Assembly: GCF_053078305.1 (NCBI RefSeq) | Contig: NZ_CP166879.1 | Length of the DNA stretch: 64,000 nt | Reading direction: 5' to 3' (one strand) | Part shown: positions 1-64,000 of the stretch, piece after piece | How the letters are laid out: each line of letters begins with the position of its first letter | How positions within the stretch are numbered: the stretch's first letter is position 1 | The notes under the pieces: model-generated | What the model was told of the DNA's origin: nothing | Databases searched by the model: none | Seen by the model: the letters and a program-made list of their open reading frames with translations, nothing else | Made by a program: the position numbers and the translations under genes

Positions 1-766
1 CAGATTTGATTTCTCCCCAGGCCACCTGATCCATCGGAAAACCTTCGTAGTATTGCAAAGTAAACGCATCTACCAGCGAGTTGCCGACTTTCAGCGGCCC
101 GGAAACACCTGGTTCTTGTTGATACTTCGCGCTAAAGGTATTTTTGCCATCCACCAGCGAACACTGTTGTTTCTCTTTACAGGCAGGGGAATCTTTATAG
201 TTAACGATTTTTTCCAGTAGCTGGTAGCTGTCGGTAAGCTGGAGTTTGCTGAGCTCTTTCTCCATTGCCGCCACCGCCTGTTCACTGAATGCGGCGGAAT
301 CATCGGTGATCACCGGGTTAAAGGTTGGGTCCATGGTGCCCATTTTTTCCTGGTGATGCACAGGAATATCACACCCCGGGAATGCGCCGGTAATAAAGAA
401 CTGTGCGGTCGCGACAGTACGTTGCAGACTATTGGCATAGGCATAAACGGTGTCCGGCGGCGGGCATTCCCCCGATTTCACCATTCCCTGCTCTGCCAGC
501 CATTCACGCATGTAATGGCCCATATACACTTCGAGCACGCCACCTTTGGTGGTGAGTTGCCCACCGGGGACGTCCCATTCGGGCCATTTATTCGGCGTCG
601 ACTGCTCCAGCACACTGCCATTGTTCGCCAGCGGCGCACGTAAGTTATGGCGGCTCATCATGAGCACTTGCTGTAGCTGATAGCCTTCCGGTACGGTTTG
701 TGCCTGAGCATTTGAAGCGAGTAAAACTATCCCTGCCACAGTTGCGGCGATTAGCGTTTTGTTCAT
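1..766 (-). CDS. agp: glucose-1-phosphatase Agp, N-terminal part (gene continues past window start)
   Basis: Minus-strand ATG near 764-766 with AAGAGG SD gives [12 protein letters not shown]...; synteny with yccE-cbpA as in K-12. Confidence 0.88.
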
Positions 767-1058
767 TCCTGGCACCTCTTTTGTTATCAATCACTAAAGA
801 GTGTGACAGAAATATGACTTTTTTCCGGGAACAGGTTCGCAAAATGGCCTGTTGAACACCTGTTTTTCTATATACATCTTCAAAAACAGGCAAGGTTTGA
901 CGCAAACTATGCCTGAATAGCCCCTGCCTCGCGTACGCCGCTGATAATTGCACCTGTGGCTAAACAGAATATCTGCGGCGTTACCAATACAGAGACAATA
1001 TTTAACAATAAAAAAGTGTGAGACTAATAACAATGGTTTTTAGCATATGCCTTTGCCA

Positions 1059-2309
1059 TTAAATTGCATAACGATTTAAATAGTCAAGTTGCGCATTCAT
1101 TTCCTTATTGTTTAACTTGTAAGCCTGAGCAAAAAGTTCAGGAGGGAGGTAAACGTCATAATGATTGCCGGTGTTTATTAAATAACCATACTCAAGATCT
1201 TCATCTGTTGAAAAGGATTCATTCCCTAAGGAGATTGATGCTACATTACTATTAACAATAAATAATGAGCAAATGCTATCTGAAAGAACAGAAAGAAAAT
1301 TCTTCACCGCTTTAATCCTATCCGACGTGTCGGTATCTAAAGCAAGCAAATTCTTGTTATCATTAAATATAAACTCGGGTAAATGCAGGATACATTTTTC
1401 GTTATTCAAGCAACTATCAATGAATTGTTTTTTAAAAAAAAGAAAGCTCCATGACATGGGACTACCCACACCCTGAATTTTGTTGTCAGATTGCAGATCA
1501 ACGCCAAATAATGTCTTAACATCTTCCCTGAGATCATAGAATGCCGCATCAACAAGAGCCTCGATCGTTTGTTTATCAACAATTTTAATAAACTCTTCGT
1601 ATACTTCCTTTTGTGTCTTATGACTGCCCAGCGCCCATGAATAATCATGTTGTTTTAAAACCAGTATAGCTCTTAACAGACAATATCCATCGCCATCTAC
1701 AGGAGCATATTTTAATCCTAATGCCTGGTTAGTTTCACTCTGAATAAAAGATATACCAGATAAATCAATACCAGTATCTAAATCAGATATTCCCGGCGTA
1801 TTTATCCATTCTGGCTGAACGCTAATATTTTCATCATCTAAACAATACTCAGAAAAAACATCATCACACAAACCTTCAATAAATTTTATAAAATTAAGCC
1901 AACAATAACCTTTAAAATCTGCGATAGTCTCTGAACTTCTGTCCGGCAATGATATAATAACAAGCTCTCTCTCTTGAGAATATTTTATAGTATATGTAAA
2001 ACCTCCTGAAACTCCTGAATAAATTTGCGTATCTTTAGTATGCAATGTTTTCAAAAATGAAGATAAATCATTATCATTTTGCATTTCATATAATTGTTTT
2101 TCTAGCGATTCACATTCCAGACATGGAGTATCCTCTTCATTTACTTTACGTCTGAGTTCATTGTACAACCGCATAAAACACACCAGTGTGTTTTCAAAAA
2201 GCGTGATTGAATATGTTTGATTTTTTTCGTACTCATTTTTTATATCGTTCCAGGCCTGTTTCAAATAATTATTTGCAGTGCAACTAATTCCATGTAAATT
2301 ACTACCCAT
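1059..2309 (-). CDS. yccE: uncharacterised protein YccE
   Basis: 416-aa ORF MGSNLHGISCTANNYLKQAWNDIKNEY...; AT-rich gene between agp and cbpA as in K-12. Confidence 0.8.
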   Translation of the reverse strand: MGSNLHGISCTANNYLKQAWNDIKNEYEKNQTYSITLFENTLVCFMRLYNELRRKVNEEDTPCLECESLEKQLYEMQNDNDLSSFLKTLHTKDTQIYSGVSGGFTYTIKYSQERELVIISLPDRSSETIADFKGYCWLNFIKFIEGLCDDVFSEYCLDDENISVQPEWINTPGISDLDTGIDLSGISFIQSETNQALGLKYAPVDGDGYCLLRAILVLKQHDYSWALGSHKTQKEVYEEFIKIVDKQTIEALVDAAFYDLREDVKTLFGVDLQSDNKIQGVGSPMSWSFLFFKKQFIDSCLNNEKCILHLPEFIFNDNKNLLALDTDTSDRIKAVKNFLSVLSDSICSLFIVNSNVASISLGNESFSTDEDLEYGYLINTGNHYDVYLPPELFAQAYKLNNKEMNAQLDYLNRYAI

Positions 2310-2569
2310 ATATAGCGCCTATAAAATTTAATAAATAATGACGCCCTAGTTAAACTTAAAGTGCCTGGTTCAACTATCAAAAATCGCTCACCCTTTTTCA
2401 CCTGTTTAAAATATGTTCAGCAACCCATCTTGATGGCGACATCCTCTCCGCGATGATTTCAATAACATATTCTGTGTTGGCATATGAAATTTTGAGGATT
2501 ACCCTACACTTATAGGAGTTACCTTACAGGGGTTCCTTCAATTTGTGTTGATTTACGCGAGATAACGCT

Positions 2570-3490
2570 ATGGAATTAAAGGATTATTACGCCATCATGG
2601 GCGTGAAACCGACGGACGATCTCAAGACAATCAAGACCGCCTATCGTCGACTGGCCCGTAAATACCATCCTGATGTCAGCAAAGAACCGGATGCCGAAGC
2701 CCGCTTCAAAGAGGTCGCTGAAGCCTGGGAAGTGTTAAGTGATGAACAACGTCGCGCTGAGTATGATCAGATGTGGCAACATCGCAACGATCCGCAATTT
2801 AACCGTCAGTTCCACCATGGCGACGGTCAGAGTTTTAACGCCGAAGATTTTGACGATATCTTCTCGTCAATTTTCGGTCAGCATGCCCGCCAGAGCCGTC
2901 AACGCCCCGCCACACGCGGCCACGATATTGAAATCGAAGTGGCGGTATTCCTCGAAGAAACGCTTACTGAGCATAAGCGTACCATCAGCTATAACCTGCC
3001 GGTTTATAACGCCTTTGGCATGATCGAACAGGAAATCCCGAAAACGCTGAATGTGAAGATCCCGGCAGGCGTCGGCAATGGTCAACGTATCCGCCTGAAA
3101 GGCCAGGGGACGCCGGGCGAAAACGGCGGTCCAAATGGCGACCTGTGGCTGGTGATTCATATTGCGCCACATCCGCTGTTTGATATTGTCGGCCAGGATC
3201 TGGAAATTGTGGTGCCGGTTAGCCCGTGGGAAGCGGCGCTGGGTGCTAAAGTCACCGTTCCAACACTGAAAGAAAGCATTTTGCTGACTATCCCGCCTGG
3301 CAGCCAGGCCGGGCAACGATTGCGCGTTAAAGGCAAAGGTCTGGTGAGCAAAAAACAGACCGGCGATCTGTATGCGGTACTGAAAATCGTGATGCCGCCG
3401 AAACCGGATGAAAACACTGCCGCGCTGTGGCAGCAACTGGCAGACGCCCAGTCGTCTTTTGATCCACGTAAAGATTGGGGGAAAGCATAA
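2570..3490 (+). CDS. cbpA: curved-DNA-binding DnaJ-like co-chaperone CbpA
   Basis: 306-aa [38 protein letters not shown] (J domain with HPD motif). Confidence 0.95.
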
Positions 3491-3795
3491 TGGCTAATGT
3501 TACGGTGACTTTTACTATTACCGAATTTTGCCTGCATACCGGCATCTCTGAAGAGGAATTGAATGAAATTGTCGGTTTGGGGGTGGTTGAACCGCGTGAG
3601 ATCCAGGAAACAACCTGGGTATTTGACGACCATGCCGCCATCGTGGTGCAACGCGCGGTGCGCCTGCGTCATGAACTGGCTCTGGACTGGCCGGGGATCG
3701 CGGTGGCGCTGACGTTAATGGATGATATTGCGCACCTGAAGCAGGAAAACCGCCTGCTGCGCCAGCGGCTTTCCCGGTTTGTAGCTCATCCGTGA
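3490..3795 (+). CDS. cbpM: chaperone modulator CbpM
   Basis: ATG overlaps cbpA stop (TAATG); 101 aa [35 protein letters not shown]... Confidence 0.92.
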
Positions 3796-3799
3796 TGTG

Positions 3800-3945
3800 T
3801 GTTTGCCGGATGTGATGACGCATCTTAGCCTGCCTGCAAAGAGTACTTTTCCTGTGGGCCGGATAAGGCGTTCACGCCGCATCCGGCGGCGGTGCCCTAA
3901 TGCCTGATGCGACGCTAAACGCGTCTTATCAGGCCAACAAACGAC
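3800..3945. repeat. REP/BIME palindromic units in cbpM-torD intergenic region
   Basis: GCCGGATAAGGCGTTCACGCCGCATCCGGC and TGCCTGATGCGACGCTAAACGCGTCTTATCAGGCC type palindromes. Confidence 0.7.
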
Positions 3946-3946
3946 G

Positions 3947-4546
3947 TTATCTGTTTTGGTGGTCGCCCTCAACTAACACCAGCAATAACTGGCTTAATGC
4001 CGCGTAAAAACCAAAGCTGTCATACTGATGGCAACGCGCAGCAAACTCTGGTAACCATTGCCACAGCGCCGTGAGTGTTTTTTGCCGTAAACTGTCGATT
4101 CTTCGCGCAGGAACCGTCCCCTCTCCCAGCGAAAAATGCAGATGACTCAACAACTCGAGATAGATCGCCAGATGATCTGCCGGTTCGTTGAAATTGCCGC
4201 TGGTTTCCATCCCTGCCTCAACTAACAAGCGTTTAATCTCTTGCTCGTCCTGTTTGTAGGCCGATGCATACGGCAGCGCCGCTTGTTTGTCAGTCATCAG
4301 AAACAGGCCGCAAAAGTCTGCGGCCAGTTCCAGACGGGCATCGTCACGTACTGTCAGAGTGGCAACACGCTTTTCCAGCTCATCCACCGCCGCAGTGAGC
4401 GGCGGTTCGCTTTTCAGCAACGAAAACCATTCAGCCATCTGCGCACTGGCGATTTGCGTCAGTTGTTCATCGTCCAGTTCACGGGAGAACAACTGCGCCA
4501 GCCAGGCGTAAACACAGGCTATCTGTTGTGCTGTCAGCGTGGTCAT
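3947..4546 (-). CDS. torD: TorA-specific chaperone TorD
   Basis: 199-aa product [26 protein letters not shown]...; ATG overlaps torA stop; track ORF starts 11 codons upstream. Confidence 0.92.
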
Positions 4547-7089
4547 AATTTCACCTGCGACGCGGGAACATATTCGCACTGCGCCACCATCTCCACGGGG
4601 CCGTTAAACGCCGTTACCTGCTCCACTGTTCCGTTGTACTTCTCAATTTCCACCAGCGTAGTGTGCGCACTGGTCGCCTGCGCCAGCTGCGAAGTACCGA
4701 TGTCGATGGTCAACACGTTGGGGTTACCATATTTGCACAGCGCACCAGGCTCGCCGCCTTTATCTGGATCGTACCATGCCCCTTCGTGAATTCGCGCCAC
4801 GCCGGGTGCATAGCGGTCAGAAACTACTGCCCCTGCCAACACCTGACCGCGAGCGTTAAAGACGCGTACCACATCACCGTTACGAATACCGCGCGCGCTG
4901 GCATCCTGCGGGTTAATGAACACTGGCTCTTTACCCGCTACCGTATATTGCTGACGCAGAGTTTCCGACTCACATAACTGCGAGTGAAGTCGGAAATCCG
5001 GATGCACAGATTGCAGATGCAACGGATACGTCTGCGAGCCGGGCCCACCGTGGGAGCGTTCGATTTTCTCAAACCACATCGGATGCCCCTGACAATCGTC
5101 GTAGTTCATATCGGCGATGGTTTTCGAATAGATCTCAATCAGGCCACTCGGCGTGCCCAGCGGTTCGAGATCCGGATCTTCGCGGAATGCCTGGTGGCGA
5201 ACAAACATCTGCGGATGGTCAAACTCGACGTACTCTTTGTTATTCCAGAAGTCATCAAACGCTGGCAAATGAACGCCGCGTCCTTTGCCTTGCTGAACAC
5301 CTTCCTGCCAGATGCGTTTCAGCCAGCCCATTTCGTCCAGCCCTTCGGTAAAGGCTTCTTCGCGATTAAAGCGGCGGCACAGCTCACGGAAAATATCAAA
5401 GTCGTTGCGCGCCTCGAACTGCGGCGGCACGACCTGTTTCATGGCGATAATGCCACGGTTGGAGTGGTTGCCGTACTGGTCGAGATCGTTACGCTCAAAC
5501 TGCGTGGTCGCAGGCAGCACGATATCGGCAAAGCGGCAGGTTGAGGTCCACTGGTTATCTATGGCGATAACCGTTTCCAGCTTGCGCCAGCCTTCAATAA
5601 TGCGGTTGATCTGCTGATGGCGATGGAATGGGTTAGTTCCGGCAAAAATACACATTTTCAGCGGCGGCAGTTTTACCGATTTACCGTTCCAGTTGATCAC
5701 TTTCCCCGGTTCGAGGATCGCATCGATAAAACGGGCAATCGGAATGGTGCTGCTGTAGCCTTTGTAATCACTGTTGTCGTGAACAGGCGGAATCGACGTA
5801 GAGCCGGAGAAACCACTCAGAATAACGCCTTTACGCCCCGGCGTGCCTGCGCCGTTATAGTGCCAGCCAAAACCAAAGCCACCACCTGGCAGGCCAATTT
5901 GCCCCAGCATCGCCGCCAGAACCACAATCATCCACGCCCACTGTTCACCGTGCTGCATACGCTGTACGCACCAGCCAGCAATAATCTGCGTTCTGTTCGC
6001 CGCCATCTGCCGCGCCAGCCCACGAATGGTTTCGGCATCAATGCCGGTCAGTTTTTCAGCCCATGCAGCATCTTTCGGCTGACCGTCTTTCTCGCCCAGC
6101 AGATACGGCAGGAACTGCTCAAAACCCACACAGTAGTTAGCGAGGAAGTTTTTGTCGTACAGGTTTTCACTGTACAGCGTATGCGCCAGCGCCAGTTGCA
6201 GCGGCACGTCAGTTTGCGGGTTAACCGCAATGTGCTTCACATGCTCGCGCCCCAGATACTCATGGGTGGATGTAACAACCGGATCGATGCTAATGACCTC
6301 CATTTCACCGGCAGCGACTTTCGCTTTCAACTGCGCGTAATATTCATAAACATCGTGATCCGGGCACCACCAGTTCGCTTGCTGGTTTTTCAGCAAATCG
6401 GAGCCCCACAGCACAATGGTTTTGCTGTTCTGCAATACCAGCGGCCAGGAGGTTTGCTGTTCATACACTTCCATCGAACCGACTACGCGCGGCAGGATCA
6501 CCTGCGCAGCACCAGTAGAGTAATCTCCGCCCGTACCAACGCTATTACCATGCAAGGCAATAGCTTTCGCCAGCATCCCCGAAGCGTTATGGAACATCCC
6601 CGTCGATTGCCAACCACTGGCGGTCAGCAAGGCACTCGGCCCGTGAGTTTTCTGTACGCGTTCCAGTTCTTCATAGAACATGTCGAGGGCTTCATCCCAG
6701 CTCACGCGCACAAAACGGTTATCACCGCGCTGGGAGGTGTCGCTCAGATGGCGCTTACGCAGCCAATCCACGCGTACCATCGGATAACGAATACGCGCCG
6801 CGTTGTGTACGTGGTCCGGCAATCCGGCGATCATTTTCGACGGATATTTATCCAGTTCGAACGGTTTTGCCGCCACAAAGCGACCATCCTTCACCGTCGC
6901 GCGGATAGCCCCCCAGTGCGACCCGGTAAGAATGCCCTCTTTCGAGATGACAGCCTCAGTCGCCGCTTGCGCCGCAGTCGCACGGCGCGGCGTTAACAAT
7001 GACGGCCCCAGCATCCCGGCGACGGTTAAGCCGCCGAGTTGTGCCAGAAAACGCCGACGTGATGCCTGAAAGAGATCGTTATTGTTCAT
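4543..7089 (-). CDS. torA: trimethylamine-N-oxide reductase TorA (molybdoenzyme)
   Basis: 848 aa, N-terminal Tat signal [42 protein letters not shown]. Confidence 0.96.
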
Positions 7090-8261
7090 TATTTTTCTTC
7101 CTTCTTATCGCCGTGAGCCTTACCTGCGGTGTCAGACGCATTCATTTGCAGATATTTCAACAAGGTGCGTTCTTCACGTTTATCGAGGCTGGTAAAGCCA
7201 ATCATGCCGTTGAGCGTGCCAATCCAGCCGTTAGCGTCAAAGTGAGAGATTTCCGGTGCGCCGTGGCACTGGTTACAGGTGCCGTTGTACAACGAATCCG
7301 CATATGCCCAGATCGGTTTGATATCGTTCACCATGTCGCCTTTCTTCATCCACGCGGTGGCCTGCAACTTGCTCCACTCGGTATTGGTGTCGGCAACGGT
7401 GGTTTTCTCCAGCGTTTTCACCTGCTGCTGCACATCACCACGAATCGAGGCAACAAAGATGCGTTTACCTGGGAATTGGGTGAGTACACGCTGACGTCCG
7501 GCGCTTTCTGTCCAGCCGGTAATTTCAATTTGCAGCCAGTCGCCGTCACGTTTAAGGACTTTCACTTCCGAGGCAGGCAGCAGAGAACCTGAGGCTTCTT
7601 TATCGCCTTTCGCCGCATAAATCGGCTTAATATCAATAGAGTACAGCGTGTCGCCACTGTCATTAGCACCGGCGCGCAGCTCATCGAACTGCTTACGGAA
7701 GCCGCTACTCATATCCGGTAACTGGTGGGCAATACCTTTATGACAGTCGATGCAGGATTGATTATCTTTCGCTGCCACCTTCATCTGACGTGCCGCTTCA
7801 GGATGCTGCTTCGCATGATCCATCGCATCGTAGTTATGGCAGGAGCGACAGGTTGCCGAGTTGTTTTCTTTCATTCGCGCCCATTCACGCTCGGCAAGTT
7901 CCGCGCGTTTGGCTTCAAATTTTTCAGGTGTATCAATGGAGTGGGCAATAAAGGTCTGGTAGATATCGTTGCTCGCTTCCAGTTTGCGCTTCACCATGCC
8001 TGGAATATCCGGCGGGATATGACAGTCATGGCATTCAGCTCGCACGCCGGAGGCGTTCTGGAAATGCACCGACTGTTTATATTCTTCATACACCGGTTGC
8101 ATACTGTGGCAACTGACACAAAATTCGGTTGTGCTGGTGACTTTGATCCCAACGTGTGGCAATACAATCAGCGAAATGCCAATCACAATCCCAATAGCGA
8201 CCAGCGCCAGTACCGACCAACGAGCACTGGGTCGGCGTAGCGCGTTCCAGAGTTTCCGCAT
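7089..8261 (-). CDS. torC: pentahaem c-type cytochrome TorC
   Basis: 390-aa product from MRKLWNALRRPSARWSVLALVAIGIV; several CxxCH haem motifs; track ORF extends 16 codons upstream. Confidence 0.93.
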   Translation of the reverse strand: MRKLWNALRRPSARWSVLALVAIGIVIGISLIVLPHVGIKVTSTTEFCVSCHSMQPVYEEYKQSVHFQNASGVRAECHDCHIPPDIPGMVKRKLEASNDIYQTFIAHSIDTPEKFEAKRAELAEREWARMKENNSATCRSCHNYDAMDHAKQHPEAARQMKVAAKDNQSCIDCHKGIAHQLPDMSSGFRKQFDELRAGANDSGDTLYSIDIKPIYAAKGDKEASGSLLPASEVKVLKRDGDWLQIEITGWTESAGRQRVLTQFPGKRIFVASIRGDVQQQVKTLEKTTVADTNTEWSKLQATAWMKKGDMVNDIKPIWAYADSLYNGTCNQCHGAPEISHFDANGWIGTLNGMIGFTSLDKREERTLLKYLQMNASDTAGKAHGDKKEEK

Positions 8262-8309
8262 AATAGCCCCTGTAAAATTATGGTTTAGTGAAGCGATCTT
8301 AATGAGCAA

Positions 8310-8372
8310 ATATGAACAGCGGCACTGGTCAGGATGAATGGCTTACGGCAGAATATGAACAGATATGAACAG
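8310..8372. promoter_or_regulatory. torCAD promoter region with TorR boxes (decamer CTGTTCATAT as read on the torC strand)
   Basis: atatgaacag at about 8310-8319 and in tandem at 8353-8372 (reverse complement CTGTTCATAT), plus a degenerate copy near 8333; lies between divergent torC and torR. Confidence 0.8.
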
Positions 8373-8390
8373 AATGAGTAAAACCCTCTG

Positions 8391-9083
8391 ATGCCACATC
8401 ACATTGTTATTGTTGAAGATGAGCCGGTTACCCAGGCGCGATTACAATCCTACTTCACTCAGGAGGGGTATACCGTTTCCGTTACGGCGAGCGGTGCCGG
8501 GCTACGGGAAATTATGCAGAATCAGCCGGTGGATTTAATTCTGCTGGATATCAACTTGCCCGATGAAAATGGCCTGATGTTAACCCGCGCCCTGCGAGAA
8601 CGCTCAACGGTGGGGATTATTCTGGTTACCGGACGCAGCGATCGGATTGACCGTATTGTTGGGCTGGAAATGGGCGCAGACGATTACGTCACCAAACCGC
8701 TGGAACTGCGCGAACTGGTAGTACGGGTAAAAAATCTGCTCTGGCGAATCGACCTCGCGCGACAAGTTCAACCGCTCACTCAGGACAACTGCTATCGCTT
8801 TGCCGGTTATTGCCTGAATGTGTCGCGCCATACGCTGGAGCGGGATGGCGAGCCGATTAAACTGACCCGCGCAGAGTATGAAATGTTGGTGGCATTTGTG
8901 ACCAATCCGGGCGAAATTCTCAGCCGTGAACGTCTGCTTCGTATGCTCTCTGCGCGTCGGGTGGAAAACCCTGACCTGCGCACCGTCGATGTGTTAATTC
9001 GTCGTTTACGCCATAAACTCAGCGCGGATTTACTGGTGACGCAACATGGCGAAGGTTATTTCTTAGCCGCTGATGTGTGCTGA
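8391..9083 (+). CDS. torR: response regulator TorR (OmpR family)
   Basis: 230 aa MPHHIVIVEDEPVTQARLQSYFTQEGYTVSV; receiver plus winged-helix domains. Confidence 0.95.
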   Translation: MPHHIVIVEDEPVTQARLQSYFTQEGYTVSVTASGAGLREIMQNQPVDLILLDINLPDENGLMLTRALRERSTVGIILVTGRSDRIDRIVGLEMGADDYVTKPLELRELVVRVKNLLWRIDLARQVQPLTQDNCYRFAGYCLNVSRHTLERDGEPIKLTRAEYEMLVAFVTNPGEILSRERLLRMLSARRVENPDLRTVDVLIRRLRHKLSADLLVTQHGEGYFLAADVC

Positions 9084-10084
9084 TAAAAATAGACCGGACG
9101 AAATCCCCCTGGCGACAGCGAGCGGCGGATATGTTCGCGGTCGGCATTTTTCGGCGTCAGAACTAAAATCGGTGGGCTGACATTATCAGACACCGATTGC
9201 CCCTGTAATTGCCTGATGGCCTGCTCAACTGCCAGTTCCCCCTGCCAGACCATTTGATCGCTGGCAGCCATAATCACTCTTCCCCGCTTCAGCCCGCGAT
9301 ACACCTGATGTGAAAGATAAAACGACACCACGGTAAGCGGCGTTTTCAGGTTACGCCCTTCCCCCATTGCCGCCTCTGCCGCAATGGCCGTTCCGGCAAC
9401 GACGTCGATTTCTGGATGGCGTTCCAGCATCTCCTGCAACAGGTTACGCTGGATTTCAATATCGTTATCACCAAGCGCAATATCAACAATACGCACCGGG
9501 CTTCCGGCAATGGCTGCGCGAAAACCCTCGACCATCTCCTTACTGCCCCCGGCGTTATCGGGTCCGGGCATCAACAGCACGTTCAGTGGTTTACCGTGCG
9601 CCCATTGCACCAAATATCGCCCAGGTTGATAGCCCATCTGAAACCAGGGTACACCAACGCGGCTTTTCACCTGGGGAGCATCAATAGCATTTACCAGTTC
9701 GATCACCGGCAGACTTGCTACCTGCTTTTGCAGATCGGGAAATGACGTCGTGCTACTACCGAGCAAAATGGCCTCTGCGCCCCACTGTTTACACTGGTCG
9801 ATTTGTGCTTGCTGGGTAGCCAACTGGCTGTAGCCGCCTGCCTCCAGCACTTTTAAATCCACACCGTAGCGGCGAGCAGCCTCCTGCATACCATAGTTCA
9901 ACGATAACCAGTATGAATCTTTCAGGCTGGGATAAAGCGCGCACAGTTTCCAGGCGCGTTTGGCTTTAAGCGGCGTAGAGGATTGCACCGTGAAATGCTG
10001 CGCATCATGCCAGCGCAACAGGTTATCAGCCGAAAATGCCGGCAACATGAAAAGGGAAAGAAGTAAAAATAGCAGTACGCGCAT
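9056..10084 (-). CDS. torT: periplasmic TMAO-binding protein TorT
   Basis: 342 aa with signal peptide [21 protein letters not shown]; overlaps torR end as in K-12. Confidence 0.93.
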
Positions 10085-10166
10085 GATAGCCTCATCAATA
10101 ATAAGGCTTTATGCTAGATGCATTCCGCTTTGCGACTCAACATTTTTCACCTTAAGTGCACCGACC

Positions 10167-12911
10167 GTGAATTTAACCCTGACCCGAAGACTCTGGATGG
10201 GCTTTGCCCTGATGGCGCTGTTAACCCTGACCAGTACCCTGGTGGGATGGTACAACCTGCGCTTTATCAGCCAGGTGGAAAAAGACAATACTCAGGCATT
10301 GATTCCTACCATGAATATGGCGCGCCAGTTGAGCGAAGCCAGCGCCTGGGAACTTTTCGCCGCGCAGAACCTGACCAGTGCCGATAACGAAAAGATGTGG
10401 CAGGCGCAGGGGCGAATGCTCACCGCACAAAGCCTGAAGATTAATGCGTTGCTGCAAGCGTTACGGGAACAAGGTTTTGATACCACCGCTATTGAACAAC
10501 AGGAGCAGGAGATCTCCCGTTCGTTACGTCAGCAAGGGGAACTGGTGGGGCAGCGTTTGCAACTGCGCCAGCAACAACAGCGACTCAGTCAGCAGATAGT
10601 CGCTGCCGCCGATGAGATCGCACGCCTGGCGCAAGGTCAGGCGAATAATGCGGCAACCTCCGCCGGAGCGACCCAGGCCGGGATTTACGATTTGATCGAA
10701 CAAGATCAGCGTCAGGCTGCTGAAAGTGCACTCGATCGGCTGATTGATATCGATCTTGAGTATGTTAACCAGATGAATGAACTGCGCCTTAGCGCTCTGC
10801 GGGTGCAGCAAATGGTGATGAATCTGGGGCTGGAGCAGATCCAGAAAAATGCGCCAACGCTGGAAAAGCAGCTCAATAATGCGGTGAAAATTCTGCAACG
10901 TCGGCAAATACGCATTGAAGATCCGGGAGTTCGTGCTCAGGTCGCAACAACGTTAACTACCGTTAGCCAATATAGCGATTTGCTGGCGCTGTTCCAGCAG
11001 GACAGTGAAATCAGCAATCACCTGCAAACTCTCGCCCAAAATAATATCGCCCAGTTCGCGCAGTTTAGTAGCGAAGTCAGTCAGCTGGTCGACACCATTG
11101 AGCTGCGCAATCAGCATGGACTGGCGCATCTGGAAAAAGCCAGTGCACGCGGGCAATACAGCCTGTTATTGCTGGGGATGGTTTCACTTTGCGCACTGAT
11201 TCTGATCCTCTGGCGCGTGGTTTATCGCTCAGTCACGCGTCCACTTGCCGAACAAACGCAGGCGCTGCAACGGCTGCTGGACGGTGATATTGACTCCCCT
11301 TTTCCGGAAACCGCTGGCGTACGGGAGCTGGATACCATCGGGCGGCTGATGGATGCGTTTCGCAGCAGTGTTCATGCACTGAATCGCCACCGCGAACAGC
11401 TGGCGGCGCAGGTCAAAGCACGTACAGCTGAATTGCAGGAACTGGTGATAGAACACCGACAGGCACGGGCGGAAGCAGAAAAAGCCAGCCAGGCAAAATC
11501 GGCGTTTCTGGCGGCGATGAGCCATGAGATCCGCACACCGCTGTACGGTATTCTCGGCACCGCACAGCTACTGGCAGATAACCCCGCACTTAACGCCCAG
11601 CGTGATGATTTGCGGGCGATTACCGACTCTGGCGAATCGTTGCTGACCATCCTGAACGATATTCTCGATTATTCGGCTATCGAAGCAGGCGGCAAGAATG
11701 TTTCGGTCAGCGATGAACCCTTTGAACCGCGACCGCTGCTGGAAAGTACCCTGCAATTAATGAGTGGACGGGTGAAAGGTCGCCCGATTCGCCTGGCAAC
11801 GGCAATTGCCGACGATGTACCGACTGCGTTAATGGGCGATCCGCGGCGTATTCGTCAGGTCATTACCAACCTGTTGAGCAACGCCCTGCGTTTTACTGAC
11901 GAAGGGCAGATCGTTTTACGTAGCCGTACTGATGGTGAGCAATGGCTGGTCGAAGTGGAAGACAGCGGCTGCGGTATTGATCCCGCGAAACTGGCAGAAA
12001 TCTTCCAGCCATTTATTCAGGTAAGTGGCAAACGCGGCGGCACCGGGCTGGGGCTGACTATCAGTAGCCGTCTGGCCCAGGCGATGGGCGGCGAACTGAG
12101 CGCCACCAGCACGCTGGAGGTTGGAAGCTGTTTTTGTTTACGCTTGCCGTTACGTGTTGCCACAGCACCCGCGCCAAAAACAGCCAATCAGGCGGTGCGT
12201 CTGGACGGTTTACGTTTGCTGTTAATTGAAGATAACCCGCTAACCCAGCGAATTACCGTTGAGATGCTGAACACCAGTGGTGCGCAGGTTGTTGCTATTG
12301 GCAATGCCGCGCAGGCTTTAGAGACACTGCAAAATAGCGAACCGTTTGCTGCCGCACTGGTGGATTTTGATCTGCCGGATATCGACGGCATTACCCTTGC
12401 CCGGCAACTGGCACAGCAATATCCGTCGCTGGTTTTGATTGGCTTTAGCGCTCATGTCATTGACGAAACGCTGCGCCAGCGTACCAGTTCACTATTTCGC
12501 GGGATTATCCCTAAACCGGTGCCGCGTGAAGTGCTAGGTCAGTTACTGGCGCACTATCTCCAACTGCAAGTCAATAACGATATACCACTTGATGTATCGC
12601 AACTCAATGAAGATGCTCAATTAATGGGGACGGAGAAGATCCACGAATGGCTGGCATTATTTAAACAACATGCCCTGCCGCTTCTCGATGAAATCGACAT
12701 TGCCCGCGCCAGCCAGGACAGCGAGAAAATAAAGCGTGCCGCGCATCAGCTAAAAAGCAGTTGCTCGAGTCTGGGAATGCGTAGCGCCAGCCAGCTATGC
12801 GCACAACTGGAGCAGCAGCCATTATCTGCCCCCCTTCCACACGAAGAAATTACACGCAGTGTTGCCGCTCTGGAAGCATGGTTGAATAAGAAAGACCTGA
12901 ACGCGATTTGA
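10167..12911 (+). CDS. torS: hybrid sensor histidine kinase TorS
   Basis: GTG start ([19 protein letters not shown]), 914 aa; H-box SHEIRTPL, receiver and HPt domains; track ORF start at 9960 overlaps torT and is not used. Confidence 0.92.
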
Positions 12912-12982
12912 ATCAATATCAGCCAGTTAAGAATAACTAGAATAGTGGCATTTGGTATGCAACTTAACGGACTGGCAAAATC

Positions 12983-14056
12983 ATGGCAGAGAAAAAAAGA
13001 ACCCGCTGGCAGCGGCGGCCAGGCACGACGGGCGGCAAATTACCGTGGAATGACTGGCGCAATGCCACGACCTGGCGTAAAGCGACGCAATTCTTACTAT
13101 TGGCAATGAATATTTATATTGCCATCACGTTCTGGTATTGGGTGCGCTATTACGAAACGGCAGGTAGTACGACATTTGTCGCCAGACCGGGAGGTATCGA
13201 AGGCTGGCTACCGATTGCCGGTCTGATGAATCTGAAATATAGCCTTGCAACAGGTCAGTTACCGTCCGTCCACGCCGCCGCAATGCTGTTATTGGTCGCT
13301 TTTATCGTCATCAGTCTATTACTCAAAAAGGCCTTTTGTTCATGGTTATGCCCGGTTGGTACGCTTTCTGAATTAATCGGCGCTCTCGGTAACAAACTTT
13401 TTGGTCGGCAATTTGTCCTTCCCCGCTGGCTGGATATTCCTCTGCGCGGTGTAAAGTATTTGCTGTTGAGTTTTTTTCTCTATATCGCGTTATTGATGCC
13501 CGCTCAGGCGATTCACTATTTTATGTTGTCGCCCTACAGCGTGGTGATGGACGTTAAAATGCTCGATTTCTTTCGTTATATGGGGACCGCGACATTAATC
13601 AGCGTGACCGTTTTGCTGATTGCCAGCCTGTTTATTCGCCATGCCTGGTGTCGTTATCTTTGCCCATATGGCGCGCTGATGGGCGTGGTTTCGCTATTGT
13701 CGCCGTTTAAGATTCGTCGCAATGCCGAAAGTTGTATCGACTGTGGCAAATGCGCAAAAAATTGCCCATCACGGATCCCGGTCGATAAATTAATTCAGGT
13801 ACGAACAGTGGAATGTACCGGCTGTATGACTTGCGTAGAGTCATGTCCGGTAGCCTCAACATTGACCTTTTCACTGCAAAAACCTGCGGCAAATAAAAAA
13901 GCCTTTGCGTTGTCTGGCTGGTTAATGACGCTACTGGTTCTGGGGATTATGTTTGCGGTGATTGGTTACGCAATGTATGCGGGAGTATGGCAAAGCCCGG
14001 TGCCGGAGGAATTGTACCGACGCTTAATTCCGCAAGCGCCAATGATTGGTCACTAA
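12983..14056 (+). CDS. yccM: membrane 4Fe-4S ferredoxin-like protein YccM
   Basis: 357 aa MAEKKRTRWQRRPG..., multiple TM segments and CxxCxxCxxxCP motifs. Confidence 0.9.
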   Translation: MAEKKRTRWQRRPGTTGGKLPWNDWRNATTWRKATQFLLLAMNIYIAITFWYWVRYYETAGSTTFVARPGGIEGWLPIAGLMNLKYSLATGQLPSVHAAAMLLLVAFIVISLLLKKAFCSWLCPVGTLSELIGALGNKLFGRQFVLPRWLDIPLRGVKYLLLSFFLYIALLMPAQAIHYFMLSPYSVVMDVKMLDFFRYMGTATLISVTVLLIASLFIRHAWCRYLCPYGALMGVVSLLSPFKIRRNAESCIDCGKCAKNCPSRIPVDKLIQVRTVECTGCMTCVESCPVASTLTFSLQKPAANKKAFALSGWLMTLLVLGIMFAVIGYAMYAGVWQSPVPEELYRRLIPQAPMIGH

Positions 14057-14104
14057 ATTAGCAACAAGCGGAACATCACCTCGCACGGGGTGATGTTCAC
14101 AAAA

Positions 14105-14278
14105 TCACATTATTTTGATTTTGACATCATAACTTTCAAGCCCGGTCATTTTTTCTCGCGCGGTGAAGCGAATTTCAGAGACTTCTTTCCCTGTATTCTT
14201 GTTCAGCTCGGCGATTTTTTGCGCGATAAAGTCGGCGATTTCCGTTTCGGCTTGTTTTTTTAACTCTTCAATATTCAC
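14105..14278 (-). CDS. gnsA: GnsA (57 aa)
   Basis: Hand translation of minus strand: VNIEELKKQAETEIADFIAQKIAELNKNTGKEVSEIRFTAREKMTGLESYDVKIKIM; GTG start; below track size cutoff; coordinates approximate. Confidence 0.8.
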   Translation of the reverse strand: MNIEELKKQAETEIADFIAQKIAELNKNTGKEVSEIRFTAREKMTGLESYDVKIKIM

Positions 14279-14498
14279 TGTTAACCTCTTCTGGTCTTAA
14301 AAGACAGCAACACGCCAGTAAGGTGTTGGTTCCCGGTACCCTGGTCAGGTAAGAAATGTTATAAGCCATCTCCCCGAAAGATTCAATAATCAACAGGTTA
14401 TCGCTTACTATACATACAGCGTTGAAAAAAAATAAGACAGATATAAAAAAGGCTCCACGAGGGAGCCTGATATTATTTTGTGAAATCCAGCGGTGCAT
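14268..14498 (-). CDS. ymcE: small cold-shock-cluster protein YmcE (76 aa)
   Basis: Track ORF 14268..14531; internal Met gives MHRWISQNNIRLPRGAFFISVLFFFNAV..., overlapping gnsA start as in K-12. Confidence 0.65.
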   Translation of the reverse strand: MHRWISQNNIRLPRGAFFISVLFFFNAVCIVSDNLLIIESFGEMAYNISYLTRVPGTNTLLACCCLLRPEEVNSEY

Positions 14499-14671
14499 GG
14501 TCAGTGCGTATTTGTAGCGCGACGTTATCAAAGGTGATCATCGTCGATTTACAAAAAATACACTTAGCGCCCAAAGGGTTTCGCTCCGTCACATCGAATG
14601 CCGATGTGCGGTACTGTGAACCATGACAACATGGACAGCGAAAATGGAGATGTTGAGTAATAACGGCAACC

Positions 14672-14884
14672 TTAGAGCGTAACTACGTTCGCTGCCGCGG
14701 GGCCACGTTGCCCCTGCTCAATAGAAAATTCAACTTTCTGATTTTCGTTCAGCGTGCGGAATTCATTGCTCTGGATGGCGGTGAAATGGACGAAAACGTC
14801 TTTGCTGCCATCATCAGGAGTGATAAAGCCAAAACCTTTATCTGCGTTAAACCATTTTACTAAACCAGTCATTTTATTAGACAT
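14672..14884 (-). CDS. cspG: cold shock protein CspG
   Basis: 70 aa [34 protein letters not shown]. Confidence 0.95.
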
Positions 14885-15169
14885 ATTTTACTTCCTTCAT
14901 TTTGGGCCTTTCGGCAAACAGGGCTTTAATACAGAAACTACTTAGTGTTCAGGAGAGAGACTCAAAAGAAGGGGATAATGCCTGATAATGAGAACTGCTT
15001 TAGTAAACTACTTTGTATGCTGTCTGTCTTTCAAACCGACGCAGCTATTAACGCATGATAATTGAGATTAAGCAAATTTTATTTTAGCCGTCCGGCGGTC
15101 TTAAATATCGCTGGCTTTATTTTATTAACCCCGTATAGTGCAGCGCAGTATTTTCAGTAAGGAATTTGT

Positions 15170-15382
15170 TTGTCCCGTAAAATGACAGGAATTGTCAAAA
15201 CCTTTGATCGCAAAAGCGGCAAAGGATTCATTATCCCCTCCGACGGTCGTAAAGAAGTCCAGGTCCATATTTCCGCATTCACTCCCCGCGACGCAGAAGT
15301 GCTTATACCAGGATTACGCGTGGAATTTTGCCGCGTAAATGGCCTGCGAGGACCAACAGCGGCAAATGTTTATCTCTCTTAA
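15170..15382 (+). CDS. cspH: cold-shock-like protein CspH
   Basis: 70 aa [37 protein letters not shown]. Confidence 0.93.
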
Positions 15383-15823
15383 TATGACGCTGCTTGTTTA
15401 AAGCTGACTGGTTTTATTGGCATAGTTCAATAGTCAACACCATGTATTATAACACAAGTTACTTTTTCACCGGAAAACTAATCCATTTAACCGAATATCT
15501 CTACAACTAATAGTTATAAATGCCACTTAACAGCGAGTTATAGTACCACTTGAAACTATATTGCCAACAATAGTTAATAGCTTTCTTAACAATTTTCTTA
15601 TCTTTAATTTGTATTTTGCTAAGATTTATCTTATGCTCACAAGTCGTATTTCCAGAGGGAAATCGTTAACAATCTTATATTTCCCTCTGCGCGCCTTTCC
15701 CACCCGCAGTATATAGTGCTGGCGGTATGAGGAAAGGGAGATTTCACAAGGATGTTATACTCAAAGTAGATAATCCTGATCTCAAGCGTACGTATTGTCC
15801 ATGCGATGAATAAAGGAAAAGTT

Positions 15824-16129
15824 ATGAAACACAAGCTTTCTGCAATCCTTATGGCCTTCATGTTGACGACGCCAGCTGCATTTGCTGCCCCTGAAGCAGC
15901 AAACGGGACCGAGGCAACGACGGGTACTACTGGCACCACAACGACCACTACAGGTGCAACTACGACTGCTGCTACCACTGGTGGCGTGGCTGCTGGCGCT
16001 GTCGGCACGGCGACGGTTGTCGGTGTGGCAACGGCTGTTGGTGTGGCGACGTTGGCAGTTGTTGCAGCAAATGACAGTGGCGATGGCGGTTCTCATAACA
16101 CCTCAACCACCACGTCCACTACACGCTAA
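15824..16129 (+). CDS. gfcA: threonine-rich small protein GfcA
   Basis: 101 aa from MKHKLSAILMAFMLTTPAAFA, then a Thr/Gly/Ala-rich low-complexity tail. Confidence 0.85.
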   Translation: MKHKLSAILMAFMLTTPAAFAAPEAANGTEATTGTTGTTTTTTGATTTAATTGGVAAGAVGTATVVGVATAVGVATLAVVAANDSGDGGSHNTSTTTSTTR

Positions 16130-16235
16130 TACTGCTTTAACGCGTCGAAATTAAAGTTAAATGATACCCGGTTGCGATATTCGTACCGGGCTTTAGAGAT
16201 TTGCATTTTTTTAATTAACCTTTCAAGGATTAAAG

Positions 16236-16880
16236 GTGCGCCCTCTTATTTTATCGATTTTCGCACTATTTCTTGCGGGATGTACGCACAGCCAGCAAAG
16301 TATGGTCGATACATTTCGCGCCAGCCTTTTCGATAATCAGGATATCACCGTAGCGGATCAGCAGATCCAGGCGTTGCCTTATTCCACGATGTATTTACGC
16401 CTTAATGAAGGGCAACGAATCTTTGTGGTACTGGGATATATAGAACAAGAACAAAGCAAATGGTTATCCCAGGATAACGCCATGCTAGTTACCCACAATG
16501 GACGTCTTTTAAAGACCGTCAAACTTAATAATAATCTGCTGGAAGTGACAAATTCCGGGCAGGACCCTCTGCGTAACGCGCTGGCAATAAAAGACGGCAG
16601 CCGCTGGACGCGCGATATTCTCTGGAGTGAAGACAACCATTTTCGCTCTGCGACCCTGAGTTCCACTTTTTCCTTTGCTGGATTAGAGACGCTGCATATT
16701 GCGGGTCGCGATGTGCTGTGTAATGTCTGGCAGGAAGAGGTGACTTCCACGCTACCAGAAAAACAGTGGCAAAACACATTCTGGGTCGATTCGGCTACTG
16801 GCCAGGTTCGTCAAAGTCGGCAAATGTTAGGCGCAGGGGTTATTCCCGTAGAAATGACGTTTCTTAAACCCGCACCATGA
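16236..16880 (+). CDS. gfcB: lipoprotein GfcB
   Basis: 214 aa, lipobox LFLAGC; operon with gfcA/C/D/E. Confidence 0.88.
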   Translation: MRPLILSIFALFLAGCTHSQQSMVDTFRASLFDNQDITVADQQIQALPYSTMYLRLNEGQRIFVVLGYIEQEQSKWLSQDNAMLVTHNGRLLKTVKLNNNLLEVTNSGQDPLRNALAIKDGSRWTRDILWSEDNHFRSATLSSTFSFAGLETLHIAGRDVLCNVWQEEVTSTLPEKQWQNTFWVDSATGQVRQSRQMLGAGVIPVEMTFLKPAP

Positions 16881-17623
16881 ATAAATTACAGTCGTATTTC
16901 ATTGCCAGCGTACTTTACGTAATGACACCCCATGCCTTTGCGCAAGGAACGGTGACTATTTATCTGCCTGGCGAACAACAGACACTTTCCGTTGGCCCCG
17001 TGGAGAATGTTGCCCAGTTGGTGACACAACCGCAACTGCGCGATCGCCTCTGGTGGCCTGGTGCCCTGCTGACCGACTCCGCGGTGAAAGCTAAAGCGCT
17101 TAAAGACTACCAACATGTCATGGCACAGCTTGCTTCCTGGGAAGCAGAAGCTGACGACGATGTGGCGGCAACGATTAAATCCGTGCGCCAGCAGTTACTC
17201 AATCTCAATATCACTGGTCGCTTACCGGTCAAACTGGACCCTGATTTTGTACGAGTGGATGAGAACAGCAATCCCCCGCTGGTCGGGGACTATACGCTCT
17301 ATACCGTACAGCGTCCGGTGACTATTACTCTGCTGGGTGCGGTTTCTGGGGCTGGGCAATTGCCCTGGCAGGCAGGCCGTAGCGTTACCGATTATCTGCA
17401 AGATCACCCCCGTCTTGCAGGCGCGGACAAGAATAACGTTATGGTGATTACGCCTGAGGGTGAGACTGTCGTCGCCCCTGTTGCCCTGTGGAATAAAAGA
17501 CATGTGGAACCACCGCCTGGCAGCCAGCTTTGGTTAGGCTTTTCTGCGCATGTACTGCCCGAAAAATATGCTGATTTAAATGACCAGATTGTGTCTGTTT
17601 TAACGCAACGTGTTCCTGACTGA
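16877..17623 (+). CDS. gfcC: periplasmic protein GfcC
   Basis: 248 aa with signal peptide; overlaps gfcB stop. Confidence 0.88.
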
Positions 17624-19719
17624 TGAAGAAGAATTCTTATCTTTTAAGCTGCCTGGCCATTGCCGTCTCCAGTGCCTGTCATGCTGAAGTATTAACCTAC
17701 CCGGATCCGCTGGGTTCGTCGCAATCGGACTTTGGCGGCACAGGATTGTTGCAGATGCCAAATGCACGCATCGCACCGGAGGGTGAATTCAGCGTCAACT
17801 ACCGGGATAACGATCAATACCGTTTCTACTCCACGTCCGTGGCGCTGTTCCCATGGCTGGAAGGCACCATTCGTTATACGGATGTGCGCACACGCAAATA
17901 TAGCCAGTGGGAAGATTTCAGCGGCGATCAGTCATACAAAGACAAATCTTTCGATTTTAAACTTCGCTTGTGGGAAGAAGGTTACTGGCTACCGCAAGTG
18001 GCGTTTGGTAAACGTGATATTGCTGGTACGGGTCTGTTTGACGGTGAGTATCTGGTGGCCAGCAAGCAAGCGGGGCCATTTGATTTCACCCTCGGGATGG
18101 CATGGGGCTACGCCGGTAATGCGGGCAATATTACCAACCCGTTTTGCCGGGTGAGCGATAAATATTGTCATCGCGCAGAGTCTCACGATGCGGGCGATAT
18201 CAGCTTTAGCGATATCTTTCGTGGCCCGGCCTCCATCTTTGGCGGCATTGAGTATCAAACGCCGTGGAATCCCCTGCGTCTGAAACTCGAATACGACGGC
18301 AACAATTACCAGAATGATTTCGCTGGCAAACTACCTCAGGCAAGCCATTTCAACGTCGGTGCAGTTTATCGCGCTGCCAGCTGGGCAGACCTCAACCTGA
18401 GTTATGAACGCGGTAACACGTTGATGTTTGGTTTCACTTTACGGACCAATTTCAACGATCTGCGCCCTGCCCTGCGCGATACGCCAAAACCGGCATATCA
18501 ACCTGCGCCTGAATCTGAAGGATTGCAGTACACCACGGTAGCAAACCAACTTACCGCCCTGAAGTATAACGCGGGCTTTGACGCGCCAGAAATTCAGCTA
18601 CGCGATAAGACGCTGTATATGTCTGGTCAGCAATACAAATACCGTGACTCTCGTGAAGCGGTCGATCGTGCCAACCGGATTCTGGTGAATAACCTGCCGC
18701 AAGGCGTTGAGAAGATTAGCGTGACGCAAAAGCGCGAGCATATGGCGATGGTGACTACCGAAACCGACGTAGCCAGCCTGCGCAAACAGCTGGCAGGTAC
18801 AGCGCCTGGTCAATCAGAGCCACTGCAACAACAACGTGTTGAAGCTGAAGATCTTTCTGCCTTTGGTCGGGGCTACCGTATTCGTGAAGATCGCTTTAGC
18901 TACTCTTTCAACCCAACACTTTCACAATCGCTGGGCGGCCCGGAAGATTTCTATATGTTCCAGTTGGGGCTGATGTCCAGCGCCCGCTACTGGTTTACTG
19001 ACCACCTGCTGCTTGATGGCGGTATTTTCACCAATATTTACAATAACTACGACAAGTTTAAGTCTTCGCTATTACCCGCGGACTCTACCCTGCCCCGCGT
19101 GCGCACGCATATCCGTGATTACGTTCGCAATGACGTTTATCTCAACAACTTGCAGGCGAACTACTTTGCCGACTTAGGCAATGGTTTCTATGGCCAGGTG
19201 TATGGCGGTTATCTGGAAACGATGTACGCCGGTGTCGGTTCCGAGCTGCTTTATCGCCCGCTAGATGCCAGCTGGGCGCTGGGTGTGGACGTTAACTACG
19301 TGAAGCAACGTGACTGGGACAACATGATGCGCTTCACCGATTATTCCACACCCACAGGTTTCGTGACGGCTTACTGGAACCCGCCGACGCTCAATGGCGT
19401 ACTGATGAAACTTAGCGTTGGGCAATATCTGGCAAAAGATAAAGGCGCAACGATCGACGTCGCCAAACGCTTTGACAGCGGCGTGGCGGTAGGGGTATGG
19501 GCGGCAATCAGTAACGTATCTAAAGATGACTACGGCGAAGGCGGCTTTAGTAAAGGTTTTTATATCTCGATTCCGTTCGACTTGATGACCATTGGACCTA
19601 ACCGCAACCGCGCGGTGGTTTCGTGGACACCATTGACGCGTGATGGTGGACAAATGCTGTCACGCAAATACCAGCTCTATCCAATGACGGCAGAGCGAGA
19701 AGTACCGGTTGGACAATAA
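17623..19719 (+). CDS. gfcD: outer-membrane protein GfcD
   Basis: 698 aa, signal peptide [21 protein letters not shown]. Confidence 0.88.
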
Positions 19720-19764
19720 CCTGACGTAATTCATAACATTACATTGACTGATAAATATAAACCA

Positions 19765-20904
19765 ATGAAAAAGAACATTTTTAAGTTTTCGGTACTGACA
19801 TTGGCTGTTCTGTCTTTGACAGCATGTACCCTTGTTCCTGGTCAGAATTTATCGACCAGTAACAAGGATGTCATTGAACTACCTGACAATCAGTATGACC
19901 TGGACAAAATGGTCAATATCTATCCCGTCACGCCAGGATTGATTGATCAGTTGCGCGCCAAACCGATTATGTCGCAGGCTAACCCGGAGCTGGAGCAGCA
20001 AATCGCGAACTATGAATATCGTATCGGCATTGGTGATGTGTTGATGGTTACGGTCTGGGATCACCCGGAACTAACCACCCCCGCAGGGCAATACCGTAGC
20101 GCCAGTGATACCGGCAACTGGGTTAACGCCGATGGTGCGATTTTCTACCCCTATATTGGTCGCCTGAAAGTGGCCGGGAAAACACTTACCCAGGTACGCA
20201 ACGAGATTACAGCGCGTCTGGATTCAGTCATTGAAAGCCCGCAGGTCGATGTCAGCGTCGCGGCGTTCCGATCGCAAAAAGCGTACGTCACCGGCGAAGT
20301 CAGCAAATCGGGTCAGCAGCCGATTACCAATATTCCTCTGACCATCATGGATGCGATTAACGCCGCGGGCGGTCTGACCGCAGATGCAGACTGGCGCAAT
20401 GTGGTGCTCACCCAGAATGGCGTAAAGACCAAAGTGAACCTCTATGCGCTGATGCAGCGTGGCGACTTGCGCCAGAACAAACTGCTGCACCCGGGCGATA
20501 TTTTATTTATTCCGCGCAACGATGATCTGAAAGTCTTCGTGATGGGTGAAGTGGGTAAACAGAGCACGCTGAAAATGGACCGCAGCGGTATGACCCTGGC
20601 GGAAGCGCTGGGTAACGCTGAGGGTATGAATCAGGATGTCGCTGATGCGACGGGGATTTTTGTTATTCGTGCAACGCAAAACAAGCAGAATGGCAAAATC
20701 GCCAATATTTATCAGCTGAATGCGAAGGACGCATCGGCAATGATACTCGGAACGGAATTCCAGCTTGAACCTTACGACATTGTTTATGTCACTACCGCGC
20801 CGCTGGCTCGTTGGAACCGTGTGATTTCCCTGCTGGTACCGACGATTTCCGGGGTGCATGACCTGACAGAGACTTCACGGTGGATTCAAACATGGCCCAA
20901 CTAA
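19765..20904 (+). CDS. gfcE: Wza-like polysaccharide export lipoprotein GfcE
   Basis: 379 aa from [21 protein letters not shown] (lipobox); track ORF starts 7 codons upstream. Confidence 0.9.
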
Positions 20905-21338
20905 AATTTAACTCAATCCTGGTGGTTTGTACCGGCAACATTTGCCGTTCGCCCATTGGCGAGCGCTTGCTGCGTAAACGTCTGCCAGGCGTAAAAGTCA
21001 AATCGGCAGGTGTTCATGGTCTGGTAAAACACCCTGCAGATGCGACAGCAGCAGATGTTGCCGCTAATCATGGCGTATCTCTTGAAGGACATGCCGGACG
21101 TAAGCTCACTGCTGAGATGGCACGAAATTACGATCTGATTCTGGCAATGGAGTCGGAACATATTGCTCAGGTTACCGCAATCGCTCCCGAGGTCCGCGGG
21201 AAGACAATGCTGTTTGGGCAATGGCTGGAACAGAAAGAGATCCCGGATCCCTATCGTAAAAGTCAGGACGCATTTGAACATGTCTACGGTATGTTGGAGC
21301 GCGCCAGTCAGGAATGGGCGAAGCGCCTCAGCCGGTAA
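20892..21338 (+). CDS. etp: low-molecular-weight protein-tyrosine phosphatase Etp
   Basis: 148 aa [27 protein letters not shown] (CX5R P-loop). Confidence 0.92.
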
Positions 21339-21357
21339 TTTGAGTTTATAAAATACG

Positions 21358-23538
21358 ATGACAACTAAAAATATGAATACGCCACCAGGCAGCACTCAGG
21401 AAAATGAGATCGATCTGCTTCGTCTGGTCGGCGAGTTATGGGATCACCGTAAGTTTATTATCAGCGTGACCGCGTTATTCACACTGATCGCTGTCGCTTA
21501 CTCGCTGTTAAGCACGCCAATTTATCAGGCAGATACTCTGGTCCAGGTTGAGCAGAAACAGGGCAACGCCATTCTCAGCGGCCTGAGCGATATGATCCCT
21601 AACTCATCGCCCGAGTCTGCACCGGAGATCCAACTGCTGCAATCGCGCATGATTCTTGGTAAAACCATTGCTGAACTGAATCTGCGCGACATGGTTGAGC
21701 AGAAGTATTTTCCGATTGTGGGTCGCGGCTGGGCGAGATTAACCAAAGAGAAACCAGGTGAGCTGGCGATCAGCTGGATGCATATTCCACAACTGAATGG
21801 TCAGGATCAGCAACTGACACTCACGGTTGGGGAAAACGGCCACTATACGCTGGAAGGTGAAGAGTTCACCGTCAATGGTATGGTCGGCCAGCGTCTGGAA
21901 AAAGATGGCGTTGCGCTGACTATCGCGGACATTAAGGCCAAACCAGGAACACAGTTTGTCCTGAGCCAGCGTACCGAACTGGAAGCGATTAACGCGTTGC
22001 AGGAAACCTTTACCGTTAGCGAACGCAGTAAAGAAAGCGGGATGCTGGAACTTACCATGACTGGTGATGATCCCCAGTTGATTACTCGTATTCTGAACAG
22101 CATCGCTAACAACTATTTGCAACAGAATATCGCTCGCCAGGCGGCGCAGGATTCACAAAGCCTTGAATTCTTACAGCGCCAGTTGCCAGAAGTGCGCAGC
22201 GAGCTGGACCAGGCGGAAGAAAAACTCAACGTTTATCGCCAGCAGCGCGATTCGGTTGACCTTAACCTGGAAGCCAAAGCCGTTCTTGAGCAGATTGTGA
22301 ACGTTGATAATCAACTCAATGAGCTGACCTTCCGCGAGGCAGAGATCTCCCAGCTGTATAAGAAAGATCACCCAACTTATCGTGCGCTGCTGGAAAAACG
22401 CCAGACACTGGAGCAAGAACGCAAACGCCTGAATAAGCGGGTATCGGCAATGCCTTCCACCCAACAGGAAGTGTTGCGTTTAAGTCGTGACGTAGAAGCG
22501 GGCCGTGCGGTATATCTGCAATTACTTAACCGCCAGCAGGAGTTGAGTATTTCGAAATCCAGTGCCATTGGTAACGTGCGGATTATCGACCCGGCAGTCA
22601 CTCAGCCGCAGCCAGTGAAACCGAAAAAAGCGTTGAATGTGGTGCTTGGTTTTATTCTTGGCCTGTTTATTTCGGTGGGTGCCGTGCTGGCGCGTGCGAT
22701 GTTGCGTCGTGGTGTAGAAGCCCCGGAACAACTGGAAGAGCACGGCATCAGCGTTTATGCCACCATCCCGATGTCCGAGTGGCTGGATAAACGTACCCGT
22801 CTGCGTAAGAAAAATTTATTTTCTAATCAGCAGCGCCATCGTACTAAAAATATCCCCTTCCTGGCGGTGGATAACCCGGCGGATTCTGCTGTGGAAGCCG
22901 TACGTGCGCTACGAACCAGTCTGCATTTCGCTATGATGGAGACTGAGAATAACATTCTGATGATCACCGGTGCGACGCCAGACAGTGGTAAAACATTTGT
23001 CAGTTCAACTCTGGCAGCGGTGATCGCCCAGTCCGATCAAAAAGTGTTATTTATTGATGCCGACTTACGCCGTGGTTATTCGCATAACCTGTTTACCGTG
23101 AGTAATGAACATGGCTTGTCGGAATATCTGGCAGGTAAAGATGAGCTCAACAAAGTGATCCAGCATTTTGGCAAAGGAGGCTTTGATGTGATTACTCGCG
23201 GTCAGGTGCCACCTAACCCGTCTGAGCTGCTGATGCGCGATCGGATGCGTCAATTACTGGAATGGGCGAACGACCATTACGATCTGGTGATTGTCGATAC
23301 GCCGCCGATGCTGGCGGTGAGCGATGCTGCGGTCGTGGGGCGCTCTGTCGGCACCAGCCTGCTGGTTGCGCGTTTTGGCCTGAACACCGCCAAAGAGGTG
23401 AGCTTGTCAATGCAGCGTCTGGAACAGGCAGGCGTCAATATTAAAGGCGCTATCCTCAATGGTGTGATTAAACGCGCCAGCACCGCTTACAGTTACGGCT
23501 ATAACTATTACGGTTATAGTTACTCCGAGAAAGAGTAA
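21358..23538 (+). CDS. etk: BY-kinase (protein-tyrosine kinase) Etk
   Basis: 726 aa; Walker A GATPDSGKT; C-terminal Tyr cluster YSYGYNYYGYSY. Confidence 0.93.
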   Translation: MTTKNMNTPPGSTQENEIDLLRLVGELWDHRKFIISVTALFTLIAVAYSLLSTPIYQADTLVQVEQKQGNAILSGLSDMIPNSSPESAPEIQLLQSRMILGKTIAELNLRDMVEQKYFPIVGRGWARLTKEKPGELAISWMHIPQLNGQDQQLTLTVGENGHYTLEGEEFTVNGMVGQRLEKDGVALTIADIKAKPGTQFVLSQRTELEAINALQETFTVSERSKESGMLELTMTGDDPQLITRILNSIANNYLQQNIARQAAQDSQSLEFLQRQLPEVRSELDQAEEKLNVYRQQRDSVDLNLEAKAVLEQIVNVDNQLNELTFREAEISQLYKKDHPTYRALLEKRQTLEQERKRLNKRVSAMPSTQQEVLRLSRDVEAGRAVYLQLLNRQQELSISKSSAIGNVRIIDPAVTQPQPVKPKKALNVVLGFILGLFISVGAVLARAMLRRGVEAPEQLEEHGISVYATIPMSEWLDKRTRLRKKNLFSNQQRHRTKNIPFLAVDNPADSAVEAVRALRTSLHFAMMETENNILMITGATPDSGKTFVSSTLAAVIAQSDQKVLFIDADLRRGYSHNLFTVSNEHGLSEYLAGKDELNKVIQHFGKGGFDVITRGQVPPNPSELLMRDRMRQLLEWANDHYDLVIVDTPPMLAVSDAAVVGRSVGTSLLVARFGLNTAKEVSLSMQRLEQAGVNIKGAILNGVIKRASTAYSYGYNYYGYSYSEKE

Positions 23539-23555
23539 AACTGAAGGTAAAGTGA

Positions 23556-23590
23556 CCGGATGCGGCGTGAACGCCTTTTCCGGTCTACGC
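23556..23590. repeat. REP element downstream of etk
   Basis: CCGGATGCGGCGTGAACGCCTTTTCCGGTCTACG. Confidence 0.6.
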
Positions 23591-23621
23591 ATTAGACAGT
23601 TCTTCGTTTGTCATCAGCCTC

Positions 23622-23652
23622 AGAGCATTCAGGTAGCTGAATGCTCTTTTTT
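23622..23652. terminator. rho-independent terminator between convergent etk and appA
   Basis: AGAGCATTCAG-GTAG-CTGAATGCTCT hairpin followed by TTTTTTAT on the plus strand. Confidence 0.75.
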
Positions 23653-23657
23653 ATACA

Positions 23658-24956
23658 TTACAAACTGCACGCCGGTATGCGTGCTTCATTCACGATTTGC
23701 GTAAAACCGGCCAACGAACACATGCCCTGCGCATTTCGCTCTTCACATCCTGCCAGGGTCAGTTTCACCTCTCCGGGCGGCGTATTTAATGACAGCGGAG
23801 TTTTATCACGCATCTGCTGTAAAGTCTGGAAGACCAGCGAAACCTGAATCCACTGGCTGTTATCGCTTAGCCGACGCCAGCGTTCAAACACCAGTTCACC
23901 ACCTGGCGGCGTGTTATCCGGCTGACCTGGAAGCGTCCAGTTGAGCTCCAGTGCGCCGCCGAGATTTGCCAGATTAGTATCGTGTCCGGCGATAAACAGC
24001 ACTGAAGTGGGTAATGTCACACCATACGCCTGTTTTTGCGGTGGATGGGGCGTCAACGCTGTCATGATCAAATCCAACAACGGGGTGGCGCGGCTGCGGG
24101 CAACCTCTGGCGTGCGTTGTAGTAAATAAAATTGCGCGTTATGCAAACTTAGCAACGTGTTCCACTGGTGTGAATCAGTGATCCTTCCCCACCCCGGCTC
24201 CGGCATTCCCTGTGCCTGTTGCAGGAGAAATATCTCCGTCAGCATTGATGCGAGGCTTACCGCACCGGTTAATGAGACATTGTCGGCGCTCACCTTGAGT
24301 TCCGATGGTAATGCCTGCGTTAATGAACAGCTTTCGTCCTGTTTCTCACGGTTAAGGCACAAGTTTGATTGCGGAAAATTAAGCACCCGTTCCAGTTCGC
24401 GAAACGCCGTTTGCCGATGCCCGGTAAAGTCAGCAATTGACCCTCCTGCCCTGCTGAGGATCGCGTCAGTCACGTTCGCGTTATCCAGTTGGCAAACGCC
24501 AGTTTTTAGAGGATTAAATAACGGATCGGGACTGGACGTATCTGCCTGGGTATGTACGGTTATTGCACAGTCAGGTGCCAGCCCGGCGGCGAAGGCTTCG
24601 CCTGTTTTACGGGTACGCTCGTCGACATCAGCAATAATCGCGACCTGACCAGGCTGCGGGCAGCCCTTTTTCGTCAGCAATCCGTCGGCTACCAGACGCT
24701 GGCGTTGGTAATGTCCGAGATAAGCGATTAGCTCACCACCGCGCGGTGTCAGCCAACCCAGTTTTACCGGCCAGGTTGGCCATGCGTCTGGGGTGACATC
24801 CTGCATCAGTTGCGTGGCCTTGGTTGGTGCACGCACACCATGACGACTGACAATCACCACACTTTCCAGCTTCAGTTCCGGCTCACTCTGAGCGAATGTA
24901 GATTGCGGGGTTAACGGAATCAGAAGAGATAAAAATGGGATCAAGATCGCTTTCAT
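23658..24956 (-). CDS. appA: periplasmic phytase / acid phosphatase AppA
   Basis: 432 aa from MKAILIPFLSLLIPLTPQSTFA; RHGVRAP histidine acid phosphatase motif; track ORF starts 10 codons upstream. Confidence 0.93.
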   Translation of the reverse strand: MKAILIPFLSLLIPLTPQSTFAQSEPELKLESVVIVSRHGVRAPTKATQLMQDVTPDAWPTWPVKLGWLTPRGGELIAYLGHYQRQRLVADGLLTKKGCPQPGQVAIIADVDERTRKTGEAFAAGLAPDCAITVHTQADTSSPDPLFNPLKTGVCQLDNANVTDAILSRAGGSIADFTGHRQTAFRELERVLNFPQSNLCLNREKQDESCSLTQALPSELKVSADNVSLTGAVSLASMLTEIFLLQQAQGMPEPGWGRITDSHQWNTLLSLHNAQFYLLQRTPEVARSRATPLLDLIMTALTPHPPQKQAYGVTLPTSVLFIAGHDTNLANLGGALELNWTLPGQPDNTPPGGELVFERWRRLSDNSQWIQVSLVFQTLQQMRDKTPLSLNTPPGEVKLTLAGCEERNAQGMCSLAGFTQIVNEARIPACSL

Positions 24957-25035
24957 CGATATGTTTCCGCTTTTCAAATCCGACATTATTGATTGTCTGA
25001 TACGACGCTAATGCGCCGCATCAGACTTACGTTCG

Positions 25036-25128
25036 TTAACTTTTCAATCGCGGGTCCAGCCATACCAACACAAGGGTGGAGAGCGAACACATCAACAAAA
25101 TGCCGACGAACCAAAGTAAATACCACAT
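25036..25128 (-). CDS. appX: cytochrome bd-II accessory subunit AppX (30 aa)
   Basis: Hand translation MWYLLWFVGILLMCSLSTLVLVWLDPRLKS between appB and appA; coordinates approximate. Confidence 0.75.
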   Translation of the reverse strand: MWYLLWFVGILLMCSLSTLVLVWLDPRLKS

Positions 25129-25140
25129 TGTTCCTGCTCC

Positions 25141-26277
25141 TTAGTACAGCTCGTTTTCGTTACGGCGGAGAGTTTCTGTCGTCATGCGCCCCCACATTTT
25201 GTAGTAGCTCCAGAGAGTGTAGAGCAACACAATGGGCAAAAATATCAGCACGATTACCAACATAATACTCAGCGTCAGCTGACTGGAAGTGCTGTCCCAC
25301 AACGTCAGGCTGGAGATTGGACTCACGCTTGACGGCATGACAAAGGGGAACAGCGTGATGCCTGCCGTGAAAATCACGCCAAATTGCATCAATGATGCCA
25401 TCAAAAATCCCCAACCCGGGCGACCACGATAAATCGCCATCACCGTCAGCAATGGGCAGAAGAACCCCAGCAGCGGGAAGATCCACAAAACGGGCGACTC
25501 GACAAAATTATTCATCCAGGCACCAGGTAGCACTGCCACCAGTTTCATTAACGGATTGGAAGGACCGTTAGCATCCTGGGCGAGCAGTACAAAGCCATCA
25601 ATACCGACCCACAGCCAGTAACCCGCCAGCAAAAAGCACAGCATCACCAACAGTGCAGCGCGTTTAGTCGCCAGCTGTGAACGCAGATGAATCACACCAA
25701 CAGTTTTCAGTTGTAACCAGACGCCACCTTGCAAAATCACCATCCCAAGGCTGAGCAATCCGCACAATAAAGGGAATGGCGTCAGCAGTTGCCAGAAGCT
25801 GCCGAGATACTCCACGCGTAATTGCGGTGTGAAGGCAAACGGCACGCCGAGCAACAAGTTGCCGAAGGCGATACCGAAGACTACCGGCGGCACCAGACTG
25901 CCGATGACCAGACCGGCATCCCACATTTTACGCCAGCGTGCATCGGCGATTTTTCCGCGATAATCAAAGGCCAGCGGGCGGAAGAACAGCGAGCACAGCA
26001 CCAGGATCATCGCCACATAAAAGCCGGAAAACGCCGCTGCATACACTCTGGGCCAGGCGGCAAATAATGCCCCACCTGCGAGGATCAACCAGACCTGATT
26101 GCCTTCCCAGTGCGCACCAACGCTATTAATCACTATCCGGCGTTCATCATCATCACGCGCCACCAGCGGCAGCAAACAGCCAATCCCCATGTCAAATCCG
26201 TCGGAGATCATAAAGACCACCAGGATCACGCCAATCAGCAGCCACCAGATGAAGCGCAATGTTTCATAATCAAACAT
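25141..26277 (-). CDS. appB: cytochrome bd-II oxidase subunit II AppB
   Basis: 378 aa [33 protein letters not shown]. Confidence 0.95.
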
Positions 26278-26288
26278 GATTTTCTCCT

Positions 26289-27833
26289 TTACCCCTGTTG
26301 CTGCGTCGGTTGTTCACTCTGCATCGCGCTCGGCCCCAGACGGGCATATTTCTGCATCAGGTAGACTTCGGCGATTAAGAACAGGGTGTAAAGCCCTACG
26401 ATCATGATCAGTGAGAAAGCCAGTTGTCCTGTGGTTAAGGCGGAGTGCGCGGAGTATGTCGGTAAGATGTCCTGTATCGCCCACGGCTGACGACCAAACT
26501 CGGTCATAAACCACCCGGCTTCAATCGCAATCCACGGCAGCGGCAAACTCCAGAGCGCCATTTTCAGCACCCAGCGATGCTGGTCGATTTTGCCACGCAG
26601 CGTCTGGACAAGCGCAATCAGCATCACCAGTAGCAGCAGGGAACCACAGCCCACCATGATGCGGAAACTCCAGAATACCGGTGCAACCTGAGGTATTGCA
26701 CCACGCATCGCCGCCTGGTACTGTGCGGCTGTGACATGATTCATATCCGGCGCATAGCGGGAGAGCAACATGCCGTAGCCCAGGTCGCCTTCCAACTCCC
26801 GGAATGCCTGCAACACATGCGGCTCACGATTGCCTTGCGATATTTCCTGCATTAACAGCCAGGCCATACGTCCGCGTTGCAAGCGTGGGTAGGTTTCAGC
26901 CATCAAATTCTTCAGACCCGGCACGGGTTTATCTAATGAGTGAGTGGCGAGGATCCCTAGCAGCGCGGGAATTTTGATGGCAAAGGCGTTACGCTCTTGA
27001 TCCTGTTCCGGCCAGGCAACCACATGGAACGGTGCAGGTGCAGGTTCCGTTTGCCACTCCCCTTCCATCGCCGCCAGTTTTACCGGTTGTACTTGCGCGA
27101 CTTCATACGCAGAACTGTCTCCGAGTTGCAGCGTGCCAATAATCGCCAGAGTACCGAAGACGGAACCGATGGCAAACGAGCGTAATGCGACATCGCGCTC
27201 CCGTCCGCGCAGTAAATACCAGGCGCTGATCGCCATAATAAACATGGCCCCGGTCACGTAGCCCGCCATTACGGTGTGCACAAATTTCACCTGGCTGACC
27301 GGGTTAAAGACCAGCTCGCTGAAGCTGGTCATCTCCATACGCAGGGTGTCGATATCAAAATGCGCACCGGTCGGGTATTGCATCCAACCGTTGGCATTCA
27401 ATATCCACAATGCAGAGAGATTTGAACCGAACGCCACCAGCCACGTCACCAGCAGGTGCTGGTATTTATTCAGCCGCTGCCAGCCGAAGAAGAAAAGCCC
27501 GACAAAGGTGGATTCGAGGAAGAAGGCCATTAATGCTTCCATCGCCAGCGGTGCGCCAAAAATATCGCCCACATAGTTGGAATAGAATGACCAGTTAGTA
27601 CCAAACTGAAACTCCATGGTCAGGCCGGTAGCCACGCCAAGAGCAAAGTTGATACCGAAGAGCTTACCCCAGAAGCGCGTCATATCGCGGTAGATTGTTT
27701 TGCCGGTGACCACGTAAATGGTTTCCATGATAGCCAGCAAAAAAATCAGCCCCAAGGTAAGGGGTACAAATAAAAAGTGATACAGCGCGGTCAGCGCAAA
27801 CTGCCAGCGCGATAAATCAATGACATCCCACAT
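26289..27833 (-). CDS. appC: cytochrome bd-II oxidase subunit I AppC
   Basis: 514 aa from [28 protein letters not shown]; track ORF has 2 extra N-terminal codons. Confidence 0.95.
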
Positions 27834-27966
27834 GCGCACTCCTGTAGGCGAAGAGAGAAAAATAACCCGATAATGGTAGTTCTCCCTCTTTATCCTGAAA
27901 CTCTACGACCAGAGGTATTCGCCGATTGCGATATTCATAAGACTGAAAGCGATACTTACCGTCTTT

Positions 27967-28824
27967 TTACGTCGGTGCAGCTTCCGCCAGCCACTGACAT
28001 ACCTCGCTAAGCCGCTGCGCAGAGTCGACCAAATCTTCTGGCGCTGCCAGCACCACTTCCGGTATTGGGCAGATTTCATAACTTTCCAGTAAAGGGCCTT
28101 TTAAGGTGTCCGTACAGCGTAAATGCCAGACATGGCGTAACCCCGTGGCGTTGATATAGCTCTCGCCATAGCCAATGGTACGAATCTGAATATTTCCCGG
28201 CCCACAGAGACGTGAGAGAAAAAGCCGATCAGCCTCGCTGATGGGTAATTGCGTCAGATTAATGCTGTGCGGCTGCGCGTCGGGGTTACGTACATGCGCC
28301 AGTAACTCATGCGCCAACGGTAGGCCATTCATCAGGCCATCAATGGGCGGCGGTAACAGCGAATCTGTCGGCAAGAGATTTTGCGTGGCCGCCTGCCACA
28401 ACGCCAGCGGCGCGCAGCCGGCCTCCAGTTTGTCCTCCAGCAACTTTTCGCCGCGACGTCTGCGCACCCGCCATAATCCGCAGAAGATCGCCTCCTGTAT
28501 TTCACTTTCGCTGTCGTCAGCCTGCTGAATGCGCACTGACACTTCCCCTTCCCCGAGAAGCGTATTGATAAAGTGACGATCGTCGGCGTTGAGATTTAAC
28601 AGATCGACTGCCAGCACCTCGCCCAACGGCGGCTGGCGTTGACTTAGTTGATGTTGTAACTCGTTTAACAGCGCAATCACCTGCGGGCTGTGAGCACATT
28701 GCTCCAGGGCCGCCATACTCGGTTCATCATTCACCTGACAGGTGATCGGCAGTGGATTCATGCTGAAACTGTCATCGTTCGGTTGCGTTCCTGGCCCCAG
28801 CAGATGGAAAAAAGTTTCGCTCAT
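27967..28824 (-). CDS. hyaF: hydrogenase-1 maturation protein HyaF
   Basis: 285 aa from [18 protein letters not shown]; start overlaps hyaE stop. Confidence 0.9.
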
Positions 28825-29219
28825 GAGGCACGCTCCTGTTGTGGTTCGACAAGCCCACGCATCAGGTTTATCAGTTCCGCCCACGGGTGAATACCATTCA
28901 GCACGCCGCGATAGTTTCCGCCGGTAAACACTAATGTGGCGGGAAAGCGAAAGACGCCAAAGCGATCGCCGATGGCTTCGCTCTGTTCAAGGTCAGCAAT
29001 CGCCACCTGCCATGTGTAGTCGGGAAACTCGCGCAGTAATTCGCCAATCATTACCGGATTATCGCTGACCTCTGGCGTGCGTTTCGGGTCACTGCTTAAT
29101 AACACCACGCCGTCTGGCGCTTGCGTAAGCCAGTCGTCAAGACGGAATTCACTAACCGGCGTCCAGCCGCGCGCCAGCATTCGTTGCCACAACGCATCAA
29201 ATGGCGTGTCGTTGCTCAT
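28821..29219 (-). CDS. hyaE: hydrogenase-1 chaperone HyaE
   Basis: 132 aa [25 protein letters not shown]. Confidence 0.92.
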
Positions 29220-29803
29220 CCCTGCTCCTCCAGTGTCATCCTGTACTGGCGCAAGCGAACGCCTTCGTAATTTTCCATCGACAGGCAGTCATAATTGAGA
29301 CAGCGCGATTCATTAGCCGGTTGCGGCACAATTCCCCATGCAGCCAGCTGCGCCAGCGCCGCCTGTTCCGCTGCGGGCAGTTGCTCCCGTGCCAGTTCGC
29401 TCAGGCTGCCGCCGTAGTCGTCGAGCATTGCGGGTTGCAGACCGACGAGGGCAATATGTGCTGGCAGATGTCCGCGGATATCTGCCAGCGCCAGCACTTC
29501 GGAGAAACTGTTCTGGTGCAGGCTCATTTTCTTCGCGCTGAGATAAGCCGGAATACGTTCTCCGGCATAGGTTCGCAGCGTTCCAGGTTCCAGCCCGTAG
29601 TCAATGGCATCGAGAATCAACAGATGGCTGGCGCTTTCGACATACCCCAGCAAGTTCAGTCCCTGAGTACCGCCATCGACAATCTCCACATACTCGGGCC
29701 AGTGGTAATGGGCATACAGCCGTTCCGCCACCCGCACGCCGAAACCTTCATCGGCCCACAGCAGGTTGCCCAGCCCCATTACCACCACGCGTTGCTCGCT
29801 CAT
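29216..29803 (-). CDS. hyaD: hydrogenase-1 maturation protease HyaD
   Basis: 195 aa [29 protein letters not shown]. Confidence 0.93.
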
Positions 29804-30507
29804 GAACGCTCCTTGTTACTTATTTTGCCAAATTTGTGGCTACGGTAGCCGTTGACCATGGTGGAGATCACCGTGTCGTCGGACATGATGTCTTCACGCA
29901 GCGCCATATAGACATGACCGATCACAAACGCGCCAATCAGCCACATCCCCAGCCGATGCCAGCTGTGAATGTCCATTGAGTTGCCTCCCGTCCAGTAGAA
30001 AAATTCCACCACATAACGGAACGGCGCAAAAATAGCGTACTGGCTGTGTTCGCTGTACAGCGCAAAGCCGGTGATGATCATAAAGACCGACATCAGGAAA
30101 TAGCCGAACATCGCCGCCTGGGCGATGGGGTTATGGCCTATATCGGCACTCGGACGTTTTGCCAGAAACAGATACCAGCGGATTTCATACCACACGCCCT
30201 GCCACCAGCTTTTACGCCATACTGGCACGATAAACAGCTCGCGGGAGTATCGATTGCCAACAAAAGCCCAGTAGATCCGCATCAGCAAGACCACGGTAAA
30301 AACCATCCCGGCGCTGAAGTGAATTAACCTGATGTAGCCCATATAGAACAGATACGTCGCCTCGCCGCTGACGGAAGGTAGCGGTTTGCCGATAAAGTAA
30401 CCGGTGACCATCAACACCGCCATGCATAACACCGTCAGCCAGTGCCAGATGCGGACTGGCGCTTCAAAGACATAGTGGCTGACAACGTTGTCGCTTTTCT
30501 GTTGCAT
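29800..30507 (-). CDS. hyaC: hydrogenase-1 b-type cytochrome subunit HyaC
   Basis: 235 aa, four TM segments. Confidence 0.93.
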
Positions 30508-30525
30508 GATGATTCTCCTTCGCTG

Positions 30526-32319
30526 TTAACGCACCTGCACGGAGATCAGCTCGCTACCGTCGTCGCCCAGCACGTGTGTTGAACAGGCGAGGCACGGATC
30601 AAAGCTGTGCAGAGTACGCAGGATCTCCAGCGGTTGCTCGGGGATCGTCATTTTGGTGTTCATCAGCGCCGCTTCATAAGCGCCAATCTGCCCTTTGGGA
30701 TCGCGCGGGCTGGCGTTCCAGGTGGTCGGCACCACGCACTGGTAGAGATCAATCTTGCCATCGCGAATGGCGGCCCAGTGGCCTAACGCCCCGCGCGGTG
30801 CTTCGGTAAAGCCGACACCACGGCACTCTGTCGGCCAGGTTGTGGGTTCCCATTTTTCCGTGGAGGCGGTGGCAAGATTGCCGTTTTTCAGGTTAGTCAT
30901 CAGCTTGTTGAAGAAATACTGCAACTTACCTGCGGCCCACTGTGCTTCGTGCGCGCGGCACAAAATGCGGCCCAACGTTGACTGGATACCGGAAAGCGGC
31001 AGGTTCAGCGCCGACATCATGCGATCGACCGACTCAACGGTCGCAGCATCGCCTTTGTGATAAGAGATTAACGTGCGTGCCAGCGGCCCCACTTCCATCG
31101 CGTTACCGCGCCAGCGCGGCGCTTTGATCCACGAGTAGCGTTCCTGTTCATTCAGCTGCTGAATGTTGGTATCGCTGCCTTTGACATCGCCGGGGTTGTA
31201 CCACGGGTCGGTAATGCCATCGAATGGATGACGCCCGACCTGATCGTTGGGATAACGATACCAGGCGTGATCGACAAACTCCTGCACCTGCTGCGGATCA
31301 ACCAAATCCACTGGCAGCACATTGTTGAAGTCGCCGTTAATCACCGCGCCGCCAGGCATCAGCAGACTTTTCTCACCAAAGTCGTTGGCAATATCCGGGA
31401 ATGCGCCGTAGCTAAGGACACATTTATCAGAAAGACCCGTGCCGATTTCGCTCCACGGTTTGTTGAACTGACCGATGGCTAAGGCGTCGGGGATCATCAC
31501 GTTGTTAATGAAGTCTGCCGTGCGGGTGATAATCGACTGCACCAGGTTCAGGCGTTCCATATTGACCGCCCCGACCGCGCCGCTTTCGTCAATGTTAATG
31601 GCGCAAGGCATCCCGCCGACAATCCAGTTTGGATGCGGGTTTTTACCGCCAAAGACCGCGTGGATTTTGACAATTTCACGCTGGAAATCGAGAGCTTCGA
31701 GATAGTGGGCAAAGCCCATCAGGTTAGCTTCTGGCGGCAGTTTGTACTGCGGGTGCCCCCAGTAGCCATTGCGGAAGATCCCCAACTGCCCGCCTTCAAC
31801 GAATTTCTTCAGGCGATTTTGTACGTCGAAGAAATAGCCAGGGGATGATTTCGGCCAAGAGGAGAGACTTTGCGCCAGTTCGGAGGTTTTCCGCGGGTCG
31901 GCTTTCAGCGCATCTAACACATCGATCCAGTCCATCCCGGCAAGCTGATAGAAGTGCACCAGATGATCGTGGCACCAGAGCGTTGCCAGCATAATGTTGC
32001 GGATGATATTGGCGTTGTCCGGCACTTTAATACCGATGGCATCTTCGATGGCGTAAACCGAAGCCAGGGCGTGTACGCCAGTACAGACGCCGCAGATACG
32101 TTCAACGAACGCCCACGCATCGCGCGGGTCGCGCCCTTGCAGGATGATCTCCAGCCCGCGAAACATCGTGCCGCAGGAGACGGCATTGGTGATCACATTC
32201 TGATCGTTAATATTCACTTCGCAGCGCATGTGGCCTTCAATGCGCGTAATCGGGTCGACCACCAGGCGGCGTCCGGCATTATTGATGGTGTATCCCTGAG
32301 TTTCGTACTGAGTGCTCAT
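30526..32319 (-). CDS. hyaB: hydrogenase-1 large (NiFe) subunit HyaB
   Basis: 597 aa; N-terminal RxCGxC and C-terminal DPCxxC Ni-binding motifs. Confidence 0.96.
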
Positions 32320-33434
32320 GCCTGTTTATCCTCATTGCCTGGCTGATGTTCGGTTTCTGTAGGTTGCTGGTTATGACGTCTGCGCTGGTCAACGGCGCTG
32401 GCGACTGCGTGCACACCAACAGCCGCTGCCACCACGCCAAGCGCGGTTAAACCGACGGTATCGGCGGTGGAATGAGTACCCATTTGCGGAATATCGACCA
32501 CGCGGCTGTAGAACGAACCGCGATCCCAGAAACCATTTTCCGCACAGCCCAGGCAGCCGTGACCAGACTGGATTGGGAAAGAAACGCCATCATTCCAGCG
32601 TGTGGAGGAACAGGCGTTATAGGTGGTAGGCCCTTTGCAGCCCATTTTGTACAGGCAATAACCTTTGCGGGCAGCGTCATCATCCCAACTCTGGACGAAC
32701 TCTCCGGCGTCGAAGTGAGCGCGGCGATAGCATTTATCGTGGATACGCTGACCATAAAACATCAGTGGACGACCCATTCTGTCGACATCTGGCAAGCGAT
32801 CAAAGGTCACCATGTAAGTAATGATGGCGCTCATCACATCCGGGATCGGCGGGCAGCCAGGTACTTTGATAATGGGTTTGTCGGTGATGACTTTGTCGAT
32901 AGGCGTTGCCTGTGTCGGATTGGGTCGCGCGGCCTGCACGCAGCCCCAGGACGCGCAGGTTCCCCAGGCGATAATCGCGCTGGCTCCGGCAGCGGCACGT
33001 TTGAGTTTCTCAATAAACGGTCGTCCGCTGCTGATACAGAACATCCCCTGCTCGCCCAGCGGCGGATTACCTTCTACTGCGAGGATATATTTGCCATTGT
33101 ATTGCGTGATGATGTCTTCAAAGACTTCTTCCGCCTGGGTTCCGGCGGCAGCCATCAAAGTATCATCGTAATCGAGGGAAATCAGGGAAAGGATGACGTC
33201 CTTTGCCAGCGGGTGAGCGGAGCGGATAAAAGATTCGGTACAGCAGGTGCATTCCAGACCGTGGATCCATACCACTGGAATGCGGGGTTTATTCTCCAGC
33301 GCCCAGGCAATCTTTGGTGCCATTCCCGCGCCTAATCCCAGCGACGTGGCAGCCAGACTACAATATTTGAGAAAGCTGCGCCGGGTAACGCCCTGACGCC
33401 GCATGGCCTGGTAAAATGTTTCCTCGTTATTCAT
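32316..33434 (-). CDS. hyaA: hydrogenase-1 small subunit HyaA
   Basis: 372 aa from [29 protein letters not shown] (Tat signal); track ORF starts 27 codons upstream. Confidence 0.94.
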
Positions 33435-33859
33435 ATCGCACGTCTCTCCTCCTTGCGACACCGGCAGGACACCGGGCGCACATGGTCGGCAAGCGACGTC
33501 CCTGTAGCAAGGCAAACCATCGCTTCACGTGAGATGCTGAAAACGAAAGCTCATCCTTCTGCACTGGCGCACGTCGCCAGAAAGTAATGTTAATAAAGCG
33601 TAGTGAAACTTTTGCACAAAACAATACAAACTGTGTGGATTTATCTTTTAGCGATAAAAATGGACCTATTTTTCTTTTTGCCGGGCGGTGGGATGTTTAG
33701 CCTGTTGCTAAACGAGTAAAAGAGAAGGAATTCATGGTGATGAAATGATCAATCTGCTGTTATTTCACGCTATCAATGCACTTTTGGCTGTTTTTCAGGC
33801 AAACAAACAAATTAGGGGTTTACACGCCGCATCGGGATGTTTATAGTGCGCGTCATTCC

Positions 33860-33947
33860 GGAAGTGTGGCCGAGCGGTTGAAGGCACCGGTCTTGAAAAC
33901 CGGCGACCCGAAAGGGTTCCAGAGTTCGAATCTCTGCGCTTCCGCCA
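33860..33947 (+). tRNA. serT: tRNA-Ser (anticodon UGA), serT
   Basis: GGAAGTGTGGCCGAGCGGTTGAAGGCACCGGTCTTGAAAACCGGCGACCCGAAAGGGTTCCAGAGTTCGAATCTCTGCGCTTCCGCCA; long variable arm; CTTGAAA anticodon loop. Confidence 0.93.
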
Positions 33948-33953
33948 AACAAT

Positions 33954-33990
33954 CAAGGGGTTACCAAATGGTAGCCCCTTTCCTTTTTTT
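33954..33990 (+). terminator. serT rho-independent terminator
   Basis: AAGGGGTTACC-AAAT-GGTAGCCCCTT hairpin followed by TCCTTTTTTTGC. Confidence 0.75.
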
Positions 33991-34087
33991 GCTCTTAGTA
34001 TACACTTGGTATACTAATTGGTATATTTAGCTCAATACACACTAGGTACATTGTTCTCTTTACGATTTATCGCTATACCGATGAATT

Positions 34088-34417
34088 ATGAATAACCCCA
34101 ATCCATGCATGACGTGTGGTGCCTGTTGTGCATTTTTCCGCGTCTCTTTTTACTGGGCAGAAGCTGACGATGCTGGCGGAAAGGTTCCGGTCAGTCTCAC
34201 TGAGCAAATATCCCCCTTTCATCGCTGTATGCGCGGCACCAGTCAGAAAAATCCCCGATGTGTCGCTCTGGCGGGAACTCCGGGTAAAAACGCATATTGC
34301 TCTGTTTACAAAAACCGTCCGTCCACGTGCCGGGAATTCGCAATGTCCGGAGAAAATGGCATCGCAAATGAAGCATGCAACCGCGCCCGGGCAAAATACG
34401 GACTTCCGGAAATCTGA
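34088..34417 (+). CDS. YkgJ-family (CxxCxxCC) putative metal-binding protein
   Basis: 109 aa [31 protein letters not shown]...; only plus-strand gene in the insertion, between serT and tfa. Confidence 0.7.
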
Positions 34418-34545
34418 AAAATCATCCATATCAACAGGATGCACGAAAAATGAGAGTTCCATCACTTCCGGAATTAACTTTTCCGTGGCACTATTTACTC
34501 GGCATAGTGTATATCTTCACAATAATGACATAATCAACGCAGTTC

Positions 34546-34577
34546 ATGGGGGAGGTGATGGTCCCCCATCTTTTTGT
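34546..34577. terminator. hairpin terminator between convergent ykgJ-like gene and tfa
   Basis: ATGGGGGA-GGTGATGG-TCCCCCAT followed by CTTTTTGT on the plus strand. Confidence 0.6.
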
Positions 34578-34580
34578 CTG

Positions 34581-35252
34581 TTATTCCTGTGCCCAGCCAA
34601 CCCTGTATGCCAGGATCTCATCCGCACTGCTCAGCGATTCCAGGTCCTTCTTCATGGTGCGCTGGCGAATGTGGATTTCCATCCCTTTGGTGAACATCGC
34701 CTGCTCTGCCGCTTCACTCAGCGCAATAAGCTCTTCTGCTGTCACCGGCACATCATTGTTTTCCGCATCCGTCCAGAAAAACGCCTCCGGCAGTTTCCCC
34801 GATTTCGCTGCCGCCACCGACGGCTCAAGACGCGTCTGCGTTGACTTCCCGTAGTCCCATTTACGCCCATTGTGCTCAAACGTGTAGTTCGCCGCTTCCA
34901 TCGCATTACGCCAGGCGTTAATTTCATCGCCCTTCATCCCTCGCGCTTTCTCCGCGGTCAGCAGGTCCGTGATTTTCTCCCCGTCAAAACCCCAGCGCCC
35001 CGAGATGTCAGCTTTGCGGTTTTCTTCCGTATCCGCCACCTCCACCACACTCTGGCCCACTGGCCACAGAACTGATGCCACCCTGCTGATGCCGGTAATG
35101 ACTCCGGCACTGTTATAAACCACCTTCAGCGTCTCTGCTGAAAATAACGACTGACACTCATACCAGTCCTGACCATCCTCTGATTTCAGGTACATCGCAC
35201 CCGGCACATCCGGATTTTCCGGCGTGTATTGTCTGAAATTCTTTATGTGCAT
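34581..35252 (-). CDS. tfa: tail fiber assembly protein (Tfa family)
   Basis: 223 aa immediately downstream of stf; N-terminal VVY..G.I.GISR....SVVEV.D...NRKAD.SG.W.F pattern typical of Tfa/gpG chaperones. Confidence 0.7.
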   Translation of the reverse strand: MHIKNFRQYTPENPDVPGAMYLKSEDGQDWYECQSLFSAETLKVVYNSAGVITGISRVASVLWPVGQSVVEVADTEENRKADISGRWGFDGEKITDLLTAEKARGMKGDEINAWRNAMEAANYTFEHNGRKWDYGKSTQTRLEPSVAAAKSGKLPEAFFWTDAENNDVPVTAEELIALSEAAEQAMFTKGMEIHIRQRTMKKDLESLSSADEILAYRVGWAQE

Positions 35253-35293
35253 CTGTAAGTCCTCCCGGTTACATGTCTGAAAGATGATGCGCT

Positions 35294-37012
35294 TTATAAT
35301 GGAAAATACTCAAACCCCGAAGCTCCTGACGACACATACTCACCCACGCTGACTGTACGCCACTGAGAACCATCAAATGTCACCTGAAGCGGCCTGTAAG
35401 AAACCGATATCACACCATCTGCTCCTCTACTTTTCAGACCAGTAATCACAGCTCCTATACTCAGGCTTATTGACAGAAAACCAGAGCTCTCTTCTGCTCT
35501 GTAAGTCTGTTCATTACCCAGCCTGATACCCACAACCCGGCTCTTCCCGTCTGATGCCCCGGGCGGCCCCATCGGCCCGGTTTCTCCACGCTCACCTCTG
35601 GGACCGGGGTCGCCTTTCTCCCCTTTCGGTCCCTGCGCTCCCCGCGGACCAGCGGGGCCTGTTGCTCCCGTTTCACCTTTCGGACCCTGTGCTCCGGGGT
35701 CACCTTTCTCTCCTTTCGGACCGGGAACACCACCTCCTGCTGCAGCCTCTTCTGCCTTTGTTTTCGCTTCATTTGCCACATCCATTGCCGCCTTCACGGC
35801 CTTCGGCGTGGCTGCCTTTGTTTCGTCATTACTGCCAGTATCACTGCTTAACTGCACCACACCTTTCTGCGTCGTGCTGGCATCCCGCTGGCTGACCGTA
35901 TCCGGTTTGTTTTTTGTGCTGTAATCCACCCGCCAGTGGAAATACCGTGTGTCGCCGTAAACCGTACAGGTACAGACCGTGCCATTAATAAACCCCGTTG
36001 CACCGTATTCGCCAATGGTGACCCGGACTATGGCAGCCTCATACGTTCCCATCACCTCAATGACACAGCCACCCAGATTGAGTTTTCCCGGTCCGACATC
36101 CGTGATGACTTTATTCATTGACGCAAGCAGTGATGCCTTCATCATCCAGTAAGGCTGGTCAAATGCCCCTTTTTCTTTCAGCCAGGCAACAAACTCGCGT
36201 GTTTTCCATTCACCGGCCCCCGTATGAATGTCCCGCCCGTATACTCTGGCTGCTCCCACGGTGTTCAGAAACTTCACCTTATCCGGGATATCATCACCGT
36301 TTTTCGCTTTCTCCAGGCATCCGTCCGCTTTGTCCATTGCCGCTTTCACCGCTTTCGGCGTGGCTGCCTTCGTTTCATCATCACTGTCCGTTGCGCTGCT
36401 TAACTGCACAATTCCCTTCTGTGCCGTCGTCGCATCCGGCCCTCCCGGCTCGCCTTTTTCGCCCTTCTCTCCCCGTTCACCTTTCACACCCTGAAGCCCC
36501 TGTGGTCCTGTCTCACCACGCTCACCCTTTGGCCCCCGCTCGCCGGTATCGCCTTTTGGCCCGGGAATACCCTGCGGCCCGGTGTCCCCCTTATCCCCCT
36601 TCGGTCCCCGCGCATTCTCTGCCCGTTTCTTCGCTTCCTCTGCACTCGCCGCTGACGCTTCCGCACGTTTCAGGATTTCCGCTGCCACCGCTTCCAGCTC
36701 TGCAAGGGCTTTCGGGTAATACTGTGCGTCTTCCAGGTCCATCAGAAATTTATTCAGCGTTCCCGGTGCAGAATCCGCCTTCACCAGAATGTCACCCACA
36801 TATGACGGCGCGTACCCTTCCGTGTTCAGCGTCACCCGGTACAACCCCGGCTCAACATCCATACTGTAACTGCCGGTTTCCCCCGGCTGACCATACGCCA
36901 CCGTGGTGACAATCACCATCTCCGTTGTGCGGCGCGCTTTCAGCTCTATCGTGCATCCCGGTACTGGTTTTCCCGTACCATCCTTCAGCACACCCGATAT
37001 TCTGACTGTCAT
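35294..37012 (-). CDS. stf: side tail fiber protein Stf with collagen-like repeats
   Basis: 572 aa; N-terminus [28 protein letters not shown] resembles lambda Stf; two G-X-Y repeat blocks; duplicated KGIVQLSS...[15 protein letters not shown] motif. Confidence 0.88.
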
Positions 37013-37154
37013 GGATTTCCCCCATAAAAAAACCGCAGTACCGGTTTCCCGGCCTGCGGTAAAATTTGTGGTTTGTTGGTGTTAAAACGGTGCCATCCGG
37101 CTGACCACCCTCAGCAACCGGTCGGCGGGGGATATTCTCCCCCGCCACGGTTTC

Positions 37155-37295
37155 TTACTGCTTACACTGTAAGAACGCCGCAATCTCCGCGCCCGCTATC
37201 CGGAACCGGAACTCGCACAGTGAACTGTGGGTGATCCAGATAATGAGCACTACCGTGATACAAATCACGGTGGTTTTTAACGGTTTTTGCGACAT
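37155..37295 (-). CDS. Hok/Gef-family small membrane toxin (46 aa)
   Basis: Hand translation MSQKPLKTTVICITVVLIIWITHSSLCEFRFRIAGAEIAAFLQCKQ; AAGGAG SD 8 nt upstream; TM helix then LCE.R.R..G.EIAAF motif; coordinates approximate. Confidence 0.6.
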   Translation of the reverse strand: MSQKPLKTTVICITVVLIIWITHSSLCEFRFRIAGAEIAAFLQCKQ

Positions 37296-37493
37296 AAACG
37301 CTTGCTCCTTTTACGGAGAGGCGCTAACCTTCAATTTGCTGAAGATCGAAAGTCAGGCCTCGGGTTAAACATGAATGTTTGTCCGGGGCCTTCGTCTTTC
37401 CGGCCTTCAGGTGTTCCCTCCGGCCATCAGCCAAAGGCACCCGCGCATACTGTACGGTTTTTGTCTCCTTCCGGCAATCCCGGGGCGCGATGT

Positions 37494-40400
37494 TCAACTG
37501 ATGCCGATCCCCGCCGTGGATTTTTTCATGACCACAACCAGTAAATCACTGATGTATGTTGTCGGCGTCCAGTGGTTCACCCCGTTCGACCACACATTAA
37601 ACGTCAGGGTCACATGACCCCGTCCTGCTGGCATATCAATGACGGACGAAAACACCCGGGTGACATCCGTTGCCGGCTGATGAAAAATTACCCTTCCGTT
37701 CATCTGCACCTGTAACTGACACGTGGAATACCATGTTGAAGTGTGATCTTTGCTGGACTGGTGCTCATGTCTCGCCCCCCGGAACAGCACCGGTGGAATG
37801 ATAATCTGCCGGTCGAAGCCCTGGTCATCGTAAACCGTGACGGTTATCGTGCCACTGGCATAACTGTTATTCCGGGGAAAGGCTTTCCCCACCGTCTTCA
37901 CCAGATCGCCTTCAATCTGGTTCGCAGACAGTTTCCCTCTGATGACACAGTTCTCGTTAATGGTGACATTATTGAGCGTGCCGCTATTCGCTGTGACAGC
38001 TCCACTGATGTCCGCATTGCGGGCCGTCAGCCTGCCCTCCGGCGTCAGGGAGAACGTCGGGGGATTGCCGGACGAGGTGATGCTCACTGCAAACAGTCGC
38101 TTCAGGAACACATCGTTCATGAACAGCTGATTCCCCTGCGCCACAAACAGCGGCGTGGTGTTGCCGTTCTCCGGGTTAATCATCGCGATACGGTCCGCCT
38201 GCAGCAGAATATTGCTCAGGGGCTGGCCATCAGCATCCTCAATCCCCGCACCTATACCGGCAACATACGGAATGCCGTTTTTCGTTTTCTGCACCTTCAG
38301 CATATACAGCGCAGCCAGGTCGTTATTTGTGTCTGTCTGCACCCGCTGTATCTGCTGTATGGTGGCACTCTGGTCTTCCAGGGTTTTACTGACCGTCTGC
38401 GTGATTTCATTGCGGGTTTCGGTGATGGTGGTCTTCATCTCCGCCATCTCATCGTCAAGCTGGCTGTTATCAATCAGCTCCCACATCCCCTGTGCCAGAT
38501 GTGTCTTCCCGATTTCTCCTCTGAAAAAGTCCAGATACCCTTCCGCATCATTGCTCGCCCGGCCACTGGCTTCCACAAACGCAGATTTCCCCACCAGGTT
38601 GACGCTGCGCACATAAAACCAGAAATCCTTCCCCGGCTTGATGTGCGGGCCGGAGACGCTCCACTGGCTGCCTGTCCCCAGATAACGGGCAGAGGTTTCC
38701 ACCTGAGATGTGTCTGCGATTTTTGCCTCCGAGAACCAGAACTCAAACTGTACCGTCGGGTCATACACCGCCAGCACCGGTACTGCTGTTATCTGATAAT
38801 ACCCCGGCGTCAGCTCAATGCTGGCCGGTGCTGCAGGCGCATTAATCCGGAACGCGGTGGTGGCAGGTTCGCCCTGCTGGCCGTAGCTGTTTATCGCCCT
38901 GACCGTCAGGGTGTATTCCCCCAGAGGCAGGCCACTGAAACGGTGCTCCGTGTCGGCAGTGATGGCGGTGGTCACCAGGCGGCTGTTTTCACCGTTTCCG
39001 CTGGTCAGGCGCAGACTGAAGCGCACGCCCTTCACCACCCGCGGCGTGTCCCATTTCGCCAGCGCCAGATACTGGCCGTCTGAGGCACTCACCTCCACCG
39101 TGAGGTGCTGCACTGCCGGCGGGATAACGCTGTTCAGTGAACCGGACAGCGGCTCAAAGCGAGCCCCGTTATCCACAATGGCTTCTTTTTCCGGTACGTG
39201 CTGCACTGCCGTGATGGCAAAAGTGCCGTCCGTGTTTTCCCGGATGGAAACACAGCGGAACAGGCGACGACGCAGTGACGGCAGGGAGAGTCCCCACACA
39301 CCGTATGTCTCCACGCCATCCGGCAGGGCGCTGACCTGTATCCGGTCCGGCGCGGGGTGTGCAGTGATGTCCACGCGCACCGGCTTACCGCTGCCGTTAA
39401 TCAGGTTCACCGTCGATGTCCCTGCTTCCGGCAGTGTCACCTCACGGTCCAGCGTCAGTGTGCGGCTGGCGGCATCAATGGACAGGATGCGTCCGCCGGT
39501 CAGGGTCCCGGCATAGTCGTTATCACAGATTTCAATGATGTCACCGGGCGTATGCCGCAGCCCCTGTGACCCGAGCGTGAAATCCACCGTCTGCGTTTCC
39601 AGCAGTTCGGTCTTTATCACCCACAGTCCGGCACGGTGGGCCTGACCGCGGCTGGTACAGCCAAACGCATCCATCTTCAGCAGGTTGCGTCCGTAGCGCA
39701 GGATGGCGTCCGGGTCTTCCACCAGTTCCGTGGAGGTCTGCCAGCCGTTCTGCGGGTCGGTGTAATTCACCTCCACCGCCGTGTGCCGGTCCTTCAGGGC
39801 ACTGAAGCTGTAGCGGAACCCCACGCCGTTATCATCCACCACCACATCGCTGTTGGTGTACGGCCACACCACATCCGACGGACGGTCCTGAACGAACGTC
39901 AGCGTCTGGCCGTTCCATACCGGCATACAGCGCATCGCCGAGCAGAAATCCCCCAGGACATCCCACACCTTACGCTGCTGTGACAGGTACGCATTGAAAG
40001 TCATCCGCGGCTCTGTTCCCCCGAAACCATCCGGGACCGTCTGGTCGCAGTACTGCCCGATGGCATACAGTGCCCACTTGTCCACATCCGCGGCCCCCAG
40101 GCGTTTTCCCATGCCGTAGCGCGGGTGGGTCAGCATGTCCCACAGGCACCAGGCCGGGTTATTGCTGTATGCCGGTTTCAGACTCCCGTCCCAGATACCG
40201 CTGTAGGTGCGTTTTTCCGGGTCATAGTTTGACGGCACCTGAATGATGCGACCACGGATATGGTAGTTCACCGTCAGCTGCTGGCCACCAAACTGCTCCG
40301 CATCCACCTGCAGCCCCACAATGGCCGTGTTCGGGTAGCACTGTTTCACATCGATGATTTCGGTGTATGACGACCACAGCGTTCTGTTCTGCAGCTGGTC

Positions 40401-40970
40401 CGTGGTGCTGTCCGCCGTCTCCCTGACCATCCGGATGTTAAAGGGGCGCTCAGGGAGATTATTCAGAATCACAGACGTCAGGTACTGCGAGGTGGTCTTG
40501 CCGTTAATGGTGATATCCTTCTCCGTCACCCAGTGCCCGTTACGCTCAAGCTGAATCAGCAGGCGGACAGAAGAGGGATTACGGTCACCCTTTGAGGTGG
40601 TCTCCACCAGTGACTGCACCCCGAAGGTGACCCGCAGACGGTCAATGTTCGCTGACGTGATGGTGCGCGTCACCGGCTTTGCCTTCGTCACCTCCACGCC
40701 CAGTGCGGTTTCTGCCCCGGAGGACTCAAAGCCTTCCGGCGGTGTCTGCTCCTGCTCCCCGGCGCGCCAGACGGCGGTCACACCGTGTATCACGGGATTA
40801 CCGTCCGTGTCCGTCAGCGGGGTTTTGTTCACCAGAATACTCTGCAGTCCCTTCACCGGACCTTCCACCGGTCCCTCACCAATGGCATCAATCACGCTCA
40901 TCATCTGCGTGGATTTGAGATTGTCCTTCGCCTCACGCGGTGTGTGCCCCTTGCCGCCCCCTTTACCCAC
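37494..40970 (-). CDS. J: tail tip / host specificity protein J
   Basis: About 1158 aa from GTG ([37 protein letters not shown]), collinear with lambda gpJ throughout; track ORF extends 17 codons upstream. Confidence 0.92.
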
Positions 40971-41007
40971 TCTGCCCCCCTCTCCTGTCTGATGTCTGAA
41001 TCTGTTT

Positions 41008-41045
41008 ATGCCCAAAAACAACAGGCACCCCGGAGGGTGCCTGTG
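41008..41045 (-). terminator. intrinsic terminator-like hairpin upstream of J
   Basis: Minus strand CAGGCACCC-TCCG-GGGTGCCTG followed by TTGTTTTTGGG. Confidence 0.5.
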
Positions 41046-41165
41046 TCATGACGGAATAAAATTTCTGAAATTCTTCACATTTCCGGCAATTGCCTGTAGC
41101 CGCAATAATGACGCTGCGTTACTTTTTTGATGCCTGAAAAATAACTCCATAAAGTTAATCTTCAT
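41046..41165 (-). CDS. hypothetical 39-aa protein in an AT-rich insert between I and J
   Basis: MKINFMELFFRHQKSNAASLLRLQAIAGNVKNFRNFIPS with GGGAGAG SD; AT-rich relative to flanking genes. Confidence 0.35.
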   Translation of the reverse strand: MKINFMELFFRHQKSNAASLLRLQAIAGNVKNFRNFIPS

Positions 41166-41211
41166 CGTTCTCTCCCGCAGCTCCACTAACTCTGCGGGAT
41201 TTTTTTTATTT

Positions 41212-41892
41212 TTATCCCCGCCCGATAACCACCACTTTCCCGTCTCCGCCCTCATCACGGGTGCTGATGTCCTGGGATATCCGTCGTGAACCAACCAGCA
41301 TTTCACCGTAAGGCACCGGCATCGGGTTACCCTGGGCAATCATGTTGTCCAGTGACGAAAAATACGTGTTCTGTTTACCGTTATCCGTACTTTTATACTC
41401 CGGCGTCTTTGCCTTCGGGGCCAGCATCTGAGCCACACCACCCAGTATCATGCTGGCACCCAGTGAGAACAGCATCGTGGTGGCAGTCAGCCCTCCGGCA
41501 CTCAGGGCTGCGCCCCATGCCGCCAGTGTTGCACCACCAGTGAAAAATGACCCGACAATCGCTGCAACCCCCAGCACCACCTGAAAAACACCATTTCCCC
41601 CGGCTCCGGCCAGCCGCGGTACAATATGAATCACGGCCCTCCCGCTCAGTGGCTCATGAAGACGGGCATACACCGCCTCCGGCGCGGTATCCTCACCGGC
41701 AATACGTATCTGATACCAGCCTTCGTTCATCTGACCGCGGAATCCCGGCACCTGCAGCGACAGGGCACGGATGGCCTCCGCTGCCGTGTTCACATACAGG
41801 CTGATGCGGCGACCAAATCGTTGTAAATCCCCGTGAAGGCAGATGCGGACCAGTGGCGGTGACGCCAGACAGAATGCGTTCGTCGTTGCCAT
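41212..41892 (-). CDS. I: tail assembly protein I
   Basis: 226 aa MATTNAFCLASPPLVRICLHGDLQRFGRRISL..., lambda gpI-like; overlaps K by about 100 nt as in lambda. Confidence 0.9.
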   Translation of the reverse strand: MATTNAFCLASPPLVRICLHGDLQRFGRRISLYVNTAAEAIRALSLQVPGFRGQMNEGWYQIRIAGEDTAPEAVYARLHEPLSGRAVIHIVPRLAGAGGNGVFQVVLGVAAIVGSFFTGGATLAAWGAALSAGGLTATTMLFSLGASMILGGVAQMLAPKAKTPEYKSTDNGKQNTYFSSLDNMIAQGNPMPVPYGEMLVGSRRISQDISTRDEGGDGKVVVIGRG

Positions 41893-42533
41893 TTTTCAGA
41901 ATACCTCTCCCGTTTACTCAGTTGTTCAGGTATATGGTGAAGCAGTTCACCGTTGCCACAGTAAATGGCGGCATGATTCGGCACCGATGCGCCAAAGCAG
42001 CACAGCAGGATATCGCCCGCCTGTGCACAGGACGGAGACACCCGGTAAAAGCCGTTGTCCGCCAGGTTGTCCAGGTACAGGTTCTGGCCGTTGTGCCACC
42101 AGTCATCCTCACGCACAAAATCCGGCAGCGTTATCCCCGCCAGATGGTAAGCATCCCGGAACAGGGTGTAACAGTCCGTCACACCGTGTTCAAAGCGCCG
42201 TCCGGTCAGGTGCGGCACACAGCGGAACCGGTGAATTTCACCCCGGCAGACCAGCCACCAGGGCAGGGCACTCTTTATCTGCAGCCGCCGGTCCGCCTCG
42301 CTCAGCCAGGGCAGACCACCGGGATGACTGTGGACCAGCGCCACAATCTCCCCCTGCATCTGTGCCTGCAGCCAGTCTTCCGGTGTAATACGAAAATACG
42401 CCTCCGGCTCTGCGGAGATATTCACGCAGGGCTGGTACCGTTCGCCCTCCGGGGTGCTTATCACGAAGCCGCACGACTCCGCGGGCGCACATCGCCGGGC
42501 ATGCGCCAGAATCGCTGATTCAGTCTGTGTCAT
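41790..42533 (-). CDS. K: tail assembly protein K (JAB/MPN plus NlpC/P60-like)
   Basis: 247 aa from MTQTESAILAHARRCAPAESCGF; HSHP JAMM motif; track ORF 41790..42794 extends upstream through L. Confidence 0.88.
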   Translation of the reverse strand: MTQTESAILAHARRCAPAESCGFVISTPEGERYQPCVNISAEPEAYFRITPEDWLQAQMQGEIVALVHSHPGGLPWLSEADRRLQIKSALPWWLVCRGEIHRFRCVPHLTGRRFEHGVTDCYTLFRDAYHLAGITLPDFVREDDWWHNGQNLYLDNLADNGFYRVSPSCAQAGDILLCCFGASVPNHAAIYCGNGELLHHIPEQLSKRERYSEKWQRRTHSVWRHRHWSASAFTGIYNDLVAASACM

Positions 42534-42543
42534 AAACCGGGAT

Positions 42544-43242
42544 TTACTGCGAAAGTTTGTTAATGGAAAGGAAACCGCCAAAATTGACCGCCATGCCGCG
42601 CATCTCACACCCGCGCATGCATTTACTGCATCTGTCCTTCCGGATATCCGTGGTGGGGTTGTCGAACTCATCCGCCACTGCCGGACCGTTATACCCGCAC
42701 TCATCGCCCCGGTAATCCCACATACAGGTGTTCGCCAGCATGATGCGACCGGGAAACAGCGCACCGTCCGTCTCCGTCGGTGTCGCCAGCACAAACGAGG
42801 CCGTCATGGCCGTCAGCGCTGACATCTGCTCCACCACCCACCGGTCCGTCAGCTCCTGCTCCGGGTCGGCCTCAGGATTGCCTGCCACAAAGTTCACCGC
42901 ATCCAGAAAACGCGCATACACCCGGCGGCGGACCACCGTGGCACCCACCAGGCTCTGCAAATCCTCCGCCATCCCGGTGACAAGGCCGAACAGATTGGAC
43001 ACCGTCAGCGACGGGCGGGCACTGCTGCCCTTTCCGTTCATCTCAAAGCCACTCCCCTCAATCGGGTACGCCTGATATTCACGCCCCTGCCAGGTCACCG
43101 GCTCCCCTTTTTCATTCAGCTCATTGCAGAAAAAATACCGCTCACCGCCCTGCACCGTCAGGTCGATTTCCCAGAGCACCACCCGCGGTGACTGCTCTGA
43201 CTTAACCGACTCGTTCAGGCTTGCTTCGTGAATATCCTGCAT
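42544..43242 (-). CDS. L: minor tail protein L
   Basis: 232 aa MQDIHEASLNESVKSEQSPRVVLWEIDLT...FGGFLSINKLSQ, lambda gpL-like. Confidence 0.92.
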   Translation of the reverse strand: MQDIHEASLNESVKSEQSPRVVLWEIDLTVQGGERYFFCNELNEKGEPVTWQGREYQAYPIEGSGFEMNGKGSSARPSLTVSNLFGLVTGMAEDLQSLVGATVVRRRVYARFLDAVNFVAGNPEADPEQELTDRWVVEQMSALTAMTASFVLATPTETDGALFPGRIMLANTCMWDYRGDECGYNGPAVADEFDNPTTDIRKDRCSKCMRGCEMRGMAVNFGGFLSINKLSQ

Positions 43243-43571
43243 CAGTTCACCACCTGCTTAAACTCCGCGCTGAACTCAACGCGCAACATCCCGACCCGCG
43301 CAGACCACCCGGCACAGGTCACCTTTATCTGCCGGTATGCATAGGGTGGCTTCCACAAAAATGCCTTCCAGCCCCCGTGCTCTGCCAGGAACGCTTCCAG
43401 ATGCCGGGCCTCCTCCCGGCTCACGGAAAGCATCACCCGGTATGTTTTCAGGTCAGCATTCAGCCCTGCCGCCATACGCTGTGAGTACCCGTCACCAAAA
43501 CGCACTTCACGCACCGATGGCTGCGAGTTCACCTCCATATCCGGCTTCACTTTCCAGCGAAAGGTTTTCAT
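43242..43571 (-). CDS. M: minor tail protein M
   Basis: 109 aa MKTFRWKVKPDMEVNSQPSVREVRFGDGYSQR. Confidence 0.92.
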   Translation of the reverse strand: MKTFRWKVKPDMEVNSQPSVREVRFGDGYSQRMAAGLNADLKTYRVMLSVSREEARHLEAFLAEHGGWKAFLWKPPYAYRQIKVTCAGWSARVGMLRVEFSAEFKQVVN

Positions 43572-46180
43572 CGCCCGCTCCCTGATAACATACCGCCATC
43601 ACGCAACTGCAGCCGGAGTTCATCCTGCGCCCCCTTACGGGCCATGTCATACACCGCCTTCATCAGCTGCGGCCCCGCCTGTCCGTTGATACCGTCGTTC
43701 TGAATCACCACGTGATTGTTCTGATTAAAATTAATACCTTCCGCCCGCCGCATCTGCGCCGGACTTCCGGCACCACCCACATACCCCCCTTCCGCATAGC
43801 CGCGCATCAGACGGTAAAGATTCCCCACGCCAATCCGGCTGGTTGCCTCCTTCGTGAAGACAAACTCCCCGCGGTGAACTATCCCCGCAGGCTCATATTT
43901 GCCGCCCGTCCCCGTAAATCCTCCGGTCGCGAAATGGGAGTTCGCCGCCGCAGCCTGAATGGCCGTCCCCGTGGAAGCGGATGCGCCACCACCGAAAGCA
44001 CCACCAATGGCGCTGCCGATACTCCCGACAATCCCCACCATCGCCTGCTTCAGAAAAATCTCTGTCAGCATGGAGAGCACGGAACGGGTGAATCCCCGCC
44101 AGTTCTGTTCGCTGCCGGTCAGCATCGCTGCCATATTCTGTGCAATACCGTCAAAGGTCTGCGTGGCCGCGCTTTTCACCTGCGAAAAACTGTCCGTCGC
44201 ACTTTCCGCCCACTCGCCCCAGCCGGACTTCATCCCGGCCATCCAGCTTCCACGAAGCTGCTCCTCTGCAGACCAGGTGTTCTTCAGTGCAGATGTGGCC
44301 TTCGCCAGCGCAGCCGGATTATCACCGTACACGTCACGAAGGCGCTGCTCTTCCGACTCCCGCTGCGCCTGACGGTCGGTGAGGCCGCGGGCTTTTGCGC
44401 TGATGGCGGCCTGCTTCGCGCTCTGCTGCTGTTCAAACCGCGCCGCCTGCTGTGCCAGCTCATTCAGCCGTTTCTGGTGTTCAACCTTGTCGCCCAGGTC
44501 AGCCAGCTGGCGTTTGTACTCCAGCGTCTCTTTCTCATGGGCCAGCAGGGATTTTTCCTGCCCGGATAACTGTCGTTTCGTGGCGGCCTCTTTCAGGACC
44601 GCATACTGACTTTCCGCCTTCCATAAATCACGGCGCTGCCGGCTGATTCTCTCATTCGCACCGCTGTGTTTTTCCAGCGTCCTGAGCTCAGCTTCAAGGG
44701 CAAGCAGAGCCTCTCTTGCCTGCTCCTCTTCCCTCTCCCCGGCAGAGCGCGTTTTCGGTGATGTATGCTTTTTACCTGTCAGCTCTTCAGCCAGACGGCT
44801 GACGGCTTCCTGCTGCCCCGGACCTTTGCTGACGCCTGTTGCACGCGAACGGTTGATGTACCCCATTTCCCCCTGGCGTATACGCGCATCCCGTTCCGCA
44901 ATGGATTTTCTCAGCGCCAGTTCATCGCGTTTTGTCTTCTCAATAAATACGCGGTTCTCTTCTGCCAGTTCACCAAACAACGCACCAACGCCGGGCACAT
45001 TCTTTGTCGTTTCCCAGGCTGACTGAATAAATTCAGCCAGCGCCAGATCCCCCTGCACAAGCAGCAGCTTCACCTGTTCAACGGTTCCTGCCACCACGTC
45101 AGTGATCAGACTGAGTGCCCCCAGTGTATGATCACCTATCCATGCCCATGCGTCAGAAGTCCAGGTTTTAACATCGTCCCAGATTTTTTCCACCGGCGTG
45201 GCCGCTTTATCAAGTTGCTCCAGACGTGCATTCATGACATCCGCAAACAGGGACATCGCCTCCGTTACCGCAGCCTGTTTACCTTTCGTGCGCTCAAGCT
45301 CATCAATATGGCGTAACTGGGAAACGCTCAGGAAGTTATACTGCTGATTCAGGGAGGCCAGCGCCTTCACCGGATCAGCTGCAATCCCTTCAAAGGCTTT
45401 TTCCACCTTCCCGGCATCGTCCCCCACCGTCTGCAGCCATCTCTGAGAGGTTTCCCCCATGATCCGTAGCTGCCCGGCGGTATATTTCCCGCTTTCTGCC
45501 AGACGGGCCAGATTTTCTGCCGCCTGTCTGATACCACCACCGGCTTCATCGCTGATCACCCCGGCCATTTTCCACAATTCTGCCGTTGTGGTGGCAGCCG
45601 CCCCTCCGGTCAGGGTCAGTGAACGCAACAAGGCCCGGTCAGCCTGCTCTGCCTGCCAGGCAGCGGCAGCAAGCGCGGCCAGTACGGCAACCCCGCCACC
45701 TGCCGCCACACGGGCCACCGACATAAATCGTCCCAGTTCACCGGCATTCCGGGCATTTTCAGCCAGTGCATTTGCCGTATCTGACAGCGAATCCTCTGAT
45801 GATTCAGAGGCATCCCTGATCCCGAGAAGTTCCTCCTTCAGCAGGGTAAGCAGGCTGAGCGGTCCACCGAATGAATCGCTGATCTGCCCCCCCTGCTGCA
45901 GCATGATAAGGAAGGGATTCTGACCACCGGCAAGCTGAGTGACAATATCCGTGAACTGTGCGGGCAGTGTGCGCATGGCAGCCTTATACTGTCCGACTGA
46001 TATCCCGGCTTTTTGTGCAGCCAGCGCCTGTCGGCTCAGCCCCTGTTCAACAGTACTGGCGGTTTTTCTGGCATCCGCCTCCAGACTGGAAAAATGGCGG
46101 CGTACCCGGGCCATCTGTTCATCAAACCGGGCCGCATCCAGACTCAAATCAATAACAAGATCACCCGCTGGCTGGGACAT
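43568..46180 (-). CDS. H: tail tape measure protein H
   Basis: 870 aa, coiled-coil rich with Gly-rich C-terminal region; position and size as lambda gpH. Confidence 0.92.
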   Translation of the reverse strand: MSQPAGDLVIDLSLDAARFDEQMARVRRHFSSLEADARKTASTVEQGLSRQALAAQKAGISVGQYKAAMRTLPAQFTDIVTQLAGGQNPFLIMLQQGGQISDSFGGPLSLLTLLKEELLGIRDASESSEDSLSDTANALAENARNAGELGRFMSVARVAAGGGVAVLAALAAAAWQAEQADRALLRSLTLTGGAAATTTAELWKMAGVISDEAGGGIRQAAENLARLAESGKYTAGQLRIMGETSQRWLQTVGDDAGKVEKAFEGIAADPVKALASLNQQYNFLSVSQLRHIDELERTKGKQAAVTEAMSLFADVMNARLEQLDKAATPVEKIWDDVKTWTSDAWAWIGDHTLGALSLITDVVAGTVEQVKLLLVQGDLALAEFIQSAWETTKNVPGVGALFGELAEENRVFIEKTKRDELALRKSIAERDARIRQGEMGYINRSRATGVSKGPGQQEAVSRLAEELTGKKHTSPKTRSAGEREEEQAREALLALEAELRTLEKHSGANERISRQRRDLWKAESQYAVLKEAATKRQLSGQEKSLLAHEKETLEYKRQLADLGDKVEHQKRLNELAQQAARFEQQQSAKQAAISAKARGLTDRQAQRESEEQRLRDVYGDNPAALAKATSALKNTWSAEEQLRGSWMAGMKSGWGEWAESATDSFSQVKSAATQTFDGIAQNMAAMLTGSEQNWRGFTRSVLSMLTEIFLKQAMVGIVGSIGSAIGGAFGGGASASTGTAIQAAAANSHFATGGFTGTGGKYEPAGIVHRGEFVFTKEATSRIGVGNLYRLMRGYAEGGYVGGAGSPAQMRRAEGINFNQNNHVVIQNDGINGQAGPQLMKAVYDMARKGAQDELRLQLRDGGMLSGSGR

Positions 46181-46574
46181 ATCTCACACCTCCGGAAATC
46201 CCCGCTGAAGCCATCATTAATGCAACATCATCTTCGCTGACATCCACCACATCCGCAGAAGGTGAAATATCGCCCCCACCCACCCCACAGAACCGGACGC
46301 CTCCGGCAACTCCTGCCGCTTTCTGCATCAGCATGTCTTCCTCGTCCGGCATCTCCGTCTGCTCTTCCTCACACGCTGGCGCAAGCAGACTGAAATCCGC
46401 CGGATGCATATCCGGATCGCCAAAAAACAGGCTGAGTACGGCGTACATCAGCCCGGAAAAATGAGCGTCCAGTTGGGTATCCTGAAAATAATGCGTGCAG
46501 TAAAAACGTCGCCAGTCGGCATATTCGGTGGATGTCATCCCGGCAAGCATGGCGCGCCAGTCGGGTCTCCCCAT
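46161..46574 (-). CDS. T: tail assembly chaperone T (expected to be made as G-T fusion by -1 frameshift)
   Basis: ORF in -1 frame relative to G, overlapping G 3' end; frame is open from the A-AAA-AAG slip site into T. Confidence 0.8.
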   Translation of the reverse strand: MGRPDWRAMLAGMTSTEYADWRRFYCTHYFQDTQLDAHFSGLMYAVLSLFFGDPDMHPADFSLLAPACEEEQTEMPDEEDMLMQKAAGVAGGVRFCGVGGGDISPSADVVDVSEDDVALMMASAGISGGVRYVPASG

Positions 46575-46600
46575 CTCTCGCGCCAGTTTCAGGACAAAGT

Positions 46601-47023
46601 TCAGCTCGCCTTCGAATGCTTTTTTGATGTTACCGGCTCAGTCGCTTCTGCTTTCCCGGTTTGTTCAGGATCGGCATCGTGCCGGTTATCCAGCATACCT
46701 GAAAGATAAAGCACCCGGTTCGTTGCCTGATTCAGTGCATCAGCAGGCCATCCCAGCATCACTTCACGGCGGATCTGCTGCATCTCTGTCTCCGGAGAGG
46801 CCAGAGTGCCTTTGAGGGAATGGGAATGCCATAGCGACATCGCCACAAGCAGGGATGCCGTTTCCAGATATCGCTGGTTAATGTGCACGACATCATGCTT
46901 CGTTGTCCCCTGTTGTTCTGCGTCTGAAACAAACTTCATATAATCAAACCGCTGCAGCGCGGACAGCTCCGACAGCGTGACGGACACACCGTTATATTCA
47001 AATTGTTCTGTTTTCAGGAACAT
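46601..47023 (-). CDS. G: tail assembly chaperone G
   Basis: 140 aa from MFLKTEQFEYNGVSVTLSELSALQRFDY (lambda gpG-like); strong SD GGGGAGGAG; track ORF has upstream GTG extension. Confidence 0.9.
   Translation of the reverse strand: MFLKTEQFEYNGVSVTLSELSALQRFDYMKFVSDAEQQGTTKHDVVHINQRYLETASLLVAMSLWHSHSLKGTLASPETEMQQIRREVMLGWPADALNQATNRVLYLSGMLDNRHDADPEQTGKAEATEPVTSKKHSKAS
46618..46625 (-). other. programmed -1 ribosomal frameshift site (A AAA AAG) for G-T
   Basis: G frame reads ...ACA TCA AAA AAG CAT...; after -1 slip the frame continues KKAFEGELNFVLKLAREMGRPDW into T; coordinates approximate. Confidence 0.65.
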
Positions 47024-47039
47024 GCTTGATCTCCTCCCC

Positions 47040-47789
47040 TCAGCCCGCAGCGCCATCCGTGACGGTGATCTCCGCCACCGCCGCAAACTCACCGTTGCCG
47101 GTGACAACAGGGATCTGCGCTTTACCTGCCGCAACACCTTTCACGGTGATCGTGTTCCCTTTCACGGTAATGGTGGCGAAATTCTGATTTGCCGACGTTG
47201 CGCGGAATGTTTTATCCGTTGCGCCTTCCGGCTGAACGGCCACAGTCAGGGTGGTGCTCTGACCTTTTGCCACATTCCCCGTTAGTGGCGTCACGGTAAT
47301 ACCGGTGACCGGTGTGATTTCTCCCCGATCCTCCGCCAGCGACGGACGACCAATATTGGTGATTTTTACCGTACGGGTAATCACTTCTTTGGCAGTCACC
47401 GCTTTACCAATGGCGCTGACCCAGCCACGAAACACATCCACCGTGCCATTCGGAAAACGGATTTTATAGGCCCGGACATCGCCGCTTTCAAACCAGCCTA
47501 TAAGCCCTTTCTGGCCTTCCTCTCCCGGCTTCCAGGCCAGCGTAAAACTGGTATCACCGGCAGATTTCTGCCCCTGCCCGGTGGATACCCAGTCAGCATC
47601 CTCATCATCCAGATAGTTATCATCGTAGGATTCCGCCGTCATCTCGCCGGGGGTCAGATCCTTCACCTTCGCCAGTCGCTGCCAGTCATCGTCTGACAAC
47701 GGGTTTGCATAAGCATCAGCCTTGCCGTTGTAAACCCACAGTGTGGTACCGGAACCTTTCACCGGCTCAAGAGGATTTGGTGTTGCCAT
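47040..47789 (-). CDS. V: major tail protein V
   Basis: 249 aa [23 protein letters not shown]...; C-terminal Ig-like domain. Confidence 0.93.
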
Positions 47790-47796
47790 ATCGTCC

Positions 47797-48192
47797 TCAC
47801 ATCTCGTATGTAATGGAATAAGTCAGATCCGCAGAGCTCCATAACGCCATATCGTCATCACGACGATACTCATAGCCCTGCGTAACCATCGTGGTAATCA
47901 TGCCTGCCAGTGCAGGGATCTCCGCCATCGCCGGGTAAATCCGGCTTTCCATCCACTGATCAAGCTCTGAATCCGGTACCTGTGCCGGTAAAAACACCTC
48001 AATATGCAGTGTGGCCCGCCAGGTATCAGCATCCAGCTCTTCACCGGTATACTCTGCATCCGTCAGATAAACCGCGACCGCCGGAAAATCCGCCTCCTCA
48101 AAAACAGCGGGGCGACCATCAAACAGCGTCGCCCCGGTGTCATGCTTCTCCAGTGCATCCAGTACGGCTGCACGGATATCAGTATGTTTCAT
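47797..48192 (-). CDS. U: tail terminator protein U
   Basis: 131 aa [28 protein letters not shown]. Confidence 0.92.
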
Positions 48193-48767
48193 CGTTTTAT
48201 CGCAATCCTCAGTTGTTGTTTCAGCGCGTATGCCAGTTCTTCTGGCAGGCGTTCACGCCGGATACGTTCAATATTCTGTTTAAATGCTGTGGTCAGCGGC
48301 ACCGCCATCGGGATTTTCACCACATCAATGGGGTAACGGTTTTTCCCGGCCACACGCTGCATGACATGCCACCGCCCATTTTTCAGTTGCTGAATAAACG
48401 CGCCGGGAATGCGACGGTTACCCACCACAAGCACACTGCCGCCACCTTTCAGGGATGAACGCTGCCCCTTTTTACGTCGCCTTCGTCGGGACAGAACAAC
48501 CCGCGCATTACCCAGCCTGATTACGGGCAAATCCCCCCGGTTAACTTTGATTCTGACCTGCGGATTTTTAACCGTGGCCCTTTTCAGCCTGGCTCTTTCC
48601 TTTACCAGTTTCCGGCGTACCTTTGTCTCACGGGCAACCTGTGACGCCGACTGATTTATTGCCGTTGTGGCCACACGGTTAATGGCCATTGCTGAAGCAG
48701 CAGGAATGGCGTTTTTACGAACCCGGCTCAGATTGTCAATCGCCTGATCAAGTCCTTTTATCACCAT
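48189..48767 (-). CDS. Z: tail completion protein Z
   Basis: 192 aa MVIKGLDQAIDNLSRVRKNAIPAASAMAINR. Confidence 0.9.
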   Translation of the reverse strand: MVIKGLDQAIDNLSRVRKNAIPAASAMAINRVATTAINQSASQVARETKVRRKLVKERARLKRATVKNPQVRIKVNRGDLPVIRLGNARVVLSRRRRRKKGQRSSLKGGGSVLVVGNRRIPGAFIQQLKNGRWHVMQRVAGKNRYPIDVVKIPMAVPLTTAFKQNIERIRRERLPEELAYALKQQLRIAIKR

Positions 48768-48782
48768 AATTTCACCCTGCGT

Positions 48783-49136
48783 TTATCGTCGCCGGTTAAC
48801 TGCGGGTGGTTGCCCACGGTTGAGCCAGAGATAACAGCTGCCCCCGTCATCCGGAGAAACACGATCCACCCAGAACATCTCGCCGTTAATGGTCAGCGTG
48901 TCACCACGCCGCACAGCACGCACCGTATCCGTCCGCACAAATAATGACGGGCTGCTTCCTTCAATACGGACCCCGCCACCGGCAAAACCCAGCGACTCCG
49001 GATCGTCAAAAACCCCCTGAACTTCGCCGCCACGCTGTGCACCGGAGGTGAACTGCGCACGGATCCCCATCACTTCAACGATCGTACTGTCCACCCCGGC
49101 GAGGGCAGCATCAAAGGCATTCTGAAAATCACGCAT
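48783..49136 (-). CDS. FII: head-tail connector FII
   Basis: 117 aa ending DRVSPDDGGSCYLWLNRGQPPAVNRRR, lambda gpFII-like. Confidence 0.9.
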   Translation of the reverse strand: MRDFQNAFDAALAGVDSTIVEVMGIRAQFTSGAQRGGEVQGVFDDPESLGFAGGGVRIEGSSPSLFVRTDTVRAVRRGDTLTINGEMFWVDRVSPDDGGSCYLWLNRGQPPAVNRRR

Positions 49137-49512
49137 ATTCAGCCGTTCCGTGCTGTATCATGGCCGTTGCCAGTGATGATGGCACCAGAACACGCATACC
49201 CCGTAACGCCAGCTCAACGGGACGACCTGTCTCCGGGCAATACCCCATTACTTGCAGGCACTTCCGTACCCGGACGGCTTTAACATCATCCGGAGAATCC
49301 GTGTTGTTCAACTGCTCACCATCGTCTGTGTCATTTTGATCAGACCCGCTCTCATCAGAGTGCATAATGCCCTCCCGGGAAGCTGCAAGCTCCTCTTCCC
49401 ACTCAGACACACGCAGAGCAATATCCGCAGCACTCCCCGACATATCCACCTCGCGCCCCAGCAGACCAGCCAGTTGACGAAGACGATTCAGGTTTTCTTC
49501 TTTTGTTGCCAT
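49129..49512 (-). CDS. FI: DNA-packaging protein FI (positional assignment)
   Basis: 127 aa from MATKEENLNRLRQLAGLLGREVDM with GGGGG SD; lies between E and FII; sequence is divergent from what I recall of lambda FI. Confidence 0.6.
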   Translation of the reverse strand: MATKEENLNRLRQLAGLLGREVDMSGSAADIALRVSEWEEELAASREGIMHSDESGSDQNDTDDGEQLNNTDSPDDVKAVRVRKCLQVMGYCPETGRPVELALRGMRVLVPSSLATAMIQHGTAEYA

Positions 49513-49563
49513 CTCAGCCCCCTGTGAAAAAAGACACGGGGGCATTTCGCCCCCGCTCCCGGA

Positions 49564-50592
49564 TTATTTCACCTGTACCACCACAAACTCATCCGGATCC
49601 GGCAGCACCATCAGCGGCGCGGACTGCGTCATGGTGAATTCACGGGCCGGATCGCCCACGGTCATCCAGTGTTTCGGATAACGGGAAGAGGCCACCACAC
49701 CTTCGGACAACGCCTGCGCATCCTGAATGGCACCATAGCAACGGATGCCCTCCGCTGACGTATTTCCCAGGACCAGCGTGCCCTCCGGCAGATAACGTTT
49801 TTCGGTACCGTCCTCTGCCACATAAGACGTTTTCGCCACCACAATGGCCAGATCGCCGTAATACCCCTTGAAGGACACCACTGCGCCCAGATCTTTCACT
49901 GCCGTTTCGAGTTGTGAATTTGAGCCGCGACGGGTATCCAGTTTTTCGCGGAACAGCTTAAAGCCATTCAGCAGACGCCAGACCGTACCGTCCATAATGG
50001 CGATATTCACAAGACCGCTGGCCTGATCGCAGTAGAGGTCAATATCATGCGTCGGATCAAACGTATCACGGTCCTGCTCAGACCATTTTTTACCGTCAGC
50101 CTGCTCAATGTTATTTCCTTCAGAGCGCCCGAAATCCACCTCGACAGTATCAAACTGCTCCCCTTCCATGGTGTATTTGCCATACAGCACGGCATTCACC
50201 GCCTGCATTTCCTCCACCTGGACAATGGCATGCTCTTCCTGTTTGAGGTTATCAGTGATGATACGCAGACGACGGTAGGCCGGGTCGTTCAGTTGCGCCG
50301 GATCTTCACCGGGAAGGCGCTCCACCGCCTGCTGGTAATTAAATTCGTGTTTCGGCTTGACGTAGCCCGGACGCAACACGCGGGTTTCACCACCACGATG
50401 ACGCAGCACTTTTCCTTCAACAACCGGGGAGACATAGGCTGCCACCGGCGTTTTTCCGGTAATTTTGTCCAGCATCACCTCTTCGGTGTGGAAATTCACC
50501 GTACGGCGGAAAAACAGTTCCAGAAACAGCGCACGAAATTTCACTTTTTGTTCGGTATAACCGAGTAACTGGCGGGTCGTAAACAATCCCAT
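49564..50592 (-). CDS. E: major capsid protein E
   Basis: 342 aa MGLFTTRQLLGYTEQKVKFRALFLELFFR..., lambda gpE-like. Confidence 0.95.
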   Translation of the reverse strand: MGLFTTRQLLGYTEQKVKFRALFLELFFRRTVNFHTEEVMLDKITGKTPVAAYVSPVVEGKVLRHRGGETRVLRPGYVKPKHEFNYQQAVERLPGEDPAQLNDPAYRRLRIITDNLKQEEHAIVQVEEMQAVNAVLYGKYTMEGEQFDTVEVDFGRSEGNNIEQADGKKWSEQDRDTFDPTHDIDLYCDQASGLVNIAIMDGTVWRLLNGFKLFREKLDTRRGSNSQLETAVKDLGAVVSFKGYYGDLAIVVAKTSYVAEDGTEKRYLPEGTLVLGNTSAEGIRCYGAIQDAQALSEGVVASSRYPKHWMTVGDPAREFTMTQSAPLMVLPDPDEFVVVQVK

Positions 50593-50649
50593 AAATCAGT
50601 TCCTTTCATTCAGAAATCAGTCAGGCCAACGCGGTGGCCTGATAACGTG

Positions 50650-50997
50650 TTACGGCAGCGCCGCGTGACTCAGGGCTGTGCCGACAAAGGCGTTGGCCTT
50701 TTTGTGTTCATCCACACTTTCAGGCCAGCGGATTGCCTCCGTCGCAAAGGTCCCCGACTTGTAATACGTCAGCACCGTCTCTGTGCCTTCAAGCGGCAGT
50801 ACCAGTATGCCAGCCGCACTACCGGCTTTCTGTCCGTCCCAGACCACCAGTTTCCCGCTGGCTTCATCCAGCATCAGGGGCGTCAGTGCCGGTGTTGCCT
50901 GAGAAATCCCGCTGCTGCCTGTGGCGGTATGAGCCGGATCATTACCGGCAAAAATACGTACTTCTGCACGTTGTTCAGTGATGGTTTTCGTTACCAT
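50650..50997 (-). CDS. D: head decoration protein D
   Basis: 115 aa containing GNDPAHTATGSSG and YYKSGTF, lambda gpD-like. Confidence 0.9.
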   Translation of the reverse strand: MVTKTITEQRAEVRIFAGNDPAHTATGSSGISQATPALTPLMLDEASGKLVVWDGQKAGSAAGILVLPLEGTETVLTYYKSGTFATEAIRWPESVDEHKKANAFVGTALSHAALP

Positions 50998-51033
50998 ATT
51001 GTAAAAACCTCATATTGATGGTCAGCACTGACT

Positions 51034-52539
51034 TCATGGCATGGCCATGAGCATTTTCACGTCCGCATCACCGTCTGCCGACGTCTGTGACACGCCACCC
51101 TGCACGGCTGCCGGTGAATGGTTCGCCATGATGCGTTCAAACATGGCGGTTGTGGATGCAGAAACCGGTTCTGCTTTATCCGGCGATGAGGACAGAATGT
51201 CGCGGGCAGCCTCCACCGTCATTCCGGGAAACGCCGCCAGTTTTTCAGCCTGCGCCTCAGCCCCTTTTGCCTCATCCAGAGCCATAATCTGATCACGGAG
51301 TGAGGGTCCGGCATCCGCCTGCGGTGAAGCCGCCAGGATCGGGCGGGCTTTTTCCACCGTCATATCCGGCATCGCCGCCAGCGTTGCCGCCAGTTGTTCA
51401 CGACCTTTAGCTTCTTCACACGCCATAATGCGATCGGCTTCACTCTGCGCGGATGCCACCGGCTGCTGCGGTGCTGCCGCGGCCAGAATCGCCCGGGCCT
51501 GTTCAACGCTCATGCCCTGTTGTCCTGCCAGCATCGTGGCAAGCTGTTCACGTCCTTTCGCTTCCTGACACGTCAGGATCCCCATCACTCGCTGGTTCTC
51601 CTGCGCGGCGGCTTCCGTTGCAGTTAATTGCGGCATAGTGCCTCCTGTATCATGTGTGTTCAGCGCCGCAGCCATCACGCTGATGGCATCCGACGCATTG
51701 ATTAATTCATCCGCCAGCCCGGCCTCAATACCGGACTGACCTTCAAAAACGGCAGCCTCTGTCCCCGTGACAGCTTCCACAGACAGCCCCGTATACATCG
51801 CCACTTTTTCGGCAAACATCCGGTGCGCCGCATCAATCCGCTGCTGCATGTCCTGGCGAACCTCTGACGGCAACGCTTCAAACTGATTGCCATCCACCTT
51901 ATGCGCCCCGGCATAAATCAGCGTGATATCCACTCCGGCCTGCGCCAGATGACCGGCATAGCTGACATGGCCCATCATCACGCCAATGGAGCCGATACGG
52001 GATGTCTGGGTAACCAGCCGTCGGGAGCAGGCCGACGCCAGCAGCATGGCCGCAGAACAGGCCGTGTCATTACACAGTGCCCAGACCGGCTTCTGCTGCC
52101 GGAGGCGGTAAATCATGTCAGCGCAGTCAAACGCACCGGCGGCCTGCCCGCCCGGACTGTCAATATCCAGCAGTACGCCCCGGACAGAGGTGTCCGCCAT
52201 TGCCTGCTGAAGACAGGCAACAATGCCGTCATAGCCTGTCATTCCGGAAAATGGCCGCATACCACCCAGCCGGTGCACCAGCGTGCCGGTCACCGGCAGT
52301 ACCGCAATACCGTTCACCACCCGGTAAACACGGGCCGGTCGTTTACCTCCGGCCATGTACTCGTCCGTTTCAGCCAGCATCCCGGGAGCATCAAGCTGTA
52401 CCTGCTGTTGTGGTAACGAAAGACTTGCTGCCCCCATCTCGCGCCCCAGCGCGCAAAAGAAAACCCGCGCATAGGCGGGCTCCAGAAGCAGCGGTTCATT
52501 GAATGCTGCGGCAATAATGTGTGAAAGATTACGTCTCAC
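51034..52539 (-). CDS. C: prohead protease C (S49/ClpP-like) with nested Nu3-type scaffold region
   Basis: 501 aa; NEPLLLEPAYARVFFCAL N-terminus as in lambda gpC; C-terminal third carries three tandem repeats of about 40 aa. Confidence 0.9.
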   Translation of the reverse strand: MRRNLSHIIAAAFNEPLLLEPAYARVFFCALGREMGAASLSLPQQQVQLDAPGMLAETDEYMAGGKRPARVYRVVNGIAVLPVTGTLVHRLGGMRPFSGMTGYDGIVACLQQAMADTSVRGVLLDIDSPGGQAAGAFDCADMIYRLRQQKPVWALCNDTACSAAMLLASACSRRLVTQTSRIGSIGVMMGHVSYAGHLAQAGVDITLIYAGAHKVDGNQFEALPSEVRQDMQQRIDAAHRMFAEKVAMYTGLSVEAVTGTEAAVFEGQSGIEAGLADELINASDAISVMAAALNTHDTGGTMPQLTATEAAAQENQRVMGILTCQEAKGREQLATMLAGQQGMSVEQARAILAAAAPQQPVASAQSEADRIMACEEAKGREQLAATLAAMPDMTVEKARPILAASPQADAGPSLRDQIMALDEAKGAEAQAEKLAAFPGMTVEAARDILSSSPDKAEPVSASTTAMFERIMANHSPAAVQGGVSQTSADGDADVKMLMAMP

Positions 52540-54121
52540 GTGGTGTTGTCTCCTCTTCCGGCCTGCGGCTCTCCGCTATCTGCTGCTGATACGCCTGCGC
52601 TATCCACACCGGACGTGAGAGTCCGGCTTTTTCCCGCTCTGCGGATTCCCTGACCTGCTGGCGGAAAATGTCCTGATAATCCTCACCCATCAGCGCCAGC
52701 TCTTTCTCATACGTGCTCAGTCCGGAATCAATACGCATCACCGATTCCTGGACCTCCTTGAGCCCGTCAATGGCCATTCTTCCGGCACCAATCCACTCTG
52801 CCCGTGACCAGGCTGATCGCGCCTGATAAAAATCAAAACGTGCCCGTGGCGGACGGATAATCCCCCGAAGAAGTGCCTCTTCCAGCCAGCAGGAAAACAT
52901 CTGCGTGGCCAGCCGGGCCGCAATAAATTTTCGTCGTCCCATAAAATAGCGCCACGACTCATTGGCAGAGGCGCGGGCACTTGAATAACTGACCTTCGAG
53001 TAATCACGGGACAACTGTTCGTAGGAAACGCCAAGACCGGCGGCGATATACCGCAGCAGCGCCTGTTCAAGCGCCGAAAATCCATTGTCTGAATCCTGCG
53101 CGGTCTGCAGTTTCAGATCATCACCGGGGAAAAGGTGCGGAATTTTGACACCACCCAGCGTCACGTGATTCGTGTCATACCAGCTGGAGAACTTCTCCAG
53201 AATATTAATGAGCGGATTATCCTGCTGACCCTGTGGTGCCCCCGCGATATATTCAAAGGCCTTTTCGGTATCAAGTTCACTTTCAATCGTCGCTGCATAC
53301 ATCGCCTTCACTATGGCCGACTGAAGCTGTGTTGCCTGCAGGGAATCGAGCATCTTCAGCCGTTCCATGACGCTGTAAAACTGATTGGCCCCACGGGTCT
53401 GCCCGTCCTCCACCGGCTCGAAAATATGCAGCATGGCCGGACGCCCGGTGGGAAGTTCACGCGGGATCCGTTCCCATCGTCCACTTCCGGAGAACGGAAA
53501 ATCATCCTCACAGATATGGTACGCAACGGCACGGCCATATCGATCGACCTCCACACCGGCACGCAGAAAACGGTTCCCCATACCGTGTCCTGGCGTGTCC
53601 ACCCGTTTCGGACTCACGGCTTTAAAACGCGTGCGGAATAACTGCGTGGTTTCCGTATCCCAGACCGGCTGCACAAAGATTTCGCCGTTAAAGGCATGAA
53701 CGCCCACACCTTCACGGATAAATTCCGTGAACGTGCGTTTCCCTTCCACGTCGATCTCGCCAAACATCCCTTCTGCGTATTCCGACCAGGCCGCCTCCAC
53801 CTCATCGACAAAACTTTTTGCCGCAGTCTCCCGCATCCCCAGCCAGCGCCAGTTCGGACGGTAGCTGATAAGAAACATATGCCCGACAATATGATCCTTA
53901 TGCAGGGCCACCGCATTAGCCGCTATCCCGTTATTGCGTACCAGATCATCTGCACGGGCATTCCCCAGACGCAACGCGGGCAGCAGGGCCGCATCGGCAC
54001 TCTGCGCCGGTGGCAACCACTCCGCCATTTGCCCGCCAAATCCTGCACCGCCCCCGTGGTAGCTGAGACTCTCCCGAAGCGGAACGCCGTTCACATCAAT
54101 CAGGACAGGCGTTCGTTTCAT
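52529..54121 (-). CDS. B: portal protein B
   Basis: 530 aa, size and position as lambda gpB. Confidence 0.93.
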   Translation of the reverse strand: MKRTPVLIDVNGVPLRESLSYHGGGAGFGGQMAEWLPPAQSADAALLPALRLGNARADDLVRNNGIAANAVALHKDHIVGHMFLISYRPNWRWLGMRETAAKSFVDEVEAAWSEYAEGMFGEIDVEGKRTFTEFIREGVGVHAFNGEIFVQPVWDTETTQLFRTRFKAVSPKRVDTPGHGMGNRFLRAGVEVDRYGRAVAYHICEDDFPFSGSGRWERIPRELPTGRPAMLHIFEPVEDGQTRGANQFYSVMERLKMLDSLQATQLQSAIVKAMYAATIESELDTEKAFEYIAGAPQGQQDNPLINILEKFSSWYDTNHVTLGGVKIPHLFPGDDLKLQTAQDSDNGFSALEQALLRYIAAGLGVSYEQLSRDYSKVSYSSARASANESWRYFMGRRKFIAARLATQMFSCWLEEALLRGIIRPPRARFDFYQARSAWSRAEWIGAGRMAIDGLKEVQESVMRIDSGLSTYEKELALMGEDYQDIFRQQVRESAEREKAGLSRPVWIAQAYQQQIAESRRPEEETTPRET

Positions 54122-54324
54122 AACCTCACTCCCAGCGGACGACGGCGACGGCGGGTTGTCCCCAGTACCGACTCCGCATCATTGATCGCACGGTTAAGCT
54201 CATCCAGAGAAGCCGCCGTATATTCAATTCTGCGACCATCTTTCTGGACAGACACCACCCGTTTACCGGTTAATAAATCAAGGCGCGCCTGACGCAGCGC
54301 CTGCAGTTCAGCGACTGTAACCAT
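54118..54324 (-). CDS. W: head-tail joining protein W
   Basis: 68 aa MVTVAELQALRQARLDLLTGKRVVSVQKDGRRIEYTAASLDEL. Confidence 0.9.
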   Translation of the reverse strand: MVTVAELQALRQARLDLLTGKRVVSVQKDGRRIEYTAASLDELNRAINDAESVLGTTRRRRRPLGVRL

Positions 54325-56236
54325 TCACTCCTCCGGACAGCTTCGCTGCCAGTTCTTTCAGGGTTGGCCGGGTCGTCTCTTCTTCCCGGGATTTTGCCAG
54401 TACAGCCAGATCAAGCTGCCAGCGTTGCACGGACACACGTAATGCCGCGTAGGCATACACCAGGCAGTCCAGCGCTTCGTTACGCCGCTTTTTGTTATCC
54501 CACAGCAGACGCATCTTTCCTTTTTCCCACTTCTCCACCAGTTCTTCCGCCACCAGTTGCTGCGCCTCTGTCTGCGAAAAAATCTCCGGATCATCAGGAA
54601 AACGGATGGCATACGACGTGGCTTCATCCGCAGGCGTGGGATCGGCTTTCATACGGGCATAGAGAATTTCTTTTGCGGTGTCTGTCCCCACTTCACACAG
54701 ATACACGCCCCGCTGATTGCGGGTTTTTGGCATGGTGATCACCGGCTTGCCATAGACAGATGCGCCTTTTACCGGCAGCACCCGGAAAACACCGTGTTTT
54801 TTTGATCTCTGATAAACAATTTCACCATCGATCCCCCCGGTGTCCCAGCAGACACGGGAAATGGTCATTTCGGTACCGTCTGCATGGCGGTATTTTTTGT
54901 TGATCGCCGCATCCACACGTAACAGCGTCTCTTCCTCATCAGGACGCCCCATAATGATGATTTTATCCACCAGAAAGGCTTCCTCTCCCGGAGCCCATCC
55001 CCAGACATACATCTCAAAACGGTTACGCTGCGAGTCAATGCCCGCCGTCAGATAAACCACCCGGGCAGGCACCGCTGCCGTGTAATGCACGACCTTATCC
55101 ATCAGCACCTGGTGATCGAGTTTTTCGCCCACGGCCTCTTCCCAGGTCTCGCCCAGCGTGGTGTTCACAAAAGTTTTCAGGCCGTTGGGATCTTTCAGTG
55201 CATCCAGCCAGTCATAGACTATCTGTACCCAGGTGGTGAACGGACTGTACGCCGTCCAGATATGGAAAGTGATGGAGCGCGGCGGCGGAATTTCATTACC
55301 CGCAGCGCTGAAAAACGTCAGGCCGTCACGGGTCCACATGCCCGTGTTTTCACAGATCCACCGCCCGTTGCTCTGGTCAAGCTCAGACTGATGGATCACG
55401 CAGCCATGATGTTCACAGAGATAGAAAACGCTTTCGGGGCTGTCCTTCTCCCATTTAAGGCCAAAAGGCGTGGACTCATCGCCAAATTTCAGATACTGCT
55501 CCTCCCCACAGTGCGGGCAGGGCACATAAAAACGCATGAAATGCGCCGACTCGTTGGCCGCTTTTTCGATCTGGCAGGAGCCTTTTATTTTTGGCGTCGA
55601 GCCGCGAATGGATTTTGGCCATACCGAGCCCTCAATACGCTTATCCCCCAGCAGGGTTGGCGAGCCCTCTTTTTCGACATCCGGCTCGAACGAGGAAAGT
55701 TCGTCATAGCAGACCACGTCCACGGATTTTTCACGGTAGTTTTTTGCTGCCGCACCACCCAGGCACCAGAAGCCCACCCCCGATGAAAAGCGTTTCAGCG
55801 TGAGAGTATTGTCACGATGTTTACGACCCAGCCACGGGGAAAGATCTTTCAGGCATGGCACGTCCCGAATCGTCGCCTCCACGTGAGACTTCATAAAATC
55901 TTCAGCGGCAGAATCCGTGGGCTGAAAAAGCAGACTGTTTCGGGATTTATGCTCAATAAAATACCCGACCACCCCCAGCAACATCTTTGTATAGCCAACA
56001 CGGGCAGATTTAATCAGATTAACAGTGCGGATCTGATCATTCCCCATGCTGTTCATGATGGCGATCTGGAATGGCAGCGTTTTCCATTCTCCGTCACCGT
56101 ATGAGGAGTCTTTAGGCAAATAATAATTTTGATCAGCCCATTCAACTGCCGTCATCGGTACAACTCTGACCAGAGGCTGCAGCGCAACCGAAACGGCAGC
56201 CATCATATTATTCAGTTGTTGCTCTGATATATTCAT
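54308..56236 (-). CDS. A: terminase large subunit A
   Basis: 642 aa from MNISEQQLNN...; contains TAVEWAD.NYYLPK, GSTPK and CPHCGEEQYLKFGD motifs; track ORF extends 19 codons upstream. Confidence 0.94.
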   Translation of the reverse strand: MNISEQQLNNMMAAVSVALQPLVRVVPMTAVEWADQNYYLPKDSSYGDGEWKTLPFQIAIMNSMGNDQIRTVNLIKSARVGYTKMLLGVVGYFIEHKSRNSLLFQPTDSAAEDFMKSHVEATIRDVPCLKDLSPWLGRKHRDNTLTLKRFSSGVGFWCLGGAAAKNYREKSVDVVCYDELSSFEPDVEKEGSPTLLGDKRIEGSVWPKSIRGSTPKIKGSCQIEKAANESAHFMRFYVPCPHCGEEQYLKFGDESTPFGLKWEKDSPESVFYLCEHHGCVIHQSELDQSNGRWICENTGMWTRDGLTFFSAAGNEIPPPRSITFHIWTAYSPFTTWVQIVYDWLDALKDPNGLKTFVNTTLGETWEEAVGEKLDHQVLMDKVVHYTAAVPARVVYLTAGIDSQRNRFEMYVWGWAPGEEAFLVDKIIIMGRPDEEETLLRVDAAINKKYRHADGTEMTISRVCWDTGGIDGEIVYQRSKKHGVFRVLPVKGASVYGKPVITMPKTRNQRGVYLCEVGTDTAKEILYARMKADPTPADEATSYAIRFPDDPEIFSQTEAQQLVAEELVEKWEKGKMRLLWDNKKRRNEALDCLVYAYAALRVSVQRWQLDLAVLAKSREEETTRPTLKELAAKLSGGVNGYSR

Positions 56237-56714
56237 CGAGTAAATCCGGTAATTTATCCCCTGCCCGCGCACACTGATTTGCGCCCTTTGCAATAAGGGT
56301 TTTCAGATGGTCAATATGACGTGGCGTTAAATCCGGGAACTGTCGCTGCATGGATAACGGAATGGAATCAAGCGTACTGGACAATGCCATCGCCAGTTTG
56401 CTGAGGGCGAAAACGCAGAAGTCTGAATCGATGAGCTTACCTTCGGTTACCTGATTTTTAAGTTTTTGAGCTACAGCCTGTTCTTCTGTCAGTTCAGCTC
56501 TGGCCCGAAGCAGCCTTTCCTCCAGTTCTCCTCCGTCATCAGGTGTTCTCTGATTGTGTTGTCGCCGCTCGCGATCTATCTCCAGTACAGTTTTAACGTC
56601 ATATAAAACTTCCCTCCCCCGACGTTCAACAGGAGGAACGCCCCATTTATCAAATGCCTGAACAGAGATACCGATGGAGGAGGCCATATCACTTTTATTC
56701 AATAAAAAGGCCAT
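56208..56714 (-). CDS. Nu1: terminase small subunit Nu1 (start uncertain: 56714 or 56732)
   Basis: N-terminal HTH MAFLLNKSDMASSIGISVQAFDKWGVP aligns with lambda Nu1; about 200 nt downstream of cosN; track ORF 56208..56819 is over-extended. Confidence 0.8.
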   Translation of the reverse strand: MAFLLNKSDMASSIGISVQAFDKWGVPPVERRGREVLYDVKTVLEIDRERRQHNQRTPDDGGELEERLLRARAELTEEQAVAQKLKNQVTEGKLIDSDFCVFALSKLAMALSSTLDSIPLSMQRQFPDLTPRHIDHLKTLIAKGANQCARAGDKLPDLLDEYIRATTE

Positions 56715-56899
56715 CTCCTCTCCATAAGTCATCGATAAAAAGCGAAACAACAACCATGTGTTTTTGCAAAACCATTTGATATCATTGACATTTTTCGCAT
56801 TGACGACATCAAAACACATCGTAAGGTTGTTGTATTGATTTTATTTTCACCTTACTTATCAAGTAGATATACCAAACAATTAAACAACAACCACCCCCT

Positions 56900-56990
56900 C
56901 AAAAAATCTCATAAATAGTGAAAACGCGCGAGGTCGCCGCCCCGTAACGGGTCCATATGCCGGAAAGGACCCGAGAAAATGATAATGATT
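56900..56990 (-). other. cos site (cosN cohesive end GGGCGGCGACCT at about 56931-56942)
   Basis: Minus strand reads GGGTCCTTTCCGGCATATGGACCCGTTACG GGGCGGCGACCTCGCGCGTTTTCACTATTTATGA, matching lambda right-end/left-end cos sequence. Confidence 0.85.
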
Positions 56991-57201
56991 ATCAGTTGCA
57001 ACAAAATCCAGTTTCTTCCACCATCGCACCGGACCAGCGACCATGAGGGGACAACGCCGCGCTCCGTTAACGCGGTAAACCCCGGTGTGTATCGTTTTTG
57101 ATTATCCCCGCACACTCGCGCAGAGGAGTCTCCCTGTCGGGCTGCGGTCTCTGTTAATGCAGGAATACGGCGACAATACCGCGCATGGATAATAAGGTCG
57201 C

Positions 57202-57426
57202 TCAACACACTGGCTGTAATGCAGCCGATACCATGCGGCATTTAGCTGCATTCATCGTACACTCAACGGTTAGCTCTTCATTCGTGGCATTCACCTGAAA
57301 GGTCCGGGAGTGTAATTGCGTACATTTACCACTGAACGAACCTTCAACAAGAACACGACCACACTGCAAAATACGGAACGGAATTGTTCCCTGAAAAGGC
57401 TTTACGGTTACCAGTAATTTCTTCAT
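57202..57426 (-). CDS. hypothetical Cys-containing 74-aa protein between Rz and cos
   Basis: MKKLLVTVKPFQGTIPFRILQCGRVLVEGSFSGKCTQLHSRTFQVNATNEELTVECTMNAAKC...; CCGGAG SD; 24 nt after Rz stop. Confidence 0.4.
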   Translation of the reverse strand: MKKLLVTVKPFQGTIPFRILQCGRVLVEGSFSGKCTQLHSRTFQVNATNEELTVECTMNAAKCRMVSAALQPVC

Positions 57427-57449
57427 GCATTCTCCGGATAACAAAAATA

Positions 57450-57917
57450 CTAGTTAATACACTGAGTGCGGATATATTCCTTCGCCCCTTCCAGCTGCTT
57501 CTGCATTGTCATCAACCGTTCTCTGAGGATGAAATAATCCCGTTCAGCGGTGTCTGCCAGTCGGGGGCCGGTTGCATTATCCACGCCGGAGGTGGTGGGG
57601 GCTTCACGCACGGAGCCTGGACAGGTGGCTTTAACCCGCAGGCGCTTACGACCAGCGGCAACATCAGCACGCAGAGTTTCATTTTCAGCTCTCGCATCGG
57701 CTAATTCCCTCGAGTATTTAGCATCGAGCGCAGCAACATCGCGCTGGCGCTGCTGCATATCAGTAATGGTTGCGTTTGCCAGCTCCAGCTCTCTGGCTTT
57801 TTTATCGCGCTGCGCTTTGTAGGTGATGGCGTTATCGCGGTAATGATTCAGCCCCAGACTAAGCGCACCACAGGCCACCAGCAGGACAATAATCACCACA
57901 CACAGAACACGGTTCAT
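57450..57917 (-). CDS. Rz: i-spanin Rz
   Basis: 155 aa [43 protein letters not shown]..., lambda Rz-like. Confidence 0.93.
57512..57697 (-). CDS. Rz1: o-spanin lipoprotein Rz1 (embedded in +1 frame of Rz)
   Basis: 61 aa [25 protein letters not shown]...[27 protein letters not shown]; lipobox and proline-rich region. Confidence 0.88.

Positions 57918-64000: not shown

What the first reader, a model, noticed from the sequence alone, without database searches (positions are those of the whole stretch)
51130..51560. Triplicated repeat module in the C-terminal scaffold part of prohead protease C
The C-terminal third of gpC contains three tandem copies of a module of about 40 aa (EAKGREQLATMLAGQQGMSVEQARAILAA / EAKGREQLAATLAAMPDMTVEKARPILAA / EAKGAEAQAEKLAAFPGMTVEAARDILSS); I recall only one such module in lambda C/Nu3. 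Tandem expansion in a scaffold domain may change scaffold stoichiometry or be a recent recombination product.
Basis: partly seen in the sequence, partly recalled or inferred. Interest (0 to 1): 0.35.

Follow-up and report, generated by a model that had tools for sequence, protein, structure and literature searches.

The report
Triple scaffold module of phage-21-type protease
The head protease/scaffold gene of this E. coli prophage really does carry three tandem copies of a small helical module that lambda has only once. This arrangement is old, is standard for phage-21-type head genes found in about a third of E. coli genomes, and was already annotated in phage 21 as "Tri boxes" of unknown function.

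Summary
The gene at window 51034-52539 (minus strand, 501 aa) is an S49 prohead protease, a lambda gpC homologue. Its C-terminal 200 aa form a nested Nu3-like scaffold ORF. Residues 314-463 (window 51151-51600) are three tandem 47-53-aa modules. They align with z = 11-17 against shuffles and are 64-70% identical at DNA level. Lambda, N15, phi80 and 47 of 49 full-length cluster representatives have one module, so one copy is the family norm.

The triplication is neither new nor recent. The gene is 94% identical to phage 21 gene 5/6, whose GenBank record M81255 already marks "Tri1/Tri/Tri3 box" repeats. Synonymous sites between copies are saturated. Copies 2 and 3 group by position across E. coli and Salmonella (Gifsy-1). 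1,811 of 5,426 complete E. coli genomes carry the copy-1/copy-2 stretch intact.

Additions from this work:
- Each module is predicted with confidence (pLDDT 89) as a three-helix mini-domain followed by a flexible linker, and each is under purifying selection.
- In-frame variants with about 2, 2.6 and 4 copies occur naturally, with microhomology at the breakpoints.
- A separate E. coli lineage has four modules.

The most likely function is repeated binding units of the scaffold. This is inferred, not shown.

The parts
51034..52539 (-). Prohead protease / scaffold fusion gene (lambda C homologue; phage 21 gene 5 type), 501 aa, GTG start
   Evidence: ORF. Pfam PF01343 Peptidase_S49 E = 3e-35. PHROG 53 'head maturation protease' E = 2e-223. 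94.2% nt identity to phage 21 gene 5. Lies between the portal gene (52529-54121) and the shp/D-like gene (50650-50997) and major capsid gene (49564-50592).
51661..52104 (-). S49 peptidase domain (aa 146-293). The Ser in the 'CSA' motif is Ser162, which aligns with lambda gpC Ser166.
   Evidence: Pfam hit coordinates; global alignment to lambda C. The catalytic role of Ser166 is recalled from the literature and was not tested here.
51642..51647 (-). Shine-Dalgarno AGGAGG for the nested scaffold ORF
   Evidence: It is the only 6/6 AGGAGG match upstream of an in-frame start codon between aa 200 and 330. The same element is annotated as a putative RBS of gene 6 in phage 21.
51034..51636 (-). Nested in-frame scaffold ORF (Nu3 / phage 21 gp6 homologue), 200 aa, ATG at 51634-51636 (gpC residue 302)
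   Evidence: Corresponds to the annotated phage 21 gene 6. Matches PHROG 8399 'head scaffolding protein' and 8940 'capsid assembly protein', each in 3 stretches. Expression was not tested.
51442..51600 (-). Module 1 (aa 314-366), ENQRVMGILTCQEAKGREQLATMLAGQQGMSVEQARAILAAAAPQQPVASAQS. It is the likely counterpart of lambda's single module. It contains phage 21's 'Tri1 box' (maps to 51466-51569).
   Evidence: In the module tree, copy 1 groups with lambda's single module. omega = 0.10 against phage 21.
51301..51441 (-). Module 2 (aa 367-413), EADRIMACEEAKGREQLAATLAAMPDMTVEKARPILAASPQADAGPS. It contains phage 21's 'Tri box' (maps to 51319-51429).
   Evidence: AlphaFold2 on this module with a 37-sequence alignment gives pLDDT 89.3, helices at residues 2-7, 15-22 and 29-38, and a low-confidence linker. 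omega = 0.33. It is the site of the natural 57-, 147- and 150-nt in-frame deletions.
51151..51300 (-). Module 3 (aa 414-463), LRDQIMALDEAKGAEAQAEKLAAFPGMTVEAARDILSSSPDKAEPVSAST. It contains phage 21's 'Tri3 box' (maps to 51175-51288). Its helix 3 and linker (51154-51273) are a divergent allele relative to phage 21.
   Evidence: omega = 0.18 but dS = 0.68, against ~0.1 in the rest of the gene. 67% nt identity in the 51154-51213 window.
51037..51150 (-). C-terminal tail (aa 464-501), including 'FERIMA' (aa 467-472; ERIMA = 51124-51138). This resembles the first helix of a module, and the 'LDRLM' that follows lambda's single module.
   Evidence: Alignments. AlphaFold2 predicts a helix here (residues 160-173 of the 200-aa model). 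The resemblance is not statistically significant alone.

Best explanation
The gene is the phage-21-type version of the lambda C/Nu3 head-assembly gene. An N-terminal S49 serine protease is fused to a C-terminal scaffold region. That region is probably also translated on its own from an internal start (M302, strong SD) as a 200-aa scaffolding protein. The scaffold region consists of three tandem ~38-residue three-helix mini-domains, each followed by a flexible Pro/Ala/Gln-rich linker, and then a 38-aa tail. Lambda-like relatives have one such mini-domain preceded by a ~50-aa low-complexity spacer. The array arose by ancient in-register duplication of the unit and has been kept by purifying selection. 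Proposed mechanism (inferred): each mini-domain is an independent contact unit of the scaffold. It would bind the inner face of the major capsid protein, or the portal or other scaffold chains. The shared C-terminus also brings the protease into the procapsid. Three or four units on flexible tethers would make each chain multivalent. After assembly the protease would cut the exposed linkers and the fragments would leave the shell. The identity and anatomy are shown (about 0.95 confidence). The binding and valency mechanism is inferred (about 0.45).
For: Identity:
- S49 domain; PHROG head maturation protease and scaffolding families.
- 94% nt identity to phage 21 genes 5/6, with the same Tri boxes, RBS and nested gene annotated there.
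- The gene order portal, C, shp, major capsid protein is the same as in phage 21.

Repeats are real.

The module is a folding unit:
- AlphaFold2 gives pLDDT 89.3 and pTM 0.67 for one module, with three helices and a disordered linker.
- The 200-aa model has separate helical units joined by low-confidence linkers.

Selection:
- omega is 0.10, 0.33 and 0.18 for modules 1-3 against phage 21, the same range as the protease domain at 0.20.
- For paralogous copies 1 and 2, dS > 2 and omega is about 0.09.

Age: copies group by position across E. coli phage 21 type and Salmonella/Gifsy-1 type.

The module belongs to this protein family:
- 1,487 cluster representatives carry it. 62 of the best 150 have a recognisable S49 domain, and most of the rest are short entries of about 40-290 aa.
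- Of ten further hits checked against Pfam, seven carry the S49 domain and three short ones match no family.

Extra units are functional rather than junk:
- All 19 phage-collection records that cover most of the gene span 1,500-1,506 nt, the length of the three-copy gene.
- An independent lineage keeps four copies in ~105 complete genomes.

Lambda literature lists Nu3-E, Nu3-B, Nu3-C and Nu3-Nu3 interactions (PMC3224144).
Against: - No experiment or structure links this module to any partner.
- The divergent module-3 allele reassorts freely with alleles of a variable capsid-protein patch in 80 related loci, so there is no co-variation signal.
- A variant with module 2 half-deleted (482 aa) is very widespread in an otherwise intact head cluster, so three intact units may not be required.
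- The internal start is supported only by sequence and by the phage 21 annotation, which itself says 'putative'.
Confidence: 0.6

Rival explanations
1. The modules are self-association or portal-binding units, not capsid-protein-binding units. They would build the scaffold core or the portal-protease-scaffold initiator complex, and extra copies would change the oligomer or network geometry.
For: Lambda Nu3-Nu3, Nu3-B and C-Nu3 interactions are reported, and Nu3 is needed to incorporate the portal (PMC3224144). Module-3 alleles show no co-variation with capsid-protein alleles.
Against: Nothing here tells one partner from another. The same paper also reports a Nu3-E two-hybrid interaction.
Confidence: 0.25
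2. The extra modules act mainly as a structured spacer or ruler, or as protease-cleavable filler. They would replace the ~50-aa low-complexity spacer of single-module phages, and only one module would do the specific binding.
For: Lineages with 3 or 4 copies have only a 12-14-aa N-terminal spacer, against ~50 aa in single-copy phages. The 482-aa variant with a broken module 2 is widespread. In-frame 2-copy variants exist in intact-looking head clusters.
Against: All three modules are under purifying selection as strong as on the protease domain. The invariant motif columns (A, G, A, L, A of EAKG..A..LA...A) are kept in every copy across E. coli and Salmonella. A mere spacer would be expected to drift to low complexity.
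Confidence: 0.1
3. The triplication is a recent recombination product or an assembly artefact specific to this prophage.
For: Tandem arrays can arise by unequal crossing-over. Rare recent events do exist in relatives: a 150-nt duplication giving 551 aa, and 147/150-nt deletions giving 451/452 aa, with 8-9-nt microhomology at the breakpoints.
Against: Copies are only 64-70% identical in DNA and synonymous sites are saturated. The identical architecture is in phage 21 (isolated in the 1950s), Gifsy-1 and other phages in the collection, and 1,811 complete E. coli genomes carry the copy-1/copy-2 stretch intact.
Confidence: 0.01
4. The repeat is selected at DNA or RNA level. It would be a repeated cis element such as CII-binding sites, an antisense promoter or a structured RNA, and the protein repeat would be a by-product.
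For: The OL657228 record marks two 'CII binding site' pattern matches in this region. A terminator-like hairpin lies on the opposite strand at 51330-51346.
Against: The CII pattern occurs in only one of the three copies. Conservation follows the protein pattern, with low omega and saturated synonymous sites. There are no Rfam hits. Promoter-like sites are no more frequent than in shuffled sequence.
Confidence: 0.02

Closest known systems
Phage 21 genes 5/6 (head-tail preconnector gp5 / scaffold gp6) with 'Tri1, Tri, Tri3 box' repeats, GenBank M81255 and OL657228
   Same: 94.2% nt identity over the whole gene. Same length (501 aa), same nested 200-aa ORF with the same RBS, and the same three repeats at the same positions.
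   Different: The window carries a different allele of the helix 3 and linker of module 3 (AFPGMTVEAARDILSSSPDK, against ACPGMTVESARAVLAAGSGK in phage 21) and of a short stretch just before the nested start.
Lambda gpC / gpNu3 (NC_001416), and N15 and phi80 gp5/gp6
   Same: S49 protease with ~60% identity over the first 300 aa. Same gene neighbourhood, an in-frame nested scaffold ORF, and the same module and C-terminal tail motif.
   Different: These have one module instead of three, and a ~50-aa T/S/A/Q-rich spacer before the module that is nearly absent here. The protein is 439-447 aa against 501 aa.
Salmonella phage Gifsy-1 gpC homologue (STM2605.Gifsy1)
   Same: Three modules in the same order. 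Copies group by position with those of the window.
   Different: Only ~71% nt identity over the part that megablast aligns, and ~60-65% aa identity for related Salmonella scaffold regions. 498 aa.
Four-module gpC of a second E. coli prophage lineage (e.g. WP_096934546.1, strain STEC309)
   Same: S49 protease plus a tandem module array, a short N-terminal spacer, and the same neighbouring genes.
   Different: 538 aa with four modules. In the module tree its copies 2-4 group with each other rather than with the window's copies 2 and 3, which suggests separate expansion or homogenisation. 73% identity in the protease domain.
Helix-loop-helix coat-binding domains of other scaffolding proteins (P22 gp8 C-terminus, phi29 gp7), and protease-scaffold fusions such as P2 gpO
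   Same: A short helical element at the C-terminal end of a scaffold, and a protease and scaffold encoded in one gene (PMC3185693 and PMC8508860). This is an analogy of role only.
   Different: No sequence or fold similarity was detected. Those scaffolds are not described as tandem arrays of the element.

Membership tests
Lambda C/Nu3-type prohead protease-scaffold gene | S49 (SppA-like) serine peptidase domain in the N-terminal two thirds | tested here: met
   Pfam PF01343 E = 3.1e-35 at aa 146-293. Ser162 aligns with lambda Ser166.
Lambda C/Nu3-type prohead protease-scaffold gene | Position between the portal gene and the decoration and major capsid genes of a lambda-type head operon | tested here: met
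   Window ORFs are 52529-54121 (530 aa), 50650-50997 (115 aa) and 49564-50592 (342 aa). They are collinear with and mostly >90% identical to phage 21 gene 4, shp and gene 7. Related loci carry Pfam Phage_portal_2, HDPD and Phage_cap_E.
Lambda C/Nu3-type prohead protease-scaffold gene | In-frame internal translation start that yields a separate scaffolding protein sharing the C-terminus | tested here: inconclusive
   ATG at residue 302 has a perfect AGGAGG upstream and is annotated as gene 6 in phage 21. No expression data can be obtained with these tools.
Lambda C/Nu3-type prohead protease-scaffold gene | Conserved C-terminal module (..RIMxxxEAKGRExxAxxLAxxPGMTVxxAxxILAAAP..) followed by a tail with a DRLM-like motif | tested here: met
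   The module profile matches three times at E of about 1e-23. The same profile matches lambda, N15, phi80, phiARM81ld and 569R10 once each.
Lambda C/Nu3-type prohead protease-scaffold gene | Proteolytic activity on scaffold, portal and itself during procapsid maturation | not testable with these tools
   This is a biochemical property. Only the domain and the aligned serine are seen.
Phage 21 'Tri box' triplicated scaffold (gene 5/6 type) | Three tandem repeats in the gene 6 region at the positions annotated in M81255 | tested here: met
   The Tri1, Tri and Tri3 boxes map to window 51466-51569, 51319-51429 and 51175-51288. They coincide with the repeat family and the modules.
P22/phi29-type helix-loop-helix coat-binding scaffold domain | Structural similarity to the solved helix-loop-helix domains | tested here: not met
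P22/phi29-type helix-loop-helix coat-binding scaffold domain | Direct binding to the major capsid protein | not testable with these tools
   The only structure-prediction tool available here folds single chains, so no complex could be modelled. The allele co-variation test was negative.

The most novel reading that the evidence does not exclude
Module number may be a recurrently evolved, selectable 'valency dial' on a protease-scaffold fusion. Each three-helix mini-domain would be an autonomous contact unit. Enterobacterial lineages would have independently replaced a disordered spacer with extra units (1, then 3, then 4). The natural in-frame series of about 2, 2.6, 3 and 4 copies, generated by microhomology-mediated slippage, would alter how many capsid or portal subunits one scaffold chain bridges, and hence scaffold copy number per procapsid and assembly fidelity.
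Probability: 0.2. Interest if true: 0.45.

Novelty: already known. Interest (0 to 1): 0.22.

Why it matters
This mainly closes a lead. The triplication is genuine, but it is the long-annotated 'Tri box' feature of phage 21 head genes and is standard in a prophage head type carried by about one third of complete E. coli genomes.

What remains open is the function, which the phage 21 record lists as 'unknown'. The lambda-type scaffold is poorly understood structurally. A confidently predicted, independently folding module occurs naturally in 1, ~2, ~2.6, 3 and 4 copies. That series offers a ready-made way to test how scaffold valency affects procapsid assembly and how the protease is targeted.

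The work also exposes an annotation inconsistency about where lambda Nu3 starts.

Tried and rejected
1. Tandem Repeats Finder finds only an 11-nt micro-repeat. The copies are too diverged, so the repeat finder and protein profiles were needed.
2. Junction-specific 100-nt queries to count the 482-, 451- and 452-aa variants in E. coli genomes were uninformative. The tool joins the two half-matches of three-copy genes into one 'place'. They were replaced by a 147-nt query internal to the deletions.
4. A sequence search of the PDB with the scaffold ORF gave no relevant hit.
5. The co-variation test between the module-3 allele and a variable capsid-protein patch in 80 IMG/VR loci showed all combinations, so there is no signal.
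6. DNA- or RNA-level function was rejected: no Rfam hit, no excess of promoter-like sites, and CII-site pattern matches not shared by the copies.
7. Literature: the 1993 phage 21 head-gene paper, Medina et al. 2010 (gpC protease) and Chang et al. 2009 (P2 gpO) are not in the held library. What is said about them rests on GenBank annotations, citing papers or memory.
8. The first homologue search with the 200-aa query returned mostly fragments. The copy-number census relied instead on the exhaustive profile search and the full-length query.

Full report
**1. What is at the locus**

The finding lies in a 501-aa ORF on the minus strand, window 51034-52539, with a GTG start.
- The protein has a Pfam Peptidase_S49 domain at aa 146-293 (E = 3e-35). 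It matches PHROG 53 'head maturation protease' over its full length.
- It sits between a 530-aa ORF (52529-54121) on one side and a 115-aa ORF (50650-50997) and a 342-aa ORF (49564-50592) on the other. These are collinear with, and mostly more than 90% identical to, the portal, shp (decoration) and major capsid genes of phage 21.
- The gene itself is 94.2% identical in DNA to phage 21 gene 5, and 97% identical to several PhiR12/PhiR5 phage records.
- The first 300 residues are ~60% identical to lambda gpC. The serine of the CSA motif (Ser162) aligns with lambda Ser166.
- An in-frame ATG at residue 302 (window 51634-51636) is preceded by a perfect AGGAGG (51642-51647). This is the only perfect match among internal start candidates between aa 200 and 330. 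It corresponds to the annotated nested gene 6, the 200-aa scaffold of phage 21.

**2. The observation**

The three quoted stretches are present.
- The full repeat units are aa 314-366, 367-413 and 414-463, which is window 51442-51600, 51301-51441 and 51151-51300.
- DNA repeats are detectable at 64-70% identity with spacing 141/150 nt.
- Protein copies align with scores of 74-109, against about 24-25 +/- 4.5-4.9 for shuffles (z = 11-17; 0 of 2,000 shuffles reach them).

**3. Already annotated**

Mapped onto the window they fall at 51466-51569, 51319-51429 and 51175-51288, on the cores of the three modules. The triplication has therefore been on record since that sequence was deposited. I could not read the accompanying paper.

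**4. Is three copies the family norm?**

I built a 37-sequence profile of the module and ran it exhaustively against 1.84 billion cluster representatives.
- 1,487 proteins carry the module at E <= 1e-3.
- Among the best 150, 135 have one copy, 12 have two and 3 have three.
- Among the 49 that are full-length S49 proteins of at least 380 aa, 47 have one copy, one has two and one has three.

Copy number in named phages:

| Phage | Protein length (aa) | Modules |
|---|---|---|
| lambda | 439 | 1 |
| N15 | 447 | 1 |
| phi80 | 447 | 1 |
| Aeromonas phiARM81ld | 440 | 1 |
| vB_EcoM-569R10 | 435 | 1 |
| phage 21 | 501 | 3 |
| Salmonella Gifsy-1 | 498 | 3 |

Within the phage-21 head type, however, three copies is the standard.
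- The gene is found in 2,031 of 5,426 complete E. coli genomes.
- A 147-nt probe spanning the module 1/2 boundary and module 2 is intact in 1,811 of the 1,860 genomes that match it.
- All 80 best IMG/VR loci match the full 200-aa scaffold region.
- All 19 phage-collection records that cover most of the gene span 1,500-1,506 nt, the length of the three-copy gene.
- Three-copy forms also occur in Providencia.

**5. Age and selection**

- Between the window and phage 21, omega is 0.10, 0.33 and 0.18 for modules 1-3. This is the same range as the protease domain (0.20).
- Between paralogous copies 1 and 2, dS exceeds 2 (saturated) and omega is about 0.09. Comparisons with copy 3 could not be computed because synonymous differences exceeded the range of the correction.
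- A neighbour-joining tree of modules has only 45 columns, so resolution is low. It groups copy 1 of all multi-copy lineages with the single module of lambda-like phages. It groups copies 2 and 3 by position across E. coli and Salmonella.
- The triplication therefore predates the split of those phage lineages. 'Recent recombination product' is rejected.

**6. Ongoing small-scale dynamics**

Full-length homologues in E. coli show in-frame length variants confined to the array.

| Length (aa) | Change | Breakpoint | Notes |
|---|---|---|---|
| 482 | 57-nt deletion removing helices 2-3 of module 2 | CTGGCGGC microhomology | This exact protein is indexed in 3,592 blocks of the assembly collection, in an intact head cluster |
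| 451 | 150-nt in-register deletion fusing modules 1 and 2 | CGTGAACA | Neighbouring head genes intact |
| 452 | 147-nt in-register deletion fusing modules 1 and 2 | CACCGCAG | One example is in a decayed O157:H7 prophage with a truncated capsid gene |
| 472 | Partial deletion | not determined | |
| 551 | 150-nt tandem duplication giving a fourth, chimeric module | duplicated unit starts at GAGATGAC (not characterised further) | The contig has an N at the junction, so caution is needed |

In complete genomes these variants are a small minority. About 49 of the 1,860 genomes that match the probe have no intact copy of the probed segment.

**7. A separate four-module lineage**

A 538-aa gpC homologue (for example WP_096934546.1, strain STEC309) is 73% identical to the window protein in the protease domain.
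- It has four modules that are 67-76% identical in DNA and 69-86% identical in protein.
- It occurs in about 105 complete E. coli genomes.
- In the module tree its copies 2-4 group with each other, which suggests independent expansion or homogenisation.
- Two distant proteins, P0141 and P0104, each have two modules that pair with each other.
- Expansion of this module has therefore probably happened more than once.

**8. Anatomy of the module**

- AlphaFold2 on the 200-aa scaffold ORF gives modest confidence (pLDDT 65). It shows separate helical units joined by low-confidence linkers.
- A single module with the 37-sequence alignment is predicted with high confidence (pLDDT 89.3, pTM 0.67). It forms three short helices at residues 2-7, 15-22 and 29-38, followed by a low-confidence 9-residue linker.
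- No Pfam or NCBIfam model covers the module.
- Single-copy phages have a ~50-aa T/S/A/Q-rich spacer between the internal start and the module. The 3- and 4-copy lineages have only 12-14 residues there.
- The tail after the last module begins with a 'DRLM/ERIMA' helix that resembles the first helix of modules 2 and 3. Lambda shows the same feature after its single module.
- This suggests the duplicated unit was helix 2, helix 3, linker and the next helix 1. That is inference only, because the five-residue match is not significant alone.

**9. How it probably works**

Shown: the gene is a protease-scaffold fusion whose scaffold part consists of three conserved, separately folding helical mini-domains on flexible tethers.

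Inferred: each mini-domain is a contact unit for the capsid protein, the portal or other scaffold chains. This inference rests on three points.
- The scaffold region shared by C and Nu3 is what both proteins have in common.
- Lambda Nu3 is reported to interact with E, B, C and itself (PMC3224144).
- Other scaffolds use short helical C-terminal elements to bind coat protein (PMC3185693).

Multiple units would make each chain multivalent, and exposed linkers would be natural cleavage points for scaffold removal.

I could not identify the partner.
- Fold searches were empty.
- A co-variation test between the two alleles of module 3 and three alleles of a variable capsid-protein patch showed free reassortment.
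- The wide occurrence of the 482-aa variant argues that three intact units are not strictly required, or that many of those prophages are not under selection for head assembly.

**10. Other strand and RNA level**

- Antisense ORFs in the region are mechanical.
- There is no Rfam hit in 49000-54500.
- Promoter-like sites are no more frequent than in shuffles.
- The 'CII binding site' features in OL657228 are pattern matches that are not shared by the copies.

**11. Verdict**

It is an ancient, conserved and already annotated characteristic of phage-21-type head genes. It is not a recent event and not peculiar to this window.

- Novelty: already known.
- Interest is low to modest. What remains is the unknown function of the module and the natural copy-number series, which could be used to test scaffold valency.

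Noticed in passing
L003 (lambda NC_001416) locus 2633-3238, compared with window 51634-51647; L011 (N15) 1357-1770; L012 (phi80) 1318-1731: Lambda C has a perfect AGGAGG before in-frame Met309 (MTKETQ...). This aligns with the phage 21 gp6 / window Met302 start. RefSeq annotates Nu3 from Met239 (201 aa, weak SD), while N15 and phi80 annotate a 137-aa gp6 at the Met309-equivalent position. The start of lambda Nu3 is therefore annotated inconsistently between records.
   Followed up: partly
L096 927-2543 (E. coli STEC309, WP_096934546.1): A second E. coli prophage lineage has a 538-aa gpC homologue with four tandem modules (67-76% nt identity between copies). It is present in about 105 of 5,426 complete genomes. 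Many short-read database entries of this lineage are 'partial', ending in the array.
   Followed up: partly
window 51154-51273 (module 3, helix 3 plus linker): This is a local divergent patch relative to phage 21 (67% nt identity in the worst 60-nt window; dS 0.68 against ~0.1 in the rest of the gene). Two alleles (AFPGMTVEAARDILSSSPDK and ACPGMTVENARAVLAAGSGK) segregate among 80 related IMG/VR loci.
   Followed up: yes
window 50074-50133 (major capsid protein aa ~154-173): A hypervariable patch in the major capsid gene (58% nt identity to phage 21) has at least three alleles (SEGNNIEQADGKKWSEQ, STKNNI[IT]QGSGKEWSKQ, SV[GE]NNITQAGGTEWSAQ). They reassort freely with the module-3 alleles. The reason for the variability is unknown.
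   Followed up: partly
L004 3001-4449 (482-aa variant); L005, L007 (451/452 aa); L009 (551 aa): Natural in-frame deletions and a duplication are confined to the module array, with 8-9-nt microhomology at the deletion breakpoints. The 482-aa protein (module 2 half-deleted) is indexed in 3,592 blocks of the assembly collection, yet only about 49 complete genomes lack an intact copy of the probed segment. The 551-aa contig has an N at the duplication junction.
   Followed up: partly
proteins P0321, P0323, P0113, P0123, P0128: These are gpC homologues fused in frame to tail proteins (tail fibre-like sequence, tail protein L, tail protein U, tape measure). They are presumably deletion products of decaying prophages. 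In the two phage-21-type cases (P0321, P0323) the breakpoint lies in or just after module 3; the module position in P0113 and P0123 suggests the same but was not checked.
   Followed up: no
window 33860-33947: A tRNA-Ser (anticodon UGA) gene lies next to the tail-fibre end of the prophage, which seems to occupy roughly 34000 to beyond 64000 on the minus strand. It is the probable integration site.
   Followed up: no
window 50621-50642 (minus strand): A terminator-like hairpin with a T-rich tract lies between the decoration (shp) gene and the major capsid gene. N15 has an annotated putative rho-independent terminator at the same position.
   Followed up: no

What the first reader, a model, noticed from the sequence alone, without database searches (positions are those of the whole stretch)
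57202..57426. Cysteine-containing 74-aa ORF between the spanin genes and cos
A short ORF with five Cys residues and a reasonable SD follows Rz by 24 nt and is the last gene before cos on the late strand. Lambda carries bor on the opposite strand at this position. Function unknown.
Basis: seen in the sequence. Interest (0 to 1): 0.35.

Follow-up and report, generated by a model that had tools for sequence, protein, structure and literature searches.

The report
Conserved small prophage late gene, function unknown
The 74-codon ORF between the spanin genes and cos is a real, conserved prophage gene for a small soluble all-beta protein that databases already list as "hypothetical"; it looks like optional cargo, not a core lysis or packaging gene, and its cysteines are mostly not conserved.

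Summary
The ORF lies at 57202-57426 on the minus strand and encodes 74 aa with five Cys. A GGAG Shine-Dalgarno sits 5 nt before the ATG. The ORF starts 23 nt after the Rz stop and ends 259 nt before an exact lambda cosN.

It is a genuine gene. dN/dS against diverged copies is 0.17-0.30, variation is highest at third codon positions, and all 31 distinct alleles collected are intact. It is present in 1243 of 5426 complete E. coli genomes, where RefSeq calls it "hypothetical protein".

It belongs to PHROG family phrog_2571, which has no known function and no Pfam, NCBIfam or PADLOC match. AlphaFold2 gives a confident small beta-sandwich (pLDDT 90) with only generic fold neighbours.

Only Cys35 and Cys55 are conserved among close relatives, and no Cys is conserved across the wider Enterobacterales family. 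"Cysteine-containing" is therefore not its defining trait.

Relatives sit at three late-operon positions: after the spanins, between Q and the holin, and between tail genes I and J. They are often paired with a second small gene (phrog_4280) that this window lacks.

My best reading is a dispensable, late-expressed binding protein carried as cargo. A role in phage-host or phage-phage conflict is a low-confidence inference. The gene is already catalogued and of modest interest.

The parts
57202..57426 (-). ORF74 coding sequence: 74 aa plus TGA stop, a member of phrog_2571, predicted small beta-sandwich
   Evidence: ORF and translation; phrog_2571, E 1.7e-27; dN/dS 0.17-0.30; AF2 pLDDT 90, pTM 0.76; annotated as a hypothetical protein in RefSeq
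57432..57435 (-). Shine-Dalgarno GGAG, 5 nt upstream of the ATG
   Evidence: Read directly (minus strand...TTATCCGGAGAATGC ATG)
57427..57449 (-). 23-nt spacer between the Rz stop and the ORF74 start. Related prophages have either this spacer (63 loci) or a 4-nt overlap of the two genes (21 loci).
   Evidence: for the overlapping arrangement
57450..57917 (-). Rz (i-spanin), the gene immediately upstream in the same late operon
   Evidence: PF03245 Phage_lysis, E 5.9e-48
57512..57697 (-). Rz1-type embedded ORF (o-spanin) inside Rz in another reading frame
   Evidence: 61-aa [24 protein letters not shown]..., a lipoprotein-like N-terminus; assignment from the sequence and from knowledge of lambda Rz/Rz1
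57914..58849 (-). Orphan N6/N4 DNA methyltransferase gene inside the lysis cassette; its end overlaps the Rz start by 4 nt. It is neighbouring cargo.
   Evidence: PF01555, E 1.3e-32
56931..56942 (-). cosN, an exact match to the lambda 12-nt cohesive-end sequence, 259 nt downstream of the ORF74 stop
56943..57201 (-). Non-coding stretch between ORF74 and cosN, with lambda-like sequence next to cos. The scans find no terminator-like site here.
56208..56819 (-). Nu1-type small terminase subunit, the first gene after cos
   Evidence: PF07471, E 2.9e-21

Best explanation
ORF74 is a genuine protein-coding gene of the prophage late operon.

Shown:
- It lies on the late strand right after Rz/Rz1. It has its own Shine-Dalgarno, and in many relatives its start overlaps the Rz stop.
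- The consensus scans find no promoter-like site in the region scanned (56700-58000) and no terminator-like site after its stop.
- It is under purifying selection.
- It is predicted with high confidence to fold into a compact beta-sandwich of about six strands. It has no signal peptide, membrane segment or recognisable catalytic motif.
- It is present in some and absent from other phages that share the same Rz.
- It belongs to an Enterobacterales prophage family (phrog_2571). In other phages the same domain stands alone at other late-operon junctions, or is joined by a flexible linker to a helical domain.

Inferred:
- It is transcribed by read-through from the late promoter, together with the lysis and virion genes.
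- The product stays in the cytoplasm until lysis.
- It acts by binding something, not by catalysis.

Most likely role (roughly 0.3-0.35 on its own): a dispensable cargo protein that helps in phage-host or phage-phage conflict, as counter-defence or exclusion. This rests on its position in a cargo hot spot. That hot spot also holds an orphan DNA methylase here, and in relatives an Acb2/Tad1-like gene, a nucleoside-deoxyribosyltransferase-like gene and antirepressors.

It is not a core lysis or packaging component.
For: Real gene:
- dN/dS is 0.26-0.30 against alleles at 64-76% protein identity, and 0.17 between two of those diverged alleles.
- Variable sites fall 28/18/44 by codon position, and all 31 distinct alleles are intact.
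- Homologues differ by an in-frame 5-codon indel.
- It is found in 1243 of 5426 complete E. coli genomes and was annotated as a CDS in all 40 sampled rows.

Late-operon membership:
- Gene order and strand.
- A 23-nt spacer or a 4-nt overlap with Rz in 84 of 84 scorable loci.
- No promoter-like site in 56700-58000 and no terminator-like site after the ORF74 stop.

Fold:
- AF2 pLDDT 90, pTM 0.76, all-beta.
- The same domain is confident (pLDDT about 95) inside the 198-aa YDC107_1 protein, behind a helical hairpin and a disordered linker.

Cargo behaviour:
- Only 28 of 423 phage records that share this region carry the ORF.
- Downstream it joins either lambda cos/Nu1 or ynfO-HNH-HK97-type terminase.
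- Its GC is 45% against 54.5% for Rz.
- Distant members sit after spanins, between Q and the holin, or between tail genes I and J.
- In relatives a strong intrinsic terminator closes the cassette.

Neighbouring cargo:
- Methyltransferase in the window.
- Acb2_Tad1_hairpin gene next to a long form.
- DUF4406/nucleoside deoxyribosyltransferase-like gene next to the YDC107_1 form.
Against: - There is no functional evidence of any kind. Every source calls the protein hypothetical.
- It matches no PADLOC, Pfam or NCBIfam model.
- The conflict role rests only on guilt by association in a variable region.
- Late expression is unusual for many anti-defence proteins.
- A subfamily tightly linked to tail gene J points to a virion-related role instead.
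- Expression was not measured, and the promoter scan only finds near-consensus sigma-70 sites.
Confidence: 0.45

Rival explanations
1. Tail-tip or virion-associated accessory module. The beta-sandwich is a free-standing counterpart of the FN3/Ig-like domains that decorate tail-tip protein J. It would bind the virion, or a cell-surface glycan, late in infection or after release.
For: - PF24801 FNIII-A_GpJ is the only Pfam family hit by more than one family member (4 of 29, best E 0.02, below threshold).
- An 88-aa subfamily (HK225 gp20, SaltyDalty) lies between tail genes I and J in 18 of 18 IMG/VR loci and tracks the J N-terminus.
- One long form has a sub-threshold Phage_Tail_Tip match ahead of the domain.
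Against: - Profile-profile tests against J found no homology: hhalign probability 0.15% and 4%, the latter over a 17-column motif only.
- The window protein itself has no Pfam hit.
- The E. coli subfamily is linked to Rz, not to tail genes, and combines with different packaging modules.
- A 74-aa domain has no obvious anchor to a particle.
Confidence: 0.17
2. Prophage-expressed moron. The gene is transcribed in the lysogen from a weak internal promoter and benefits the host, for example by excluding superinfecting phages, as HK97 gp15 does.
For: - Relatives end with strong intrinsic terminators placed inside late operons: after HK225 gp20 (L101 3780-3799) and after the mEp237 gp60-gp61 pair (L100 3550-3569). 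This is the classical 3' mark of a moron.
- One relative sits beside Ail/Lom-like and BamE-like genes.
- ORF74 occupies the position that lambda gives to bor (established knowledge of the lambda map).
Against: - In the window there is no promoter-like site in 56700-58000 and no terminator after the ORF.
- The start is 23 nt from, or overlaps, the Rz stop, which fits co-translation with the late genes.
- No promoter-like sites were found upstream of the relatives either.
Confidence: 0.15
3. Lysis accessory factor. The protein modulates spanin, endolysin or holin function or timing.
For: - It always lies immediately downstream of Rz/Rz1 in the E. coli subfamily, often translationally coupled.
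- Most distant members also lie next to lysis cassettes.
Against: - It has no membrane segment, lipobox or signal peptide (sequence; the AF2 model is beta from residue 2). The holin, spanins and the endolysin's peptidoglycan substrate all lie in or beyond the inner membrane.
- It is absent from most phages carrying near-identical Rz.
- It occurs with unrelated lysis systems, including an M15 peptidase and a GH108 enzyme, and in one subfamily among tail genes far from lysis genes.
Confidence: 0.08
4. Cysteine-dependent small protein. The five cysteines form a metal site or disulfides that define the function.
For: Five Cys in 74 residues in this allele. Cys35 is invariant and Cys55 nearly so among E. 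coli/Salmonella relatives.
Against: - Cys22 is Arg in most alleles.
- Cys62 and Cys74 vary within the close clade.
- No Cys column is conserved in the wider family, and the 198-aa YDC107_1 form has no Cys within the domain.
- The protein is cytoplasmic, where disulfides are unlikely.
- There is no CxxC-type spacing.
Confidence: 0.04
5. Chance ORF, or a decaying fragment of a longer gene.
For: - Chance ORFs of similar length abound locally.
- The PHROG profile is 291 positions long and the ORF matches only positions 100-172.
- A 198-aa form exists.
Against: - Purifying selection and intact alleles.
- A confident fold.
- Most family members across Escherichia, Salmonella, Citrobacter, Yokenella, Yersinia, Providencia and Xenorhabdus are stand-alone proteins of 72-82 aa that start at the same Met-Lys.
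Confidence: 0.02

Closest known systems
PHROG family phrog_2571, including RefSeq hypothetical proteins such as WP_000736383.1 and WP_000736096.1, phage mEp237 gp60 and the 198-aa YDC107_1 protein
   Same: Direct sequence membership: E 1.7e-27 to the profile, 96% identity to the WP_000736383.1 alleles recovered in L002/L003, and 100% identity to two IMG/VR contigs. It has the same position after Rz and the same predicted beta domain.
   Different: Nothing material. The window allele has Cys22 instead of the usual Arg22. It lacks the phrog_4280 partner gene that follows many distant members. The family has no assigned function.
Lambda bor (and the moron concept: lom, bor, HK97 gp15)
   Same: It occupies the same slot, between Rz/Rz1 and cos, that lambda gives to bor. 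It shows the same presence/absence behaviour among related phages. Relatives carry the terminator typical of morons (the lambda map and HK97 gp15 are from established knowledge).
   Different: It lies on the late strand, not the opposite strand. It has no lipoprotein signal and no sequence similarity to Bor. The scans find no promoter or terminator of its own in the window.
FNIII-A domain of tail-tip protein J (PF24801) and small carbohydrate-binding beta-sandwiches (CBM35/36/6, LecB lectins)
   Different: No significant sequence or profile homology. Foldseek finds nothing at E below 0.09. The calcium- and sugar-binding residues of the CBM and lectin families were not examined.

Membership tests
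phrog_2571 (PHROGs v4, unknown function) | Significant match to the family profile HMM | tested here: met
   E 1.7e-27, 97 bits, residues 1-73 on profile positions 100-172. Distant relatives P0077, P0073 and P0075 and the 198-aa YDC107_1 protein hit the same profile.
Protein-coding gene (versus chance ORF) | Purifying selection, intact reading frame across diverged copies, and a translation start signal | tested here: met
   dN/dS 0.17-0.30; variable sites 28/18/44 by codon position; 31 of 31 alleles intact; GGAG 5 nt upstream of the ATG.
Lambda Bor lipoprotein | Sequence similarity to Bor, a lipoprotein signal with lipobox Cys, and a gene on the strand opposite the late operon | tested here: not met
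   tblastn of Bor (sequence recalled from memory) against the window gives nothing better than E 2.9. ORF74 is on the late strand and has no lipobox.
Classical moron (autonomous promoter-gene-terminator unit) | Own sigma-70 promoter upstream and an intrinsic terminator downstream | tested here: not met
   No promoter-like site in 56700-58000 and no terminator after the stop. Relatives in HK225 and mEp237 do have strong terminators. The consensus scan cannot exclude weak promoters.
Tip attachment protein J FNIII-A domain (PF24801) | Pfam gathering-threshold match or significant profile-profile homology | tested here: not met
Cysteine-rich metal-binding or disulfide mini-protein | Conserved cysteine pattern across homologues | tested here: not met
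   Only Cys35 and Cys55 are conserved in the close clade. No Cys column is conserved in the wider family.
Phage lysis proteins (holin, antiholin, spanin, endolysin) | Membrane segment(s), a lipoprotein signal or a muralytic domain, and a match to the lysis families | tested here: not met
   No Pfam or NCBIfam hit. The sequence lacks a hydrophobic segment, and the AF2 model is a soluble beta domain.
Known anti-phage defence proteins (PADLOC-DB 2.0) | Match to a defence-system HMM | tested here: not met
   No family at E up to 1 for ORF74. There were only noise-level hits for two long relatives. Anti-defence families were not covered by any library used here.
Two-gene cassette phrog_2571 + phrog_4280 | A ~72-aa MFV..LKADPDN..WVLGW gene immediately downstream | tested here: not met
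   The partner is present after relatives in mEp237, L085-87, L090-92 and L096, but tblastn does not find it in the window.

The most novel reading that the evidence does not exclude
phrog_2571 could be an uncharacterised family of late-expressed soluble beta-sandwich effectors of Enterobacterales lambdoid phages. The domain would be presented either alone, on a helical stalk, or beside tail gene J. It could be a new counter-defence or exclusion protein. Alternatively it could be a free FN3-like module that binds tail-tip protein J or a surface glycan, for instance to keep progeny from re-adsorbing to debris. In many phages it would work together with the equally unknown phrog_4280 partner.
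Probability: 0.12. Interest if true: 0.55.

Novelty: already known. Interest (0 to 1): 0.25.

Why it matters
This gene is present in about a quarter of complete E. coli genomes, including many Shiga-toxin phages, yet nothing is known about what it does. It sits in the late-operon slot where lambda carries the virulence-associated bor. Its relatives mark three recurrent cargo insertion points in lambdoid phages.

If it proved to be a counter-defence, exclusion or tail-associated factor, it would add a widespread small-protein family to that list and give the partner family phrog_4280 a context. As it stands, the finding mainly confirms that an annotated hypothetical gene is real, and corrects the idea that its cysteines define it.

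Tried and rejected
- **Family libraries.** Pfam, NCBIfam and PADLOC gave nothing for the ORF.
- **Profile search of PDB sequences.** This gave only a marginal hit to the uncharacterised Pyrococcus protein PF1455 (2f40, E 0.025). I did not pursue it.
- **Descent from tail protein J.** I tested this twice and rejected it at the sequence level.
- **Bor.** No similarity in the window.
- **Alignment-seeded locus searches.** Searches with the distant subfamily failed for lack of a conserved stretch. A single-protein scan with P0077 found nothing in IMG/VR.
- **Literature.** Searches for the RefSeq accession, the PHROG id and phrases about genes downstream of Rz found nothing relevant.
- **Phage L dec.** I had half-remembered that the decoration gene dec lies between the lysis and terminase genes. 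The phage L genome paper (PMC8022706) did not support this, so I dropped it as a precedent.
- **N15.** The 198-aa long form is in only two N15-like phage records, not a general N15 feature.
- **Cysteine proximity.** I could not check this in the model because coordinates are not exposed.

Full report
**Observation**

The ORF runs from the ATG at 57426 to the TGA stop at 57202-57204 on the minus strand. It encodes MKKLLVTVKPFQGTIPFRILQCGRVLVEGSFSGKCTQLHSRTFQVNATNEELTVECTMNAAKCRMVSAALQPVC, which is 74 aa with five Cys. A GGAG lies 5 nt upstream of the ATG.

The gene upstream is Rz (57450-57917; PF03245, E 5.9e-48), with an embedded Rz1-type ORF at 57512-57697. The spacer between the Rz stop and the ORF start is 23 nt.

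Further upstream on the same strand lie:
- an N6/N4 DNA methyltransferase (57914-58849);
- a lysozyme (59342-59875);
- a DUF1327 protein;
- a P21-type holin;
- DUF826;
- a SASA/NanS-type esterase.

Downstream, an exact lambda cosN 12-mer sits at 56931-56942. A Nu1-type small terminase, the large terminase and the portal follow. No bor-like sequence is present (the Bor query was recalled from memory).

**Is it more than chance?**

Length alone is not evidence. The 6-kb neighbourhood holds 65 ORFs of 30 aa or more, including a 110-aa ORF that crosses cos. The evidence is comparative.

- The protein has 55 database relatives in E. coli, Shigella and Salmonella at 55-99% identity.
- The DNA is found in 1243 of 5426 complete E. 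coli genomes. It was annotated as a CDS ("hypothetical protein") in all 40 rows sampled across the ranking (examples).
- Among 31 distinct alleles collected from fetched loci, all are intact. The 29 stand-alone 74-codon alleles and one 89-codon variant start at the same ATG; the remaining one is the domain segment of the 198-aa YDC107_1 protein. Several different DNA sequences encode the identical protein.
- Nei-Gojobori dN/dS is 0.26-0.30 against alleles at 64-76% protein identity, and 0.17 between two of those diverged alleles. Variable sites fall 28/18/44 by codon position.
- Homologues differ by an in-frame 5-codon indel.

This is a real gene.

**The cysteines**

- Cys22 belongs to a minority allele; most E. 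coli alleles have Arg there.
- Within the E. coli/Salmonella clade only Cys35 is invariant and Cys55 nearly so. Cys62 and Cys74 vary.
- No Cys column is conserved in the wider family. The 198-aa YDC107_1 form has no Cys within the domain.

The cysteine content is therefore not the functional signature.

**Family**

The protein matches phrog_2571, a family of unknown function (E 1.7e-27). The match covers profile positions 100-172 of 291. There is no Pfam, NCBIfam or PADLOC match.

An exhaustive profile search of 1.84 billion representatives found 49 proteins. Most are stand-alone proteins of 72-82 aa that start at the same Met-Lys. They share a signature of V6, F17, Q21, G33-K34, Y43, V45 and A68. 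Sources name Escherichia, Shigella, Salmonella, Citrobacter, Yokenella, Yersinia, Providencia and Xenorhabdus, and always call the protein "hypothetical".

A few relatives are longer:
- A 198-aa protein in the N15-like phage YDC107_1 sits at the same map position.
- Two forms carry C-terminal extensions.
- One form has an N-terminal extension with a sub-threshold Phage_Tail_Tip match.

**Structure**

AlphaFold2 with the family alignment gives pLDDT 90 and pTM 0.76. The model has six beta strands and one short helix.

The 198-aa form is predicted as a helical hairpin, a disordered linker, the same beta domain at pLDDT about 95, and a disordered tail. The domain is therefore an autonomous module.

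Fold comparison finds only generic sandwiches:
- Foldseek against PDB and BFVD finds nothing below E 0.09.

The link to J is a lead only. PF24801 FNIII-A_GpJ is the only Pfam family hit by several members (4 of 29), but always below threshold. Profile-profile tests against the window's own J and against a J-domain alignment gave probabilities of 0.15% and 4%.

**Genomic behaviour**

In the E. coli subfamily the gene always follows Rz. There is a 23-nt spacer in 63 loci and a 4-nt overlap in 21 loci.

What lies downstream varies. It is either lambda cos plus Nu1, or ynfO, then an HNH endonuclease, then an HK97-type terminase. The gene therefore travels with the lysis module, and the recombination junction lies beyond it.

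Only 28 of the 423 phage records that share this region carry the ORF. Its GC is 45% against 54.5% for Rz.

Distant members (27-45% identity) occupy three late-operon positions:
- After the spanins and before the terminase: mEp237 gp60, Yersinia prophages and an E. coli prophage with an M15 endolysin.
- Between antiterminator Q and the holin: a Providencia prophage and an E. coli prophage.
- Between tail genes I and J: HK225 gp20, SaltyDalty and 18 of 18 IMG/VR loci, where it tracks the J N-terminus.

Many members are followed at once by a conserved gene of about 72 aa, phrog_4280, also of unknown function. The window lacks it.

Strong intrinsic terminators close the HK225 gene and the mEp237 pair. 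In the window the scans find no promoter-like site in 56700-58000 and no terminator-like site after the ORF.

**How it most likely works**

Shown:
- It is a translated-looking, selected gene within the late operon, with translation signals next to or overlapping Rz.
- It encodes a soluble beta-sandwich without catalytic, membrane or export features.
- It behaves as mobile, optional cargo.

Inferred:
- It is transcribed by late read-through, and the protein accumulates in the cytoplasm with the lysis and virion proteins.
- It acts by binding a partner.

My preferred role, at roughly one chance in three, is a conflict function (counter-defence or exclusion). The argument is that the slot it occupies collects such cargo. 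That cargo includes the orphan methyltransferase beside it, an Acb2/Tad1-like gene beside a long relative, and a nucleoside-deoxyribosyltransferase-like gene beside the YDC107_1 form.

The main rival is a tail-tip or glycan-binding accessory role. It is supported by the subfamily between I and J and by the J/CBM-like fold. It is weakened by the negative homology tests and by the gene's linkage to Rz here.

A prophage-expressed moron role and a lysis-modulator role remain possible but less likely. A cysteine-based function and a chance or decayed ORF are effectively excluded.

**Comparison with what is known**

The gene is a near-identical member of an already catalogued family, 100% identical to two IMG/VR contigs and about 96% to the RefSeq WP_000736383.1 alleles recovered in L002/L003.

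It is a positional analogue of lambda bor, but on the other strand and unrelated in sequence.

I found no paper on it. Searches for the RefSeq accession, the PHROG id and descriptive phrases gave nothing relevant.

**Verdict**

This is a correct but ordinary observation: a real, widespread, already-annotated hypothetical prophage gene. Its interest lies only in the unknown function of a common family.

Noticed in passing
window 57914-58849 (-): A 311-aa N6/N4 DNA methyltransferase (PF01555, E 1.3e-32) sits inside the lysis cassette between the lysozyme and Rz. Its end overlaps the Rz start by 4 nt. Related prophages carry an antirepressor or a frameshifted adenine methylase at this spot.
   Followed up: partly
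L100 3306-3527 (mEp237 gp61); L085 5341-5559; L091 449-670; L096 2766-2981: A conserved gene of about 72 aa (phrog_4280, MFV..LKADPDN..WVLGW..SHRLGSDDF, unknown function) directly follows phrog_2571 members in several unrelated prophages. This suggests a two-gene cassette. It is absent from the window.
   Followed up: partly
L101 3495-3761 (HK225 gp20) and L103-L120: An 88-aa phrog_2571-like gene is wedged between tail genes I and J in 18 of 18 loci. It overlaps the I stop by 4 nt and is followed by a strong intrinsic terminator (L101 3780-3799) just before J. It co-varies with the J N-terminus while I diverges.
   Followed up: partly
L097 131-1147: A 225-aa long form of the family is followed by a gene with an Acb2_Tad1_hairpin (anti-CBASS sponge-like) Pfam hit, and then by a Nu1-type terminase gene. 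The long form has an N-terminal part with a sub-threshold Phage_Tail_Tip match.
   Followed up: no
L004 3109-3420 (YDC107_1): A DUF4406 / nucleoside 2-deoxyribosyltransferase-like gene lies between the spanin gene and the 198-aa phrog_2571 protein in this N15-like phage.
   Followed up: no
window 59912-60898 (-): A 328-aa ORF between the holin and the lysozyme matches DUF1327 only over its first 74 residues. The long C-terminal part has no family match.
   Followed up: no
window 57363 (codon 22 of ORF74): The window allele has Cys22 where most E. coli alleles have Arg22. This single change turns a four-Cys protein into a five-Cys one.
   Followed up: yes
window 56909-57241 (-): A 110-aa ORF overlaps the end of ORF74 and runs straight across cosN. 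It is treated as a chance ORF, since it would be cut in virion DNA.
   Followed up: no
window 61799-63766 (-): A 655-aa SASA/DUF1737/DUF6645 protein (NanS-p-type sialate O-acetylesterase) lies upstream of the holin, as is typical of Stx-phage-like late regions. No stx gene was looked for.
   Followed up: no
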